This document shows, piece by piece, positions 1-64,000 of a stretch of 64,000 nucleotides of DNA. Each line of letters opens with the position of its first letter. Positions within the stretch are counted from its first letter, which is position 1. The notes beneath the pieces are model-generated. The model had not been told where the DNA came from. It made no database searches and saw only the letters and a list, made by a program, of their open reading frames with translations. The DNA lies in the IMG/VR virus record IMGVR_UViG_3300032309_003726. The stretch is one strand, 5' to 3'. Source of the stretch: an uncultured virus (IMG/VR IMGVR_UViG_3300032309_003726) (lineage: Duplodnaviria > Heunggongvirae > Uroviricota > Caudoviricetes). The translations under genes and the position numbers were made by a program.

Positions 1-289
1 TGCTACTAACATATGAGATCAATTCATATCCCTTTTGTTTAATTTCATTGCTTTTTTTTGACCTAAGTTGATTGTCATATATTGAAGCAAAAAATTTAAA
101 TTCATTATTTGAAAATTGTTTATCTACTTCCTCAAAAGGAACAACAGGCAGACCTTCGAAATTAGTTTCTTTTAAAAAATCACCATCAACACAAAAAGCC
201 ACCGGCTCGTAATGGGAATCATTTTTTAAATAAAAACTGGCCAGTGCGGATGTATCCTCTGTGCCGAATATTAGGACTTGTTGAGCCAT
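1..289 (-). CDS. NeuD/PglD-type sugar O-acetyltransferase, partial (runs off window start)
   Basis: Manual translation from ATG at 289: MAQQVLIFGTEDTSALASFYLKNDSHYEPVAFCVD...FEGLPVVPFEEV...KGYELISYVSS; overlaps the wbqC-like stop. Confidence 0.75.
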   Translation of the reverse strand, partial: MAQQVLIFGTEDTSALASFYLKNDSHYEPVAFCVDGDFLKETNFEGLPVVPFEEVDKQFSNNEFKFFASIYDNQLRSKKSNEIKQKGYELISYVSS

Positions 290-909
290 AATTTGGTTTC
301 TTCTTCTTGTGTTAATATCAAATCTATTATAGAAAGTTTATTGCTAAATTTAGTAGGCTCTAAAAATTCTAAAAACACTCCTTCTTTTTCAAAATCTTCT
401 CTATTGTAAAGATCGATTCCGCCACAAGCATTAACATAATGATTACAATTGAAATACTTGCAAATCTCAATTAATTTTTTAAAACCTGACTCTTTTGATA
501 TATTTTCTGAATGTTTAAAGATGGTGTTCAATCCCAAGTAGCGAGATGTCCAAATTGTTGAATCACAAAGAATGTCTTTTAATTTTTCGTGGCCCGAAAG
601 AGATAAAAAATAATTTAAAAATATTTTATTCTTAATTCCATAAGTGCAAATTATCTTCTTGTGTATATGAGCATTCCAATCTGAGCAGGCGGTGGTTATT
701 TCGCTAATATTAGTTTTTTGTTTGTGGCTCTTTACCGGTATGACTATATTTTCGTTTTCTTTATGCGAAGACCTTATTCTATTTCTGTTGATCCATCCTC
801 TTTTTGTAAATTGAACATCATTTAAAAAAACAAAAATATCGACATGTTTGATTAATTCAAAATAACCTATATAGGGGAAAAAATAAGGTTGCATTATTGC
901 AATTTTCAT
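271..909 (-). CDS. WbqC-like family protein
   Basis: N-terminal MKIAIMQPYFFPYIGYF..D.FVFLNDVQF..RGWINRN signature. Confidence 0.9.
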   Translation of the reverse strand: MKIAIMQPYFFPYIGYFELIKHVDIFVFLNDVQFTKRGWINRNRIRSSHKENENIVIPVKSHKQKTNISEITTACSDWNAHIHKKIICTYGIKNKIFLNYFLSLSGHEKLKDILCDSTIWTSRYLGLNTIFKHSENISKESGFKKLIEICKYFNCNHYVNACGGIDLYNREDFEKEGVFLEFLEPTKFSNKLSIIDLILTQEEETKLWLNKS

Positions 910-913
910 TTTA

Positions 914-1267
914 TTAGAATCCTTCCTGTGGCCAAATCAATTTTTTTTTGCCAAATTTAAGTTCATCTAAAAAATCTAAAAAATCTAAAAAATTACTTTT
1001 TTTAATAAAAAAACATTTATTTTGAGAAATCAAAAAATCTTCTGCGGAATTCAAACCGATCCATAACAAAACAGGGTCCGTGTCTGTGCAATAGAAACTA
1101 AAAACTTTATTTTTTGATACTGTACTCAATAATTGATCTTTATTAATTGAAATAAATTTTTTATTCCAAGTTTTCTGCCAATCACGCATCTTGCTTTCTA
1201 TTAAATAAATAATTTCAAAACCAAATATAGTGTTTTGTTTTCTTATTATATCTTGTAAATTTAACAT
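914..1267 (-). CDS. hypothetical protein (C-terminal WxxEGF)
   Basis: 117-aa ORF in operon with the wbqC-like gene. Confidence 0.6.
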   Translation of the reverse strand: MLNLQDIIRKQNTIFGFEIIYLIESKMRDWQKTWNKKFISINKDQLLSTVSKNKVFSFYCTDTDPVLLWIGLNSAEDFLISQNKCFFIKKSNFLDFLDFLDELKFGKKKLIWPQEGF

Positions 1268-1302
1268 AAAATTTTATTTATTTTAAAGTACATATTTATA
1301 AT

Positions 1303-2085
1303 ATGAACATTTCTTTTATAATCCCATTCCACACAGCAAGATTTGATAATCTTTTGCAAACACTGAGATTTTTAACAAAAAATCACAATGAAACCATTAA
1401 AGGTTCTGAGTTGGTGACTGTGTGTCAAGACTCAATAGAGTTTTTAGCAAACAATCAAACAAAAGAACTATCCGATCTGTCGAATGAATTTAAAGTCAAT
1501 AAACATTTCAACATGGAAGAAAGTGAGATGATTCTTGCCAAAATGATAAACGTAGGGGTGAGAAATTGTTCTTTAAACAAAGTTATAGTTCTAGAAAGTG
1601 ATAGAATTCTTCCAAAAGATTATTTTAAAAATGTAGAAAATGAAATAAAACCAAAAACTTGTATCACTTGTAAGTGTATGAAAAAACTAACCAAAAATGC
1701 GAACGATGAAGAAATAACAAATGAATCTTTTGAATATAAAGATGAGTATAGAAGTGAAGAAAACCATATTGGATTAAGAAACATGTGGTCGGGCAACACG
1801 GCCTTTTGGCGTGATGATTTTTTTGAAGCCGACATGATGGATGAGGGTTATGTGGGGTATGGCTGGGCGGATAGCGACATGACCAACAAAATGAAAGAAA
1901 TAGGAGTAAAGTCAATTTTTCAAGATGAAATCGAATTGCACCTATGGCACCCATCGCAAACATACGGCAAAACAAATCAAAAACGCTTATTTATAAATAA
2001 TGGAATCAGGTATTGTAGGAAATGGGGTATTGAATATCCTGATTGGTTTAAAGAAGAAATAGAAAATCATAGAAAGTTAATGTGA
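1303..2085 (+). CDS. glycosyltransferase family 2 / galactosyltransferase-like
   Basis: ISFIIP start, ESD (DxD-like), MDEGYVGYGWADSD, HLWHP. Confidence 0.8.
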   Translation: MNISFIIPFHTARFDNLLQTLRFLTKNHNETIKGSELVTVCQDSIEFLANNQTKELSDLSNEFKVNKHFNMEESEMILAKMINVGVRNCSLNKVIVLESDRILPKDYFKNVENEIKPKTCITCKCMKKLTKNANDEEITNESFEYKDEYRSEENHIGLRNMWSGNTAFWRDDFFEADMMDEGYVGYGWADSDMTNKMKEIGVKSIFQDEIELHLWHPSQTYGKTNQKRLFINNGIRYCRKWGIEYPDWFKEEIENHRKLM

Positions 2086-3023
2086 AAACAATAGCAATTT
2101 ACCATTGTTGGTCACTAGATCACGAACCTGATCCTTATAAAAATTTAAGAACCAGTGTGGTTCCTTCGATAGCCACATTACGGAGCGTTTCTGATGTTGA
2201 TATTGTGGTTTTAGATTGCAGCCCCGAGCGGACTCATCAATGGGGTTATTTGCAAGAAAAATTAAATTTTCAAGTAGTTAAAACCAATTTTTATTTGGAA
2301 CAATATTCAAATTCTGTAAAAGGTTACAAACACCTGTCAAGAATTTTTGATATCCACAATTGGTGTGAAAACCAAAACTATGTAGGCGATATGATTTATG
2401 TCGATTCGGATGTGTTCTTTTTCAAAAGCCCGCTGCCATTAGAAAAAACCAGGGATCGTTTTTGCTACGATGGCTGGAACACAGGTTATTTTTATTTCAA
2501 TCCAAATGAAGAAAAATACCAACAATTCTTTGATTTGTTTAAAAAATATACAATTGATGCCATACAATCAAAAGAAACCAGACAGTCCATGAAAAAATAT
2601 ATTGGATACGATGATTGGTATGAAGTTTGGGATGAAATGGTTTTAGGATACATGAAGAATAAACATCCTGATCTTTTTAATTTAATTTGCCCAGAAGAAC
2701 ACACCACGAGTCGAAATATATGTCAAGCAAAAACTGACAGGGTAAAAGTCTTTCACGGAAATGGATCTTATGTGCCTAGCCCAACTTGCGAAGAAACTCA
2801 CTCAAGAGGCTTGTTGTGTCTGGTGGTGCAGGAATTCTATGAAAACATTACAAAAATATTGAGCAAACAAGATCTCGTTGCTATTTTTGGTGAAAAAAAT
2901 CTATCTTATTTTGAAAATAAAAGATTTAGTTTATTAGATAATGTTGATTATCTTGAGTGGATAAAAAATGAAAAAGGTCATTATGAATTAATGAAATTCA
3001 CAAATGGCTTACACGTTATTTGA
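2082..3023 (+). CDS. putative GT-A fold nucleotide-diphospho-sugar transferase
   Basis: YVDSDVFF DxD motif, WNTGYF, DE and FHGNG motifs. Confidence 0.6.
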   Translation: MKTIAIYHCWSLDHEPDPYKNLRTSVVPSIATLRSVSDVDIVVLDCSPERTHQWGYLQEKLNFQVVKTNFYLEQYSNSVKGYKHLSRIFDIHNWCENQNYVGDMIYVDSDVFFFKSPLPLEKTRDRFCYDGWNTGYFYFNPNEEKYQQFFDLFKKYTIDAIQSKETRQSMKKYIGYDDWYEVWDEMVLGYMKNKHPDLFNLICPEEHTTSRNICQAKTDRVKVFHGNGSYVPSPTCEETHSRGLLCLVVQEFYENITKILSKQDLVAIFGEKNLSYFENKRFSLLDNVDYLEWIKNEKGHYELMKFTNGLHVI

Positions 3024-3399
3024 GAAATTTTAATTTATAAAGAGTTTGATAAGTTAAACTCAATATTTCATCTAAAATGTTGTGTAAATGAGTATCTTTT
3101 TTATCAAACAAATCACGAGAATTCATGGCCTCTTCGGCAAAATCATTCAAAAGAGAAACTGCGTTCTTTTCTTTTGAAGAAGATACGTCAACTTCAACCA
3201 AGCCATATTGACCCTGATATGTTTCAATTAGTTGGTCTATAAGATCGGTTAGTTGCTCATAAAATGAGCCTAAAGCCTTATGTTCAGCGTAACTTTTGGA
3301 AGATAAGTGCAAAATATGAGCATTTTGCCTTACAGCGAATGACTTCCCAAAAAAAGAACCAAGGTTATTTACTGATTTATATTCGTTAAAACTTTTCAT
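3016..3399 (-). CDS. ferritin/Dps-like phage protein (DUF5856-like) with capsid-targeting-like N-terminus
   Basis: AHILHL..SYAEHKALGSFYEQL.DLID.LIETYQG...NILDEI...YKLKFLK; starts MKSFNEY. Confidence 0.75.
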   Translation of the reverse strand: MKSFNEYKSVNNLGSFFGKSFAVRQNAHILHLSSKSYAEHKALGSFYEQLTDLIDQLIETYQGQYGLVEVDVSSSKEKNAVSLLNDFAEEAMNSRDLFDKKDTHLHNILDEILSLTYQTLYKLKFLK

Positions 3400-3447
3400 T
3401 TGGATTATATATAAAGTGAAATACTAAAATATTTGAGGAGATGAGAA

Positions 3448-5346
3448 ATGTTATCTTTTTTTGAAATGTTGGGATTGTTAGAAGCTAAAAAATCAACTGT
3501 TGAAAAACCAAGCGTAAAACCAAACGCTACAGTTGAGCCAGCCGTTGAGCCAAAACCCCAATATTCAAAAGAAAATCCTCATCCTAACGCTGGGAAAATA
3601 ACAGTTATGGATAGTGGTCAAGTAATTGATACCCCAACAGGAAGAATTTGGAAAGACTACAAAGACATGACCCCAGAAGATTTAGCAAAGATAGGAAGAT
3701 CATCAAAACCAGAACCAAAAAGAGAAGTGGACCCTCTAGTTCAATCACAAGTTGATCAACGTAGTGAAAAAGAACTAGAAAAACAAAGAGAAAAAAAAGA
3801 AGCAGCGAGGGCTGCATTTCAAAAAACTACGAGTTTGCGAGATTATCAAAATGCATGGAGTATTTTTTCACGCTTAGTTTTAGAGGCCAGAAAAAAAACA
3901 AAAAGTGTAAAAAAAATTGCTATCATTCTAAGAAGAAAACTATTAATTGATCCAGATACGCTTCAAGAAACGACTGCCGCAGCATTGAAAAAGAAAAAAA
4001 TAGAAGGAATTGAAATAGATGATATTTTTTCATATTTAAATGATAAGGCAATGAAATCTGACCCAAGCGGTGTTTATTCAAGTGTAGAAGAAGCAATAAA
4101 CGATGTACTTCCACCTGAAAGTGGAGAAGAACCAGGAAGTGGAGAAGAACAAGGAAGCGATAGTGCCAACCCAATAGAATTAGATAAAGACGCAATCGCA
4201 CAAAACACACCAAAAGGCCCAGATCCCAACGTGGCAATTGCTAAATCTAGAAGCAAACCACTTTCTCAAAGTGAATCCAGAAGGATAGCTGAGAATTTAG
4301 AATTTTATAATGGAGCCTTAAGAGGCACAGCATACAGTTTTTATACTCGTCTTGCCATAGAAGAATTAGATATGCCTTATGTGATGCCGCCAGTTAAAAC
4401 ATTATACTTTGTTAACAACAAAGAAGTAGATTTGCAAACATATAATAACGCAGAAGGTCCGAAGGAAGCAATCAAAACTGGGGAGTTTGAAGTATCGCTA
4501 GAGGGATCAAGAGGCGAAGCAGCAAAAGAAAAAACAAGCAAAGTTCAAGAGCTTGTTATGGCTGCTGTAGACTTCCAAAAAGTTTTCAGGTATGTTCTTA
4601 GCTTATTGAGAATATCAAGAGAAGGAGAAGAACCAGAGTACAACATCACTTACAGACAGGCTCTTGCTGCACCTTCAGAATCCAATCCTGACATAATTCC
4701 TGTGATTGTTCGTGCCTTAAAGTTTGAAAAGCAATTAGAAAGAGTCCAGGGATTTAAAGGAACAATCGAAGCACTGGCAGAAAAACTAACAAGTTTAGTA
4801 GACGGTGGATTAAGGGGTGGCCTTGAAGAAAAATTAGTAGACGAATCTGATTTAGCGGCGGTTTCGTATATGATTAAAGTTTCAAGAACACGCAAAAAAG
4901 CAGAGGAGCAGCCAATGGGTGCTAGACCTCGTGGTCAGCAACCAATGAGAAACCCAACAAGAAAAAGAAGCAGTTTTGAGTTGGGAGATCCCAACAGAAG
5001 CAGATCTTCTGGCATTGGTAAAGAAGATGGACCAGAAATGGTTCAAGCCTATCAAAGACCATTCAACTTTTTTAAAGTTGAAAAAGGTGCCGATATAACA
5101 GATCCAAAGACAAGAGTCTATGTCAAAACCAAAGACGAACTGGCCGAAGTGGACAGAAGCGATGATGGAACACCCACCGGAAGCATGTATGGAAGCAAGT
5201 TAAGCACCCAAATGGCCAGACTCAAAGCAGCACAAAAAAGACGAGAAGAAGATCGTCCTTTGTTTGGTAATCCTGGGGATTACCCAAGAGAGTCAGTTGA
5301 TTGGGAGGATGTTTTGGGATTGTTGGACTACTGGGACAACAAGTAA
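3448..5346 (+). CDS. large charged hypothetical protein, possible internal virion protein
   Basis: 632-aa ORF with GAGGAG RBS; starts MLSFFEMLGLLE. Confidence 0.7.
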   Translation: MLSFFEMLGLLEAKKSTVEKPSVKPNATVEPAVEPKPQYSKENPHPNAGKITVMDSGQVIDTPTGRIWKDYKDMTPEDLAKIGRSSKPEPKREVDPLVQSQVDQRSEKELEKQREKKEAARAAFQKTTSLRDYQNAWSIFSRLVLEARKKTKSVKKIAIILRRKLLIDPDTLQETTAAALKKKKIEGIEIDDIFSYLNDKAMKSDPSGVYSSVEEAINDVLPPESGEEPGSGEEQGSDSANPIELDKDAIAQNTPKGPDPNVAIAKSRSKPLSQSESRRIAENLEFYNGALRGTAYSFYTRLAIEELDMPYVMPPVKTLYFVNNKEVDLQTYNNAEGPKEAIKTGEFEVSLEGSRGEAAKEKTSKVQELVMAAVDFQKVFRYVLSLLRISREGEEPEYNITYRQALAAPSESNPDIIPVIVRALKFEKQLERVQGFKGTIEALAEKLTSLVDGGLRGGLEEKLVDESDLAAVSYMIKVSRTRKKAEEQPMGARPRGQQPMRNPTRKRSSFELGDPNRSRSSGIGKEDGPEMVQAYQRPFNFFKVEKGADITDPKTRVYVKTKDELAEVDRSDDGTPTGSMYGSKLSTQMARLKAAQKRREEDRPLFGNPGDYPRESVDWEDVLGLLDYWDNK

Positions 5347-5347
5347 T

Positions 5348-5494
5348 TCACTTAGAAGCCAGCATATACAAACCTATATTTGAAAAACTATATCCACTAT
5401 ATGCTATAAACATAGCGGTATTCCCTTTGTATAATTGCTCTAAGGCAACATAGGCATAAATTAAACCGGTTACAAGAATAAGCCAAGCACTCAT
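5348..5494 (-). CDS. small membrane protein (48 aa, not in ORF track)
   Basis: MSAWLILVTGLIYAYVALEQLYKGNTAMFIAYSGYSFSNIGLYMLASK; GGAG RBS upstream. Confidence 0.7.
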   Translation of the reverse strand: MSAWLILVTGLIYAYVALEQLYKGNTAMFIAYSGYSFSNIGLYMLASK

Positions 5495-5503
5495 ACTTTT
5501 CTC

Positions 5504-6130
5504 CTAATCAATGTTTTTGTTTTCTAATTCAACAAGCCAATAAGCCTGACCTAGGAAGGCTTGCCAAGATTTTACAGGCTTGCAATCACTAAATCTAAAC
5601 GAGTGTCCCTCTGGCTTTTTTGGATGCTTTAAAAGTTTCATACCGGCTTGGTCTGGCGTTCTGTCTGCCTTCCTTCTATTGCAAGAAACACAAGCAATAA
5701 CACAATTTTCCCAAGTTGTTTCGCCACCATGAGATCTAGGAACAACGTGTTCTATAGTTAACTCCTCTGTTCCTGGTTTGCAGCCACAATATTGACATTG
5801 GTTCGAATCTCTTTTGTATAAATTTCTTCTAGAAAAATTAAGTTTTGGTTTAGGTAATTTTTCATATCGGCTCAACAATATAATTTCTGGAATTTTAAAA
5901 CTGTATGAACTGGCGTAAATTCTGTCTTCATCTTCATTAGGCTCTAATCGACTCCAATCTGCCCAAGTGAAAGTTTGGTAAGTTTCAGGTTCTATTATTG
6001 TTGCCTTAGGAGTGCCATCAGAATACGTGTTAAACACTTTGCAAATAGCATCGTCTAATCCGATTGCGGCAACAGGTCTCCAATTTTTATTTAATACTAG
6101 ACATTTTCTTTGTTGTAATGTTAAAGTCAA
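5504..6130 (-). CDS. HNH endonuclease (McrA-like, planctomycete style)
   Basis: LVLNKNW..FSRRNLYKRD..CQYCG..LTIEHVVPRSHGG.TTWENCVIAC..CN.RKADRTP. Confidence 0.9.
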   Translation of the reverse strand: MTLTLQQRKCLVLNKNWRPVAAIGLDDAICKVFNTYSDGTPKATIIEPETYQTFTWADWSRLEPNEDEDRIYASSYSFKIPEIILLSRYEKLPKPKLNFSRRNLYKRDSNQCQYCGCKPGTEELTIEHVVPRSHGGETTWENCVIACVSCNRRKADRTPDQAGMKLLKHPKKPEGHSFRFSDCKPVKSWQAFLGQAYWLVELENKNID

Positions 6131-6142
6131 AATATACTCCCT

Positions 6143-6322
6143 TTAAAAGCCTTCTTTTTCCCAATTTGTGTTTTTGTTCGATTCTTTAGTTTTTATTGGA
6201 TAATCATTTGAAATGTAGTGATTAATATTGTTTAAAACACTGTGAGAATTATTTTGTGTTAAAAACACATAACACTCAACAAAATATAAAAATAAAACTA
6301 CTGAAAATACTAAAAATAACAT
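6143..6322 (-). CDS. small membrane-anchored protein (59 aa, not in ORF track), ends WEKEGF
   Basis: Manual translation MLFLVFSVVLFLYFVECYVF...NTNWEKEGF; fills the gap between neighbouring genes. Confidence 0.55.
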   Translation of the reverse strand: MLFLVFSVVLFLYFVECYVFLTQNNSHSVLNNINHYISNDYPIKTKESNKNTNWEKEGF

Positions 6323-6325
6323 ATC

Positions 6326-6610
6326 TCAAGTAACGGGTAAAACATCAACATCGCCCAAATTGTTGGCAACCTCGGTAATTATAACCTTTTTATACCTTAT
6401 TATCAAAGTATCTGTCGGGTCTACGGTTTTATTAAAAGAAACCTCTGTACCGTTGGACTTTCGAACAATTATTTCAAAAACTTGGTTATTAGCGACATTG
6501 CCGCCCTCGATCAAAACATGAGGATCGTTCATCATGTCAACAATGTCAGGATGGGGCAGTCTGAGGTCATAAGTAGAGACCAAATTGTCATTTTTTACTT
6601 TTATAGCCAT
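6326..6610 (-). CDS. hypothetical protein
   Basis: 94-aa ORF with GGAG RBS. Confidence 0.6.
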   Translation of the reverse strand: MAIKVKNDNLVSTYDLRLPHPDIVDMMNDPHVLIEGGNVANNQVFEIIVRKSNGTEVSFNKTVDPTDTLIIRYKKVIITEVANNLGDVDVLPVT

Positions 6611-6675
6611 AAGTTCTCCAATTTAAAATCAAAAATATGTATGAATATTAGTAGGGTTAATTTTGAAACTAAAAA

Positions 6676-6682
6676 CTAAATA
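6676..6682 (+). promoter_or_regulatory. T4-late-like promoter box CTAAATA, 5 nt before ATG
   Basis: Same box 5-6 nt before ATG at 39156 and 57988; resembles T4 TATAAATA. Confidence 0.5.
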
Positions 6683-6687
6683 TTAAT

Positions 6688-8850
6688 ATGAAAAGTTTCA
6701 ATGAATGGCTTGTTGAATCCTCGCTGAGACAACAATTAAAAGTACCGCAGAACCCTAAGCATCACCCTGAAGGGGGTGTGGATCGCCACACAATGATGGT
6801 GCGTTCGGCATTAGAGCCAGCTATAAAAATTTTACAAGAAAAACAAAAAGACGATCCAAATGGTCCATTGTCTAATCTCGATTTAAGTTTTACTTCAGAA
6901 GATGTGAATGTATTGCGTCTTGCTGGTTTGCTGCACGATATAGGTAAAGGCGACACACTAGACCCAAAAACGTTAAGTGCTCACGGTCATGAAGATCCAG
7001 AGAACTTTGAGAAGGCCATGCAAAGACTAGGGCCAGCGTGGCATAACATGTATGGCCAAGCCAACTCAATGGATAAAGAAGATTTATGGTGGGTTATAAA
7101 ATACCACATGAGCCTCAAGGATGAACAAGGTTTTCAAAACAAATCGCTTAAAAAAGAATTATTAGATGATCAAGGAAAATATAAATCAGATCGTAAAATT
7201 AAATTGTTATTGGTATTTTTATTGATGGATCGAATGGGTCGTGGTGGGGAAAGCGGAATACCTTGGCAAAAAGCAAAACAATTTGCCCAAAGCAACGCAT
7301 CAGCAGCAGAAAGGGGACTAGGCGGCATAGACACCACCGCACATGTGTATAAAAAAGATCTTGATAAAATATCTGCTCGTGCAAGCAAACCCATGTCCAA
7401 TGACCCTGTTGACTTTGTTGCAAGCATGCGTGAAAAAGGTAAGCCTAATGAAATAATTAAATCAGCTTTAAAAGGCAGATTTCCAAATTTAAACGATGAA
7501 GATATTAAAACTCTACTGGGCGAATCGAGAATGAGATTCAAAACATTTATAGAAGCAACCGAACACGAAATAAGGGCAAGGCTACCTTTAGAAAAAGATG
7601 TTTTTACTTTGGCAAAAATTTTTAAAGAAAACGGACACCAGATATATGTAATCGGTGGATCTCCAAGAGACTTTTTAAGACACTACTTTACAAAACCTGA
7701 TGAGCCTTTTGATGCAAGCAAAACAAAAGATATAGATTTAACAACAGATGCGACTCCAGATCAAGTGGAGGATATGTTAAACCGAGCCGGAATTAAAAAT
7801 TTTGACAAAGGTAAATCTTTTGGAGTGATGGTTGCAAACATAAATGGGGAAGATTACGAGATAGCAACTTTTCGTGAAGACTTGGGTTATAGTGATGGTC
7901 GTCGTCCTGATAAAGTTCGGTGGGCAGACATGCACACAGACTACAGGCGTCGAGATTTGACCATGAATGCTATTTATTATCAAATTCCATCATCGCCCAA
8001 TGAAGAAGGTGTTTTTGTTGATCCAAGCGGTGGTCAAGGATTTGAAGATATCAAAAATTGGCAAGTTCGAATGATTGGCGATCCTTTTGAAAGAATAGGA
8101 GAAGACAAACTTAGAATTGCCCGAATACCTCGTTTTCACTCTTATTATAACAACGATGACATAAGGGGCGTTTTAGACAAACCAACACTAGATGCCATAG
8201 AAAAATTCAAAGATATGAGAAATAATGGCGTTACAGGTCCACGCATCCAAGCAGAGTTTTGGAGCGGACTCAAAAAATCCGCTAATACAGTTTCATATTT
8301 AAAAAACTATGAATCGTTAGGTTTACTATCGACTGTATTCCCTGGAATGGAACTAGACATGGAATCGGTTGATCGTTTGAATCACGAAGAAATTCACCAA
8401 ACAAAAACAAATGGATTCGATCACGCTGTTTTGGTTCTCGCCTTGTTGTTGAGAAAAAACGGATCTCCAGATAAAATTCGCTCGGAATTAAATAAACTAG
8501 AGTGGCCAAATGAAGTAAGTGATGGCGTGGCATTTGTTTTAAAATCTTGGGAAGCAGCAAAAAACCCCTCGCCTGAATCGATGAGTAGGGTTGCTCAGGA
8601 AATATCTAAAAAACCAAATAGAATTAATTTATTGTCACGCTCTCGTCATGTAACGCACGATGATGTCGATAAGGATCATCTGCATCATTTAGGGCAATAC
8701 GAAATGCCAAAATATAGTGGTGAAGAAATACAAAAAGAATTAGGATTATCAAAACCAGGGCCAGAGGTTGGCAAAGAAATTGCCAAACGTATAGCCGACC
8801 ATTACTCGGATAGTTTTTTCAAATGGAAAAATCGACCACCAATGGCTTGA
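6688..8850 (+). CDS. cca: HD domain + class II tRNA nucleotidyltransferase (CCA-adding enzyme / polyA polymerase family) fusion
   Basis: HHPEG..HT and LLHDIGK (HD); then GGSPRD, DIDLTT, EIATFRED, DGRRPD, RRDLTMNA, EDKLR. Confidence 0.88.
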   Translation: MKSFNEWLVESSLRQQLKVPQNPKHHPEGGVDRHTMMVRSALEPAIKILQEKQKDDPNGPLSNLDLSFTSEDVNVLRLAGLLHDIGKGDTLDPKTLSAHGHEDPENFEKAMQRLGPAWHNMYGQANSMDKEDLWWVIKYHMSLKDEQGFQNKSLKKELLDDQGKYKSDRKIKLLLVFLLMDRMGRGGESGIPWQKAKQFAQSNASAAERGLGGIDTTAHVYKKDLDKISARASKPMSNDPVDFVASMREKGKPNEIIKSALKGRFPNLNDEDIKTLLGESRMRFKTFIEATEHEIRARLPLEKDVFTLAKIFKENGHQIYVIGGSPRDFLRHYFTKPDEPFDASKTKDIDLTTDATPDQVEDMLNRAGIKNFDKGKSFGVMVANINGEDYEIATFREDLGYSDGRRPDKVRWADMHTDYRRRDLTMNAIYYQIPSSPNEEGVFVDPSGGQGFEDIKNWQVRMIGDPFERIGEDKLRIARIPRFHSYYNNDDIRGVLDKPTLDAIEKFKDMRNNGVTGPRIQAEFWSGLKKSANTVSYLKNYESLGLLSTVFPGMELDMESVDRLNHEEIHQTKTNGFDHAVLVLALLLRKNGSPDKIRSELNKLEWPNEVSDGVAFVLKSWEAAKNPSPESMSRVAQEISKKPNRINLLSRSRHVTHDDVDKDHLHHLGQYEMPKYSGEEIQKELGLSKPGPEVGKEIAKRIADHYSDSFFKWKNRPPMA

Positions 8851-9542
8851 ATATAGAAGAACAATATTGGTTAAAAAAAACTAAAGTTCCAAATATTCTT
8901 CAAGAAGCAATCAAAAAACACCAAAATAAAAAATTAATTGCGATTGACTTAGGTTGTGCTGGTGGTAGGCTAACAAAATACATAGAACCGTTATTTAAAA
9001 AAGTTTATGGAATAGATTTGTGTAAAAGTTTAATTGAAAAAGCTTCTGCATCGAATACTTCGATTGATTTTGTGTGTGGGGATTTTGGTGATCCAGATCT
9101 GTGGGGGAGGATAAGTAAATCGTTCGATGTGATAGTGAGCGATTGTGCTATTAGAAAAGATTATGTTGATTTAAATTGTGTGGCTGATATTTTCACCAAT
9201 AGGCTAAGCCCAAATGGGTCAGCAATATTACGAATTCAAGAAAAAAGTGATTTAAGTAATTTATTAGATTTAAAAACTAGAGAAAAAATATTTTTTTCTA
9301 AACAAGAAATATTGAAATATTTTTCAAAATTTGAAGTAGAAATAAAAGAAGAAAATTATAAACAAAAATTTTCTAACACAAAATACATTGAAGAATATCT
9401 CAAAAAAATTAATATAAAAAAAGAAAATAAAAACTATCAATTAAAAGCAAATAGAAGTTATATTTTGGTTATTGCAAAAAAAATTGAGGCATCCTTGCCT
9501 CTTTTGCATCATGCAAAACCATCCATGAAATCCCCATCCTAG
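8823..9542 (+). CDS. class I SAM-dependent methyltransferase
   Basis: AIDLGCAGG motif I, VYGIDL, FDVIVS. Confidence 0.8.
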   Translation: MEKSTTNGLNIEEQYWLKKTKVPNILQEAIKKHQNKKLIAIDLGCAGGRLTKYIEPLFKKVYGIDLCKSLIEKASASNTSIDFVCGDFGDPDLWGRISKSFDVIVSDCAIRKDYVDLNCVADIFTNRLSPNGSAILRIQEKSDLSNLLDLKTREKIFFSKQEILKYFSKFEVEIKEENYKQKFSNTKYIEEYLKKINIKKENKNYQLKANRSYILVIAKKIEASLPLLHHAKPSMKSPS

Positions 9543-9550
9543 GGAAGCTA
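9476..9550 (-). ncRNA. putative CsrA/RsmA-binding small RNA (CsrB/RsmY-like)
   Basis: Minus strand: UCCCUAGGAUGGGGA, UCAUGGAUGG, UUUUGCAUGAUGCAAAA, GAGGCAAGGAUGCCUC then U-run; TAAAAT -10 box at 9556-9561. Confidence 0.6.
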
Positions 9551-9660
9551 TGAAAATTTTACACAAAGATAAATCTTGTATATGATTATCTTTTTATACA
9601 AGATATTTATGATAAATAATCGCAGAGATTATTCAATCGTGTATCGATTCAAAAATTAAT

Positions 9661-9867
9661 TCAAAGAATCGGTGAATCGGTGACAACAACTTCGATACCA
9701 AAAGCACCTGCTCTAAGGAAAGCTGCGTAGCCCATTTTTTTTATTTTCTGCAAAAGATCTGAAATCTTTTGTCCATCTTTAACAACAATATTCACAGAGA
9801 CGTTGTTAATGTCTTTTTCAAAATCAACTAAATCATCACTTAATTTTTTAATGTCTTGTATAAGCAT
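9661..9867 (-). CDS. hypothetical protein
   Basis: 68-aa ORF. Confidence 0.5.
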   Translation of the reverse strand: MLIQDIKKLSDDLVDFEKDINNVSVNIVVKDGQKISDLLQKIKKMGYAAFLRAGAFGIEVVVTDSPIL

Positions 9868-9882
9868 AGAATATATTAGTTT

Positions 9883-10341
9883 TTAGATTATATTTTTTCT
9901 TTTTCTTTTCTTGGATCTATTTTCTAAATTAATATAAAATACATATGATCTTTTATTCGGTACTAATAATTTGCTACGATCAACAGCTCTGAAGATGAGT
10001 CTTAGCCTTGTGTTTGGGTTTTCGTAAGTCAAAATTTGTTTTAATTTACCAAGCACAGAAATTATAAACTCATAGGATCCTGAGATTCTTATTCCATCTT
10101 CTCCGTAACTTGATCGCTCGACACCTTCGGGTTTTTCTGTCATGGGATGGATGACTATGGGCATATCCGGTTTGAGTGCTTTCCAAAACCTAAGAATCTC
10201 TGCTTTTTTAGCTGACCAGAGTTTTTCTTCAACTTCAATATTTTGCTGCTGTGGAGTTAATTGATTTGACTGAGTTTGATTGTTATCAAACTCATTTATT
10301 ATGAAATCAATAAAATTATTAAATTCTTTGAAGGAAGACAT
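9883..10341 (-). CDS. hypothetical protein with capsid-targeting-like N-terminus (start revised to 10341)
   Basis: MSSFKEFNNF preceded by ATAAATA box; the longer start would overlap the + strand gene. Confidence 0.65.
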   Translation of the reverse strand: MSSFKEFNNFIDFIINEFDNNQTQSNQLTPQQQNIEVEEKLWSAKKAEILRFWKALKPDMPIVIHPMTEKPEGVERSSYGEDGIRISGSYEFIISVLGKLKQILTYENPNTRLRLIFRAVDRSKLLVPNKRSYVFYINLENRSKKRKRKNII

Positions 10342-10384
10342 ACAATATTTATGAAATTGGTGATAAATAATTAAAAGGTAGATT

Positions 10385-10726
10385 ATGATAGGAAAAATAA
10401 ATATTGTATTAGACAAAATACTGGCGGTAATTGCGTGTCTCGCATTGCTGGTTACGCTAGGAACAATAGGGTATAACGAATTTGCCCAACAAGAAATCAA
10501 AGTTGTGGTGAATCTAAAAGATAATGAGGATCCATTTTTTGCTTTAAGGCAAATTGTACCTGTGGATTGCCGACTCAAAGAGATACGTCAGGTTGATAAA
10601 ACAAATAATCAATATGAACTAACACTCTTCACAAGAAGAGAAAAAAGCAATCTTCTAGAATGGCTACTAAAAAGTTCAAGAGTTGAAGAAGCAGAGATCA
10701 AAAACAAAGTTTTGAAAGAAAATTAA
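10385..10726 (+). CDS. membrane-anchored hypothetical protein
   Basis: N-terminal hydrophobic helix, 113 aa. Confidence 0.6.
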   Translation: MIGKINIVLDKILAVIACLALLVTLGTIGYNEFAQQEIKVVVNLKDNEDPFFALRQIVPVDCRLKEIRQVDKTNNQYELTLFTRREKSNLLEWLLKSSRVEEAEIKNKVLKEN

Positions 10727-11676
10727 ATAAAAGACTCAAGAATGGCTGATGGCTTGCAAACGCATTCTTTTTTATTTTTTTGATAATCTTCTAAAAATAT
10801 TTTTAAATTTTCGCTCACTTCCAAGAGTAAAGTTTGCCAGTCGTCTTTCTTTCTAAATATTTGTACACTGTCATACCAAATTGTTTTTTGATCATCCCCC
10901 CACCTCCATTCGCCAACCTCGGGGTCTGACAAAAGCCAAGTCTTCACACCCATAGACCCCGCTAAGTGAACTATCGAAGTGTCCACGGTGATTACCAAAT
11001 CCATACTTTTAACTAGGTACGCTGTTTGGTTCCAATCTATCATTGCATTTCGGTAATCAAAATAATTTTTTGGAGGATCAAAAATTCTACACAAACTAAA
11101 AAATTTAAAATTGTCACAAACATTCAAAATTTCAAGCAAGTTAACGGGTATTGATCTTTTGTAATCAAGAGCATTAAATGGATTACCGCACCAACAAACT
11201 CCCACTTTTGGAAATTTTAACAAAGGCAAAACTTGAATTGCTGCGTTTGGGGGAACGGCGGTGTTCAGAGTCAAATATGGCACGCCTTTTATTTCATCTT
11301 TTTTAATATTTAAAACTTTGGGCAAAGCCATCATGTGGATAACTTTATCAAAGTTTGATGGTTGTTTTTGTTTGTCCAAAACCTCAATACCACCAAATAA
11401 ATTATCAAACTCTTGATTGCAATGTAAAATTATTTTTTTAACTAATTTTTTAGCATTTTCAACGAATCTAAAAAACTGGATGGTGTCGCCATCACCAAAA
11501 AGAGCATCAATCAATAACGTAATATCTTCTTTTTGCCCATTCCAAACCAACTTGTCGTAGTTTGGGCTTAAAGAAAAAACATTGTTTCCAGTTCCTACCA
11601 CAATATCATTATGTTCTGGCCAACCACTTTCATAATCGCCAGATCGCAATAATTTTATTTTTTCTTGCCAACTCAT
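10723..11676 (-). CDS. GT-B / glycosyltransferase family 9-like protein (C-terminal part of TPR-GT9 family)
   Basis: GDGDTIQFFRF, VGVCWCGNP, MDLVITVDTSIVHLAGSMG, WRW..WYDSV.IFR. Confidence 0.85.
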   Translation of the reverse strand: MSWQEKIKLLRSGDYESGWPEHNDIVVGTGNNVFSLSPNYDKLVWNGQKEDITLLIDALFGDGDTIQFFRFVENAKKLVKKIILHCNQEFDNLFGGIEVLDKQKQPSNFDKVIHMMALPKVLNIKKDEIKGVPYLTLNTAVPPNAAIQVLPLLKFPKVGVCWCGNPFNALDYKRSIPVNLLEILNVCDNFKFFSLCRIFDPPKNYFDYRNAMIDWNQTAYLVKSMDLVITVDTSIVHLAGSMGVKTWLLSDPEVGEWRWGDDQKTIWYDSVQIFRKKDDWQTLLLEVSENLKIFLEDYQKNKKECVCKPSAILESFI

Positions 11677-11690
11677 AGAAGTATTATAAC

Positions 11691-11843
11691 AAAAAACCCC
11701 ACCGGGGAGAAGGGACGAGGTTCTCTACCCGGTGGGGGACGTAACGCTGTTATCCGGCTAAACAGCGGTCAACCTTGCCGGTAAGTTGACAACATCTAAC
11801 AACCAGCAAGGGGCGACACAACAACCAACCCCTACTGGCAATA
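11691..11843 (-). ncRNA. putative structured non-coding RNA (four hairpins, intrinsic terminator)
   Basis: GC-rich intergenic island; stems GCCAGUAGGGG/CCCCUUGCUGGU, GUCAAC/GUUGAC, CGCUGUU/AACAGCG, CCCCACCGGG/CCCGGUGGGG + U6. Confidence 0.6.
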
Positions 11844-11874
11844 AGACTATATATTAATTATTTTATTTTTTTTG

Positions 11875-12612
11875 TCAATAGACCGATTGGGTGTTTTTCC
11901 CCAAAAAAGGAAGATAAAATTTTCTACAAAATTCATTAGCTAAATTAACATCGAATTCAAAATTTTCTTTCCTGTTTTTGAAAGAAATAGATAATTTTTG
12001 AAGTGATTTGTCACACATCATATTCAAATAATCCTTGTTATATTTCTCAGGTTCTGTTTTGATGGAAAAAATAAGATCACGAAATTGTTTATCGATTTTA
12101 CTTATATTAACCGGATAAACACCTGTTTCAAAAAAAGTTTGACCACAAAAAGAAAGTCTAAATAAATGAGAAAAGTTTTTGGGGCTAAAGCCAAAAGATT
12201 CTATTGTATTTTTTCTTTTGCTCCCCAAACTACCAGTTCTTTCTCCGTTTGCCAATCTTTTTTCGTTTTCAATATATCCCAACAAACTTTTATAGAAAGT
12301 TTCGCTATTTATTAAATTGTACTTGTGACTGCGAATTTCTTTAAACTCATCGGCAATGATAATAAAGTCATCCTCATCAGCAAATAAAATTTCAAGCATT
12401 TGCGTATTTGTTTTTTTTAAACCTCTTAGATAATGAACAAGTTCAAAATAAAGTGAATCTTCAGAGTGTTGCTTCAAAACATCAAATCGATTCAACCCCA
12501 AAATTTTGTCAAATTCCGTATTTAAAAAAACACCACGTTTATCCACATCCGAGGAAGGAGTGTCGAGACCATAAAGGTGACTACCACCTATAATTTCGGC
12601 TATTATTTTCAA
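11875..12612 (-). CDS. Pol-beta superfamily nucleotidyltransferase (RlaP/YcgL-like)
   Basis: GGSHLYGLDTPSSDVDKRGVF motif. Confidence 0.85.
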   Translation of the reverse strand: MKIIAEIIGGSHLYGLDTPSSDVDKRGVFLNTEFDKILGLNRFDVLKQHSEDSLYFELVHYLRGLKKTNTQMLEILFADEDDFIIIADEFKEIRSHKYNLINSETFYKSLLGYIENEKRLANGERTGSLGSKRKNTIESFGFSPKNFSHLFRLSFCGQTFFETGVYPVNISKIDKQFRDLIFSIKTEPEKYNKDYLNMMCDKSLQKLSISFKNRKENFEFDVNLANEFCRKFYLPFLGKNTQSVY

Positions 12613-12869
12613 GGAACGACCTCCGCCGTGTCATCTTCTGTTATTGCTTCAAAATCGGAGTTTTTAGGAGCGACAACAACCCACACAGGCTTTGTCGCAG
12701 ACCAGCCGCCACCTAGAACAAAAATTTTAGCACCTTTCAACTCTGGGGGAAGTTTATAGTTGGATGTGACATCTTGAAAGTCAACATCTGATTTAGAACA
12801 TCCAAAAAAAATAGACAAAAAAACTAAAATTATCAAACTAAGTGACTTTTCTTTCATCTTAAACCCCAA
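12609..12869 (-). CDS. putative lipoprotein
   Basis: Hydrophobic leader with FFGC lipobox-like motif. Confidence 0.5.
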   Translation of the reverse strand: MGFKMKEKSLSLIILVFLSIFFGCSKSDVDFQDVTSNYKLPPELKGAKIFVLGGGWSATKPVWVVVAPKNSDFEAITEDDTAEVVP

Positions 12870-13288
12870 TCTTTTTTCTCAAATTTTCTATATCTGGTTT
12901 CTACGTCAACACACTCACTGGGATCGAGGTTTTGCATCACCAGAACGGGGTTTGGCGGCTTTTTAGAATTTTCAGTGACTCGCACCTCCATCATAAACCC
13001 GGTGGTTTTAAGTAGTCTAAGTCTTACCATTCCATCTTCGCCATAAGATTCCTTTATTTCATTTGTATTTTTGTCTACAATTTTAATCAAATGGTATTCG
13101 TGATATTTTTCTACAACGTAATATGGGTCTACATTTTCGGGACAAAAGATGGCAGAGTTCGTTGTTGTGGGAATATAGCAATAAAGAAAAAAAATTATGA
13201 AAGATGCCAATAGTATTGAAAATACTGACATGTACATGTTTTCAATAGACCGCTTTCGGAGCGTTCGGAGCGTTTTAAATTCGTTCAT
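12854..13288 (-). CDS. membrane-anchored hypothetical protein
   Basis: One TM helix; overlapping operon arrangement. Confidence 0.55.
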   Translation of the reverse strand: MNEFKTLRTLRKRSIENMYMSVFSILLASFIIFFLYCYIPTTTNSAIFCPENVDPYYVVEKYHEYHLIKIVDKNTNEIKESYGEDGMVRLRLLKTTGFMMEVRVTENSKKPPNPVLVMQNLDPSECVDVETRYRKFEKKDWGLR

Positions 13289-13524
13289 TTTGGTGTTCTC
13301 TCATCTTCTGGTCTGTGTGGTGGAAACAAATTAGGCCATTGGTGTCTGGCTCGTAATTCGTAAACATCATATCTGATATTTTTTACATCTTCGCTTATCT
13401 TGTATGAAGTAAAAGTCATTATGAGTACCAACATCATAATGATAATCATGTTAAACAAAATAACTGCTTTAAATAACTTATCGTTTTCGTTCATTTTTTC
13501 TTTTCTCCGTATATAAATTTCCAC
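13285..13524 (-). CDS. small membrane protein
   Basis: TM helix; true start probably the MNEND Met. Confidence 0.5.
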   Translation of the reverse strand: MEIYIRRKEKMNENDKLFKAVILFNMIIIMMLVLIMTFTSYKISEDVKNIRYDVYELRARHQWPNLFPPHRPEDERTPK

Positions 13525-13778
13525 TCGGATAAATCCACATCAACATCAGTAGCGATTTTAATTTTGTTTGCTATGTCTAGTGCGTTAGATGTAATTTCAA
13601 TTACTGCATCACGGCCAATTTGGGCACACAACCCCATTTCTAACACACTAGCATCATTCATAATATGTTGAATAATAGATTCCCATTGTTGCTTTGTGAG
13701 GGACAGGGTGGCGGTAATGATTTTATTGTTATCATTCATTTTATTCACTACACTTACATGCAAATTCATCATTTTCAA
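13491..13778 (-). CDS. hypothetical protein
   Basis: ORF in tiled minus-strand operon; start uncertain. Confidence 0.5.
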   Translation of the reverse strand: MKMMNLHVSVVNKMNDNNKIITATLSLTKQQWESIIQHIMNDASVLEMGLCAQIGRDAVIEITSNALDIANKIKIATDVDVDLSEWKFIYGEKKK

Positions 13779-14520
13779 AATTGCACTTTACCCTCTCTTT
13801 AGATCCATCTTCTTTTACAACGTCCTTAAAATAAGTTCTTGGTTCAAGATAATACCCACACTTTTTGCAATATTTTTCATTCAAGCAATCAATTAGTTTA
13901 ACCATTTGGTTACCTATGACCAATTCGTCAACTAATTTAATCCAAGCTATGTTTTCTCTAGTATCATTAAGTCTATAGTGTTTTTCTTCTATTATATTAA
14001 CCCAAACATCTATTGGGTCTTTTTCATCGCAACCATCAATCTCAACACAGTCTTTTAATTGTAAACTTGATGGGAGTTCGATGTATCCAAATCTATCTTC
14101 TCTTTTAAATATGCCTTGTTCAATTTGACTTAAATCTAAAAATTGCAATTTGTCGCTGTGATCATCGCCCCAAATACACCCAGAAACAAATCCATACTGT
14201 CCTTTACCTTCTTTTGGAACGTAAAACTCCATTGGACAAAATCCATACCCATCTCTTTCTTCGCCACAAACATCTACACAATCAGGCAGACTCATGACTC
14301 TTGTTCCGGTATAATCTGTAGAATACAGGGCATAAATCTTGCCATTTTGTTCAAAAGGACAAAATGTATCAAAAAAACTAGAATAGTTTCTTTGATAAGA
14401 ACCTATTTGTTTTCCTTCGTAAAGTATTTTAACATTTAAATAATCCCAACAACCCAGTTTGGTTGGTGCTTTTTCAACTTCGACAGTGTATTGATTTAAA
14501 TCAGTCATTGGTTTGCTCAA
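13741..14520 (-). CDS. hypothetical protein
   Basis: 259-aa ORF, GFCPMEFYVP and GFVSGCIWGDD motifs, C-terminal CxxC. Confidence 0.65.
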   Translation of the reverse strand: MSKPMTDLNQYTVEVEKAPTKLGCWDYLNVKILYEGKQIGSYQRNYSSFFDTFCPFEQNGKIYALYSTDYTGTRVMSLPDCVDVCGEERDGYGFCPMEFYVPKEGKGQYGFVSGCIWGDDHSDKLQFLDLSQIEQGIFKREDRFGYIELPSSLQLKDCVEIDGCDEKDPIDVWVNIIEEKHYRLNDTRENIAWIKLVDELVIGNQMVKLIDCLNEKYCKKCGYYLEPRTYFKDVVKEDGSKERVKCNFENDEFACKCSE

Positions 14521-14950
14521 TTTGCTTTGTGTTGTTTGTGATATAATCTAATGCACTCAACCCATTCTCAAAATTGTGTAAAGCAAGTATAGTAAAATAT
14601 ATCTCTAACTCACCATAGCCATTTTTTGATCTTACTCCTTCACAGCATCCATAAATATTTTTTTCTAAATAATCATAGAAATGAAATCTTGTTGATTGAT
14701 CTACAAAATCTTTCATTTCTTGAATAATGTTTGATTTATGATGATCCATTTTACAAAATGGAATGTGAATATTTAATTTTTTTGCTTTTTCTAGCATTTC
14801 GGACTTAGTAATAATACACAAGTTCTTTCCGTTGTATGTTGTCTGGTGGTTTTCATTAAATATGTTTTTACCGAAAACTAAATGATTTTTTAAACTAATT
14901 CCAATAAAAGCCGCAGACAAAGCCGAATTTAAAAAATGTCTTCTTTTCAT
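14501..14950 (-). CDS. hypothetical protein with Tat-like leader
   Basis: MKRRHFL..ALSAA resembles a twin-arginine signal. Confidence 0.5.
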   Translation of the reverse strand: MKRRHFLNSALSAAFIGISLKNHLVFGKNIFNENHQTTYNGKNLCIITKSEMLEKAKKLNIHIPFCKMDHHKSNIIQEMKDFVDQSTRFHFYDYLEKNIYGCCEGVRSKNGYGELEIYFTILALHNFENGLSALDYITNNTKQIEQTND

Positions 14951-15210
14951 GATCTAACTCCTGAGGTTTTTAAATCCAGGACTTCTAAAAAACAATCTCT
15001 ACAAAAGCAATTTTTCCTAATTTCTTTGATATTGATTACGCCATCCTTGTCAGCTTTTTGAAAATTGCAACCAATAAGACCACCCTCTCTTTTTTCTGCA
15101 ACGTATATGTTGCCCTCAACGACAAATCCATTGGGAGGAGATTTGTCGTTTGGCGTAGGCATTATCATCTTTTCGCATCTATCACACAGATAAACTTCAA
15201 TCGTTTTCAT
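14947..15210 (-). CDS. small Zn-finger protein
   Basis: CDRC...CRDC pairs. Confidence 0.6.
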   Translation of the reverse strand: MKTIEVYLCDRCEKMIMPTPNDKSPPNGFVVEGNIYVAEKREGGLIGCNFQKADKDGVINIKEIRKNCFCRDCFLEVLDLKTSGVRS

Positions 15211-15312
15211 TTTTTACCCTTTTCATGAAATCATTGTAACTTAAATCGGTCTCCTTTACAAATTCATTTTGTTCCATCTTAGAAGCAACAGCAAAGTAAA
15301 TGAATAGTGTTT

Positions 15313-16239
15313 TCATCTGAATTCGGCAAGGAAACCCAGTCCCTTTAGGGGGTGGGTAATTGACTGATTGTTTACCGCATCTTTTTGAAGTAATTTAAAA
15401 CCCTCTTCACATAAAGGTGCTGGACCACCTTCTTCAGATATTGCCTTACCGCCGCATTGTTTGCAGTCTTTGGCGTGTTGTGTGAATAATGGATGTTCGA
15501 AAACTTTATTCTCTCTTTTAGCAACAGGATCGTCCGGAGTCCTCATTCCTTTTCCGTCAAAAAATGCTTCGTAACCGGCAATTTCACCCCACTTTCCATC
15601 TTCATATGCATAATGTTTAAATAACAAAGAAACAGGCTCTTCGTCTTTAAAGATTATATTAGCAACTCTAAACTCGCTCCAAAATTTAGTTTTTCCTTCT
15701 TCTTCTATTTCCAATTGAGATGCTTCAAATAACTGGGTTACAGGTGGTTTAGAGATTGAGCGATTCCAATTAAAGTCTAAATTTCCACTCAATACAGGCA
15801 TAAAGTAATTTTTTCTACCTATTGGTTGAATTATTCCTCCGTTTGGAGTGCCTCCACCCAACACCCATAAATTTTCTTCATGAAAATATCTTGTTAACTC
15901 AACTTGAACTACCGGAACAATTTCTCTTCTTCCTCCAATATGAATGCTTTGAACAGTTCCATTGGCTTTTGAAGAAAGATAACTAATAGGTTCAGGAGAT
16001 TTTTGAAATTTGCTATTTTTTTCTTGTGTGTTGTCCAAAGAACTACTCATAAAAGAACCAAATACAATTACCCAACTAATTATTGATATTATAAACGCTA
16101 CGCTGAAGGCCCAATAAGCATCTTTCCCATAATTTAATTTAAATATGTGTACAATAAGACCCAAAACAAACAACACACACATAGCAACAATGATCGAACA
16201 TGCGGTTGCTGCCACCGAGGATACTAAAATTTTAATCAT
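15313..16239 (-). CDS. membrane-anchored hypothetical protein; C-terminus read through an IS-end hairpin
   Basis: Two TM helices; last residues SITHPLKGLGFLAEFR encoded by the hairpin at 15329-15364. Confidence 0.6.
   Translation of the reverse strand: MIKILVSSVAATACSIIVAMCVLFVLGLIVHIFKLNYGKDAYWAFSVAFIISIISWVIVFGSFMSSSLDNTQEKNSKFQKSPEPISYLSSKANGTVQSIHIGGRREIVPVVQVELTRYFHEENLWVLGGGTPNGGIIQPIGRKNYFMPVLSGNLDFNWNRSISKPPVTQLFEASQLEIEEEGKTKFWSEFRVANIIFKDEEPVSLLFKHYAYEDGKWGEIAGYEAFFDGKGMRTPDDPVAKRENKVFEHPLFTQHAKDCKQCGGKAISEEGGPAPLCEEGFKLLQKDAVNNQSITHPLKGLGFLAEFR
15317..15364 (-). mobile_element. IS200/IS605-superfamily (IscB/TnpB-type) end-hairpin remnant
   Basis: GTCAATTACCCACCCCCTAAAGGGACTGGGTTTCCTTGCCGAATT: GTCAA..ACCC..CCC-TAAA-GGG..GGGT hairpin typical of these element ends. 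Confidence 0.5.
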
Positions 16240-16922
16240 TTCGACTCCGCATCTAAAGAGGGTTGGTTGAGATCAAATTTTTGAAAAACAAAACCGAATC
16301 CTAAAATTTGCATTTTTACTTCCACAAAAAAATCTGTTTTTGTAAACTTAAAACCTGTGTCAATTTTATTGAAATGCAAACCATAATTATTTTCTTTTTC
16401 TCTTGGCTTTGAAAAAAATAAAAGAACCTCTGGTGAGGTAAATCTTAGTTGATTGGATTTTATTTTAAAAATAGAAAGAGTTTTGTTTTTAATGAATTTT
16501 TTAAATCTATAAGATATTTTATTGCGTTCTTTTTTATCTTTTTCTAAAAATTTTTGCATCTTTAATTTAATAGATTCGTGTTCAATTTTTTTATAATCTA
16601 TTAAATTTATTGCATCCAAAATCCCGTCTGTGAACTTGGCTTCAAAATCTGCACAAAAATCCAAAGTGTCTGCTTGTTCGTATGTGTAAAATCTTATTTT
16701 CCCATGATATTGAAGATTTATTTTTTTAACTGGTTCATCTGATTTTTTTTCACAATCCCAAGGTGCATCTAATTCATACAAATTGCGATCATCTGCTATA
16801 AGATAGGCAGACATGGAGTTATCGAGAGACTTTGTTTGAAACTCAATATCAAATTTCTTCATTTCCTCTGGTAGAGGCAGGTGAATAGATTTGTCTACCT
16901 TGATATAATCAAACATTCCCAT
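16236..16922 (-). CDS. phage hypothetical protein
   Basis: MGMFDYI...FQTKSLD...YHG.IRFY...FEAKFTDG pattern common in phage proteins. Confidence 0.65.
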   Translation of the reverse strand: MGMFDYIKVDKSIHLPLPEEMKKFDIEFQTKSLDNSMSAYLIADDRNLYELDAPWDCEKKSDEPVKKINLQYHGKIRFYTYEQADTLDFCADFEAKFTDGILDAINLIDYKKIEHESIKLKMQKFLEKDKKERNKISYRFKKFIKNKTLSIFKIKSNQLRFTSPEVLLFFSKPREKENNYGLHFNKIDTGFKFTKTDFFVEVKMQILGFGFVFQKFDLNQPSLDAESK

Positions 16923-16932
16923 AATATTTCTC

Positions 16933-17460
16933 CTAAGTATCTAACCAAGTAACCAATAACAACTCGGCTTTAGGATATTGTTTTTCGAGCGTGTCGTAAA
17001 CAAGTTTACCGCTTTCGTTTAGATCTTTGTATTGACAACGCCAATAATCTTGATGTTGCCCACCATACCCACTCCATCCGGTGCTGCCCATTGTGATGCA
17101 AGCGAGAAGTGGAAACGATTGATATCTTTCAACATTTTCTTTTTCATTGCTGTGCATGAACGGAAACAATTCTTCTTCTAAAAAAAACCGTTGTCCAATA
17201 TCGTTCTCGAAAACTTTAGATAATTCTTCTTCATTCATTTGGCTATAATTGTCGTGGTTGGGCTTTTGCTCTGTTCCTACTAGAGATTCGGCATAATGGC
17301 TTGTGATGTTGCCGTAGCCGCAGCAAGCACCGCATTCCATAAATTCTTGTTCAACAACCCACAATTCAACAAACATTCCACCTTCGTTGGAGCATTTGTA
17401 TTCTTCTAAGTCAACAGGAAAGTTGACCATGCCGACAATTTTTTTGGTTCTTCTGCTCAT
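16933..17460 (-). CDS. hypothetical protein
   Basis: 175-aa ORF, ECGACCG, ends TWLDT. Confidence 0.65.
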   Translation of the reverse strand: MSRRTKKIVGMVNFPVDLEEYKCSNEGGMFVELWVVEQEFMECGACCGYGNITSHYAESLVGTEQKPNHDNYSQMNEEELSKVFENDIGQRFFLEEELFPFMHSNEKENVERYQSFPLLACITMGSTGWSGYGGQHQDYWRCQYKDLNESGKLVYDTLEKQYPKAELLLVTWLDT

Positions 17461-17466
17461 AAAAAC

Positions 17467-17494
17467 ATTTTACAATAGGTTGAAGAATAGTCAA
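17467..17494 (-). promoter_or_regulatory. sigma70-type promoter TTGACT-N16-TAAAAT
   Basis: Directly upstream (6 nt) of ATG at 17460. Confidence 0.55.
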
Positions 17495-17504
17495 AAAAAA
17501 TATT

Positions 17505-17714
17505 TCACTTTTTTTCTTTAACAAAGTAAACAGGCTTCGAAGAAAAAATCCGACCCATTAAAGTGAGATTGTGGGCCGTTTCGTAAGCCTTAGACTTATC
17601 TTCTGTTTCTAAGACTGTTTCATTAAAGATAGAGATAACGGCATATTTTTTTGTTTGAATAGCGTCTGGTTGGGAACAACCAGATAATGCGATAATTATG
17701 ATTAATTTTTTCAA
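17505..17714 (-). CDS. putative lipoprotein
   Basis: MKKLIIIIALSGC lipobox. Confidence 0.55.
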   Translation of the reverse strand: MKKLIIIIALSGCSQPDAIQTKKYAVISIFNETVLETEDKSKAYETAHNLTLMGRIFSSKPVYFVKEKK

Positions 17715-18370
17715 GTTCCTTCTCCGTGATGATCGAAACTTACAGGCTTGTCTTTAAATTTACTTTTTATTTTATGAAAAGAAATAGGATGCGAACAGTT
17801 TTCTATTCCAACATCGATTATCCTAGCCTGATAAAGAGTTTTTCCCAACTCAGACTTGTATAAATTTCCATGAGAGTGTCCATGTATCATAAAGCCACCT
17901 TTGCTTTGGCCATTAAAAGAAGCAATTGCATAGTGACTCAAAGCACAAGGAAAACCATTGATAAAAGACTCAACATAATTTGGGCAAAATATAACTTGTT
18001 TCTCCGAGTTTACATCAAAAACATTTCCTTCGATGCTTTCAAAAACTTGCTTTGTTCCAGCCGTATGGTTGCCAAAAAGTAAATACATAGTTTTAAAATT
18101 TAAAATTTCAAAATAATTAATCAATCTTTGGAAACCATTGTTACCAAAAAGCATATCACCAAGATTAAAAACAATAGAATCGAAAGACACTGTTTCATTC
18201 CATCTTTTTACAAGAGCAGCATCGTGTTCCTCTACTGTGTTGAACCCTCTTTGTTTGTATAAGGGATTATCCCAATGAACGCAACGGTGGCCCAAGTGCA
18301 TATCAGACCAAAAAAAGATATTATCTTCTTTATCTTCGATCTTTAAAGGTTTGTAAAAAAAATCTTTCAT
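17711..18370 (-). CDS. calcineurin-like metallophosphoesterase
   Basis: SDMHLGH, NLGD, GNH, HGHSHG, DVG motifs. Confidence 0.9.
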   Translation of the reverse strand: MKDFFYKPLKIEDKEDNIFFWSDMHLGHRCVHWDNPLYKQRGFNTVEEHDAALVKRWNETVSFDSIVFNLGDMLFGNNGFQRLINYFEILNFKTMYLLFGNHTAGTKQVFESIEGNVFDVNSEKQVIFCPNYVESFINGFPCALSHYAIASFNGQSKGGFMIHGHSHGNLYKSELGKTLYQARIIDVGIENCSHPISFHKIKSKFKDKPVSFDHHGEGT

Positions 18371-18621
18371 GCTTCGTTTGTAAAATCAGGAGGTTGGATT
18401 GGGCCGTACCAGTACGAATTCAGGTATAATTCGTCGTTAATTGTAGAACAACCGTCCTCATTCGTAAAGAGGTTGCCTTTATCATATTTTGGGGAGTATT
18501 TCCAAACCTCGACCATGCGAGTGTGTCCATGTTGATGACACCAGTAGAATCCAGTTTCTTTAGGTTTTTCTTCAGTCCAGTTCATAGCGGCCTGTCTCTC
18601 GCTTAGTAAATTATAAGTCAC
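18367..18621 (-). CDS. hypothetical phage protein
   Basis: WTEEKPKETGFYW...WYGPIQPP. Confidence 0.6.
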   Translation of the reverse strand: MTYNLLSERQAAMNWTEEKPKETGFYWCHQHGHTRMVEVWKYSPKYDKGNLFTNEDGCSTINDELYLNSYWYGPIQPPDFTNEA

Positions 18622-18666
18622 AATAAGAATTTAGTTTTTTCTTCAAAATCAATTTTTGAAACAATG

Positions 18667-19176
18667 TCAAGAAAAATATTCTTGGTTGTCGTTTAAAATT
18701 TCCTTAAAATTTAAAATGTGAACACCGGTGATTTCATTTGTTTCGAAACTCCTTCTTATCTCTATGTTATCTGTGACACGATCAACATAGTCTGGTTCAT
18801 CTTTAAGATAAATTTTCAAAACATTGAAGTTAACATCATTGTGAACATAGGGGCGAAATATGCTATTAGAACACCACTCGCTTAGGATCTTTATTGCACT
18901 ATCTTCGCCCGAATATTGTTTTTTTATTTGTTTAATTTTATCTAAAATTTTAGGATCACAATTAATAAAGTCAATGCGGTGAAAAAGATTAGGCTTCAAA
19001 TAGAGGCTTAAAGGAGCAAAAACATCTTTAATCCAATTGTCATCAATATCATTAACATTAGTAAAATCAAAAGTTATATCCATGTGAAATTGGTTCAATT
19101 TTGATATAACCTCTTTACAGAGGAGAGAGCCATCGGAGTTTAAATAATTTTTTATTGTGTAAAATAATTTTTCCAT
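18667..19176 (-). CDS. hypothetical protein (STAS/DUF4325-like N-terminus, DUF2283-like C-terminus)
   Basis: ITFDFTNV..I...W...F; C-terminal EITGVHILNF. Confidence 0.45.
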   Translation of the reverse strand: MEKLFYTIKNYLNSDGSLLCKEVISKLNQFHMDITFDFTNVNDIDDNWIKDVFAPLSLYLKPNLFHRIDFINCDPKILDKIKQIKKQYSGEDSAIKILSEWCSNSIFRPYVHNDVNFNVLKIYLKDEPDYVDRVTDNIEIRRSFETNEITGVHILNFKEILNDNQEYFS

Positions 19177-19252
19177 AATTATCTTTCTTGAAGGTAGTGA
19201 TCTAACAACATTCGAATCATCATAATGGAGGAAAACAAAACTAAAATAAATT

Positions 19253-19855
19253 TCATTTTGAAAATTTCTCGTTTAATATTTTTAACTTTGAAACAAAATT
19301 TGGAGACAAATTAATTTTGTGTTTTTCAAAATAACCATCATCTAAGCAATAGGCTTGTGTTTCATCGTACAAAACTTTTTTATGATAGCCTAATTTTAGT
19401 ATATGAGAAAAAACATTTTTTAATTGTTTTTTATTAGAATCAATCAAGTTATTTGTTTCTTCCCTATATTTTTTGTTTGTATAATACAAGGCGTGATTAA
19501 GTTCATGTTTTAAAACATCGTCGGTATTGGACCCTATCACATAAAAATTATCATTTCTATACTTTAAAAAACTTAATATTTTATGTTCGTTTTCAGTCAA
19601 TGGGTCAAAAAGACCTTCTTTGAACGGCTTTAAAACGCAACTTGGGAAATTAAATCCATGCCAATCAAATCGATATGTGTCGGCACCGTATTTTTCCGAG
19701 TACCATTTTTTTACCTGCCCCACGGTGAATATTTTGTCGGCCCAGTAGGGGTTCTCGTAAAATTCTTGAAATCTCATAAAAGAATCCGCTAACTCTTCTT
19801 GAGAATCTGCACTTATGAGAACAGCGTTGTGTTTTTGTTTTTTAATTTTTAACAT
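19253..19855 (-). CDS. hypothetical protein with HExxH motif
   Basis: FMRFQEFYE, W.GFNFP, KHELNHALY, DETQAY. Confidence 0.65.
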   Translation of the reverse strand: MLKIKKQKHNAVLISADSQEELADSFMRFQEFYENPYWADKIFTVGQVKKWYSEKYGADTYRFDWHGFNFPSCVLKPFKEGLFDPLTENEHKILSFLKYRNDNFYVIGSNTDDVLKHELNHALYYTNKKYREETNNLIDSNKKQLKNVFSHILKLGYHKKVLYDETQAYCLDDGYFEKHKINLSPNFVSKLKILNEKFSK

Positions 19856-20075
19856 TAAAAATCTTCAATGACAATTTATCTTAACAAATTAGTATGAACC
19901 ATCGTTAATATTTGTTGTGTTCCATAAGCGTATAATTTTGAAAAAATCAAAGAGTGAATTTGTAAAGTCGCACACAAAATGATTAATTATAATTTGAAAA
20001 AATTAAAAATTAAATACGCCAATATCAGAAGCACTGAGCATTCCAAGGCTATAGAAATTATAGCTTTTATCCAAT

Positions 20076-20825
20076 TCATGTCCATAGATGTTTTCTAACT
20101 TTTATCAAACGTAGCAACATGTCTGTTTCTTCTTGCTCTTGTTGCTCTTCAAGTTGATTAAGACTTTCAAAGGCTTGATTCTTTAATCCTGGGTCGGGAT
20201 TTTTGGTTTCGCAAATGTCGCTCCAACCACTTGCATCCATAGGATCTAAGCGATTAGGGTAATTTTTCCACCATTTATAAAGTTCTAAAATTTCTTTAGA
20301 GGATTCAGCCTGGGGTGTTGGCTTGCCATACGACTTGTCATCTTTATCAATTCCATAATCTTCTTCATTAAAAGTTAAATTACAAGCCCACTCTAAATAT
20401 TCAATTCCATCTTGTGGCGATCTTTCACGAAGACGCTTTTGTTTTTTGGATAACTGATTCATCCAAGCCAAATCTGATTCTACAAAATTAGCCAATTCAT
20501 TAAACAGACCGTGTAGAATTCTGTGATCTAAATCGTAATAAACCCCCGGCTTCAAACCGGTGTTCAAGCAATGAATTTTGTCTCGAAATCGATTGCGAAA
20601 ATAACAACGAACATTGTGAAAAACATCCCGAGGAAACAAAATAAAATCTTGAATTTTATTCAATAAAGTATCGGAAAGATAAAAACGAATTGGCCGTTTA
20701 GACCTCTGTTCGTTTCGCCAATCATCCCACTCTTCCAGAGTTAAAGCAAATGGTTTTGATTCTCCACGAACCCAATCAGCAAATTTGCTACATGTCCAAT
20801 GATGCGTGCGATTTCGATAAAACAT
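20076..20825 (-). CDS. conserved phage hypothetical protein
   Basis: WTCSKFADWVRG...EILELYKWW...LIKVRKHLWT. Confidence 0.7.
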   Translation of the reverse strand: MFYRNRTHHWTCSKFADWVRGESKPFALTLEEWDDWRNEQRSKRPIRFYLSDTLLNKIQDFILFPRDVFHNVRCYFRNRFRDKIHCLNTGLKPGVYYDLDHRILHGLFNELANFVESDLAWMNQLSKKQKRLRERSPQDGIEYLEWACNLTFNEEDYGIDKDDKSYGKPTPQAESSKEILELYKWWKNYPNRLDPMDASGWSDICETKNPDPGLKNQAFESLNQLEEQQEQEETDMLLRLIKVRKHLWT

Positions 20826-20826
20826 T

Positions 20827-21456
20827 TTATTTTTCTGGATTTTCTAAGATTTCTAAAATATTATACTTCGAAAATTGTTCAAAATCAATCCAACCAGCAA
20901 TTTTTAATTTTATGTAATTTTTAGAAGGTGACCACTCTTCAACAACGTCCTCTTTTAAATCTTTAAGATACTGGTGGGTTTTATACAAAAACCTTGAACC
21001 GACTTTTAAATTTTTTAAATTTTTTAAATCTATTTCTTCAATTTTTATATCATATTTTTTATTATTGTTTTTAAATTCTAAAATATTTTCGATACATTTA
21101 ATTGAATTACTAATTTTCGAAAAACTTCGATTGGCGTCTTTCGTTTTCTGGCCTATATTCTTTGATAAATCTGTGTAATCGCTTTTGTCACAGGTTTCTG
21201 TTTTTGTTTGTTTAATGTAATTTTGTTTTATTGATGAGTTCAAAATATATTCCTCCAAATTTTGATTTTTTTCTTCTAAATCAAGCAAAATTTTAGCAAT
21301 TACGTTGTCGAAAACCTGAGCCATTTGTTTGTACAAAAAATCACGTTCTTCCATGGTAATACCATAAAATTTGTCTTCGGGCGATCTTATCAGGTTGAAG
21401 TCATGTCTCCAAGTTAAACACATTGATTCAATAATTTGCTCACGATTTTTTTTCAT
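20827..21456 (-). CDS. hypothetical protein
   Basis: REQIIESMCLTWRHDF N-terminal domain. Confidence 0.6.
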   Translation of the reverse strand: MKKNREQIIESMCLTWRHDFNLIRSPEDKFYGITMEERDFLYKQMAQVFDNVIAKILLDLEEKNQNLEEYILNSSIKQNYIKQTKTETCDKSDYTDLSKNIGQKTKDANRSFSKISNSIKCIENILEFKNNNKKYDIKIEEIDLKNLKNLKVGSRFLYKTHQYLKDLKEDVVEEWSPSKNYIKLKIAGWIDFEQFSKYNILEILENPEK

Positions 21457-21725
21457 TTTTTTCTCCTTAAAGAAATTTGTTTTTTAATTCTAGATGGGTC
21501 TCTTTTTATAGTTTTGATTTTGATTTGTTTTTTATTAGAATCAAGAAATTTATTAAAAAAATTTGACAAACCCTGAAACTCTTTTTTGTTTAAACTTATA
21601 TTAACATAAGAAGTATCGTTCCAGTCTGTTTTTATCTTTAACAAAAAACAATGGTTAGAAACATTAGGATTGTAAAAAAGATCAAAAAAAGAACTCCCTG
21701 TTTCGAACGTGCTTTTGTTTAACAT
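21453..21725 (-). CDS. hypothetical protein
   Basis: 90-aa ORF in operon. Confidence 0.5.
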   Translation of the reverse strand: MLNKSTFETGSSFFDLFYNPNVSNHCFLLKIKTDWNDTSYVNISLNKKEFQGLSNFFNKFLDSNKKQIKIKTIKRDPSRIKKQISLRRKK

Positions 21726-21991
21726 TATATAAATTTTGGCTCTAAAGGGTCTGGTGAGGGCTTGATGATTCTAATTTTTTTCAAATGCTTTATAAGTTTA
21801 TCGAAACAATTTTCGCAAAAATCTATATCGTATTTTGATTCATCTTTTCTAGAAGCATAACCCCAATGTGCGACTAAGGAAGCATGTTCGTTTCCAACAT
21901 TTGCATCTTTACAAGAAGAACCACAAATGTCACAAATTATTTCATCGACTATTTTTACTTTTTTTATTTTTTCTATTTTCATTTTGCTCAC
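21725..21991 (-). CDS. small Zn-finger protein
   Basis: CDICG...WGY.S..D...CENCF. Confidence 0.6.
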   Translation of the reverse strand: MSKMKIEKIKKVKIVDEIICDICGSSCKDANVGNEHASLVAHWGYASRKDESKYDIDFCENCFDKLIKHLKKIRIIKPSPDPLEPKFI

Positions 21992-22128
21992 AAAAATTTT
22001 TTAACGATTCAAAAAATAAAAATCCCCAAAAAAAAACAGCAATAATAAAAACAAAAATGAGCAAAGGTAAGGAGATCAAAAAAACAAAATTATGCATAAT
22101 TCTATTTTAATAACAAAAATGTTTATAG

Positions 22129-22497
22129 TCAATCATTTAATTCAAAATCGGGTTGTGGTTTTTTTAATTGTATTTTTTTGAGTTTATTTAAATCGGACTT
22201 CTTAATTGCTTCTTTTACCGCACGAACACAAATTTTTGCTTGTTTCAAATTGTCGGCAGATCCTATATCAACAAGTTCTTGGGGAGAGTGTAAAACTCTA
22301 TAACTATAAAATGGACCCTCTTGAGAGGCCAGCAATCCATTTTCGTTATAAGTATCTATAAATTGCTTTGGAACTTGAAAACAACCAAAACAAATTTTTG
22401 GATAACAATTTCCATCCACAAAAGGCTTATTTTTGTGGCTAAGAACGATTAAGTCCATGTATTGACCACATATACAACATTGATTGTTTTTAGACAT
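22129..22497 (-). CDS. Cys-containing hypothetical protein (start revised)
   Basis: MSKNNQCCICG...CFGC; longer start overlaps the GNAT gene. Confidence 0.55.
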   Translation of the reverse strand: MSKNNQCCICGQYMDLIVLSHKNKPFVDGNCYPKICFGCFQVPKQFIDTYNENGLLASQEGPFYSYRVLHSPQELVDIGSADNLKQAKICVRAVKEAIKKSDLNKLKKIQLKKPQPDFELND

Positions 22498-22951
22498 TTT
22501 TTCTAACCATATAGTGTGCGGAGGTGTTATAATAGTCAATTTCTTGAACAACAAAAAATCCGAATTTTTCCCAAAAATTGCTCGAACCCATAACAGCAAC
22601 AAGTGAAAAATCATTTAAAAATTTTTTGAATAAAATATTTAAAAAACCATTGGCAACGCCTTTTTTTCTAAATTGAGGATTCACGCAAAGATCATGGATA
22701 TAATGACAATTTGGGTCATTTTGTGGTTTATAAAATTTATTTAAAGGCTCCACAAAGTTGATAATAGAAGGAAAACTAATCACGTATCCAACTATTTGTT
22801 TTTCAATTTCGGCAACCAAACAACCTTCTGGAAAACCCTCAATTTTAGAACTAAAAGATTCAAATGATTCAAAGTAATTTTCAGGGTAAACACTGTCTGC
22901 TAGCAAATTAATTTGACGCAGGTCTGGTTTGTTAATTTCTCTTAAAATCAT
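22490..22951 (-). CDS. GNAT family N-acetyltransferase
   Basis: YIHDLCVNPQFRKKGVA acetyl-CoA motif, FWEKFGF. Confidence 0.85.
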   Translation of the reverse strand: MILREINKPDLRQINLLADSVYPENYFESFESFSSKIEGFPEGCLVAEIEKQIVGYVISFPSIINFVEPLNKFYKPQNDPNCHYIHDLCVNPQFRKKGVANGFLNILFKKFLNDFSLVAVMGSSNFWEKFGFFVVQEIDYYNTSAHYMVRKNV

Positions 22952-23459
22952 CAAGACTCCCAGCGTTAGCGTCTTTTTCCGACAGGATATATTCTTCTGC
23001 GTGCGGCCATTCAATTGAAAAAAAAGAATCTTTCCAATTTATTTCTTTTTCAATACTAGGAGTATATGGGAAATCTTGTTGATACAACAAGATTGTATCG
23101 TCTTGCGCTGAGTAAAAACCATGAGCACATCCGGCAGGGACATAAACTTGTTTGTTTGAATTTTCATCTAACCAAACGCCAAACCAATTACCGAAAGTAT
23201 CGGAATTTTTTCTACAATCTGCAACAACATCAAATAATTTTCCACGAATACAAGTACAAAGTTTGCTAAAGGGTGCAGAGTGTAGTCCCCTCACAACGTG
23301 TTTTTTGGAACAACTTATGTTTATTTGTGCTGGACGCCAACACTCTGTGGTGTATTTGTACACAGAGAATGTTTCTTGAAAGAATCCACGATTATCTTCG
23401 TGTTTTTCTATTTCTAGAATAAAGGCATCTTTGATTTCTTTAATGAGTGTTTTTTTCAT
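22932..23459 (-). CDS. rfbC: dTDP-4-dehydrorhamnose 3,5-epimerase
   Basis: DNRGFFQE, VVRGLH, DVVADCR..S.TFG.W, VPAGCAHGF, ILSEKD. Confidence 0.92.
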   Translation of the reverse strand: MKKTLIKEIKDAFILEIEKHEDNRGFFQETFSVYKYTTECWRPAQINISCSKKHVVRGLHSAPFSKLCTCIRGKLFDVVADCRKNSDTFGNWFGVWLDENSNKQVYVPAGCAHGFYSAQDDTILLYQQDFPYTPSIEKEINWKDSFFSIEWPHAEEYILSEKDANAGSLDDFKRN

Positions 23460-23546
23460 ATGAAACATAAATAAGTTAATAACAAAAACTATTTTAACTT
23501 TTTTTGAGTTAAAAAACAATAACCCCCGAATAGATTCAAGGCAAAT

Positions 23547-24188
23547 ATGATGAATTCAAATAAAAATTATTCTTTTGCAAACTTCTTGAAATTAAAAGAA
23601 CAAAAATTAATTTCCCCAATGAAGTTACTAGCAGATGTGGAGGTCAGTGAGGGTTTAAAATATCACCTAGACAACAATTTGTCATTGTGCGAAAACGTAT
23701 TTCGAATTTATAGCAAAGCATATTTTGATCTAATCAATGAAACTAGAGATCTTTATAATAAAAATTTAATAGAAGTCAACGATCAAGACGCAGATCTGTT
23801 GGAAACAGATATTGGTGAGGTGATTGAACACAATGGGAAAACAATCTATTTAGATGCTCCATTTTTAGACAAATCAAGAAATTTAAACGAATCTAAAAAG
23901 TCCAAAAAGAAGAACCCACCTTTAAATAAACCAATGAGAACCCCTGGTGGTCCAAAGAAGTTTAAAGTTTATGTAAAAACACCGAGTGGCAGAATCAAAA
24001 TGGTTCGATTTGGAGATTCAAAAGCATCGGGACTAAGTATTAAAAATGATAGCCCCGCTCGTGCAAAGAGTTTTAGAGCAAGACACAAATGTCACGAAAA
24101 GAAAGATCGCACCACACCCGGATACTGGTCGTGCAACGTGGCACGATATGCCAAATCTTTAGGTCTTAAGAGTAATCGCCCTTGGTAA
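23547..24188 (+). CDS. DUF6321-like phage protein
   Basis: LNKPMRTPGGPKKFKVYVK...VRFGD...SFRARHKC...GYWSC. Confidence 0.75.
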   Translation: MMNSNKNYSFANFLKLKEQKLISPMKLLADVEVSEGLKYHLDNNLSLCENVFRIYSKAYFDLINETRDLYNKNLIEVNDQDADLLETDIGEVIEHNGKTIYLDAPFLDKSRNLNESKKSKKKNPPLNKPMRTPGGPKKFKVYVKTPSGRIKMVRFGDSKASGLSIKNDSPARAKSFRARHKCHEKKDRTTPGYWSCNVARYAKSLGLKSNRPW

Positions 24189-24190
24189 AT

Positions 24191-24676
24191 TCAAAGATTC
24201 ATTTTACTTGCTGTTGCAAGGGCTTTAATATAGTCCAAATATTGATAATTGAAAGAATTATAAACTTGCCTTATCTCCGATTGTTGAACACTCGGTTCTG
24301 GATGTGCTGTGCCACGCATAGAATCTTCTTGATCTTTTTTTATTTTAGATAAAAAATCATCATGATCCTTTTCTGTTTGTAGTTTTATGATGGCATCAAA
24401 GAGTTTTTGTTCTTGTTGTGGCGTAAACTCCGAACCCCAATTTTTTTTGAATCTGTGAACGCTAGAAACTCTTTTCATGGCGTCTAATCTTGCCTGTTGA
24501 TTTTGAGACACTGATTGTGTCATGGCCGACTGTGGACCAGATGGGGGAGCCGCTTGAGCATTGGCCATAGGCAACAAAGAAGCGGCACCAAGAGCAAAAG
24601 AACCCAAGGTTCTTCGCCAATTTTCATCCAATGATTCTGGGTGGTTTTTAACCAACCACTCTTCAAAAGTTTGCAT
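24191..24676 (-). CDS. hypothetical protein with capsid-targeting-like N-terminus followed by a hydrophobic segment
   Basis: MQTFEEWL...LDENWRRTLGSFALGAASLL. Confidence 0.65.
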   Translation of the reverse strand: MQTFEEWLVKNHPESLDENWRRTLGSFALGAASLLPMANAQAAPPSGPQSAMTQSVSQNQQARLDAMKRVSSVHRFKKNWGSEFTPQQEQKLFDAIIKLQTEKDHDDFLSKIKKDQEDSMRGTAHPEPSVQQSEIRQVYNSFNYQYLDYIKALATASKMNL

Positions 24677-24831
24677 AATAGTATATACGGTTCATTTCGT
24701 TATCTCGTATTTGAGAAATGGTGAAAACCAAATAGTCATCGATTTACGCAACCTCTTAAATTCTGGCACCATTCTTCTTCGATTTACAAATTAAAAGGCA
24801 GCGAAAATGAACCAATCAATATATATATTGT

Positions 24832-25095
24832 ATGAAAATGCCCTTTCAAGAAAAAAAAATATCAAAAAAAGAATATGTAAGAACATTTTCTGAAGGAACT
24901 GAGTCTCATGAACTAAAATGGCACAAAGACAACGAAGATAGAACCGTTATTCCTTTATCAAAAACAAACTGGCTTTTTCAAAGAGACAATCAGTTACCGG
25001 AAGAAATAAAAGGACAAATACACATAAAAGCCAATGAATGGCACCGAATAATCAAAGGAACAGGGGACTTGGTAGTTAAGGTAACAAAACACTAG
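24832..25095 (+). CDS. cupin-like phage protein
   Basis: ELKWHKDNEDR...W.FQRDN.LP...WHRIIKG.GDL. Confidence 0.7.
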   Translation: MKMPFQEKKISKKEYVRTFSEGTESHELKWHKDNEDRTVIPLSKTNWLFQRDNQLPEEIKGQIHIKANEWHRIIKGTGDLVVKVTKH

Positions 25096-25102
25096 AGGAT
25101 TT

Positions 25103-25321
25103 ATGGAAAACTATTTATTAATCACCGCTATTGCAGTAAGTTTGTTGGGTTTGGGTTGTTTGGGAAGATACTTTTATCTAACTCGCAAAGCCAAAGAACA
25201 AAAACCCTTTACCGTAATAGCCTTGAGTTTTTTAGCAATTTGGTTTTTTGGCGGGTCGGCACTCATGGTTATCGGAACAATAATTTTTACACTAATGTTT
25301 TGGCACTGGATGTTCGGATGA
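25103..25321 (+). CDS. small two-TM membrane protein
   Basis: Two hydrophobic helices; GAGG RBS; TGA overlaps the next ATG. Confidence 0.6.
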   Translation: MENYLLITAIAVSLLGLGCLGRYFYLTRKAKEQKPFTVIALSFLAIWFFGGSALMVIGTIIFTLMFWHWMFG

Positions 25322-26802
25322 AATTTAAAGAATGGCTACAATTAGACGAGGCAAAAGACGCTTGTTACCACAAGGTAAAAAGCAGATACTCTGTTTGGCC
25401 TTCAGCTTATGCCTGTGTTCCAGTAGAGACTTCCAAAGCTCTTACAAGAGAGGGCTGGAAGACACACGAACAGCTTCAAATTGGAGAAGAAATTCTAACA
25501 TTTAATCTTGAAAAAGACAGCCTTGAGTTTAAGCCAATATTAAATTTGTTTAATTACAAAGATGCTGAAACTTATGTGATTAAAAATGGCAATACTGGTT
25601 GGAAATTTGAATGCACTCCAAATCATAAATGGGTTGTAAAATACCCTAAATGCAAAGGCAACAGAGGAAGAAAAAGACACACCGACCTTGTAAATGATAT
25701 GAGGTTATTAACAACTGAAGAAATTGTATCGGGATCTGGAAGCAACAGAGCGTTGGTCATAAGTTCAAAATACCATGGGGGTAATCCAATCAGCTTAGAT
25801 AAAATTTATAAATATCAAACAAATTGGATTGAGTATCTTTTGAATTGCTCGCCAGAGCAACGTGAAAGTTGGCTTTATAGTGCCATAGTTTATGATGGAA
25901 ATCAAATCAAAACACAAAGATTAACTGTGCAGAAGAATGAGAGTAATCATGAATACATGTATGGTTCACCACATGGAAAACAATCTTTCGGATTTAAACA
26001 AAAAGATATAAATCACAGGGATGCATTCCTAATATCTGCTTTTCTAAATAAGGGATTGGTAACATTTAAAAAACACAAAACTACCAACGTTTATGGTTGC
26101 CATTATGTTGCTTATAATGGCACCAAACATTTAGAAAATTTTAAATTAATAGAAAAAAGAAAAGCGGATGTTTGGTGTCCTCAAACAGAGAACGGCACTT
26201 GGGTCATGATGCAGGAAACGGATGGCAACGGGCTGATTACTATAACTGGCAACTCGGGGGCGCTTGTAAAGTGCCGCAAAGTTGGTGCTAAAAATTGGGG
26301 TAATTCTAAAAAGAAAAAAAAGCACATGCAAGAACAAGTTTTTCATCTTGACGAAAAACTAAAAGAACCAAAGCAATACAGCGATGCCATGAGCGTTGCT
26401 ATGGCTTTAATGTATCAAGGCATGGATGCATCTCAAATGTCTAGCGAACAAATAATTCAAGCAATGCAATCTTTAGGAAAACAAATACCTGAGGGTGTGG
26501 GGCCAGAGTTGTTCGCAGCAAGAATACGATCTGTGGCGAAGGGAACCGTAAAACCTGAAGACTTCAGAGAAGGAACATTTGATTTAGAAAAGAAAAAAGG
26601 TTTACATGGTTGGTTTTCTAGAAAAACAGGAGGTTGGATAGATTGCAAAACTAGCCGCAAAGGTCATTTGGTTCCCTGTGGCAGAAAAACGGCGGGAAAA
26701 GGAGCCGAAAGAAGTTATCCGGCATGCAGACCAACTCTATCTGCCTGCAACAAAAAGGGAACAAAACGTAAAAAGAGCAGCAAGCCAATAAGTTGGAAGT
26801 AG
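25318..26802 (+). CDS. intein-containing basic, Cys-rich phage protein (DUF5872-like exteins); start revised to 25318
   Basis: MKFKEWLQLDE...WPSAYA|intein|SGALVKCRK...GLHGWF...PCGR...YPACRP. Confidence 0.8.
   Translation: MKFKEWLQLDEAKDACYHKVKSRYSVWPSAYACVPVETSKALTREGWKTHEQLQIGEEILTFNLEKDSLEFKPILNLFNYKDAETYVIKNGNTGWKFECTPNHKWVVKYPKCKGNRGRKRHTDLVNDMRLLTTEEIVSGSGSNRALVISSKYHGGNPISLDKIYKYQTNWIEYLLNCSPEQRESWLYSAIVYDGNQIKTQRLTVQKNESNHEYMYGSPHGKQSFGFKQKDINHRDAFLISAFLNKGLVTFKKHKTTNVYGCHYVAYNGTKHLENFKLIEKRKADVWCPQTENGTWVMMQETDGNGLITITGNSGALVKCRKVGAKNWGNSKKKKKHMQEQVFHLDEKLKEPKQYSDAMSVAMALMYQGMDASQMSSEQIIQAMQSLGKQIPEGVGPELFAARIRSVAKGTVKPEDFREGTFDLEKKKGLHGWFSRKTGGWIDCKTSRKGHLVPCGRKTAGKGAERSYPACRPTLSACNKKGTKRKKSSKPISWK
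25414..26253 (+). mobile_element. intein (280 aa) with degenerate LAGLIDADG-like core
   Basis: C1 (CVPVETSKALTREGW), block B TPNHKWVV, SAIVYDG, VWCPQTENGTW, terminal TGN followed by Ser+1. Confidence 0.88.
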
Positions 26803-26834
26803 TTTACAAAAAATTATAATTCCACTAAAATGCT

Positions 26835-27899
26835 ATGATGTTATCAAACATTTTAGCAATAATCGCATCAGGGTTTGGGGCTTGGGCTGTTTTTAAGTAT
26901 TTGATATTGATAGAAATAAGGATAGAAGAAAACACATTTAAAACTTTATTTGATTTGTTTAAAAATCAAAGACAAATAGTTTTAAGTGAAGAATTTGTCT
27001 CTGACGAGCGGCATCCAATTGAATATTCTTCATTTTGTTTCTTTCGAGGAATTCCTTGGTTCTACATATACCACAACGAACGATTGATGCAGGCTGGTTT
27101 TAGTAGCAAGGATTACATAACAACAATATATTGCCTACGATGGCAATATAAGAATATTAAAAAATTCCTAAAAGAAAAACTAAAACAACTACAATTAACT
27201 AACTTCGGTATCCCCGTTGAATTGATGATGCCATATGGCGTTGATAAGATAGGATCTTTAAAAGAAACACCGCCACCACCAATAGTAAATGAATTTCTTT
27301 GGAAAGATTTTGAAAAAGAAGTTATAGAAGTTGTTGCTGGTGATAGAAAAAAAACATCGGCACTTTTATATGGTCCTCCAGGAAACGGAAAAACTTCTTT
27401 AGTAAAATATCTGGCAACAACATACAGGTTGCCAATCATGATATTTACCTTAAACCCCGACTGGACTAATCATGATTTACTCTTATTGTTTTCACAAATT
27501 CCAAAAAAATGCATAGTGTTATTTGAAGATTTTGATAATTATTTTGATGGACGAAAATGTATACTTGGAGGAGGAGAAAACAAACAAATCAAGTTTACAT
27601 TTGATATCATACTAAACGGGTTGGATGGTGTGTACAACACATATGAAAATGTTGTTTTTATTATGACGGTGAACGACATAAACAAAGTAGATGATGCACT
27701 TAAAAATCGCCCAAGTCGTTTTAAATTCACAAGGCACTTTGACAATCCCAACATTGAAATAAGAAAAAAAATATTACCCGAGGATTGGGTTCAAGAAACA
27801 AATGGTTATAATTTAGATCAAATATTTCGATTAAAAGAATACTATGATAATGGAAAAGATTTAAATAAGTCTAAATTATTATTAAACAAAGAGGCATAA
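26835..27899 (+). CDS. BCS1-like AAA+ ATPase with N-terminal TM
   Basis: GPPGNGKT Walker A, VLFEDFD Walker B, LNGLDG, ALKNRPSRF. Confidence 0.85.
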   Translation: MMLSNILAIIASGFGAWAVFKYLILIEIRIEENTFKTLFDLFKNQRQIVLSEEFVSDERHPIEYSSFCFFRGIPWFYIYHNERLMQAGFSSKDYITTIYCLRWQYKNIKKFLKEKLKQLQLTNFGIPVELMMPYGVDKIGSLKETPPPPIVNEFLWKDFEKEVIEVVAGDRKKTSALLYGPPGNGKTSLVKYLATTYRLPIMIFTLNPDWTNHDLLLLFSQIPKKCIVLFEDFDNYFDGRKCILGGGENKQIKFTFDIILNGLDGVYNTYENVVFIMTVNDINKVDDALKNRPSRFKFTRHFDNPNIEIRKKILPEDWVQETNGYNLDQIFRLKEYYDNGKDLNKSKLLLNKEA

Positions 27900-28168
27900 T
27901 GGTGGTTTTTAGTGCTTTAAGAAAAACCGACTGCACCGTAAGGGTGATGTATCGAGTAAGATATTGGCGATGTAGGAGTCATGTTGGAAATGATGGATTA
28001 TTAATTGGTGGAAGCCCTGAGTATTTTTATTGCGGAGATTTTCCTTGTATAGGTGGGCAGGTCGATGCTGATAGCCCTTGTGGCGGAGGCTCAGGTGTTA
28101 CACGTGGTTGCAGTTGCGGGGGAACTACACGGGGCGGTTGGCTTTTTTGGGCCGATTCTAGTTGCTGA
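27899..28168 (+). CDS. Cys/Gly-rich small protein
   Basis: 89 aa, 8 Cys; ATG overlaps the AAA stop (TAATG). Confidence 0.55.
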   Translation: MVVFSALRKTDCTVRVMYRVRYWRCRSHVGNDGLLIGGSPEYFYCGDFPCIGGQVDADSPCGGGSGVTRGCSCGGTTRGGWLFWADSSC

Positions 28169-29390
28169 AGACGATATTAAATTTATTTAAAATTGTTCTC
28201 AACTTCAATTCCTCATCAGATTTTAGTGATTTATTTAAAGAAACGAAAACATCTGACGAGTCAAATGTAACTTGATCTATACAATCCGAAAACTCCAGTT
28301 CTGTTATCTGCTTTTTAATGTCATTTAATTTATTTGAGCCTTTTATATCAAAGGGTCTATTTTCAATCATTTGAAATTTTCTAAATAGTCTACCACAATC
28401 GCACCTATCATAATCTTTGTTAATTGAACACAAGTCTCCATTCCAATAATTAACAAAAGGTGAAAAAATTGAAAAGTAGTCTGTGGAGATCATCTTTTTA
28501 TCAACTTCTTCAACAAAACTTAAATTGTCCATTAGGTGATAAGTTCCATGTTGGCAAGTAAAAAAAGTTGCACCGCCATCCCAGCACCTCATGTGATCGC
28601 AAAAATTATCAATATAATTGTTGTTTAATAAAAAATCTTTATCCTCAGATATAAGAAATTGACCAGTGTGGCTTATAAGATTGGACAATTTTTGTTTGAA
28701 TCCGTATTTTTTTATATAAAAAATTAAACCATGAAGTACCGGAGAGTTTGTAAGAATTACATCAAATTTAATTTTATTAAATAAATCAAATAAATTTTTG
28801 TGCCAAACATCGGGATTTTTTGTATAACTTTCAAAATTTATAAAAAATCTATTAGAATTTAAAGACTTATGCGTGTGCATGGCATAAGGATGCCCCTGAT
28901 CGTCTTGAAGATAAAAATCATCAAATTTAGGATTGTAAGGAAGACTACTTAGAATTAAAATGTTTAATTTGTTGTTAATTGACCTGTCTATGTTGTATTC
29001 ATCTAAAATCATTCCATATTGACTTTTATCTTCTATAAAATCAATATATTTTTTCCAAACATAATAAGAAAAACTTTGGCCGGTTGTACTGCCACTTGTT
29101 TGAAAATTCTCCAGTTCGTTTATATGGTTTGTGTAAACCCAACGCCTCACTGTTTGGAGGTCACCCCTAGTATAAATCTTATTGCCTTCAAAACTAGAAT
29201 AAACTTTGCTGTTTTTTTTAGCAAAATCCACAACGTTATTTTTCATTTTATCAACGATAGAATGAACTAATTTTTCGTTCAAGAAAAGCAAATCTGTGCA
29301 TATGGTGGATGCATATTTTTCAACCAACTCAGGCCCAGTTTCTGTTGAGTTTAAGAATTTTTCCGCTTCGTATATTAGTTTGCCAATCAT
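28158..29390 (-). CDS. phenylacetate-CoA ligase/CapK-like adenylate-forming protein
   Basis: QTSGSTTG P-loop, YWNGD, CDCGR. Confidence 0.7.
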   Translation of the reverse strand: MIGKLIYEAEKFLNSTETGPELVEKYASTICTDLLFLNEKLVHSIVDKMKNNVVDFAKKNSKVYSSFEGNKIYTRGDLQTVRRWVYTNHINELENFQTSGSTTGQSFSYYVWKKYIDFIEDKSQYGMILDEYNIDRSINNKLNILILSSLPYNPKFDDFYLQDDQGHPYAMHTHKSLNSNRFFINFESYTKNPDVWHKNLFDLFNKIKFDVILTNSPVLHGLIFYIKKYGFKQKLSNLISHTGQFLISEDKDFLLNNNYIDNFCDHMRCWDGGATFFTCQHGTYHLMDNLSFVEEVDKKMISTDYFSIFSPFVNYWNGDLCSINKDYDRCDCGRLFRKFQMIENRPFDIKGSNKLNDIKKQITELEFSDCIDQVTFDSSDVFVSLNKSLKSDEELKLRTILNKFNIVFSN

Positions 29391-29393
29391 TTT

Positions 29394-30674
29394 TTAAAAA
29401 ATTTCTTCCAATGGGTAATCTATGTATCTATTATCGTTTTTAGTTTGTATTTTTATATCTTTTATAAGAAAGGAAAGATTCCTTATATCTTCACTTTCTT
29501 TTATTGAAAATGGAACGTAACTATCAGATTTGATTGATATAGTTTTAGGATCTTCAAATTCTAGTTCTATTTCTTTTTGATTTTTAAAATCAAAAAGAAA
29601 TTTTTGATTATTTAAATAAACTTCAAAGTAATTCAAGTTTAAATGACATTTATTTAAATTAATTTTTATTTTTTTAATATTAGATAAATAAAAATTATCA
29701 CAACCACACAACCAAGATCCTTCTTGTTCTTTTTTTAATTTGTTTAAAGTCGAAACAATAATTGGGGTATTTTTTTCTACAAAAAAATCATCATCTCTAG
29801 ATTTATAAAAATTTAAAATTTGATTATTTAAATTTTTTGAATTTTTAATTATGTTAAAAAATCCCTCAAAATTTGTTAAAAAATAATCATTAAAATTCAA
29901 ATCATTTATTATTTTGTATCTCTCTTCATAACTTCTTTTTTTAATTAATCCATGAAACATATGAAAAATATTAATATTTTCTAAAAAAGTATAATTTTTT
30001 TTATTTAATTTTTGAATAGCCAACAGGCATTTATCAAAATAATCAAATATTTCAAATCTAATATCTTTACAAACTCTATCAAGAAATTTTAATTGAAAAA
30101 ATTTATCATAACACAATGGAATTATATTGATGGTGTCTCCTCCACCAATTAAACATTTAGAAAAAAAACCTCCGATAGTTTCTAAGTAGTCTCTTCTATA
30201 AGCTATTAAAGTACCGGGGTTGCCACGATTAACAATAGAACTTAAACTCAAAAAATTAAAAATAGAATTATCTGTGTATTCTACAAATGAGTTGTCCCAG
30301 TTTAGGTAATTTATTTTTTCAAAAGGTTGCAAACAAATATAATCATTTAAAAAAAAATTTGTTTTATCATACCAATTATTATTATCTATTTTTATATCAC
30401 AATCAGCTAAAATTATTCCATCAAAATCATTTTTAACTTTAGTTAAAAGATAATTAATGGCTGATTCTTTATGCCATAAAAAATCCGAATTGGTTATTTG
30501 ATAATAGTTGTCAATATCATTTATTTCAAATTGTCCATCATGGGAAATTTCACATACATAAAGTAAATCGTTGAGTTTTTGTTTTTTTAAAGAATTATAA
30601 AAAGAATGAAAATTTTTTATTTTATTCTTTGATTTTGTTGGGTTGTAAAATGTTGTTAGTATACAAGATTTCAT
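29394..30674 (-). CDS. putative glycosyltransferase
   Basis: LWHKE..IN, ADCD (DxD), LQPF, IGGGD, HMFHG...R.Y..R. Confidence 0.7.
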   Translation of the reverse strand: MKSCILTTFYNPTKSKNKIKNFHSFYNSLKKQKLNDLLYVCEISHDGQFEINDIDNYYQITNSDFLWHKESAINYLLTKVKNDFDGIILADCDIKIDNNNWYDKTNFFLNDYICLQPFEKINYLNWDNSFVEYTDNSIFNFLSLSSIVNRGNPGTLIAYRRDYLETIGGFFSKCLIGGGDTINIIPLCYDKFFQLKFLDRVCKDIRFEIFDYFDKCLLAIQKLNKKNYTFLENINIFHMFHGLIKKRSYEERYKIINDLNFNDYFLTNFEGFFNIIKNSKNLNNQILNFYKSRDDDFFVEKNTPIIVSTLNKLKKEQEGSWLCGCDNFYLSNIKKIKINLNKCHLNLNYFEVYLNNQKFLFDFKNQKEIELEFEDPKTISIKSDSYVPFSIKESEDIRNLSFLIKDIKIQTKNDNRYIDYPLEEIF

Positions 30675-30675
30675 A

Positions 30676-32907
30676 TTAATTATATTTTTCTATATCTATA
30701 TCTTTATATTTTTCTAAAAATTTATTTCTGTTTATTTCTTGGTGTTTCTTCATAGGTTTATTTTCTTGCTTTTCTTCATGGTGTATTGCTACACACTTCG
30801 GCTCATAAATTGTCTTGTATCCTCCAACATGACACCGGTATTGCCACTCACTATCTTCAAAGTACATAGGAGCAAAATCTTTATCAAAAACACCAAATAA
30901 ATCTAAGGCATCTCTTCTCATATACAATAAACAACCAGAGCAGTATCCTACGTGTCTCCTTTTGTTTAAGAAGTCTATATTTGGATCTAAACCATAGCCG
31001 TGGTGACCACCCAAACCTTGATTATTTAATTCAGATCCGCACTCAGCAACTTTATTATCAGGGTGAAGTATTTTACCGCCAACAGCACAAATATCGTATT
31101 CGGAATAAGCGGCTGAATAAAGGTGAGACAGCCAGCATTCACTTATAATTTCTATATCATCATTTATTAAAACCATATCCGATGAAACAAAATCTGGGTG
31201 GTTGAATATTTTGTTATTAGATTCTACAAAATACTCATTTGATTGATTTTTGAAATATAATATTTTTTCTTTATGTAATTTTTGAACTTCTAAAACATAG
31301 TTTTCCACATCTGGATTAAGAGTGTTGTCGGTTAGGGCTATTTTATAATTTGAATATTGTGTGTTTTTTAGTACTGAATTTAAGCAATTTTTTATTATAT
31401 CTAATTTGTTGAACATAATGATGCTTATCACTATGTTTTTTGGAATTAGATTAGAAACAAGAACATTTTTGGCTTTACTTGGAGAAACTAAAGAATCAAT
31501 CAAATTTTGTCCATTTTTTGCTATTGTTTCTATCTGGTCCGAGGGCATTGAATAAACATTTTTTAATCTTTCTAAAAACTCATCTTTCGTATTGGCAACA
31601 AAACCACTTTCATTATCTACTAAATTTATTCCCTCGTTGCCGATATCTGTAGTGATTACCGGGACTCCTCTGGTACAAGAATCACAAATCTTTCCTTTAA
31701 TTCCCGCCCCCCAATTTAAAGGAGCCATTAGAACTTTTGTATTTTTATAAAAATCATTTAAATTATGGACATGTCCTTCAACCACAATGTTTTCAATATT
31801 TTGTGCTTTTTCTAAAATGCTAAATTCTAAGTTTGGGCCAGCTATTCTTAGTTTGGGTTTATTAGAAAGATTTTTATAAAAATCTGTGTTGGAGAACTGT
31901 TGAAATATATCAATACAATCAATTACTGCATCAACATTGGGAGTGTGATTATAATTACCTATAAAAACAATGTCTTGCCCAAGTTTTTCATTGTTTTTTA
32001 ATTTGTGAATATTAGATAATATCTTAACATTGGCGTCTTCTCCCAATTCTTTTTTCAATTCTAAAGCATCTTCTTGGGTAACAGCGAGCAACACATCTGC
32101 CTTAGAATAAACTTCAATTTCAATATTTTTTCTTTCAATAACTTGCTTTTGTTGAAAAATTCCTTTTTCAAATCCTCTAAATTCTCTTTTCCAGTGAACA
32201 TCGACCGTGTCTATTATTGTTTTTATATCCGGGTACTGTTCTTTTACAAAATCAAAGTATTGGTGGGCTGAGTCGTACCAAGAAAAAATAGCAACTTCAA
32301 AAATTAAATCTTCTTCTTTAAATTGTTTAATATAATCTTGAATAAAAATTCTTTTAGAAAAATCTGCTTCGAAACAATTAATTTTTAAATCTTTTAAACA
32401 ATTTAAATGTTTAATATTTTTTGAATTATTGCACAAAAAATAAACATTAAAATTAGAATCTGCGAGTATTTTTAAAATTTCATAAAGTCTATTGCCACCG
32501 CTACTACAATCAAAATCAGGTGCTTCGGGGGAGAAATACAAAATGTTCTTGCATAAAGGAAATTTTTCATAACTTATAATCTTATTTGGCAAATTAATAA
32601 AATTTAAGCCAGACAGACTTTCTATCATTTTTTTGGCATAGTCTGTCTTGTTGACCTTGAGCGATTCACGATAAAGATATAGTTTATCATCTATACTATC
32701 GGCTATTTCTGCCAAAAAAAAATAAGGCCAAGGTTTGTCGGGCTTGAGCAAAATTGCCTGCACAAACAAACTCTCTAACTCTATTTTTAAATTTTTAGAA
32801 CACTTTCTGAGTTGGTCCAAAAAAATAGAAGGATCAAAATCTTCATTTAGTAATTTTGCCATAGACTGACTGGCAAAATTTAACCAATTTTTGTTCTGCG
32901 GAAACAT
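30676..32907 (-). CDS. bifunctional glycosyltransferase (GT4-like + GT2), TPR-like N-terminus
   Basis: FIGNYNHTPNVDA, GAGIKGK, VPVITTDIGNEG; then LINDD, YCSGC, YFEDSE. Confidence 0.88.
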   Translation of the reverse strand: MFPQNKNWLNFASQSMAKLLNEDFDPSIFLDQLRKCSKNLKIELESLFVQAILLKPDKPWPYFFLAEIADSIDDKLYLYRESLKVNKTDYAKKMIESLSGLNFINLPNKIISYEKFPLCKNILYFSPEAPDFDCSSGGNRLYEILKILADSNFNVYFLCNNSKNIKHLNCLKDLKINCFEADFSKRIFIQDYIKQFKEEDLIFEVAIFSWYDSAHQYFDFVKEQYPDIKTIIDTVDVHWKREFRGFEKGIFQQKQVIERKNIEIEVYSKADVLLAVTQEDALELKKELGEDANVKILSNIHKLKNNEKLGQDIVFIGNYNHTPNVDAVIDCIDIFQQFSNTDFYKNLSNKPKLRIAGPNLEFSILEKAQNIENIVVEGHVHNLNDFYKNTKVLMAPLNWGAGIKGKICDSCTRGVPVITTDIGNEGINLVDNESGFVANTKDEFLERLKNVYSMPSDQIETIAKNGQNLIDSLVSPSKAKNVLVSNLIPKNIVISIIMFNKLDIIKNCLNSVLKNTQYSNYKIALTDNTLNPDVENYVLEVQKLHKEKILYFKNQSNEYFVESNNKIFNHPDFVSSDMVLINDDIEIISECWLSHLYSAAYSEYDICAVGGKILHPDNKVAECGSELNNQGLGGHHGYGLDPNIDFLNKRRHVGYCSGCLLYMRRDALDLFGVFDKDFAPMYFEDSEWQYRCHVGGYKTIYEPKCVAIHHEEKQENKPMKKHQEINRNKFLEKYKDIDIEKYN

Positions 32908-32910
32908 GAA

Positions 32911-33297
32911 TTATAATAGTTTCAAATCGCCAGTTACCTCATCTATCTTTTCAGATATATCCGGCCCTAAGGCTAAGCAGGTTTTCGTTGGGACTCCACC
33001 GAACTCAGTCTTTCCATTGTCGGTTATCACATGACATTCTACATTCATTTTTTTCGCTTTTTCGGCAACGTCTAATAATTCTTGTTCCGTATCTACGCCA
33101 ACACATATTTTAGTAAAACTATTATCAAGCCAATCTTTTTGAACTTGTGTTATTAATTCATTTTTATCTAGTCTTCTTGTAAGAAATGCCATTGAAGCAT
33201 GACATGCTTGAGCAATCATTTTGCCTTTTCTTAGGCCAGTTGTGCCGCCCTTGCCGTCAGGGTACTTGCATCGCATAACAATTACTTGCTTAATCAT
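32911..33297 (-). CDS. pth2: peptidyl-tRNA hydrolase, Pth2 family
   Basis: KQVIVMR...GKMIAQACHAS...KICV...ITDNGKTEF...TCLALGP...IDEVTGDLKLL. Confidence 0.93.
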   Translation of the reverse strand: MIKQVIVMRCKYPDGKGGTTGLRKGKMIAQACHASMAFLTRRLDKNELITQVQKDWLDNSFTKICVGVDTEQELLDVAEKAKKMNVECHVITDNGKTEFGGVPTKTCLALGPDISEKIDEVTGDLKLL

Positions 33298-33893
33298 TTT
33301 TTTCTATACAAAAATTTAGTTAATCTCTCCATATCTTCTTGTTTGTCCCAAGGATAATTTGTAAACATTGGAGCAACTAAACTTCCTTTCTTCATGCTTT
33401 TGTGAACTAAAGATTCAAAATTAAAGTAAATTTCGGGATTAAATATTGGTCTATAATAATATATTAAATCATAATTTTCATATTTATCAAATTTTAAAGC
33501 ATCGCAAAATCCAACACGATTTATCCCTATTTGTTGAGCTTTATCTACATATTTTTGATCATAATCAATACCATAAGCATCAAAAAAAGAACAAGCCAGA
33601 ACAACCTTCGTGCCAATTCCACAACCAACATCTAAAAATTTTTTAGAACGATCTTGCCCTAAAATAAAAAAAGACTCAATCAATAAATCGGCAAACGCAC
33701 CGCAAGGAAAGGGAACAAAAGCAAAATTGTCTCCTTCGATTATATCTCCTGAAGACACCTGGAGTGCTTCAAAATTATGAAAAGCAACATCAAAAACATG
33801 AAGTTTTAACAACAATTGCTCCTTGGATTTGCTTTCATCCAAGGAAGCACGAGACTCTAGACTCATCAATGAATTAACTTCTTCACCGTTCAT
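33294..33893 (-). CDS. class I SAM-dependent methyltransferase
   Basis: FLDVGCGIGTK, YGIDYD, YDLIYYYRP. Confidence 0.8.
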   Translation of the reverse strand: MNGEEVNSLMSLESRASLDESKSKEQLLLKLHVFDVAFHNFEALQVSSGDIIEGDNFAFVPFPCGAFADLLIESFFILGQDRSKKFLDVGCGIGTKVVLACSFFDAYGIDYDQKYVDKAQQIGINRVGFCDALKFDKYENYDLIYYYRPIFNPEIYFNFESLVHKSMKKGSLVAPMFTNYPWDKQEDMERLTKFLYRKK

Positions 33894-34531
33894 TTTTCAG
33901 CCGATATTATAAAAGATTTGTTGGAATATTTTGAAACAAGATCTGTAATTACTTTTTGATTGTTGTCCAACATGTTTTTAAGAGAGTTTTCAATATTGTT
34001 ATAAATTTCTTTTACCATTTTTTTAGGCACAGTTCTTTCATATTGTATAGAATTTTTTACAAAAAACTGAGTTTGTTTTTCTTTTTTTGAAACAAGCATC
34101 TCAGTCTGTAGTTTTTTCATAAAACCAACAGGTTCCATTAACTCTGTGCGGGATACTATTTTAGACTTATCGATATGTGTATCTTGTTTAAATCTTAATT
34201 TTAAATCACCCAAATAGTGGTCATTTTTTAAAACTAAAAACTCACAGCGAGCATCTATGTCTACACCGTCTATCAAAGGACGGTTAGATGAGAATACTAA
34301 CTTATTCCATTTTTTATCTAATAACCGGCCTTGCTCATGAGATATGATTTCTTCAAGAACATCAGTTCTTACTAAAATTTTTTTAACTTTTTCAAACTCA
34401 CAATCTAAAACATATTCGTTTTGTTGGTTAACATTAAAGGTGTGTTTTTCCAAAAAAATATTAAAACTTGAAAAAGCAAAAACAAATAAAAAAATAGATA
34501 TTAGAATTAAAAATTTCCATTTTTTGGTCAC
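33890..34531 (-). CDS. membrane-anchored hypothetical protein
   Basis: N-terminal TM/signal, 213 aa. Confidence 0.55.
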   Translation of the reverse strand: MTKKWKFLILISIFLFVFAFSSFNIFLEKHTFNVNQQNEYVLDCEFEKVKKILVRTDVLEEIISHEQGRLLDKKWNKLVFSSNRPLIDGVDIDARCEFLVLKNDHYLGDLKLRFKQDTHIDKSKIVSRTELMEPVGFMKKLQTEMLVSKKEKQTQFFVKNSIQYERTVPKKMVKEIYNNIENSLKNMLDNNQKVITDLVSKYSNKSFIISAEK

Positions 34532-34535
34532 AAAA

Positions 34536-34739
34536 TCACCTTTTCATCGTTTGAATTGTGTTAAAAATATGTCGTTGTTGAGGATTTTCTAAATCCAAAA
34601 TAACGGCCAATTCTTCGTTAGGAATTTTTGCCATAGATTTAAGTCTTTTTGCTATTTTAAACAAGCCTTTTGTTTCTTCAATTGTGCATTCATAGCCACA
34701 TTCGGCCATTTGATTTCTCAATTTTTGCAAATTGTTCAT
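34536..34739 (-). CDS. hypothetical protein (start revised to MNNLQ)
   Basis: TTGACT-N17-TAAAAT promoter at 34765-34793 lies upstream. Confidence 0.5.
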   Translation of the reverse strand: MNNLQKLRNQMAECGYECTIEETKGLFKIAKRLKSMAKIPNEELAVILDLENPQQRHIFNTIQTMKR

Positions 34740-34809
34740 ACTTTGTTCTCTGGGTTGAATTTGTATTTTAAAACAATCAGGCAATCTAGTCAACAAATTT
34801 ATAAAAAAA

Positions 34810-34859
34810 AGACGACAGTGGGACTCGAACCCACGATGGAGTTTCCTCGACAGTTTTGC
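34810..34859 (-). pseudogene. orphan 3' half of tRNA-Cys(GCA) with long variable arm
   Basis: GCAAAACTGT CGAGGAAACTC CATC GTGGG TTCGAGT CCCAC TGTCGTC T; no adjacent 5' half. Confidence 0.65.
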
Positions 34860-34874
34860 CCTACAATGTAAAAA

Positions 34875-34944
34875 TGCCAGTGCAGGAGTCGAATCTGCCC
34901 ACCTGTTTCAAGGGTAGAGAACGGGTATCAACACCAAATACCCG
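34875..34944 (-). pseudogene. tRNA-like fragment (stem-loop, variable-arm-like hairpin, T-arm)
   Basis: CGGGTAT/ATACCCG hairpin, then GCAGA TTCGACT CCTGC ACTGGCA; no D-arm or 5' acceptor strand. Confidence 0.4.
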
Positions 34945-34963
34945 GAAATATTTCAATTGTTTT

Positions 34964-35356
34964 TTATTTTTTTATTTTTTCAATTGTTTTTTGTTTTTGT
35001 TCTTTGTAGTATTCATCATGAATTTCAGCATGACAACGTTTACACAAAAGTTGACACTTATCAACTTCTTTTTTAGCAGTTTCAAAACCTAAAGATTTTT
35101 TGGCGATTGTAAATTCTTTTTCTTCTGGATTTGTGTGATGAAAATCATATGCTGAGGGGCATAGTTTATCATATCCACAAATCTCACATTTACCACCTTT
35201 ATATTCAATAAGTTTTTGTTTTGTATTTCGTTTATAATTAACCCATCTTTCAGGGTGGTTTTTTTGATAAACCCTAGTCTTATTCAAAATTCTTTGACGT
35301 TGATATTCTTTCCAAGTATCTTCACCCATTTCTTTTCTTTTTTTAGATATTCTCAT
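34964..35356 (-). CDS. HNH homing-endonuclease-like protein in tRNA cluster
   Basis: KGGKCEICGY...DFHH..P.EKEF...KCQLLCKRCHAEIH. Confidence 0.85.
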   Translation of the reverse strand: MRISKKRKEMGEDTWKEYQRQRILNKTRVYQKNHPERWVNYKRNTKQKLIEYKGGKCEICGYDKLCPSAYDFHHTNPEEKEFTIAKKSLGFETAKKEVDKCQLLCKRCHAEIHDEYYKEQKQKTIEKIKK

Positions 35357-35385
35357 AGATTCTCTTTAATCTATAAAAGTATCTA

Positions 35386-35414
35386 TTGGTGAAAAATTTA
35401 AAATTTTTCACCAA
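35386..35414. repeat. 29-bp palindrome (14-bp arms)
   Basis: TTGGTGAAAAATTT-A-AAATTTTTCACCAA between tRNA-Cys and the HNH gene. Confidence 0.85.
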
Positions 35415-35415
35415 G

Positions 35416-35494
35416 AGGCGGCAGGCAGAATCGAACTGCTTACCAACAGTTTTGCAGACTGTCCCCTCTCCATTCGGGTTTAGGTTCCGCCGCC
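35416..35494 (-). tRNA. tRNA-Cys(GCA), atypical (7 extra nt between acceptor and D stems, T-stem mismatch)
   Basis: GGCGGCG...ACAGT CTGCAAA ACTGT...GCAG TTCGATT CTGC..TGCCGCC U73; no encoded CCA. Confidence 0.65.
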
Positions 35495-35526
35495 AAATAT
35501 TACAACCAAATTGTCAAAGATCAAAG

Positions 35527-35600
35527 TGCAGCTTGAAGGATTTGAAACTTCAACCCCTGCCTTATCAGGGCGATGCTTTGCCGGGCTGATCTAAAGTCGT
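35527..35600 (-). pseudogene. degenerate tRNA-Ile(GAT)
   Basis: GCC CTGATAA GGC anticodon arm and TTCAAAT T-loop, but mismatches in all four stems. Confidence 0.55.
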
Positions 35601-35640
35601 ATTGAGCAACAGTGAATGATTCCGTTATTGAGTTTCGCCA

Positions 35641-35904
35641 CTAGGCAATGTCGTCACTATTAAATTGAATATATTGAATCGTATATTCTGGGTCCGTGTG
35701 TACGAATATTGGGGTAGTCGGGCCAACATAAGCGTCTACAACATTAAATTCCATCCACTCAATTGCTTCTTCGTGCGACATGCCTTCTCGCTCAATTAAT
35801 ATTTCTACACATTTATCATAATCATAGACCAAAGAATCTTCCGATCCTTTTTTGGTTCCGATGCCGAGAAGAGCATCTTCAAATCCATCGGCTTGAAGTA
35901 ACAT
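35641..35904 (-). CDS. conserved phage hypothetical protein
   Basis: ADGFEDALLG...YDYDKCVEIL...EEAIEWMEFNV..AYVG..TPIF. Confidence 0.7.
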   Translation of the reverse strand: MLLQADGFEDALLGIGTKKGSEDSLVYDYDKCVEILIEREGMSHEEAIEWMEFNVVDAYVGPTTPIFVHTDPEYTIQYIQFNSDDIA

Positions 35905-36088
35905 TAACGTGATCTCCTTTCAAACTATAAGCAATTTCATTTAATTCACTTTCATCAAAAATATAATTTGAATTTTGAATGTCGGAGTTTATGCCTACGT
36001 CTTTATACGCTTCGGCTAAATGACGGCCTTCTATATAAGCCTCCATGGCTTTTTGATTTAATTCAATAATTGTTTCTAAGCACCACAT
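35879..36088 (-). CDS. hypothetical protein
   Basis: GGAGG RBS; TTGACT-N16-TATACT promoter at 36110-36137. Confidence 0.6.
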   Translation of the reverse strand: MWCLETIIELNQKAMEAYIEGRHLAEAYKDVGINSDIQNSNYIFDESELNEIAYSLKGDHVNVTSSRWI

Positions 36089-36148
36089 AAAGCCTCCTTT
36101 ATTTTAATAAGTATAAATAAATTTAAATTTAAGTCAAAGGATTGACTC

Positions 36149-36553
36149 ATGAAAAAAATATTCAAAATAATTTTGTTATTTTTTTCAATATTTGAAACAA
36201 AAACTTTTGCACAACAACCAGCAAATCCACCGTTCTCAGATATTTACAGAAGACCTGTGGTGAGTCCTTATATATCATTGAGTGGTTTACCAGATCCTGT
36301 GTCGCCGCCGATATACCACAATCAAGTTTTGCCCATAAAACAACAACAAAAACAAATCAAAGAAATTTTAAATCAAAAACAAGTTTTGAGAAATTTTTCA
36401 AACAAAGAACAAGAGAAAAATTTAAACATATTGGGGGAAAAACAAAAAGATATAAGACCTACCGGTCATAACACCGGTCTTTATGAAAGCAATGCGGGGA
36501 TAAGGCCAACAGGTCACACGACAAACTTTATGAATTTGTCGCACTACTATTAA
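36149..36553 (+). CDS. secreted protein resembling planctomycete-specific proteins
   Basis: Signal peptide; RRPVVSPY..., duplicated IRPTGH, FMNLSHYY. Confidence 0.6.
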   Translation: MKKIFKIILLFFSIFETKTFAQQPANPPFSDIYRRPVVSPYISLSGLPDPVSPPIYHNQVLPIKQQQKQIKEILNQKQVLRNFSNKEQEKNLNILGEKQKDIRPTGHNTGLYESNAGIRPTGHTTNFMNLSHYY

Positions 36554-36556
36554 ATT

Positions 36557-37192
36557 ATGATTAAAATCGAAAAATGCCCAATTGTTGGAAGTTATCACAA
36601 AACTGGAACCTGTTTGGTTAAGAGTATCTTTGAAAAGTATTGTGAAGAAACTGGTTACGAAATTCAATTCACAAATAATTTTCATTCTTTAAAGCAAGAA
36701 GATTTAAAAGAAAGAAAAAGTTTGTCTATTATTCGTCATCCTTATGAAATAATAATGTCGGGAACAAGATATCACTTATCCGGCAAAGAGGATTGGTTAC
36801 ACAAAAAACCCAAAAATAAAAAAAGTTATTTTGAAAACATAACAAGTTTAAAATCACTAGAAGAACAAATAAATTATGAGGCAAGTAATGTGGGTAAAAA
36901 AACCATTTTAGCTATCTACGAAGATATAAAAAATAAAAAAAATACGTTATTTGTAAAATTAGAAAATTTCTGGGCAAATGAGTCTATTGAGAATTTAAGT
37001 AAAAAAATAAGCCAACACATGAATTTGGATAATGAAATTTTATCAAAAATTATGAAAAAATTGGGATCAAAGAAAATTAATTTTACAAATTCAAATTTTA
37101 ATTACACTTGGGAAAAACATATGACAAAAAATAATTTAGAGTATATTAAGAAAATACTACCTGCCGATGTCTTTTCTATTCTAGGTTACTGA
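36557..37192 (+). CDS. sulfotransferase-like protein
   Basis: YHKTGT 5'-PSB-like motif; IRHPYEIIMS 3'-PB-like motif. Confidence 0.65.
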   Translation: MIKIEKCPIVGSYHKTGTCLVKSIFEKYCEETGYEIQFTNNFHSLKQEDLKERKSLSIIRHPYEIIMSGTRYHLSGKEDWLHKKPKNKKSYFENITSLKSLEEQINYEASNVGKKTILAIYEDIKNKKNTLFVKLENFWANESIENLSKKISQHMNLDNEILSKIMKKLGSKKINFTNSNFNYTWEKHMTKNNLEYIKKILPADVFSILGY

Positions 37193-38006
37193 ATTTAGAT
37201 GTAAAATTTTTATCTTTCATCATAACGGCAGCGTTTCTTGAAAAGCCTGAGTGATGGCAAGAACAGTATAGTTGCTTTCCCAAAGATAAAAGTATTAAAT
37301 CCAGGATGCTGTCTGTTATGATTTGTCTTTTATTTAAAAAATTTAATCTATGAAGACCCATCTTGGATTTTTGTTTGTCTAATTTGGGAATGTTTGAAAA
37401 TGTAAAAATTTTTGCTTTTACACTATTTTTAAAAAATTCTATAGTGTCAAAATTATCTGATGATAGAAATATGTTTTTATCAATAAAATTATTTATATTG
37501 TTGTTTAAAAAAGAAAAAACATCAGATTCTAAATCTGTGTCTCTTATATGTACCGATATATAATCTTTTGGAAGTTTTAGAAGTCTATTTTTCAGTTCAT
37601 TTAGAATTTCTTCTTTTAATTCAAAATTTTTAAAAAAATCATTGGAGTGAGTAAAATAATGTCTTTTAAAAGAAGAAAAAGAAAATATTAAAATATCTTC
37701 ATTATATTTTTTTTTTATATCAAAAAAAATTTCTTTTTTCAATTTTTCATCAATTTTATAATCGGGAAATTTGGTTAATTTTTCGGAAATCTTAAAGAAT
37801 GTATCTAAATTTTTTTTGTAAATAAATTTGTTTTTTTTAAATTCAAAAAAATTATCAATATCTTCTTTTACTTTTGAGTGGCTACAATTTACAACTAATA
37901 ACCTTTTGTGTTTTTTGCAATATTCATAACACAAAATTATTTGATTTAAAACATCGTTTAAACCTCCATTGGTAACACAATAAACAAATTTATTGATTTT
38001 AATCAA
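37176..38006 (-). CDS. NodZ/O-fucosyltransferase-like glycosyltransferase
   Basis: GGLND, ISVHIRDTD, FLSSDN, DL..LS, SGFS. Confidence 0.7.
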   Translation of the reverse strand: MIKINKFVYCVTNGGLNDVLNQIILCYEYCKKHKRLLVVNCSHSKVKEDIDNFFEFKKNKFIYKKNLDTFFKISEKLTKFPDYKIDEKLKKEIFFDIKKKYNEDILIFSFSSFKRHYFTHSNDFFKNFELKEEILNELKNRLLKLPKDYISVHIRDTDLESDVFSFLNNNINNFIDKNIFLSSDNFDTIEFFKNSVKAKIFTFSNIPKLDKQKSKMGLHRLNFLNKRQIITDSILDLILLSLGKQLYCSCHHSGFSRNAAVMMKDKNFTSKFSNLE

Positions 38007-38024
38007 TATTAATTAACTCCAAAG

Positions 38025-38095
38025 AGCGGGTATTCGGTTACGCTCCGAAATCTAAAGTTTGGAAAACTTTCGTGTTGCTACTACACCACACCCGC
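38025..38095 (-). tRNA. tRNA-Gly(TCC), non-canonical D and T loops
   Basis: GCGGGTG/TACCCGC acceptor, AAAGT TTTCCAA ACTTT anticodon arm, TTCGG AGCGTAA CCGAA T-arm; no CCA. Confidence 0.8.
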
Positions 38096-38099
38096 ATTT

Positions 38100-38687
38100 T
38101 TAAATTGTATTTCTAAATTGAATAATTTTATCATGTGTAACAAAAATATTTTTATCTTCCACCATCTTTTTAAGATTCTCTCTCAGATCTGGTTGGCTAA
38201 CAATATTTTGAGAATGGCCATGAAAAACAAAACATTTATTTTTATTATAATAAGTTTGCCAAAATTTATTTTTGTCATCAAAGCAAGATTGGCTATCTAT
38301 TCTTTTTGGGTTAAATTCATCAATAATTCTTGTTGTTCTAGTGTAAAGAAAATTTTGTTCAAAAACAATATCATCAATATAGTTGGATCGATGGCCATAA
38401 GGGTAACAAAAACCAACTATTCTCCTCTGGAAGATATCTTCCAACAATTTTTGGCAATCCAATATTTCTTTTTTAATTTCTTTAAAATTACATTTTAAAA
38501 GATTAACATGATTCATCGTGTGGTTGCCAACTTCGTGACCTTCATAAAGTTGTTCCCAATCTTTATTAAAATGTCTCCCAACTAAGAAAAAAGTTGATTT
38601 AATACCAAGTTCGTTTAATAATCTAACTAATTTTTTGTCTGAGCGTGTACCATCATCCCAACTACACGATATAATCATTAAATACAT
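38100..38687 (-). CDS. polysaccharide deacetylase (CE4/NodB)
   Basis: SWDDG, STFF, HEVGNHTMNH, FCYPYG. Confidence 0.88.
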   Translation of the reverse strand: MYLMIISCSWDDGTRSDKKLVRLLNELGIKSTFFLVGRHFNKDWEQLYEGHEVGNHTMNHVNLLKCNFKEIKKEILDCQKLLEDIFQRRIVGFCYPYGHRSNYIDDIVFEQNFLYTRTTRIIDEFNPKRIDSQSCFDDKNKFWQTYYNKNKCFVFHGHSQNIVSQPDLRENLKKMVEDKNIFVTHDKIIQFRNTI

Positions 38688-38710
38688 CCAATAAATTTTG
38701 AATTATAAAT

Positions 38711-38718
38711 TATAAATA
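38711..38718 (+). promoter_or_regulatory. T4-type late promoter TATAAATA
   Basis: Exact match upstream of the gene at 38754. Confidence 0.55.
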
Positions 38719-38753
38719 TATGTAGATTTCATTCTTTGCAAAGGAGAAAAACT

Positions 38754-38978
38754 ATGGCAACTTATACAGTAGATCTAACCCCAGCAACCGCTGTGGGAAT
38801 GGCTTCTGAGGGATCTTTAGATACCGTCAGAGACGCTAACGGCAATTCGCTCCAAAGAACTATGTTCGGAGTTCACGTTGTTACAAATAGCGGAAGAAAA
38901 ATGGTTGGTAACGTAAAAGATGGCAGCACATTCACCGATGACATTGCTGGATTATCCTCATATCCCAACATTCGTTAA
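38754..38978 (+). CDS. small putative virion protein (start revised)
   Basis: AAGGAG RBS, MATYTVDLTP..., own late promoter and terminator. Confidence 0.65.
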   Translation: MATYTVDLTPATAVGMASEGSLDTVRDANGNSLQRTMFGVHVVTNSGRKMVGNVKDGSTFTDDIAGLSSYPNIR

Positions 38979-39003
38979 TTAAATTCTTAAATTTTTAGAA
39001 AAC

Positions 39004-39035
39004 AAACGGCTAGTGTTTTAAAACACTAGCCGTTT
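39004..39035. terminator. bidirectional intrinsic terminator (32-bp perfect palindrome)
   Basis: AAACGGCTAGTGTTTTAAAACACTAGCCGTTT between the convergent gene and tRNA-Pro. Confidence 0.8.
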
Positions 39036-39042
39036 TCGTTTC

Positions 39043-39115
39043 TCAGGGCGAGAAGACTCGAACTTCCAACCACTTGCTCCCAAAGCAAGGACGCTACCAA
39101 TTGCGCTACGCCCTG
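39043..39115 (-). tRNA. tRNA-Pro(TGG)
   Basis: Canonical cloverleaf CAGGGCG..GCGC/GCGT..CTTGC TTTGGGA GCAAG..TTCGAGT..CGCCCTG A; no CCA. Confidence 0.93.
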
Positions 39116-39168
39116 TTGTTTTCTTAAATTATAATAGTTTTTTATAAAAAATAATCTAAATAATATTT

Positions 39169-41937
39169 ATGGCCAAAGAAATCAACCTGTCCGCACAATC
39201 AGAGTACTCGGAAGAATCCTCCGGAGGTTTATTTAACGGTGGCTTTTCGAACGTTTCAACAATTTACAACACCGAATCCCCAACGTTAATCTGTTTGAGG
39301 CAAACCCCTGCAACTACCGGGCCAAATGTTGTTGTGAATAATGTTGAGATAAAAAACATAAATGGACAAAATGTTTATGTTTTTGGTGGAGAATACGGAA
39401 GTTACGGGTTGGCCATAGGAACTTACATATTCACCATACCAGAGTCGCACCCTATTGCTTTTTTGAATGTTGGAAGACTACGAATCAATTACATAGGAAC
39501 CAATTTTAAGGGAAACAAGACTGCTCTAGATGGTAATAAATATGACTTTTTCTGGGGTACAGTAACTTTAACAATAACAGCCAACATAGGAACATCACCT
39601 TTAAGTTACCAGTCATACGATAATGGTTATTTGGGCGGTTTAAATAATCTTGTTTATTCAACATCTTGTCTTGGGGCAAACACAGATGTGGTGTTGGGCG
39701 GAGATTCGACAATAAGAAGAATAGCAGCATTTGTAGTTCCTGATAATTTATTCTTTGCCACAGGAGAAGCAGGGGTTAGGGTTCTAAGAAACATTCCGGT
39801 GACAGGGGGCGTTGCTTTAGGTGGATCTGCGGTTCGTTTAAATAATTTTATTGTAGAGGGTTATGGATTAAGAGCAGGTGGTTTGTCCGACGTTGTTGGT
39901 AGATTGTCTAATCCAATCAAAAATTTTGCAAATACAGCAAACAATTTACCAACAGGCGCAAGTGGGGCTGTTGGTTGGAATAACTTAAATGGATCACTTT
40001 TACCAAATGACCTCCAGACAGCGATAGTGACATTCAATTCATCGGTTGGGTCAAGTACATTTTTATATTTATCTAATTTCAAATTAGAAATTCCAGAGTT
40101 TGGTGTGGTACTTGGAATATCGCTTAAAATTAAAAAATATGCCCCCACAGGAGAAATATCAGATTCGTTTGTTGGATTGGTTTGGAGCAATAATGGAATC
40201 AAAGAGATAGTACCAACAAATAAAAAATTAAATGGAAATTGGACATCGTCATCTGTATTGCCACCATATGAATACGGCAGCAATACAGATACGTGGGGGA
40301 AAGTTTGGAATTATAACGAGGTTAACAACGAAGACTTTGGTGTAGTTTTAGAGGTTTTAGGAGATCCAGCACTTAACTCAGTTGGCTTGGTTGATTATGT
40401 AGAAATTTCAGTTTTTTATACTCAAAATATTTTCGAGTTTGGAAGCGGTGGTTTGGTTTTAAACGGAGACTCTGAAAAGAAACAAACGAACAACGTGTCT
40501 GTTGATGTTTCCAAATCACTTAGAGCGTCAGGCTTGTCACTTGTATCTTACCCGACATTTGAGCCAACAAATGGAGTTGGCTTGTCTGGGTCGGCAGTAT
40601 TGGATTTCGAAATAGCAACAGGCACCAGCAATTTAATTTTAGGAGGATCCGCCGTAAATTGGAGAGTTTTAAATGGCAATTGGCAAAACATATCATTGCT
40701 AAGACCCTCACTAGATCCCAACAACCCTGTGATCAATGAAGTTCGTGTAAGACCAACGGGAATAGATGGTCAACTTGAATATGTTTTTAATAATGATCGT
40801 GAATCTAATTTCTATGGACTGCAATCTGGAACATACATTTTAAATGTACCCGAATCTTATCCGATTGCTTTTTTCAATGGACAATTTCCTGCAAGATTAG
40901 CCTATAATGCCGCCCCTGGTTTTAGAATATTCAGATCTATAAGCACGCCTCCACAAAATGGCCGCTCAACTTTATTTGGTTTTGGGCAGATCACAGTAAC
41001 AGTTTCTGGTGGGAACACACCTAGTGCCAACTTCTCAACTCCTGGTCCTTTAAGCTACAGTTCGTTGGATAATGGTTTCTTGGGAGGAGAAAGAAAATTA
41101 GTTTGGGTAAGCGGATCGGCAAAAAATAATACCGATGCGGTGTTGGGTGGAACATCGAATGTGGGAATGTTCAACAACGAAGTGTCCTCAGGCGGGTCGT
41201 CAATTAGTGGATCGGCCGTTGAGCAACTGATCTATAATTCTGATGCAAACGGAGGGGCAACAACATCCGGAGAGGCTGAAAAATCTTTATCTGTCAGCAT
41301 GATTGGCGGTTCTTTTGTTTCGCCCAAATCGGAAAATGTTAAGTCGCACAATGTCGTCATAGACTCTTTTGGACTAATTGCCAGTGGCTTGCTTGATATA
41401 AAACTAATATACAATCAAAGCATCTTTGGATCTTCTATCATCGGGGGCAATTTTGTCATAGGAATTCAACCCTATATTGAAGGAGGAATAAGTTTAAATG
41501 GAGAAAATAAGGAAAATATATATTTCAATACATTCCCAACAAAAGGCGTTGCTTGCAAGGGCTTTCATTCTTTAACACAATTTTATGGACCTCCTACAAT
41601 TACTGGATTTGCAAAGACTGGTGGAAAAGCTCGAAGCGAAAACTTAAAACCTTTCTTGAAAAGAACAACAAGTTATGGCTATGCTTTAGCCAGCGATAAT
41701 ATCCTAAAAACACAAGTAATTAAAAAATCTAAATTAATAGAATTCAAAGAAGAACAACCACAAGAAGTTAACAATTTAAGATCTCAAATTGATGGCGGTT
41801 GGTGTGACGTAGGAGATCCTTGTGATTTTGCTTATGTGCCAAAAATTATAAAAAATAGACAAAAAGGCATCGTTCCAAAAAAACAACCAATTAGAAAAAT
41901 GAGTCGCCAAATAGCAACACTCACAACGCAGCAGTAG
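39169..41937 (+). CDS. large Gly-rich putative virion (tail/fibre) protein with internal duplication
   Basis: Recurring GG..L.G.A motifs; duplicated (H/Y)PIAF..LSY.S.DNG.LGG domain; CTAAATA box upstream. Confidence 0.65.
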   Translation: MAKEINLSAQSEYSEESSGGLFNGGFSNVSTIYNTESPTLICLRQTPATTGPNVVVNNVEIKNINGQNVYVFGGEYGSYGLAIGTYIFTIPESHPIAFLNVGRLRINYIGTNFKGNKTALDGNKYDFFWGTVTLTITANIGTSPLSYQSYDNGYLGGLNNLVYSTSCLGANTDVVLGGDSTIRRIAAFVVPDNLFFATGEAGVRVLRNIPVTGGVALGGSAVRLNNFIVEGYGLRAGGLSDVVGRLSNPIKNFANTANNLPTGASGAVGWNNLNGSLLPNDLQTAIVTFNSSVGSSTFLYLSNFKLEIPEFGVVLGISLKIKKYAPTGEISDSFVGLVWSNNGIKEIVPTNKKLNGNWTSSSVLPPYEYGSNTDTWGKVWNYNEVNNEDFGVVLEVLGDPALNSVGLVDYVEISVFYTQNIFEFGSGGLVLNGDSEKKQTNNVSVDVSKSLRASGLSLVSYPTFEPTNGVGLSGSAVLDFEIATGTSNLILGGSAVNWRVLNGNWQNISLLRPSLDPNNPVINEVRVRPTGIDGQLEYVFNNDRESNFYGLQSGTYILNVPESYPIAFFNGQFPARLAYNAAPGFRIFRSISTPPQNGRSTLFGFGQITVTVSGGNTPSANFSTPGPLSYSSLDNGFLGGERKLVWVSGSAKNNTDAVLGGTSNVGMFNNEVSSGGSSISGSAVEQLIYNSDANGGATTSGEAEKSLSVSMIGGSFVSPKSENVKSHNVVIDSFGLIASGLLDIKLIYNQSIFGSSIIGGNFVIGIQPYIEGGISLNGENKENIYFNTFPTKGVACKGFHSLTQFYGPPTITGFAKTGGKARSENLKPFLKRTTSYGYALASDNILKTQVIKKSKLIEFKEEQPQEVNNLRSQIDGGWCDVGDPCDFAYVPKIIKNRQKGIVPKKQPIRKMSRQIATLTTQQ

Positions 41938-41952
41938 ATTGAATTCTCGTAA

Positions 41953-42573
41953 TCAAGTAACTTCTTGAGATTTTATTTTATCAACTGTGTCTGGGTGGTG
42001 ATACTTTTCAATTCCATGATATCCCGTTGTGTTTAATTCTAATATCACCTCCATAGAAAATTTTTTACAAACTTCTCTCGGGGCAAGATTGCCTATTTTT
42101 TCTTTGTACATAACATCACAGAAAAAAATATCCTCATTAAAATAACTTTTATCAAATAAAAAATTAGAACATATCTCCATCATAATTTTGGGGTTTCTTA
42201 AAGACAAGCCGCCATTGCCGCCATGTTCTTGAAAATCCCAAGGAGATCCAACATAATCATACTCTAAATAATCATCAATATTATTCAAAAGCAAGCCCGA
42301 GTCGTGTTGGCATATTAAAACTCTATCATATTTTTTTTTCACAAAAAAATTCCAAAAATCAAAACTAGTAAGCATTTGATTATAATCATTTGAATCTTTT
42401 ATTTCATTAATACGTTTAAATTTTAAATTTAAGCAATTGTAAAAACTATTCCAAGATTTTTTTGTAGTTAAAACAAAAAAATCCCAATCACATAAATGTC
42501 TTAGGTGATTATTTATAGAATCAATATAATTATCACCAATCCTAGTTTCAATAAAAGAAGCACATTTTTTCAA
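41953..42573 (-). CDS. DUF5672-like putative glycosyltransferase
   Basis: LICQHDS, YDYVGSPW, GGNGGLSLR, NEDIFF, FSME, GYH. Confidence 0.8.
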   Translation of the reverse strand: MKKCASFIETRIGDNYIDSINNHLRHLCDWDFFVLTTKKSWNSFYNCLNLKFKRINEIKDSNDYNQMLTSFDFWNFFVKKKYDRVLICQHDSGLLLNNIDDYLEYDYVGSPWDFQEHGGNGGLSLRNPKIMMEICSNFLFDKSYFNEDIFFCDVMYKEKIGNLAPREVCKKFSMEVILELNTTGYHGIEKYHHPDTVDKIKSQEVT

Positions 42574-42577
42574 AACA

Positions 42578-42898
42578 CTAACCCTTTACTCCACTTTCTT
42601 TTAAAAATTCAAGAGATTGACCACCCTCAAGAACAAAATCATCAGGAACAGCATTTCCCGATATGAGGGCTTCCGCATCACTAGGTATATTAAAAATTTC
42701 TCTTAAATTTTTTCTAACTGATCCAACAGTCTTTCCTGCTAAATCGAAATATTCTTGATTAGCCCCATGAACAACTCTTACCTTGGAATCAGTTTTTGTT
42801 GCTTGAGAAAAAACAACCTCTGTTTTTTCTTGAGTTGGATCTAAGATATCTCTTTTGTTTGTTAGATCGCCTTGATCCGCTCTTCTTTCTTGTGACAT
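42578..42898 (-). CDS. ubiquitin-like (beta-grasp) protein with free C-terminal Gly
   Basis: VRVVHG...LAGKTVGSVR..L...FNIP..AEALISG..V.DD.VL..GQSLEFLKESGVKG*. Confidence 0.8.
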   Translation of the reverse strand: MSQERRADQGDLTNKRDILDPTQEKTEVVFSQATKTDSKVRVVHGANQEYFDLAGKTVGSVRKNLREIFNIPSDAEALISGNAVPDDFVLEGGQSLEFLKESGVKG

Positions 42899-43609
42899 TT
42901 AAAAATTCCTCTTTTCAATTTCTATCTCTGGCGAGGGTCTAGTTCTTAGAGTTTGTATATCAATATAAACTTGATGAAAATTAACATCGTTGTTTTCGTA
43001 TCTTCTAAAACAATTTAACATCATAGAGGCAACGGCAAAATTTGTGAAAAGCAATTGAGGCTCGGACCGGGTGGAGTTTTGACAACCACTATTATTTTTT
43101 AAAGTTGAAGGATTGCTATCTTTTGGATTAGATATTCTTGGATCCAAATCCGTTAAAGATCGTGTGATATCAATTGATTTTTTTCTAGTATAAACTATAA
43201 CATTACCATCTATTAAATCATTTCCTCCACTTATTAAAACAACATTGTCTAATTCTTTGCACCTGTCCGAAACAGTTTTTCTAGTGGAGTGGTTATCTAC
43301 GCATAGAAATATTATATCATTATTTCTTATTAAAGACACCACGTTATCTTCATTCACATATTCGGGCTTATATTTAAAGTGAATGTTTTTAAAAAGGCTT
43401 TGCATTCTCTCAAATGCATCCTTCGCTTTATTTTGAAACAAACTAAAGTTTTGTCTATCTAAATTTTTTTCTTCATAAAAATCGCCATCGATAAAGGTTA
43501 TCTCATATTGTTTTTCGGAGTAAGACAGGTATCTGGAGATTGGGTCCAAAAGATAAGAGCCGATTCCCCCCAAGCCTATAATTTTAATTTTTTCTATATT
43601 ATTTTCCAT
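42899..43609 (-). CDS. E1/ThiF-family adenylyltransferase
   Basis: GLGGIGS, IDGD.YEEKNLDRQ, CVDNHSTR, ISGGN, candidate catalytic Cys in SGC. Confidence 0.9.
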   Translation of the reverse strand: MENNIEKIKIIGLGGIGSYLLDPISRYLSYSEKQYEITFIDGDFYEEKNLDRQNFSLFQNKAKDAFERMQSLFKNIHFKYKPEYVNEDNVVSLIRNNDIIFLCVDNHSTRKTVSDRCKELDNVVLISGGNDLIDGNVIVYTRKKSIDITRSLTDLDPRISNPKDSNPSTLKNNSGCQNSTRSEPQLLFTNFAVASMMLNCFRRYENNDVNFHQVYIDIQTLRTRPSPEIEIEKRNF

Positions 43610-44522
43610 CTTTTGACCCTATTTCAAAAAGTTTATTTGATAATTCAAAGTCACCGCCATCGGGTAATTTTAATAATATTTTGTCTTCTTTTTTTGACAA
43701 AACTTCAAAAGGACCATCGCCAAAATGGTTCCTCAGAGTGGAGGAAAACATACCGTCTTTCCAGTGTGCGTATTGTTTTTTTAGATACTTGTTATTTAAA
43801 GGTTTTACATTTTTCAACCAATCGTTAACTTCTCGCAATAACTCATCCTGTTTTTCATTTTTATGATTGACAAAAATATATCTTTCTTCAAGGTCTGACT
43901 TTTGAATTCCTTGTAAGAAATTTAAAGGATCTACTTCTTTTCTAAATCCATTTATGACTATACTTGCTGTTATGCTGAATTCTTGCTTATCATTGTTGCC
44001 GAAAGTAAAATGAACACCGTCTAAATGTGTCTCGTCTTGAACATCAGTGTGGCTATGAAACGAGTCAAAATCACTGTGGGAGTGGAAAGTACCAACAAAC
44101 AGATAGTCCTTTAAATCCTCTGATTGGTTTAAACTCCAACGTTTGTATTTCACGCTAGTATGGCTAACGGTCTGCTCTGGTACGTGAATCTTAAAATTAT
44201 TTTCTTTTTTATTAAATAATAAATTAACTTCAGATTCTGATGAGAAATTATCGAAAACAATTTTAAAAAATCGTTTAATTTGCCAAACCAAATCTAGTGG
44301 TATTTTTGGCAAATTAAACTCTAGTTTTAAATCGGCTTTGAGATCGTCTAAAAAACTAATTCTATCAACTGGTATGAAACACTTACACAAACCTGTGTCT
44401 TTGTGCATCCAACAACCATTACCAGCAATCACAAAATAATTACCGTTATCTGGCAGTTTCATGTCTTTGTAATAGACATGAACAGGGAAGTCTGGGGTCC
44501 ACTCTTTATTCATTTTTGTCAA
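43599..44522 (-). CDS. JAB/MPN+ metalloprotease (PRTRC protein A-like)
   Basis: SESE..., VPEQ.VS..SV.Y, GTFHSH.DFDSFHS.TD.QDE, DGVH.TFG. Confidence 0.88.
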   Translation of the reverse strand: MTKMNKEWTPDFPVHVYYKDMKLPDNGNYFVIAGNGCWMHKDTGLCKCFIPVDRISFLDDLKADLKLEFNLPKIPLDLVWQIKRFFKIVFDNFSSESEVNLLFNKKENNFKIHVPEQTVSHTSVKYKRWSLNQSEDLKDYLFVGTFHSHSDFDSFHSHTDVQDETHLDGVHFTFGNNDKQEFSITASIVINGFRKEVDPLNFLQGIQKSDLEERYIFVNHKNEKQDELLREVNDWLKNVKPLNNKYLKKQYAHWKDGMFSSTLRNHFGDGPFEVLSKKEDKILLKLPDGGDFELSNKLFEIGSKDGK

Positions 44523-45496
44523 AAATTAGAAACGAGGTAGTCGGCCAATTGATCAACTAAATTTTCTGGTGGTCTATTGTTGAGGTTTTCTATATTTTCG
44601 TTAATTATCTTAACAACTTCTTTCAAAAAATCTTCGGATAGTTCTTGGTATAGTTCTTCTTGTAGTGCTGTGTTTTTTTTATCATTATCAAACATTTTAA
44701 CTATAGTATCACCATAATTAAAATCTGAGTTGTGTGCCCAATTAACACCGTCTATCACAAAAAGTGGATCATTCATAGAATTGGACTGCCAAGAATCCAA
44801 ATTTGACAAACGAATATCGCCTTTCTGAAAATAAGAACGATAATACCAATAATGATCTGCCCATTCATTTGAAAAAACAGAATTCCAAAAATAATTTAAA
44901 ACTAAAGCGGATTGTTGGGTTACATTTCCCTTTTCCAACATAGATTTATCAAAACCTGATCCCAAACAAACGTTTAAGTTTGAGTCGATATTTGGCAAAT
45001 AAGGCTTTAGTGGTTTTTCTTGTAGATTTTTAAGGGGCTTGTCTAAAAAAGAACACTTAACCTCAGCAAACAACCCGTCTACAAATTTAAAAATAAAAAC
45101 AACATAGGGAAGAGATAAAGAATAATTAAAAACTTTAGCTAAGTCAGTTTTGTTTTCAATTAAATCAAAATTATTTAGCTTAAGAACCAAATCGCCTTTG
45201 AATTTTAACAATCTAATTTGAGGTGCAAACTCTTGTACAAGCACCTCGGTGGTTCCTTTGGCGTAATATATTCTAGTAAAATCGGGCATGAGTATTGGCC
45301 CATTATTATCCCACTTACACCAATGTTGTGATTTCTTCCAAGAACAACGTGCAATTTTTGTTTTGAACTGTCTCAGCAAACGATCTAGGAACTCTTCGTT
45401 GTCGCCTTGTAATTCTTGACTCAATCTCTTCCCAGATTTTTTGAGTATTTCCAAGACAAGGTTTTTTGCTTGTTCTTTTGTAATTGACTTAAACAT
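44519..45496 (-). CDS. prokaryotic E2-like protein (Prok-E2 / PRTRC protein B-like)
   Basis: LSLPYVVF...L.PYLPNI....NVCLG (candidate catalytic Cys)...FWNSVFS. Confidence 0.75.
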   Translation of the reverse strand: MFKSITKEQAKNLVLEILKKSGKRLSQELQGDNEEFLDRLLRQFKTKIARCSWKKSQHWCKWDNNGPILMPDFTRIYYAKGTTEVLVQEFAPQIRLLKFKGDLVLKLNNFDLIENKTDLAKVFNYSLSLPYVVFIFKFVDGLFAEVKCSFLDKPLKNLQEKPLKPYLPNIDSNLNVCLGSGFDKSMLEKGNVTQQSALVLNYFWNSVFSNEWADHYWYYRSYFQKGDIRLSNLDSWQSNSMNDPLFVIDGVNWAHNSDFNYGDTIVKMFDNDKKNTALQEELYQELSEDFLKEVVKIINENIENLNNRPPENLVDQLADYLVSNF

Positions 45497-45567
45497 AATC
45501 GTGTACCGCTGTGGGATATGATTAGTTGATAATACTAAATATTAGAGTATTACACAAGGAGGCTGTA

Positions 45568-46284
45568 ATGAGAAAAATTTTAATTGTAATCTTTTTTCTT
45601 TTTGTTTCTGGTTGTACACAAAAAGAAAAAAATTTTTCCCAACTACCTGTCTGGGATTCGAACTATAGTACAACTTACACACAAGAATACGACTCTGGAA
45701 CCCCAGAGGGGGATGAGTTAAAGGATGTACAATGTCCCATACCGATGGATTGCAGAGTTAGAAATTACACAGGTATACAGTGTGTTTTTTCGTCTTTAGA
45801 GTGTTTGGCTCGTTGGGGAGAAATAAAAGAACTTTTAGAGCCAGATCCTTTGACTAGCAGGCCGGGTTGCAAAAGTTACTCTGGTCCCAAAGACGCTTCT
45901 TCTAAATTAGATGCTTTTGGAGTTAAATTTGAAAATGTCTATAACAACAAAAGCAAAGCTATAGAATTATTAAAACGTGCAATGGCAGAGGGCCGTGGTG
46001 CCCTAATGGACGTTCCTGGTCATGCAATAGTGATTTGCCACTACGACGAAAAAAATAAAATTGTAAAAATTATAGACAACTCTGATAGAAGTCTGAGGAT
46101 ACAGAGTTGGAGCATGGATAAGTTTAATAAATTATGGGGAGGCTGGATATTGGTAATCTATGGGAAAAACGATATCTTCCCAGACAGGATTGAGGGTTTG
46201 CTGGAGAAAATACCAATAATAGACAAAAATAACCCACAAGGCGTTTATCCAAAAAATTACATCCCAAAACCACGGAATAATTAG
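45568..46284 (+). CDS. papain-like (C39-type) cysteine peptidase lipoprotein (start revised)
   Basis: AGGAGG RBS; FVSGC lipobox; QCVFSSLE (Cys), GHAIVI (His), IIDNS (Asp). Confidence 0.7.
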   Translation: MRKILIVIFFLFVSGCTQKEKNFSQLPVWDSNYSTTYTQEYDSGTPEGDELKDVQCPIPMDCRVRNYTGIQCVFSSLECLARWGEIKELLEPDPLTSRPGCKSYSGPKDASSKLDAFGVKFENVYNNKSKAIELLKRAMAEGRGALMDVPGHAIVICHYDEKNKIVKIIDNSDRSLRIQSWSMDKFNKLWGGWILVIYGKNDIFPDRIEGLLEKIPIIDKNNPQGVYPKNYIPKPRNN

Positions 46285-46679
46285 TTGTGTCTTGTGTCTT
46301 TGAATCTAGGACAAACAAAAGAGTCGCTAGCTTTGTGATACCCATCAACATACGCTTTATCCGATATTTCTTCTGTTTTTTGTTTTTCTTCTTCTGATAA
46401 TTCCTCAGTTACGTTTGAAGTATACGCCTCAATTTTTTTGTTGCTAACAAGATCTGTTCTTCCAAATTGCATCATGAAAGAATTATATCCCCTTTGATAA
46501 GCCGTCTCATAGATTTTTGATTCATCTATTTTGTTGCTTATTTCGACAACAAAATTATTTTCTTGCTGGGGTTTTTTGTGAGTTAATGAATTAGATTTTT
46601 TGTTTTCTAAACTAGAAATGATGAGAACAAAAAACAAACCTAAAATTAAAGAAACAACAAGGGCAGTTTTAATTTTCAC
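46281..46679 (-). CDS. membrane-anchored hypothetical protein
   Basis: N-terminal TM; YQRGY and YVDGYH motifs. Confidence 0.55.
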   Translation of the reverse strand: MKIKTALVVSLILGLFFVLIISSLENKKSNSLTHKKPQQENNFVVEISNKIDESKIYETAYQRGYNSFMMQFGRTDLVSNKKIEAYTSNVTEELSEEEKQKTEEISDKAYVDGYHKASDSFVCPRFKDTRHN

Positions 46680-46696
46680 AATTTATCTCCAAAAAA

Positions 46697-46759
46697 TGAG
46701 GACAAAATTTTGAACAAGTTCATTAAACCTTTTGATGTAGACCTGCTCGGCATTCCTCA
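46697..46759 (-). ncRNA. Y-RNA-like stem B (putative Ro60 ligand)
   Basis: GAGGAAUGCCGAGCAGGUCUACAUCA...AUGAACUUGUUCAAAAUUUUGUCCUC; covaries with stem A. Confidence 0.65.
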
Positions 46760-46769
46760 AAAACTAAAA

Positions 46770-46833
46770 GCGGACAAAAATTTGCTATAGTCATCTTTCT
46801 TTGGCAATGATGTAGACCATAGCGGCATTCCGC
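46770..46833 (-). ncRNA. Y-RNA-like stem A (putative Ro60 ligand)
   Basis: GCGGAAUGCCGCUAUGGUCUACAUCA...GAUGACUAUAGCAAAUUUUUGUCCGC. Confidence 0.65.
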
Positions 46834-46836
46834 CAA

Positions 46837-46924
46837 AAGACAAGACAGGAGTTGAACCTGCAACCTCCGTCCAAAGATGCAAACCTTCTTACAATGACGG
46901 ACTCTACCGTTGAGCTACTTGTCT
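46837..46924 (-). ncRNA. tRNA-like RNA with 24-nt expanded anticodon loop
   Basis: AGACAAG/CTTGTCT acceptor, GCTC AACGGTA GAGT D-arm, CCGTC-N24-GACGG, GCAGG TTCAACT CCTGT T-arm. Confidence 0.75.
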
Positions 46925-46930
46925 AAATTT

Positions 46931-46958
46931 ATTGTACAGCAAGTTTTTAAATTGTCAA
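46931..46958 (-). promoter_or_regulatory. sigma70-type promoter TTGACA-N16-TACAAT for the RNA unit
   Basis: -10 box ends 6 nt upstream of the tRNA-like 5' end. Confidence 0.7.
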
Positions 46959-47001
46959 TCAAATCACAAAGAAGCATGACGATTTTCCTTAGAAAAACAA
47001 A

Positions 47002-48579
47002 TCACTCTAAGGATGTTCTATTTATTTCTTCAACCCAATAATCTTCGCTTTTAGATTGAGAAACAAAAGAAGCGATAACGTCAAACACCTGATCCGAGAA
47101 TCCTCCGACTTGAAGAACATCTTTTTTGGTGCAAATTTGAGAGTTATCTCTGGGGGTAAGGTCGCAACAAATTAATTTGGCGTGGTTGTTACGCTTCTTA
47201 AAAATATCCCACTCATAAGACAAACCAGTGGGGTTATAACCGTAAATAGCCGAGGTGGAATCGATCCAAGATTCGTAATCCGACACATATAAAATCCAAT
47301 CGGCATTTTTATAGTCTGTATTAAAACGATGCATCGGTGCCGATATGTTGGTGCCACCACCAGCAAGATTTAATTTTTGTGTGTTTTTTAGCACATTATC
47401 TTTTGGGTTCAACTCAACCATATTGGCGTTATCAGAGAAGGTCCAAATCTCAACTGATTTATTTTTTCGATATACGGCTGATGCCATCAACCCAGCAACA
47501 TCGCTGCAAGAAACACTTGAACTAACTCTGCGGTGTCCAAAACCAGTTATTGGGGAACCCATGGATCCGGAACAATCGATACAAACCAAACCCTTGCCCG
47601 GAATTTCTGGAACATTGCTAATTGCAATTTCCATTGCGGACTCCAGTGCCGATTTGATCATTTGTGGAATATTCTGATCGTCCATTTGTCTCCAAGCGGC
47701 AAACAATTGGTATGGGAAAGCACGAGATTTTTTGATTAATTGGTCGTCTTTCAATTTGTTTGCCACAATCCTAACAACGTCTTCATTATTGAAAACGCCG
47801 TGTCTGGCAAAAGTCGAAAGATTCATCCTTGTCATCTGCCATGGGGACTGGGTGGCAATTGCCTCCCACTCTTTTTGACCAAGGTTCAAAGAATCCAAAA
47901 ACCTAAAATCAACATCGGGAATATTTTTTGTTTTCCCCGACTTGAAATCTTGAAGTTTTTTAATTTGATCCGGGAGTTTTTCAATATCGAATTCTTTCCC
48001 TGACAGGTAAGCAAACAAGGATTGTTTTTCAATCGAATTTGGTCTTGGATGCGACATTCTTAAAATGTCGTGCATGGTCGGATTGTTGCCTATAGAAGCT
48101 TTAAAAATACTGAGGGAGTTTTGAGTATTAAACCACTCTTGTATGGCGTGTCTCCAACTTCCTGCCGACACATTAATTTTTTTTCCGGTTACAGCCCCAC
48201 TCCGTGCCATTTGAATAACATTTCGAAGCATTTTTCCATTGTCAACCACACGACGAAAAACCTTGCGAAACAAAGGCTTGCTGATGTCCGAGAGCAACAC
48301 TGTCAAGAAGCAAGGCATGTCTTTCATGTAGGACTTATCACGAGAATAAATTGCTACTTTTGCAATAAATTCTGGGTCGTTTTTTAAACGCAGGGCGGCT
48401 TCTTTAGCTAAATTAAAATTTTGCTCTGCGGTTGCATAAAAGGTTCCATTAAACGTGTTTGTGGCAGCAACTTGAGCCAAACAATGCCTTGGATCAAAAT
48501 CGCAAGCATCGCCGCCAGCGTTATTTTTTCTGTTCGCAGAAAATTTGGTTTTAGTCGAAAAAATATTATTGTTGGACAT
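47002..48579 (-). CDS. rsr: Ro60/TROVE domain RNA-binding protein with vWA domain
   Basis: N.AGG.A, TFY, KDMP, DNGKMLRN, RMNL.TF.RHG, SR.FPYQ, MIDAS DCSGSM, GGGT, VSDYESW, VGGFSD. Confidence 0.93.
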   Translation of the reverse strand: MSNNNIFSTKTKFSANRKNNAGGDACDFDPRHCLAQVAATNTFNGTFYATAEQNFNLAKEAALRLKNDPEFIAKVAIYSRDKSYMKDMPCFLTVLLSDISKPLFRKVFRRVVDNGKMLRNVIQMARSGAVTGKKINVSAGSWRHAIQEWFNTQNSLSIFKASIGNNPTMHDILRMSHPRPNSIEKQSLFAYLSGKEFDIEKLPDQIKKLQDFKSGKTKNIPDVDFRFLDSLNLGQKEWEAIATQSPWQMTRMNLSTFARHGVFNNEDVVRIVANKLKDDQLIKKSRAFPYQLFAAWRQMDDQNIPQMIKSALESAMEIAISNVPEIPGKGLVCIDCSGSMGSPITGFGHRRVSSSVSCSDVAGLMASAVYRKNKSVEIWTFSDNANMVELNPKDNVLKNTQKLNLAGGGTNISAPMHRFNTDYKNADWILYVSDYESWIDSTSAIYGYNPTGLSYEWDIFKKRNNHAKLICCDLTPRDNSQICTKKDVLQVGGFSDQVFDVIASFVSQSKSEDYWVEEINRTSLE

Positions 48580-48612
48580 TTACTTTTGTCTCTAAAGTTA
48601 TTGGCATTTGGC

Positions 48613-48639
48613 ATTATACAATTTTTTTTAAAATGTCAA
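48613..48639 (-). promoter_or_regulatory. sigma70-type promoter TTGACA-N15-TATAAT upstream of the Ro60 gene
   Basis: Both hexamers are perfect consensus; the spacer is short. Confidence 0.55.
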
Positions 48640-48641
48640 TA

Positions 48642-48905
48642 TTAATTATCTTTTTGTTGTTCAAAACACTCGAAACCGGCTTGGTGTTCCCAAGTTAACA
48701 AACCAGATCTTGGAGAATTTGGATTTGAACAAACCCCCCAATCAAAATTGAAAGGCTCTTGAAGGGCTACAAAATATTTGCAACCACAAGAACAATCTGG
48801 GTAGTTCTTATCATTGTGTTTCCATCTTTTAATTTCTCCGCCATATTCTTGGTAGTCAGATGGGAGTATCTTTAAACATTTAAACAAATCACTTGAAATA
48901 CTCAT
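48642..48905 (-). CDS. DUF3027-like Cys-rich protein (start revised)
   Basis: DCSCGCKYF..L....DWGVCSNP.SPR.GLLTWEH..G..CF. Confidence 0.7.
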   Translation of the reverse strand: MSISSDLFKCLKILPSDYQEYGGEIKRWKHNDKNYPDCSCGCKYFVALQEPFNFDWGVCSNPNSPRSGLLTWEHQAGFECFEQQKDN

Positions 48906-48928
48906 TTTTGCAACATGCCCCTTGATGC

Positions 48929-49822
48929 TCAAAAACAATCGAAAGAAACGCCGATCCGCTCACACTGCCGATGCATTTTTTCCAAAGCCCTTGTTTCAAT
49001 TTGACGAATTCTTTCTTTAGAAAGCCCAAACTCCGAGGCTATATCGATTAGTTTTTTAGAATCAAAAAATCGTCTTTTTATAACTTTTTTTTCTCTTTCG
49101 TTACAAAGATTCAACAATTTTTTAATAACTAAGAGCCTGTCTGTTTGTTCAAAAACTGCTTCAAAATCATGATCAAAAACGGCCGTTTGGGTGCCGGATT
49201 CATTCAAACAAGTAGAATTTCGTTCTTCAAAGTTGCGCCAAGATTTTAAAGATCTATAAAGATTTCTTTTTAGAACCCAAGTTGCGTAAGTAGAAAACTT
49301 AAAGCCCCTATTGGGATCAAAATAATCAACAGACTTCAGGATCAGGTCACAGCCTTCCGAAAACAAATCGTCAAGCCTGTGGTGTTCTCCCATCTTCTTA
49401 ACAACAGGAACACACAATCTCAGGTTTGCTGCGGCTATAGTATTTCTAACATCATCAGCCAAAGCAAGATCTCTAAGAGATTTTGTGATCTCTTTTTTGT
49501 GTAATCTTTTTTTTGCTCTGTATTTGTAGAAATTGTATTTTTTAAACAAATGAGTTTCTTGTTCCTTGGTCAACAAGGGACTTTCATAAAAAATTCGAGA
49601 TTGAAAATTGTTACCGCTAAAACAATATTTTGATCTTATTGATCTTAATTCCTCTAAAAAGATTGAATAATTTGGCATGGGTCCAAGAATTTTTTTGACT
49701 TCTGATGGTTTTTCAAAGTCTTCGTGAAAAAATATTCTTTTTAGACGCTGTTCGGCGTCAGCCAAAACAGCATCTTTTTGATTTTTCTTTAATTTATTGA
49801 ATTTTAGAGTTGCGGAAACCAT
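48929..49822 (-). CDS. RNA polymerase sigma-70 family factor
   Basis: LLTKEQE.HLF, ANLRL, FDPNRGFKFSTYATW, LSKERIRQIETRALEK. Confidence 0.92.
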   Translation of the reverse strand: MVSATLKFNKLKKNQKDAVLADAEQRLKRIFFHEDFEKPSEVKKILGPMPNYSIFLEELRSIRSKYCFSGNNFQSRIFYESPLLTKEQETHLFKKYNFYKYRAKKRLHKKEITKSLRDLALADDVRNTIAAANLRLCVPVVKKMGEHHRLDDLFSEGCDLILKSVDYFDPNRGFKFSTYATWVLKRNLYRSLKSWRNFEERNSTCLNESGTQTAVFDHDFEAVFEQTDRLLVIKKLLNLCNEREKKVIKRRFFDSKKLIDIASEFGLSKERIRQIETRALEKMHRQCERIGVSFDCF

Positions 49823-49921
49823 AAAACTTCCTTGAAAAATGAGTCTTAGGGCATTCTACAACTAAAAAACAATTGGTAAAGAAAAAATTTTCCCAAAATA
49901 ATAACTATACTTGGAGAAAAA

Positions 49922-50362
49922 ATGAACAACAACGTTCAATGGGAAGCCTCTGATCCGATAACGATTTTATCTAGCGAATTAAACAATTTTGCATCAGGGC
50001 AAACCGTTTTAAGTTTAGAAATAGACAATAGTTTGGGTTTGTATTTGTTCAATGATATTGAATTGTCACTGAACAATTTAAACACACAACCAATTGAAGG
50101 CGCAAACGTAGAACTTTATTTAATTCAATCAATAGATGGGATTAATTATGAAAGCGGAGTCTCAGACGGTTTAGATGTTTCAACAAATAATTTAATAGGA
50201 ATTTTTAGTTTTAAACAGTCGGTTATTGCCCAAAGGTATAGTTTGAGAAAATTTATAGTTCCTCCTAGGAAATACAAATATGCAATAAAAAATAAAACTG
50301 GGGTTGATTGGGCAAATAGTGGGAATACGCTTAAAATATTAGGATATAGATATAAAAATTAA
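49922..50362 (+). CDS. putative virion protein (paralog of the next gene's N-terminus)
   Basis: EIDNS.GLYLFND.EL...VELYL..SI...NYE...PP.KYKY..NKTG...NTLKI..YRYK. Confidence 0.6.
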   Translation: MNNNVQWEASDPITILSSELNNFASGQTVLSLEIDNSLGLYLFNDIELSLNNLNTQPIEGANVELYLIQSIDGINYESGVSDGLDVSTNNLIGIFSFKQSVIAQRYSLRKFIVPPRKYKYAIKNKTGVDWANSGNTLKILGYRYKN

Positions 50363-50371
50363 GGATAAAAA

Positions 50372-51220
50372 ATGGCTTCAATTTTGTGGGATTCAGCAGA
50401 TGTTTCTACGGTGATAAGCACAGAGATGAACTCACTTCAACCAGAACTCCGGTGTGTTAGCCAAGAAATAAACAACTCGTCGGGTTTGTACTTGTTTAAT
50501 GATGTAGAGTTATTTTTAAACACAAATGATCAAACTCCCCAATACGGATCTGTTGTTGAGTTGTACTTGTTATCTGCAATAAACAATACCAATTTTGAAG
50601 ATGGAAGCGTTTCAATAAACCCTTCGCCTTCATCTTTGGTTGGAGTTTTTAACATAATGCCATCATCTAGTTCTCAAAGACAAACATTAAAGCAAATAAC
50701 CATTCCTCCCTGCAAATATAAGTACTTATTAATAAATAAAACTGGGGCCGCTATGCCGCCCAATAACAACACTCTTAAAATAGTTCCATATAGATATAAA
50801 ACAATACAATCAAGATCTGATAATCTTTATTCTAAACAATATATTCTTCAAAGAACAACAACAAATTCCACTCAATCTTTGTTAACTTTAGATGGCAACC
50901 AGCCAAGCAATCTGAATATTTTACAAATTTCTACTAAAAACACCTGGACGATCAAGGCGCAAATTAGTTTATATAACAACACCGATAACGAATCCGCTGG
51001 CTTTATCGTAAAAGGCGTCTTTAAAAGGAACAACTCTGGCGTTATCAGTAGGGTTGGAAATTTATCTATAGAAAGTTGGTATGACACCAGCTTAGAAAAT
51101 GCAACTGTTGATATTATAGCAAACAATTCAACCAATTCGGTGGATGTTGCGGTTAACGGCGTTTCTGGCAAACAAATAAAATGGATTTGTGTTATAGATT
51201 CAACCCAATCTAGTTTTTAA
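50372..51220 (+). CDS. putative virion/tail-associated protein
   Basis: N-terminal paralog of 49922-50362 plus a beta-rich C-terminal domain ending IKW. Confidence 0.6.
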   Translation: MASILWDSADVSTVISTEMNSLQPELRCVSQEINNSSGLYLFNDVELFLNTNDQTPQYGSVVELYLLSAINNTNFEDGSVSINPSPSSLVGVFNIMPSSSSQRQTLKQITIPPCKYKYLLINKTGAAMPPNNNTLKIVPYRYKTIQSRSDNLYSKQYILQRTTTNSTQSLLTLDGNQPSNLNILQISTKNTWTIKAQISLYNNTDNESAGFIVKGVFKRNNSGVISRVGNLSIESWYDTSLENATVDIIANNSTNSVDVAVNGVSGKQIKWICVIDSTQSSF

Positions 51221-51797
51221 GCAAATCTGTTAGCCATTTTGAATTAGAGGTTAAAAATACACTCTTTATTCTGTAGAACCACAGATCAGAATACTGGCTT
51301 TTTGTTGACTTCAATATATTCTGCAAATGATTAAAGTGATGTTTTTTATCCTTTAGTGATCTTGTTGATTGAAGAACACAAAATTGCTGCCGAAAATCAA
51401 AATTATAAGTTTTAGACAGATCGTTACCAGCTAGATCTAAAAATATCTTCCAGGCATCGAAAATTTGTTGAGAATAAGATCCGCAATAAAAATTTTCTTG
51501 TTTAATTGTTTTGCAAAAATCTAATAAATTATCTTCATACTCTTCATAATACCAAATATCCGACAACAAACTGTGGAATAATTTTGTTGTTTCTAATCCA
51601 TTTTTAATAATTGGTTCGTAATAATTTATATCATAAAAACCTGGGCGGTAATCTTGATTTCTCCAGGTTATGGATAAAATCCGATAAATATCATTTTTTT
51701 TATTTTTTAGGACAACACAAGACTTTTTTTTAAAACAAACTACAGGAACTTTTATTTTATTTCTTAAAATATATTCTTTAATTATAGAAGTTTTCAT
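51210..51797 (-). CDS. hypothetical protein
   Basis: 195-aa ORF. Confidence 0.55.
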   Translation of the reverse strand: MKTSIIKEYILRNKIKVPVVCFKKKSCVVLKNKKNDIYRILSITWRNQDYRPGFYDINYYEPIIKNGLETTKLFHSLLSDIWYYEEYEDNLLDFCKTIKQENFYCGSYSQQIFDAWKIFLDLAGNDLSKTYNFDFRQQFCVLQSTRSLKDKKHHFNHLQNILKSTKSQYSDLWFYRIKSVFLTSNSKWLTDLLKN

Positions 51798-52030
51798 GTG
51801 TTATCTTTTTCAATTGTTTTTATATTTTTTGAAAAATCACCTTGCAATAAATCATTGGTGTGAACCCATCGTCTTTTTTTGTTGTCCCAAACAACAGGAA
51901 ATTTTTTTGGCATATCTTCTAATATGTCAAAAAGATCTCCATTTGTCAAAGATTTATCCAAAGATCTGTAAAAGATGAGAGATCCGAATTGATCATATCG
52001 TTTTTTTAAAGCTAATTGTGTTTCGTCCAT
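51794..52030 (-). CDS. hypothetical protein
   Basis: 78-aa ORF overlapping the next start. Confidence 0.55.
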   Translation of the reverse strand: MDETQLALKKRYDQFGSLIFYRSLDKSLTNGDLFDILEDMPKKFPVVWDNKKRRWVHTNDLLQGDFSKNIKTIEKDNT

Positions 52031-52044
52031 AGTATATAATAATT

Positions 52045-52260
52045 ATGAGATTTAAGAAATTTATTGATTTTCAGGAAGAACAAAGTGCGTCTGATAAAGG
52101 GCTGATGGGTTTTCCTGTATCTTTATTTGCCCGAAGGCCGTCTGATGGTTTGCCTTTTAAAAATTTAAGATCTGTAGGCGGTTCTACCCCGAGATCCTCA
52201 TCTGGAAATTCAAATCCAACAAATGCTTCCATGATGAAAAAATCCATGAAAAAGAACTAA
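52045..52260 (+). CDS. small protein with capsid-targeting-like N-terminus
   Basis: MRFKKFIDFQEE; GTATATA box 6 nt upstream. Confidence 0.6.
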   Translation: MRFKKFIDFQEEQSASDKGLMGFPVSLFARRPSDGLPFKNLRSVGGSTPRSSSGNSNPTNASMMKKSMKKN

Positions 52261-53180
52261 TTATCTTTAGAATTAATTTGCAAATAATAATTTGGAGTTT
52301 TTCCTAATTTTACATCATTTGATAAATCTTTTAAGTATCTTTGAAAAGATTTATCAAAGTGTTCTACACTATCAAATTTTAAAACATTTTTAACAGCATA
52401 TTCAAAATTTTCTTTTGAAGATTCTTGAATAAAATTTAAAAATATATCTTCTCCAAATTCTTTTCTGACCATGAGGCAGAGATACATGGAGTAGCAGTCG
52501 AATGTTTTTTTATCTTCGTCTTTTAATTGTTTATATTTTTCATTATCGAAATCAACTAAATCTTTGACAGTTAGAGGGTTATTATTTTTGTAATCCTCTA
52601 ATTTGTTTAAATTTTCTCTAATTTTTATAAGAGAATCATTTAAATGAGAAAAACCCTTGTAAATCCAAGTTTTAAAATCAACTCGAAATTTTTGAGAAAA
52701 TTCTGCCAAGCAAATTTGGGTTAAGGGAACTGGTACTGTCTGGGAGGGGGTTCCATCTATCAACAAAAAAATAACGGTCTCGGTTATTTTTTTGTTTTCA
52801 TCCCGACGAATTTCAACTTTTGTATTTTCTATATTAAATAACTTTTTAAACAATTCTTTGTCTTCAACACATATCAATTTACATGTTGTTGAAAAGTCTA
52901 TGTCTTTCATGCCCCAACGTAAAAACATCCAAGATTTAACAAGTTCTAAGTGTTTGTGTAAATATTGAGCTTGAGAGTCGTTCAGGCTGCACACTACAAA
53001 GTTTTTACTAGTCCACCTGTTCCAAACGAGATTTTCCAATTCTTTGGGAACGCCACGATATTTTGAAACTTCCACGGAAACTTCATTTGGTCTCGATACC
53101 CTAGTAATTTTTTCATCTGCCAAAGAGTTGGCCGTAAATAAAAAAGCTAACATAACAAACAAAAAATTTTTTAAAATCAT
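52257..53180 (-). CDS. secreted hypothetical protein
   Basis: Signal peptide (ANSLA-DE), 307 aa. Confidence 0.6.
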   Translation of the reverse strand: MILKNFLFVMLAFLFTANSLADEKITRVSRPNEVSVEVSKYRGVPKELENLVWNRWTSKNFVVCSLNDSQAQYLHKHLELVKSWMFLRWGMKDIDFSTTCKLICVEDKELFKKLFNIENTKVEIRRDENKKITETVIFLLIDGTPSQTVPVPLTQICLAEFSQKFRVDFKTWIYKGFSHLNDSLIKIRENLNKLEDYKNNNPLTVKDLVDFDNEKYKQLKDEDKKTFDCYSMYLCLMVRKEFGEDIFLNFIQESSKENFEYAVKNVLKFDSVEHFDKSFQRYLKDLSNDVKLGKTPNYYLQINSKDN

Positions 53181-53229
53181 TTAAACACCAAAAATTGTGA
53201 ATTTTAATTATCCAATTATAGTATAGTCT

Positions 53230-53463
53230 TTATTTTGGATTTTTAACTCCATCCCAATTTTGAGAATTTTTAACTCCATCCCAATTTTGTCTGTCATTCG
53301 GTTCAAAATTTTTATTATTTATTTTTGTTTGATTAAAATTATTATCTCTAAAATAAGAAATAATTTTTGATAAAGAACCAGCTATGGCTATTAAAAAAAG
53401 TAAATTTAAAAAAGATAAAAAAAGACAAATATAGTTGATCATAATACATCCATCATTCGACAA
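53230..53463 (-). CDS. small membrane protein with tandem QNWDGVKN repeat
   Basis: TM helix; 24-bp direct repeat at 53239 and 53266. Confidence 0.55.
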   Translation of the reverse strand: MSNDGCIMINYICLFLSFLNLLFLIAIAGSLSKIISYFRDNNFNQTKINNKNFEPNDRQNWDGVKNSQNWDGVKNPK

Positions 53464-56400
53464 GGGTTGAAGTTGGCATCCTGACTCTTTTTCTAATGGT
53501 TTCTGCCAATGATTGAGTGACCTTTAAAATTAAATCGGGAGATTCTACCCAGGCTCTGTTCTTAAAAATTCCAATATTATCATAGATTGTATTTTGATAA
53601 ATTGTAGCGGAGGGATTTGAAACAGCGAAATCGCTTTGAGTATCATAATTTATTTCGAATTCAAGCCTGTTAGCTGATGTTAAACAATAGTTGTCTGGCA
53701 AAACAGCGATCACAACCCTAGTTTCATAGCTGTCGCCCGTAAGTAAGTTGTTTCTAGAAAATTGAAGAGCAACTTTCCAGAGTCTGGATCCCAATATGGT
53801 TCCTCCGATATTATTAGAGCAAGAAATTTCGGAGACTACATTCCAGGATTCGGGGTAATTGCCTAGACCCGATATTCCTTTATAGTGTAAATTATTTTGC
53901 CAAGAATCATTGGTTTTATTGTACCTTAATTCTAAATTTTTAGAAATAGTAAAATTATTTCTCGTTAAAAATTTGGCAAAAACATTATCGATTGCAAAAT
54001 TATGAGTCAAAGTCATTGTGGAAGAAAGATCAAAACAACCACATTTGTTGAAAAAATCAACGTCACCCTCAGCGTCTTGTTTATCTATACCGGCAAAATA
54101 CACATCCATCTTTAATAAATTCATTGAGAAATCAAAAATCTGGTCTGGTACGCTAATGTTTCCTGATTTATTTGTGGCCTGTCCTATAACAAACACAGCA
54201 TTCCCGTCTGATATCCATTTCCAATTTTGCTTTTTTGATCTCGCTGATCCCAAAAGATTTATTCCGCCAGCAGCAAAATATTTAGAAATTTTTCTGGGTA
54301 CGAACGACTCTCCCGCAATATTTATACCGCCAACAACTTGATATCTAAATCTCTCAAACCTGGATGCCGATCCTCGTGTTTTCAATCCGCCACTCATCGA
54401 ATGCCACCAAGGTAAAACAAAAGCCTCTCCACCAAACTTCAAATTTATAATTGAATTTTCTAAATAAGGAGTTATTTTAGAAGAAGAAGACAACAAACAG
54501 CCTCCACTGGTGTTTGCAACAATGGTTTTGAGTGAGTCGCCACCTATTTTTGCACCAAAAGAAGAAACTTTAAAAACAGTTCGTTTTGTGTATCGAGCAT
54601 TAGCAGAGCCGTAAGAGTAAATTTTTCCTAAGGACTTAGATGTATAAGCTGGGGACTTAGCCAAAGCCCCGCTATCTGAAGAAACTCTTATGGTAGAACC
54701 ATTTGGATCTTCGTATTCAACTTCAACGTTTATTGAATTAATTCTAGCAATAGTTTGATTTATATTCAAAACAGATTGAACTCTAATAGCCACCCCAAAA
54801 GAAGAATTTTTTATTTCTTCGAGAGAAGGAACTGCTGGAATCTCTCCTGGTTGGTTATTAATATTCAAATTAATCAAAGAAGATTCGTCCACATACCTAT
54901 CAAAATCTTCTCTTCTCCAAGCATCTAATCCATAAGATTTTGTAGTTTGCAAGAGAGGCCAATCTATATTTGTCACTGCCAGATTGCTTGTTATTACTTT
55001 GTTGTTTATAACCAAAAACAAATCTTTGTCCCTAATGCCACTTTTTGTTGCAACTCTGTCAACGTTGACAATTAATTTTAAAACTTTGCTATTTTCTGGT
55101 ATGTTAAAAGAAAAATTTGTCAAAACTAAAAGTTCGGATGTCTTTTTAAAACTAATGTCGGAAGATGAGAAGAGGTTGTCTTCCGAGATTGCTCTTTCCG
55201 GCAAAAGCCAAGGAGACTGCGTTGGAGTATGTTTGAGGCTAGTTGATTTTTTTGCATAACTTTTTGGAGTTTTGTTTGGCCAAACGCCCCCATTATAAGA
55301 CCAACGATTGTGTCTAAGCCTAGACTTGCCGCCAACCACACAACCACCAAGACCTCTAAAGAAATTTGTTCCAATTATAAAATTGCCATCAAAAAACAAC
55401 TCCCCCTCAGACTTGAATTTAATATTAGGTAATTTTTTAACAAAAACATAACTAGATTCGCCTGATGTTTGCAAACTTCCTGATGCCGTGGATTGAAAAA
55501 CTACCCAAGCTTTAAAATAAAAGCCAGTTTTTAAATTAATGTCCTGATCGACGCAAAAATCTGCACACTCGGGAATCGAACATAACTCAACATCAACAAG
55601 ATTATTGCAATCTAAATTGACGCCATTTGATTCTTGTTCTTCAACAACAACAGTTTCCGCAGGTCTGTTGAATCTTTCAACCGTCTCTATTGGAAATTTA
55701 TATTTTCTTTTACTTAATTTTTGACACAACTCGGATAATGACCTTGCGTGCAAATTAACTATAATTTTGCCACAACAAACATCTTGTGGGATACAAGGAT
55801 CTACAATTCCCTTGCCAACAACACGATACCAATACATTATTTGTTGACCTAAATTCCAATAAAAATCAACTTTTTTCTCTAATTTAAGATCTGTGTTCCA
55901 TTTAAATTCTATATCTTTATTAAATTTAAAATTTATTAAAGTACCGTCTGATTTAAGAGATAAACCACCGTCTGAAACGAACAGCGTGTCATTTATAAAA
56001 TAGAAACCTGACCCCTCAACAGATAATGATCCGGATGGTGTGACAAAAAAATTATTGTTTACATTTAGTAAATTTTTACCCGATGGTTTCAATCCGCCGA
56101 CAACGGAACCTCTGGCCTCCTTCATTACTAAATTAAAATTAGAAGATGAAGAACAAACGGCACCCCCAAGAGAAACAAAACCTTCGGAAACAAAAAAATC
56201 ACCCGAGATGAGACACAATCCTTCGAAATTATTACGGTAACGAGCCCTAATCAAAGCCGTGCCTTGAAATAGTAAGCCACTACTTTCTACAAAGAATTCT
56301 GTGGACTGCGTGTTGTTGAAATTAACATATAATTTAACTCCACCAAGTGAAACACAATTATAAACAAAGAATGATGAAGAGAAAGGCGAAATTGTAATTC

Positions 56401-56752
56401 CACCAGTGGCGACAATGGCTTCAGTAGCGATTGCATCCCCTGATAATTTTATTTCAACAACGGTGATGATCACATTAATCAATGATACTGATCCGGAGCC
56501 ACCAATCCGTGTTGTGCCTTGCGAACCAATACTATAAATCAAAGACTCTGATCCGGAGCCGCCAATACGTGTTGTGCCTTGCGAACCAATACTATAAATC
56601 AAAGACTCTGATCCAGAGCCGCTATTATTCACGCCGCCATATGCGGTGATAGAGTAAATAGTGTTGCCCTCATAGGCGCTTTCAATAAGAACAACGTCCG
56701 CTTGACCACCTAAATTTATACCACCAAAAAATATTTCGTCGTAAGTGTTCAT
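53453..56752 (-). CDS. large Gly-rich putative virion protein, partly paralogous to 39169-41937
   Basis: Recurring GG...G motifs; shared L.L.NF...IPE...FGV domain. Confidence 0.65.
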   Translation of the reverse strand: MNTYDEIFFGGINLGGQADVVLIESAYEGNTIYSITAYGGVNNSGSGSESLIYSIGSQGTTRIGGSGSESLIYSIGSQGTTRIGGSGSVSLINVIITVVEIKLSGDAIATEAIVATGGITISPFSSSFFVYNCVSLGGVKLYVNFNNTQSTEFFVESSGLLFQGTALIRARYRNNFEGLCLISGDFFVSEGFVSLGGAVCSSSSNFNLVMKEARGSVVGGLKPSGKNLLNVNNNFFVTPSGSLSVEGSGFYFINDTLFVSDGGLSLKSDGTLINFKFNKDIEFKWNTDLKLEKKVDFYWNLGQQIMYWYRVVGKGIVDPCIPQDVCCGKIIVNLHARSLSELCQKLSKRKYKFPIETVERFNRPAETVVVEEQESNGVNLDCNNLVDVELCSIPECADFCVDQDINLKTGFYFKAWVVFQSTASGSLQTSGESSYVFVKKLPNIKFKSEGELFFDGNFIIGTNFFRGLGGCVVGGKSRLRHNRWSYNGGVWPNKTPKSYAKKSTSLKHTPTQSPWLLPERAISEDNLFSSSDISFKKTSELLVLTNFSFNIPENSKVLKLIVNVDRVATKSGIRDKDLFLVINNKVITSNLAVTNIDWPLLQTTKSYGLDAWRREDFDRYVDESSLINLNINNQPGEIPAVPSLEEIKNSSFGVAIRVQSVLNINQTIARINSINVEVEYEDPNGSTIRVSSDSGALAKSPAYTSKSLGKIYSYGSANARYTKRTVFKVSSFGAKIGGDSLKTIVANTSGGCLLSSSSKITPYLENSIINLKFGGEAFVLPWWHSMSGGLKTRGSASRFERFRYQVVGGINIAGESFVPRKISKYFAAGGINLLGSARSKKQNWKWISDGNAVFVIGQATNKSGNISVPDQIFDFSMNLLKMDVYFAGIDKQDAEGDVDFFNKCGCFDLSSTMTLTHNFAIDNVFAKFLTRNNFTISKNLELRYNKTNDSWQNNLHYKGISGLGNYPESWNVVSEISCSNNIGGTILGSRLWKVALQFSRNNLLTGDSYETRVVIAVLPDNYCLTSANRLEFEINYDTQSDFAVSNPSATIYQNTIYDNIGIFKNRAWVESPDLILKVTQSLAETIRKRVRMPTSTLVE
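56488..56622. repeat. in-frame 60-bp tandem repeat (~2.2 copies)
   Basis: Encodes GSGSESLIYSIGSQGTTRIG twice. Confidence 0.85.
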
Positions 56753-56754
56753 TT

Positions 56755-57468
56755 TTATCCTAGTCTATCGATTATCTTTCCCACCAATGGATGCCTTACT
56801 ATGCAATCATTGTTGAACTCTATAACCCCAACTCCGTTTAAATCCCTTAATTTTTGAACAACTTCAACCAAAGCAACTTTGTTACCAATATCACTTTGGG
56901 TTGGATCTCCTGTGATTATAATTTTGCTATTTTCTCCAAAACGAGTTAAAAATAATTTTAATTGCAAAAGAGAAGCATTTTGTGCTTCGTCAAAAATACA
57001 AATAGAATTTAAAAATGAACGACCTCGCATAAAAGCTATAGGAGCCACCTCGACAGCTTGATCTATTTTTTCTCTCCAAGGACCATGTGACCCAACCATT
57101 TGATCCATGCAATCATACAGAGGTATCATATAAGGGTGTACCTTTTCAGCGAACTCACCGGGCAGGAAACCCAAAGACTCCCCTGCTTCAACAATAGGTC
57201 TTGTCAAAATAATTTTACTTCTTTTATTATTTAATATCTGCTCTATTGCAAAAGCGCTGGCTAAAAAAGTTTTTCCTGTGCCCGCTGAACCCAACAAAAA
57301 AAGTACATCAAACTTCTGGAACGCAGCCCAAGCTTCGCTTTGAACTTTATTTTTAAATTCAATGTGAAAATTAGAATTAGACTGAGGAACTTTAATTGGT
57401 TTGGCGTTTTTTGCGTTTTTATTTTTTTCGTTCTTTAAATTTGCAGATTTTCTTTTTTTAAATCCCAT
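56755..57468 (-). CDS. phoH: PhoH family ATPase
   Basis: GSAGTGKT, LTRPIVEAGESLGFLPG, AFMRGR, DEAQN, GDPTQSD, VRHPLV. Confidence 0.95.
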   Translation of the reverse strand: MGFKKRKSANLKNEKNKNAKNAKPIKVPQSNSNFHIEFKNKVQSEAWAAFQKFDVLFLLGSAGTGKTFLASAFAIEQILNNKRSKIILTRPIVEAGESLGFLPGEFAEKVHPYMIPLYDCMDQMVGSHGPWREKIDQAVEVAPIAFMRGRSFLNSICIFDEAQNASLLQLKLFLTRFGENSKIIITGDPTQSDIGNKVALVEVVQKLRDLNGVGVIEFNNDCIVRHPLVGKIIDRLG

Positions 57469-57523
57469 TTATTTCCTTTCAAAAATGCACACTATATTTA
57501 GAATCCAACGTTAATAATAAAAA

Positions 57524-57550
57524 ACCTTGCCAATATTAAATTGGCAAGGT
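57524..57550 (-). terminator. intrinsic terminator-like hairpin
   Basis: ACCTTGCCAAT-N5-ATTGGCAAGGT with a U-run on the minus strand. Confidence 0.6.
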
Positions 57551-57999
57551 AAAAAATATCACAATTCATTTGAAGAGATGCCAAGTGCTAATCTAACAAC
57601 CTAAAACTCAACCCTGTTTTCATAACCTTGACAATTGAAAAGAAGATAGTTGTTTTTAAAAGAATCTCAACCAATTTGGATTTGTATTAAATGCTTTACA
57701 ACTAAAAAGTATTTAATTATTGAAACTTTTAACAATATTTATTGACAATTTTTGTCACCCCACCCTTAAATCTTTACTTTTTCAATGATTTTTTTAATAC
57801 AAACTTGAAAAGATTGCTGTTCTTTTCCGACTTTCCGCCTATCAAGGTTAGGTTCGCAACCTCGCACCAAACATTGGTGGCATGTGTAATTTTATGGAAA
57901 ATTACATGAACCTCTTTTCGACAAAAAAGATAATGCTAAATTTAAAGTCCAAAGTAGACTTGTTTGTACAAAATATAATAGAAAAAACTAAATACTTTT

Positions 58000-58482
58000 A
58001 TGTTAAACTTTAAAAAATTTCTTCAAGATAACATGGAAGAAGAAAAAGAAGATATTCAGAAAACTCTTTCCAAGTTGCCAAAAGCACACGCAGATCTTGT
58101 TAAAGGGTACAAGTGGAAGTTTCATGCCGGAAACACACTAAATGGAGATGATAAACACGTTGGCTATATGGACAAATACTCGAAGGAAATAGCCATAGCG
58201 GCACCTTGGAATTTTTCAAGAGAGTTTACAATTCTTCACGAAATAGCTCATCTTGTATATGAAAGATTATCAAAAGAAATAAAAAGTCAATGGTCGCAAG
58301 TTGTCAAAAAAAACTTTGAAAAACAAACACAAGAAAATCCTGGGGCAAAAGATTCTTTAAAACAAATACCCGAAGAAATTTTTTGTCATTGCTATGCCAA
58401 TTTTTATTCCAAGCACAAAAATGCAACCTACAACAACCCTGAGTGGATGGGATTTATAAAGATTTTACACAATGCGATTTAA
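58000..58482 (+). CDS. zincin-like metallopeptidase with capsid-targeting-like N-terminus
   Basis: MLNFKKFL; ILHEIAH; distal PEEIFC..YA third ligand. Confidence 0.7.
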   Translation: MLNFKKFLQDNMEEEKEDIQKTLSKLPKAHADLVKGYKWKFHAGNTLNGDDKHVGYMDKYSKEIAIAAPWNFSREFTILHEIAHLVYERLSKEIKSQWSQVVKKNFEKQTQENPGAKDSLKQIPEEIFCHCYANFYSKHKNATYNNPEWMGFIKILHNAI

Positions 58483-59608
58483 ACTTTGGTTAGAAAACAT
58501 GGAAAGCGCCGAGGACATCTTTAAAAGATTATCCTCATTGATTTTATCCGCATCCACATATCAAGGTGCAATAAAAAGTTTGTCCAGTGCGGGGGTGATT
58601 CCTGATTTTGGCACAGATCAATATACTCAACTAGGACACAAATGGAAAGATGCTTTTTATGGTTTAATATCTGGTGATACGGGGGGCGGAATGTTCATGC
58701 CCGAAACCAATCCAGATTTGGCATCTAAGTTATACACAATTGCTAATAGAATTAAATCTGTGGGTTTTGATGTCATAGATGACCCTCAAGGATCTTGGTA
58801 CTTTTTTCAAATCGAGGGATATAAGCCCGATGGTGCGAAAAAAAAGATACATGTAAAAATACCAGCAGACAACCTAGAATATGCTGTAAAGCTTGCTGAA
58901 CTAATAAAACAAAACCTTGTTAATGTTCGTCAATTTAAGTTTGCTGCAAAAGGCAACAGCTTTGAGTCTAGACGGGATAATTTTGTTATTTATTTATCAA
59001 AACAGGGCGAAAGTAATAGTGAAGATTTTATAAAAGCAATTAAATCTTTAGGCTTAAGTACCGATGTAGGGGAAGACTTTAAAGGCAGCACTGGTAATTC
59101 ACTTAGTCAGACCGAGCTTGTAAGTCTAAGATTATCTGCAATATTATTAAGTAAACCGGGTATTCCCAGACCTAACTTTGCAGGTCAAAAGTTATGGAAA
59201 GATACAGAACAAGAGTTTTTAATGTCTGACCCTGTCGCTTCTCCTTATTTAAAAGGAACAGGACAGCCTCCGGCAACTCAAGCCAGCGGTGGTGTTCAAG
59301 ACTATCAACCAAAAACACTAACTCTGTACGGTGGCAATCGGCCCTTATCAATTAATATTGACACACAAATCGGCAAACCTGTGCTGCAATCTTTAGGTGA
59401 TGTTGCACAATACTTTTCAGATGTCCAGTTCAGAATTCAAAAAGCAAGCAACGGCTGGTATTTGATACCAAACAACACAGCAGTCAACCAAACCATAATT
59501 AACGGATCAGTGGTTCGTGGAGCCACAAGAATTAACATTAACGATCAAATTGGAATTATAGGAAAGTCTGGTCGGCAAATAATGCCCTTAAAAGCAACAA
59601 GCGTATAA
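58472..59608 (+). CDS. HopA1/phosphothreonine-lyase-like domain + C-terminal FHA-like domain
   Basis: MRFKLWLE; KKIHVK...QFKF...RRDNFVIY; IG...FS..QF.I...WYL...N.T.ING...IND.IGI. Confidence 0.55.
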   Translation: MRFKLWLENMESAEDIFKRLSSLILSASTYQGAIKSLSSAGVIPDFGTDQYTQLGHKWKDAFYGLISGDTGGGMFMPETNPDLASKLYTIANRIKSVGFDVIDDPQGSWYFFQIEGYKPDGAKKKIHVKIPADNLEYAVKLAELIKQNLVNVRQFKFAAKGNSFESRRDNFVIYLSKQGESNSEDFIKAIKSLGLSTDVGEDFKGSTGNSLSQTELVSLRLSAILLSKPGIPRPNFAGQKLWKDTEQEFLMSDPVASPYLKGTGQPPATQASGGVQDYQPKTLTLYGGNRPLSINIDTQIGKPVLQSLGDVAQYFSDVQFRIQKASNGWYLIPNNTAVNQTIINGSVVRGATRININDQIGIIGKSGRQIMPLKATSV

Positions 59609-59609
59609 A

Positions 59610-60341
59610 TTATTTCTTTTGGGCTGCGGCCATCAACTTGCCGACTATTCCCATGGCTTGTTCGCACATTCTTTCGTATTCACTTGGGTCCATTCCAAAG
59701 GCTTTATAGTGATGCACAATATTGTTGCCAATTGCTTGAGGCGTGTGTCCTTTGTATTGTGCCCGTAAAGTCATAATAAAAGACATGCCAACAAGTGGAA
59801 GATCCTCTGGCCAAGGTCCAATATCATCCCAACAACGACGACTAATTAACATACAATATTCTTGAACAAAATTAACTTGTTGCTTTTGAATATAATAAGC
59901 ATGAAGACTTGTTCCCACAACTCCAGCGGATCTACTTTCAGACAGGTTAACCATAACATCTATCCAAGCTGGGTCTAAGACAACCGTATCGGCGTGCATA
60001 AAAATAAAATATTTTGAATTTGGATCAGCGACGGCAACACCTTGGTTTGCGGCCTTCGACCAATACTCATTAGTTTTATTTTTAATTACCTTAATCCCCT
60101 CTTGTTGAAGCACCTCTAAATATTCTTGAGTCTCTTGATCCGAAGCGTTGTCAACAACTATGACCTCATAATTATTAAGATTACTCATTGCGTGAATAGA
60201 TTGAAGACATATATTTAAATATTCGGGTCTATTGTGGTGAACCACGATAATAGAAACTTGCTCATTAGATCCATCATTTAAATTAAAACTTAAAGTTGGC
60301 TTGTCCGATGGTGATTCTAATGGATTAAACGGTTGATTCAT
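59610..60341 (-). CDS. glycosyltransferase family 2
   Basis: VSIIVVHHNR, YEVIVVDNAS, FMHADT. Confidence 0.85.
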   Translation of the reverse strand: MNQPFNPLESPSDKPTLSFNLNDGSNEQVSIIVVHHNRPEYLNICLQSIHAMSNLNNYEVIVVDNASDQETQEYLEVLQQEGIKVIKNKTNEYWSKAANQGVAVADPNSKYFIFMHADTVVLDPAWIDVMVNLSESRSAGVVGTSLHAYYIQKQQVNFVQEYCMLISRRCWDDIGPWPEDLPLVGMSFIMTLRAQYKGHTPQAIGNNIVHHYKAFGMDPSEYERMCEQAMGIVGKLMAAAQKK

Positions 60342-60423
60342 AAAGTTTACCTCTTTTTAAAAGAGTTTTATTTTTAAAATTTTAAAAATAAAGTAATAGA
60401 TAAAAAACAAAGGGGAAATTAAT

Positions 60424-60756
60424 ATGAAAAAATCAACTAATGGTTTGACTCCAGCGCAAAAAAAATTGCCACAAAAACTTCAAGATGCTATCTTAAATAG
60501 CAAAAAACACAAAAAACCAAAAAATAAAGATGATCACGATGACCATGATGACCATGAAATAAACAAAGAAAAAGCGGACTTGGATGGTGATGGAAAACTA
60601 TCATCTTATGAGATGAAAAGAGGAAAAGCGATCCAAAAAGCAATGAAAGAAAAAGATTGTGGTTGCGAAGGGGAATGCGATTGTAAAAAAGATGAAGTAT
60701 ACAAAAAGTCTCTTCCAACTTTTCAAGAATGGTTAAAGTGGAGAGAATCTAAGTAA
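60424..60756 (+). CDS. basic phage protein with EF-hand-like motif
   Basis: LTPAQKKLP; ADLDGDGKLSSYE.KRG.AI.KAM; C-terminal TFQEWL. Confidence 0.65.
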   Translation: MKKSTNGLTPAQKKLPQKLQDAILNSKKHKKPKNKDDHDDHDDHEINKEKADLDGDGKLSSYEMKRGKAIQKAMKEKDCGCEGECDCKKDEVYKKSLPTFQEWLKWRESK

Positions 60757-60782
60757 AAACAACCAGTTCATTGGAAAAATAA

Positions 60783-61166
60783 ATGAAATTAAAGTTAACT
60801 GATTATAAGGTTACCGATCTGATTCTGTCAAATTATAAAGAAATTCACACAAGTGTTAATATATCAAGTGGAGTTCTTAATATAGATCTAAATCAAGGTA
60901 ACGTTTTTTTAATAAACTTTGATCAAAATGTTAGCAATTTAAATATATTAAATGTTCCAAATTTAGACAACATAGTTGTTGCTTTTACAATGGTGATAAC
61001 AACATCAGGATCAAACAGGACTATTTCTTGGCCAAATAGTATCAAATGGCCAGCCAGCGCAGCGCCAGTAATAACGATTTTCACTGATAAAAAAGATTTT
61101 TTTAGTTTTGTAACAATGGACAAAGGTGTAAGCTGGTTTGGTTTTATAGGAGGGCAAAATTATTAA
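60783..61166 (+). CDS. tail-fibre-associated domain protein
   Basis: LNIDL..GNVF...RTISWP.SIKWP..AP...D.FSF.T.D.G.SW.G..GGQNY. Confidence 0.65.
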   Translation: MKLKLTDYKVTDLILSNYKEIHTSVNISSGVLNIDLNQGNVFLINFDQNVSNLNILNVPNLDNIVVAFTMVITTSGSNRTISWPNSIKWPASAAPVITIFTDKKDFFSFVTMDKGVSWFGFIGGQNY

Positions 61167-61819
61167 TGTTTGGAGGATTATTACACAAAATAGTATCAAC
61201 TTCTTTTGACTATACTATTTATAATTTTGATTTCTCTAGCGTTAGCAATATATCTCTTTTGGAAAATGCCTCAATATCAAACAATGAATTAATTTTAACA
61301 CCAAACACACAAAACTCCTCAGGATCAGCAGAGTTTTTAAATGTAAGAGTTGGATCTAGTAGATATGTTAAAATAATTTTTGATTATAAAATTTTTGACG
61401 GAAATGGGGCTGACGGTCTGGGTTTCGAATTATCAAGAAGAGCGGCCACCCCTTTGTTGGGTTCGGGCAATTATGTATCCAATGGTATAAGAATGTTTTT
61501 GGACACATATGATAATGGAGACGGTGTGGGAATAAAAATTTATAGAGATAACTCGAATAGAGTATTTTTCAGCAGTAATTCTTTAAGAAGCAATAACTAT
61601 AGGAAAGTTTATTTTGAATTAGATAGCGTTAAAAGAAAATTAAACTTTACAATAGATCAGGTAATAACAAACGGATCTATAGATCTGTCCACGGAGGAAT
61701 GCGATCTATTTGATTCACCGGATAGTGATATTGTTCAGTACCGGTTAAGGTTTTATGGCAAAACCGGAGGCTTGACTGATCGGCATTCTATTAAAAATTT
61801 AACAATAGTCACAAAATGA
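61166..61819 (+). CDS. L-type (legume) lectin-like domain protein
   Basis: LILTP...GADGLGF...DTYDN...GKTGGLTDRH.I. Confidence 0.7.
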   Translation: MFGGLLHKIVSTSFDYTIYNFDFSSVSNISLLENASISNNELILTPNTQNSSGSAEFLNVRVGSSRYVKIIFDYKIFDGNGADGLGFELSRRAATPLLGSGNYVSNGIRMFLDTYDNGDGVGIKIYRDNSNRVFFSSNSLRSNNYRKVYFELDSVKRKLNFTIDQVITNGSIDLSTEECDLFDSPDSDIVQYRLRFYGKTGGLTDRHSIKNLTIVTK

Positions 61820-61820
61820 A

Positions 61821-62027
61821 CTAACTCAAGCCTTCAATTTCTACATTCTCTATAACACCATATTCTATAAAACACTCTATTTCTCCTATTTTGGTTGTCC
61901 TTGGAAGTTCGTTTTCTCTTAAAAATTTAAATAAATTTTCACTATTTTTGTCGGCTTTTACAACACGAACAAAAACATACTCGCCCATAACTTGGCGAGC
62001 TATACTAACCAAAATAGATACACTCAT
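61821..62027 (-). CDS. hypothetical protein
   Basis: 68-aa ORF in operon. Confidence 0.55.
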   Translation of the reverse strand: MSVSILVSIARQVMGEYVFVRVVKADKNSENLFKFLRENELPRTTKIGEIECFIEYGVIENVEIEGLS

Positions 62028-62320
62028 ACATCATCCAATTCTTTAGATTTTTCTTCTTTTGAATCGCAATTAGCATTAATTTCTTTTTTTCTTTTTGATC
62101 TTACTCTTTCAATCATTAAGTTGAAATTTTTTCTAAAACTAGGAAAAGCTTGTGTAGGATATCTTTTTGCCAATTCTATGAGTCCATTCGTTGTATATTC
62201 GTCCAAACCTTGCACCTTGATCCAACCTATAACAGTGTCCAAAGTTAACTGCCTCTGTAATTTTCCGCCAGATTTCCCTGGGACGTAAACTTGAGCCTTT
62301 ATAGAACCGGCTTCACTCAT
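62024..62320 (-). CDS. hypothetical protein
   Basis: 98-aa ORF, GGAG RBS. Confidence 0.6.
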   Translation of the reverse strand: MSEAGSIKAQVYVPGKSGGKLQRQLTLDTVIGWIKVQGLDEYTTNGLIELAKRYPTQAFPSFRKNFNLMIERVRSKRKKEINANCDSKEEKSKELDDV

Positions 62321-62610
62321 ATTATTTCTCCTATGTCTTGATTCATTATCTCTTCAACTGTTTTCTCTGCTTCGGCCACCTCTTCATTAACTTCTTCGGA
62401 GGATGAGAAGAAGTCCTCTGGAAGAATATACATTGAATCTAAATAAGAAAAAATATGGTCACTATAAAAAGAATCGCCCGTTTGGGAATAAACTTTTTTA
62501 TTAACCAAATCTACATTAACCATCATAGTTTTTTCTTGACCATCAACAACAATTTTCAATTTTGCTGGCGTTAAAAAAACTAACTCTTTTATTTCTATTT
62601 TTTCAGACAT
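62317..62610 (-). CDS. acidic hypothetical protein (start revised to MSEKIE)
   Basis: Longer start overlaps the + strand gene. Confidence 0.55.
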   Translation of the reverse strand: MSEKIEIKELVFLTPAKLKIVVDGQEKTMMVNVDLVNKKVYSQTGDSFYSDHIFSYLDSMYILPEDFFSSSEEVNEEVAEAEKTVEEIMNQDIGEII

Positions 62611-62647
62611 AGATATTGGGTTGCCTATGTTTTTATAAGAGTAATAT

Positions 62648-63067
62648 ATGTCTAAATTTAAACAATTTTTAATTAAAGAAGAATTTGGATTAGGAGATAT
62701 AAAACAAAAAATAAATAAAATTTTTGACAACAAAAGTTATTCAAATTTTTTATCATCATCAGCAAATAACACTTATGATTATTCTCCATGGAGAGGAAAC
62801 GATAGTATAAACAATCAAAAAGAGCCTGTTGATTTGGTGATTCCAAATATAGAAAAAACCGCCCGAATAATATTTTTAGACGTTAAAAAAACTCCAATAA
62901 GAATGCTTTTGTCGGATGGGACTGAGTGTCTATTCTCTGAGGTGGAGTTTAGAAAAATAAAAGGAATTCCAGAAATAAACAAAACCATAACTTTAGTGTT
63001 TCAAAGAAACCCTAATGATTTTTCGAAAAATTTTTCAAAAATAGAAAAAGTTATTGTACTGGATTGA
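62648..63067 (+). CDS. hypothetical protein with capsid-targeting-like N-terminus
   Basis: MSKFKQFLIKEE. Confidence 0.6.
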   Translation: MSKFKQFLIKEEFGLGDIKQKINKIFDNKSYSNFLSSSANNTYDYSPWRGNDSINNQKEPVDLVIPNIEKTARIIFLDVKKTPIRMLLSDGTECLFSEVEFRKIKGIPEINKTITLVFQRNPNDFSKNFSKIEKVIVLD

Positions 63068-63380
63068 AGCCACGATCTTGCTCCCAATCTTTTTGCCAAG
63101 ATTCAAATCCATTGTAAGATCCATGAGTAAGATCATTTTTAAAAGAAATTTTTGAGTATAATTCATCGCCCTGAGTATCAACCTGCAAACTCTCAGGATT
63201 TACTTTATCTGGATCGAAACCTGGACCATACGGAGATGGAGAATAATTTTGTTTTAATTTTTCAATAACGCAACCTGTTGTGGCGTTAATTATGAATTTA
63301 CTAAAAGCAAACCCTAGCAAGTTGATTGTAATTAAAGAAATAACTATTAGAAATATTTTATTATTTTTTAAATCATCCAT
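63051..63380 (-). CDS. membrane-anchored hypothetical protein
   Basis: TM helix; YSPSPYGPGFDPDK. Confidence 0.6.
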   Translation of the reverse strand: MDDLKNNKIFLIVISLITINLLGFAFSKFIINATTGCVIEKLKQNYSPSPYGPGFDPDKVNPESLQVDTQGDELYSKISFKNDLTHGSYNGFESWQKDWEQDRGFNPVQ

Positions 63381-64000
63381 TTTTTTCTCCTATTTTTTTA
63401 AAAATTTCTTGTCTATTTGTGTTCAAACAAGAGTTTTCTAACTCCATTAGTTTAGTAAAAATTTCTTTTTCTTTATCACCCAAATCATTTGGTGTGTGGA
63501 GCGTAAGATTAACGTATTGATCACCACGTTGGTATATAGTATCACTGGTATTAAATATAGGTAATCCTAAGTTCTTCAGTCTTAGCTTTTGATTCGGCTT
63601 TGATTTTGGGGGAATAACAATGGCGGCTCGCCCTTCCAAGGTAGGAACCTCTATTTGAGTTCCCAAAACAAGTTCAGAATATCCAACAGGCCAATTTATT
63701 AAAATGTCTCCCTTTGGTAATCTTTCAAAATATTCATGCTTCTGTACATTTATTGATATAAACAAATCGCCAAAAACACCATCAGAATCAACTGGGGGAT
63801 TTCCCAGACCTTTTTGAACAAATCTCATTCGATTATCTACTCCGGGGAAGATTTTGAATTTTATTTTTTGTTCCTCCGAGTTGATGTATCCCCCTTCGCA
63901 ATTTGAACAAGATTCACCTATAACGCTTCCGGTGCCACCGCACGCCTGACAGCCAGCCCTCACGGTCATGGCCCTCCCTTGAATTACCCTTGAACCAGTG
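63373..64000 (-). CDS. dnaJ: DnaJ chaperone, C-terminal part (partial)
   Basis: CQACGGTG Zn-finger repeat, GDL.I, H..FER, LG..IEVPTLEG, LRLK..GLP, RGDQYV. Confidence 0.9.
   Translation of the reverse strand, partial: TGSRVIQGRAMTVRAGCQACGGTGSVIGESCSNCEGGYINSEEQKIKFKIFPGVDNRMRFVQKGLGNPPVDSDGVFGDLFISINVQKHEYFERLPKGDILINWPVGYSELVLGTQIEVPTLEGRAAIVIPPKSKPNQKLRLKNLGLPIFNTSDTIYQRGDQYVNLTLHTPNDLGDKEKEIFTKLMELENSCLNTNRQEIFKKIGEKNG

Follow-up and report, generated by a model that had tools for sequence, protein, structure and literature searches.

A hairpin module with two GGA loops at a probable bidirectional terminator between convergent units of a phage lineage encoding two CsrA homologues

The window analyzed here, a 64,000-nt stretch of DNA from an uncultured virus, is collinear with the 458,813-bp IMG/VR phage contig G001, to which 60,366 of its 64,000 bases align at 70-95% identity. 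A second relative was found in the 177,312-bp contig G002, and the metagenomes with matching DNA are mostly freshwater and lake samples (20 runs listed, no RNA run among them). The locus under study is flanked by two units that converge on it. One of them, on the plus strand, encodes a 720-aa HD/CCA-adding enzyme together with a 239-aa SAM-dependent methyltransferase (8823..9542), the latter matching Pfam Methyltransf_31/25/11 and FtsJ as well as PHROG 4752 "tRNA methyltransferase". The minus-strand unit consists of a 152-aa ORF (9883..10341) and, downstream of it, a 68-aa ORF (9661..9867), which is the last gene of the unit and is 84-90% identical in the relatives. Neither a Pfam or PHROG family nor a usable Atlas lead was found for the 68-aa ORF, and no family or usable Atlas lead for the 152-aa ORF. 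The element is located past the stop of the 68-aa ORF, on the minus strand (9476..9563), its hairpin 3 at a distance of 160 nt from that stop. The RNA-related repertoire of this clade comprises two CsrA homologues, Ro60, the CCA-adding enzyme and tRNAs, as well as a tmRNA with an intron in a relative.

The distribution of the element appears to be narrow. When viral contigs were searched with the methyltransferase and the 68-aa protein, only G001 and G002 were retrieved, and exact 35-nt and 22-nt cores of the element were present in the same two relatives among viral contigs and in none of the genome contigs. A search of metagenome contigs returned 58 loci, i.e., the 458-kb contig once and 57 generic SAM-methyltransferase matches. 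A wider alignment added loci L096 and L097, plus a truncated and a weak match. L096 and L097 carry distant relatives of the methyltransferase (44% identical), do not have the element, and in both a convergent 135-aa ORF abuts the gene. The element is thus not tied to the methyltransferase and belongs to the narrow clade that carries the 152-aa/68-aa unit. It is also single-copy, since no paralogue was found in either G001 or the window.

Read 5' to 3' on the minus strand, the element starts with TGTAAAAT (9563..9556), in which TAAAAT never changes but the bases preceding it do. It continues with hairpin 1 (UCCCUA-GGA-UGGGGA, 9545..9531, -5.7 kcal/mol), which carries a GGA triloop, and with a linker containing a second GGAUG (UUUCAUGGAUGG, 9519..9530; CAUGGAUGG, 9527..9519). 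Next come the weak hairpin 2, devoid of GGA (UUUUGCA-UGA-UGCAAAA, 9518..9502, -4.0 kcal/mol), and hairpin 3 (GAGGCA-AGGA-UGCCUC, 9501..9486), which can form on both strands and is terminator-like. The stem of hairpin 3 has 6 bp, including four G-C pairs, and its 4-nt loop, AGGA, is embedded in the context CAAGGAUG. Directly 3' of it lie AA and U8 (9485..9476); the U8 tract (9476..9483) corresponds to an A8 run on the plus strand. The minus-strand sequence, the three hairpins and the U-run described in the initial annotation of this DNA were recovered exactly, base for base, and the GC-enriched patch reported there is equally evident, with 48% GC in the core (9486-9545) against 16.5% and 31.5% in the flanks.

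The same cannot be said of the promoter. TGTAAAAT had been read as a -10 box, but it has no -35 partner and the promoter scan gave no flag for it. A sigma-70-like match, TTGAAT-16-TATCAT, is found further upstream on the minus strand (9609..9636; 9 of 12 positions), within the spacer that follows the 68-aa ORF. It is kept in all three genomes, as TATTAT in G002, and a transcript starting from it could be about 125 nt long. Promoter-like sites in the region are nevertheless not above expectation (six found versus 10.1 from shuffles). A motif enriched upstream of genes in G001, TACCAACTAG, has no exact copy within the window, and an 18-nt near-copy of the presumed -10 region (6836..6819) turned out to be antisense within a gene and to lead nowhere.

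By its coordinates, the element is indeed antisense to the tail of the methyltransferase, as previously proposed, but this tail is a run-on of the frame outside the conserved protein. A protein search yielded 13 methyltransferase homologues, and 10 of the 12 that were aligned (P0003-P0012) have their C-terminus no more than about three residues away from window residue 220 (...VIAKK). The conserved methyltransferase ends at about this residue (9482), its last conserved Lys-Lys being encoded by the plus-strand A8 run (9476..9483), and residues 221-239 run on across the element up to a TAG within hairpin 1 (9540-9542). Comparison of the tails with translations of the three plus-strand frames of the window accounted for every close relative. 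The window and P0001 follow frame 0; G001 also follows frame 0 and is 10 residues longer, because a U.G to C-G change in hairpin 1 removes the TAG; G002 follows frame 0 and then frame 1 past a 1-nt deletion; P0002 follows frame 1 and then frame 2; P0003 (80% identical) stops immediately in frame 2, its end, KKN*, being another frame of the window DNA. Five close relatives thus carry four different tails derived from the same DNA, owing to an A7/A8/A9 run and one deletion. The length of the A-run is probably polymorphic, as suggested by the tails of P0002 (A7), of the window/G001/G002 type (A8) and of P0003 (A9). With A9, the methyltransferase would stop (KKN*) at the foot of hairpin 3, while with A8 or A7 the frame would run on into the element and give rise to unrelated tails, so that the overlap with the methyltransferase frame is best seen as an accident of homopolymer length. 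The deletion in G002 also breaks a 41-aa frame on the minus strand. Since the nucleotides are kept and a protein reading is kept on neither strand, the element is effectively intergenic. It is non-coding on both strands, and the "methyltransferase tail" does not represent a genuine part of the protein.

Conservation of the element was assessed in three genomes, namely the window, G001 and G002. The 71-nt core shows one substitution, from a wobble to a Watson-Crick pair, and one 1-nt indel, and identity in the spacer immediately preceding it (9575-9674) is 78-88%. The substitution concerns the hairpin 1 pair mentioned above (U.G in the window, C-G in G001 and G002), and the indel is an A missing from the 3' arm of hairpin 2 in G002. 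Hairpin 3 and both loop GGAs are invariant in 3/3 genomes. Conservation of the loops, which would be expected of a functional RNA according to the initial annotation, was therefore borne out, while covarying stems were not found: 18 of the 19 pairs never vary, one varies on one side and none on both, and no compensatory base change exists across the three genomes, whose sequences are too alike for a covariation test. Compared with G002, the element is identical at 70/72 positions, and 6.2% of all 72-nt windows, or 19% of the non-coding ones, attain this level; synonymous change relative to G002 in the neighbouring gene ranges from 8/73 to 32/108 codons. Judging from these alignments, the conservation is real but ordinary for non-coding DNA of the clade.

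Partition-function folds were calculated for seven constructs, taken in shorter and longer versions from the window and from the two relatives (loci L001 and L002). In 7/7 constructs, hairpin 1 and hairpin 3 both left their GGA unpaired with P about 1.0, in agreement with the claim that two GGAs reside in hairpin loops. Of the remaining GGAs, the one in the linker has a per-base P(unpaired) of 0.02-0.97, varying with the transcript assumed, and the fourth (GGGGA) is buried in a stem, so that the four GGAs of the element are distributed over two loops, one linker and one stem. According to the folding model, the linker and hairpins 1-3 reliably expose only two GGAs, and for this reason the element does not amount to the CsrB-like hairpin array that had been envisaged. 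With respect to stability, a 111-nt stretch on either strand folds somewhat better than its shuffles (z = -2.64 and -3.02), and the fold of the 74-nt element alone is ordinary (z = -1.24; 25/200 shuffles equal it). Hairpin 3 reaches -8.0 kcal/mol on the minus and -8.9 kcal/mol on the plus strand, and at most 1/200 shuffles fold as well. For hairpin 2 the corresponding figure is 32/200, and in the window's 74-nt fold an alternative pairing takes its place.

Bidirectional Rho-independent terminators occur between convergent bacterial and phage genes, and several features of the element point in this direction. Hairpin 3 was flagged as terminator-like on both strands, accounting for two of the four terminator-like sites detected in a 2-kb region where 0.9 were expected. 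As in intrinsic terminators, a GC-rich stem-loop is followed by a U-run on both strands, the stem being followed by UUUUGCAU on the plus strand. Furthermore, the hairpin lies downstream of the last genes of two convergent units and, on the plus strand, immediately past the point where methyltransferases of this family usually end. Termination is thus the best-supported function of the element, and we predict, with confidence slightly better than even, that it represents a bidirectional terminator together with the 3' end/3'-UTR of the minus-strand unit. The stretch would then be the place where a two-gene unit of a huge freshwater phage, comprising the 152-aa and 68-aa ORFs, has its 3' end and meets the convergent HD/CCA-adding enzyme and methyltransferase unit. 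Transcription would presumably terminate at hairpin 3, which would work both ways, through U8 for minus-strand transcripts and through a weaker U4 for plus-strand ones. The linker and the two other hairpins would be transcribed from the minus strand only, as a small structured 3'-UTR module, and the GGA loops would need no function of their own. In line with the latter, GGA is present in 5/109 strong terminator-like loops of G001 versus 73/2337 hairpins overall, which places the GGA frequency of terminator loops close to background.

The element shares with known bidirectional terminators the GC-rich hairpin, the A-tract/U-tract flanks, the convergent units and the scoring of both strands. It differs from them in the short plus-strand U-tract (UUUU), in the position of the hairpin within a run-on reading frame in A8 genomes and in the two additional conserved hairpins on one side only. 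Several observations argue against a plain terminator. Termination requires neither the linker nor the first two hairpins, yet these are nearly unchanged in the three genomes. The three GGAs occur as a C-N-N-GGAUG triple. The lineage has two CsrA proteins and no FliW. Finally, in A8 genomes a plus-strand stop at hairpin 3 would leave the methyltransferase mRNA without its stop codon.

These observations bring up the interpretation offered in the initial annotation, namely a sponge RNA for CsrA. In a modified form it can be entertained as a tentative alternative: a minus-strand RNA of about 75-185 nt, ending at the U8 terminator, may bind a dimer of CsrA, either the phage's or the host's. Such an RNA, on the same tentative footing, could be transcribed as a small RNA from a start near 9550 or 9602, or it could correspond to the 3'-UTR of the 68-aa mRNA, and it might contact CsrA through the loop GGAs of hairpins 1 and 3, which are 45 nt apart, plus the linker GGA. 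Its role, again possibly, could be that of a low-capacity decoy, two-site-like and less CsrB-like, or it could place transcript stability or termination under CsrA control. This scenario would be compatible with hairpin 3 acting as a terminator.

Regarding the protein partner, G001 and G002 encode two CsrA homologues each, with Pfam scores of 68.5 and 54.7 bits (cut-off 27) and matches to PHROG 9500 "CsrA-like regulator". One of them, CsrA1, aligns to RsmE/CsrA structures (E 1.4e-11) and retains Leu2, Leu4, Arg6, Arg44 and Ile47, which we take to be positions of the RNA-binding surface (N-terminal Leu-x-Leu-x-Arg). FliW is absent from both records (0/2), so that there is no protein antagonist there. 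However, csrA is located outside the window, at least 28 kb away in G001, with the two genes about 38 and about 64 kb from the element; no csrA was found in the 64-kb window, the best tblastn match having an E of 0.05, and none in the three records of distant relatives, which are 2-21% complete. In a pattern-limited genome scan, the nearest matches of CsrA1 were in Planctomycetaceae/Pirellulales MAGs (56-60%), followed by Ignavibacteriota, Gemmataceae and Legionellaceae, which we regard as a lead only with respect to the host. The string GGCAAGG..TGCC occurs twice in G001, once in hairpin 3 and once 55 nt upstream of the csrA1 start, which may link the element to csrA, but the loop of the csrA1-leader hairpin is AGGGU or GAGGUU and has no GGA.

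The motif content of the element was also compared with chance. The cluster of ANGGA sites in about 60 nt noted previously does exist, but it is not exceptional: three A(N)GGA per 60 nt were counted 16 times in the window, as compared to 26.7 +/- 5 in 100 simulations. For three GGAUG per 60 nt, the element is the sole instance in the window and is unique in the 458-kb G001, apart from one coding acidic repeat; about 0.6 such triples per simulated genome are expected by chance. All three GGAs share the context C-N-N-GGAUG, and a triple of this kind was seen in 0/30 simulated genomes, with a motif that was defined post hoc. When matched to CANGGANG, the consensus as quoted in the initial annotation, hairpin 3 (CAAGGAUG) and the linker (CAUGGAUG) agree at 8/8 positions and hairpin 1 (CUAGGAUG) at 7/8. 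Strict pairs of GGA-loop hairpins number three in G001, and since the other two are within long open frames, the element is the sole pair outside them. Under loose criteria, however, 6/384 non-coding strand-segments of G001 carry at least two GGA loops.

A search with a degenerate three-GGAUG pattern returned 59 stretches, of which only the two known ones pair loop hairpins of at least six pairs with a U-run; most of the others resemble tandem repeats. Candidates for further decoys in G001 were discarded. Acidic repeats in coding sequence account for the dense CANGGANG/GGAUG arrays at 121.2 kb and 425.8 kb, a cluster near csrA2 sits inside an ORF, and the GGA-richest non-coding segments do not display their GGAs in loops. 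One of these GGA-richest segments corresponds to the tmRNA/intron.

CsrB/CsrC and RsmX/RsmY/RsmZ of Gammaproteobacteria carry roughly 5-22 CsrA sites. The element resembles them in having GGA in loops and a linker, an end formed by a Rho-independent terminator and a CsrA-family protein in the lineage, and its loop GGAs, placed in a CANGGANG-like context as in high-affinity CsrA sites, qualify as predicted sites. In contrast to those RNAs, it offers two reliable sites instead of many loop GGAs in repeated hairpins, it has no recognised promoter, one GGA is in the loop of the terminator and it is phage-borne. In terms of a gene of its own, a terminator is present, but the -10 stands without a -35 and the TTGAAT-16-TATCAT match is among promoter-like sites that do not exceed shuffles. 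Covariance models did not recognise it either: no Csr/Rsm/McaS-type family matched, and at E<=10 positions 9000-10000 gave three chance-level matches only (two snoRNAs and ARRPOF), while at Rfam gathering scores the whole window contains three tRNAs and no Csr/Rsm.

A closer parallel may be drawn with McaS of E. coli, a small two-site CsrA-binding RNA, and with the high-affinity CsrA hairpin of the SELEX type, RUACARGGAUGU. With these the element would have in common a short RNA and two loop GGAs at a spacing that a CsrA dimer could bridge, and hairpin 3 reads CA-AGGA-UG with paired flanks, as in SELEX hairpins. It differs in showing no sequence kinship to them.

Taken together, the invariant loop GGAs, unpaired in every fold, and the CsrA homologues of the relatives speak for CsrA binding. 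The limited number of reliable sites, the chance-level A(N)GGA counts, the expected 0.6 GGAUG triples per genome, the frequency of similarly conserved non-coding windows, the lack of covariation in 19 pairs and the ordinary fold of the 74-nt RNA speak against it. In addition, the tail of P0002 would imply that the closing pair of hairpin 3 is opened on the minus strand and kept as G.U on the plus strand. What endures of the sponge proposal is a conserved terminator-proximal module with two loops carrying a near-consensus CsrA motif, in a lineage that encodes two CsrA proteins; hairpin 3 itself is explained by a bidirectional terminator. That the huge phage possesses a putative Csr module of its own, made up of two CsrA proteins, no FliW and a terminator-embedded RNA that binds a CsrA dimer, seems to us doubtful.

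Two other explanations were considered. It is quite improbable that the element is a base-pairing or cis-antisense RNA, changing the stability or translation of a target mRNA through its 3' overlap with the methyltransferase mRNA or through the linker as a seed on another mRNA. The linker and loops are invariant in sequence, beyond what preservation of structure would entail, and the convergent units overlap by at least 60 nt in A8 genomes; on the other hand, no target was found, nothing similar to the element exists in G001 or the window, and the overlap is absent with the A9 run of P0003. Overlapping 3' ends are in any case a common by-product of shared terminators. Stimulators of -1 frameshifting typically sit 5-9 nt downstream, and plus-strand recoding, i.e., -1 frameshifting or transcriptional slippage at A_AAA_AAA with hairpin 3, by which A8 genomes would still make a methyltransferase ending in ...KKN* beside the extended form, is very improbable: when read in the zero frame, the heptamer fits the X_XXY_YYZ register, a stable hairpin lies downstream of it and the -1 frame gives the KKN* of P0003 at the usual family length, but the spacer to hairpin 3 is just 3 nt, the zero-frame tails are not conserved and hairpins 1 and 2 would be left without a role.

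Alleles of csrA have been reported in 30/2517 phage genomes (PMC7366521), a survey which, in its portions consulted here, confines itself to proteins and mentions no RNA partner from phages. The lineage of the window extends this record by two CsrA paralogues from a huge phage, with csrA outside the window. No phage-encoded CsrA-binding RNA was found in a literature search largely at abstract level.

If the bidirectional terminator is the correct reading, then what looked like a gene antisense to a protein tail is an intergenic terminator, with a frame running on into it via a variable homopolymer, and counting GGA motifs alone fails to separate CsrA sites from the background in AT-rich phage DNA. 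If CsrA binding were to prove true, the element would represent the first RNA partner or antagonist of CsrA encoded by a phage, and in the course of infection the phage could buffer either its own CsrA or that of its host. RNA control of CsrA would then no longer be limited to a few bacterial lineages but would reach viruses as well, and a compact two-site model RNA would be available alongside a phage-encoded CsrA. In either case, RNA biology is unusually well represented in this phage clade, and we believe that it is worth a transcriptome.

A pair of CsrA paralogues, of which one is canonical and the other divergent, was found in each of the close relatives, namely the collinear 458-kb contig G001 (C1:272241-272384, plus strand, and C1:246305-246463, minus strand) and the 177-kb contig G002 (C1:132677-132820, plus strand, and C1:105108-105266, minus strand). 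FliW was not found in either of these two relatives, and neither csrA gene lies within the 64-kb window. The leader of csrA1, one of the two csrA genes of G001 (leader at L007 1430-1500, corresponding to G001:C1:272170-272240, plus strand), contains the hairpin GGGCA-AGGGU-UGCCC followed by a U-run, and this hairpin and hairpin 3 of the element in the window (9486-9501, minus strand) look alike. The loop in the csrA1 leader of G002 differs from that of G001, reading GAGGUU. Two GGAs are conserved in the csrA1 leader, one at the Shine-Dalgarno sequence and the other just before it. A further leader hairpin in G001, AAAUGAUCA-GGA-UGGUCAUUU (C1:450227-450270, plus strand), is followed about 10 nt downstream by GGAGG and then AUG; this arrangement is that of a putative CsrA-repressed leader. 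Dense CANGGANG or GGAUG arrays in G001 resemble decoy RNAs, i.e., CsrA-binding RNAs with GGA arrays, in motif scans, and they were rejected as originating from acidic coding repeats, namely EDEDMEGMED... (C1:121190-121420, minus strand) and DEDEDYED... (C1:425740-425990, minus strand).

The methyltransferase gene starts at 8823, where it is overlapped by the end of a gene for a 720-aa protein in which an HD domain is fused to a CCA-adding enzyme (PolyA_pol head; 6688-8850, plus strand). The A-run closing the methyltransferase gene (9476-9483) appears to be polymorphic in length, with A7, A8 and A9 forms among the window and the homologues P0002 and P0003, as deduced from the protein tails of the latter. 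Differences in the A-run result in four distinct C-terminal tails among five close relatives, and the family-typical end KKN* is regained in the -1 frame of the A8 form.

Concerning candidate transcription signals, the upstream motif TACCAACTAG(G) occurs in approximately 29 of the 237 upstream regions of G001, an 8-10 fold enrichment genome-wide, e.g., with a CUAGGGGGG...CCCCCCUAG hairpin at C1:350203-350240 (plus strand); no exact copy of it is present in the window. Since the phage encodes its own sigma-70 family protein with regions 2 and 4 (48929-49822, minus strand), it may use promoters missed by a sigma-70 consensus scan. Beside tRNA-Pro, a perfect 14-bp palindromic hairpin (39004-39035) gives terminator scores on the plus and the minus strand, and the surrounding stretch is strongly conserved in comparison with G002.

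Regarding other RNA-related features, the 3' end of a tmRNA match in G001 (82.7 bits) is overlapped by a match to a group I intron (65.5 bits), in the stretch L075 2834-3390, corresponding to C1:122834-123390 (plus strand). The window carries a Ro60 orthologue (47002-48579, minus strand; Pfam vWA_Ro60 1.2e-14, TROVE 1.5e-12), and an 88-nt 'tRNA-Thr(tgt)' in the same orientation (46837-46924), matching Rfam tRNA at 43.4 bits, follows 78 nt 3' of this gene. Together, across 46837-48579, the two resemble a module made up of a Ro protein and a tRNA-like Y-RNA.
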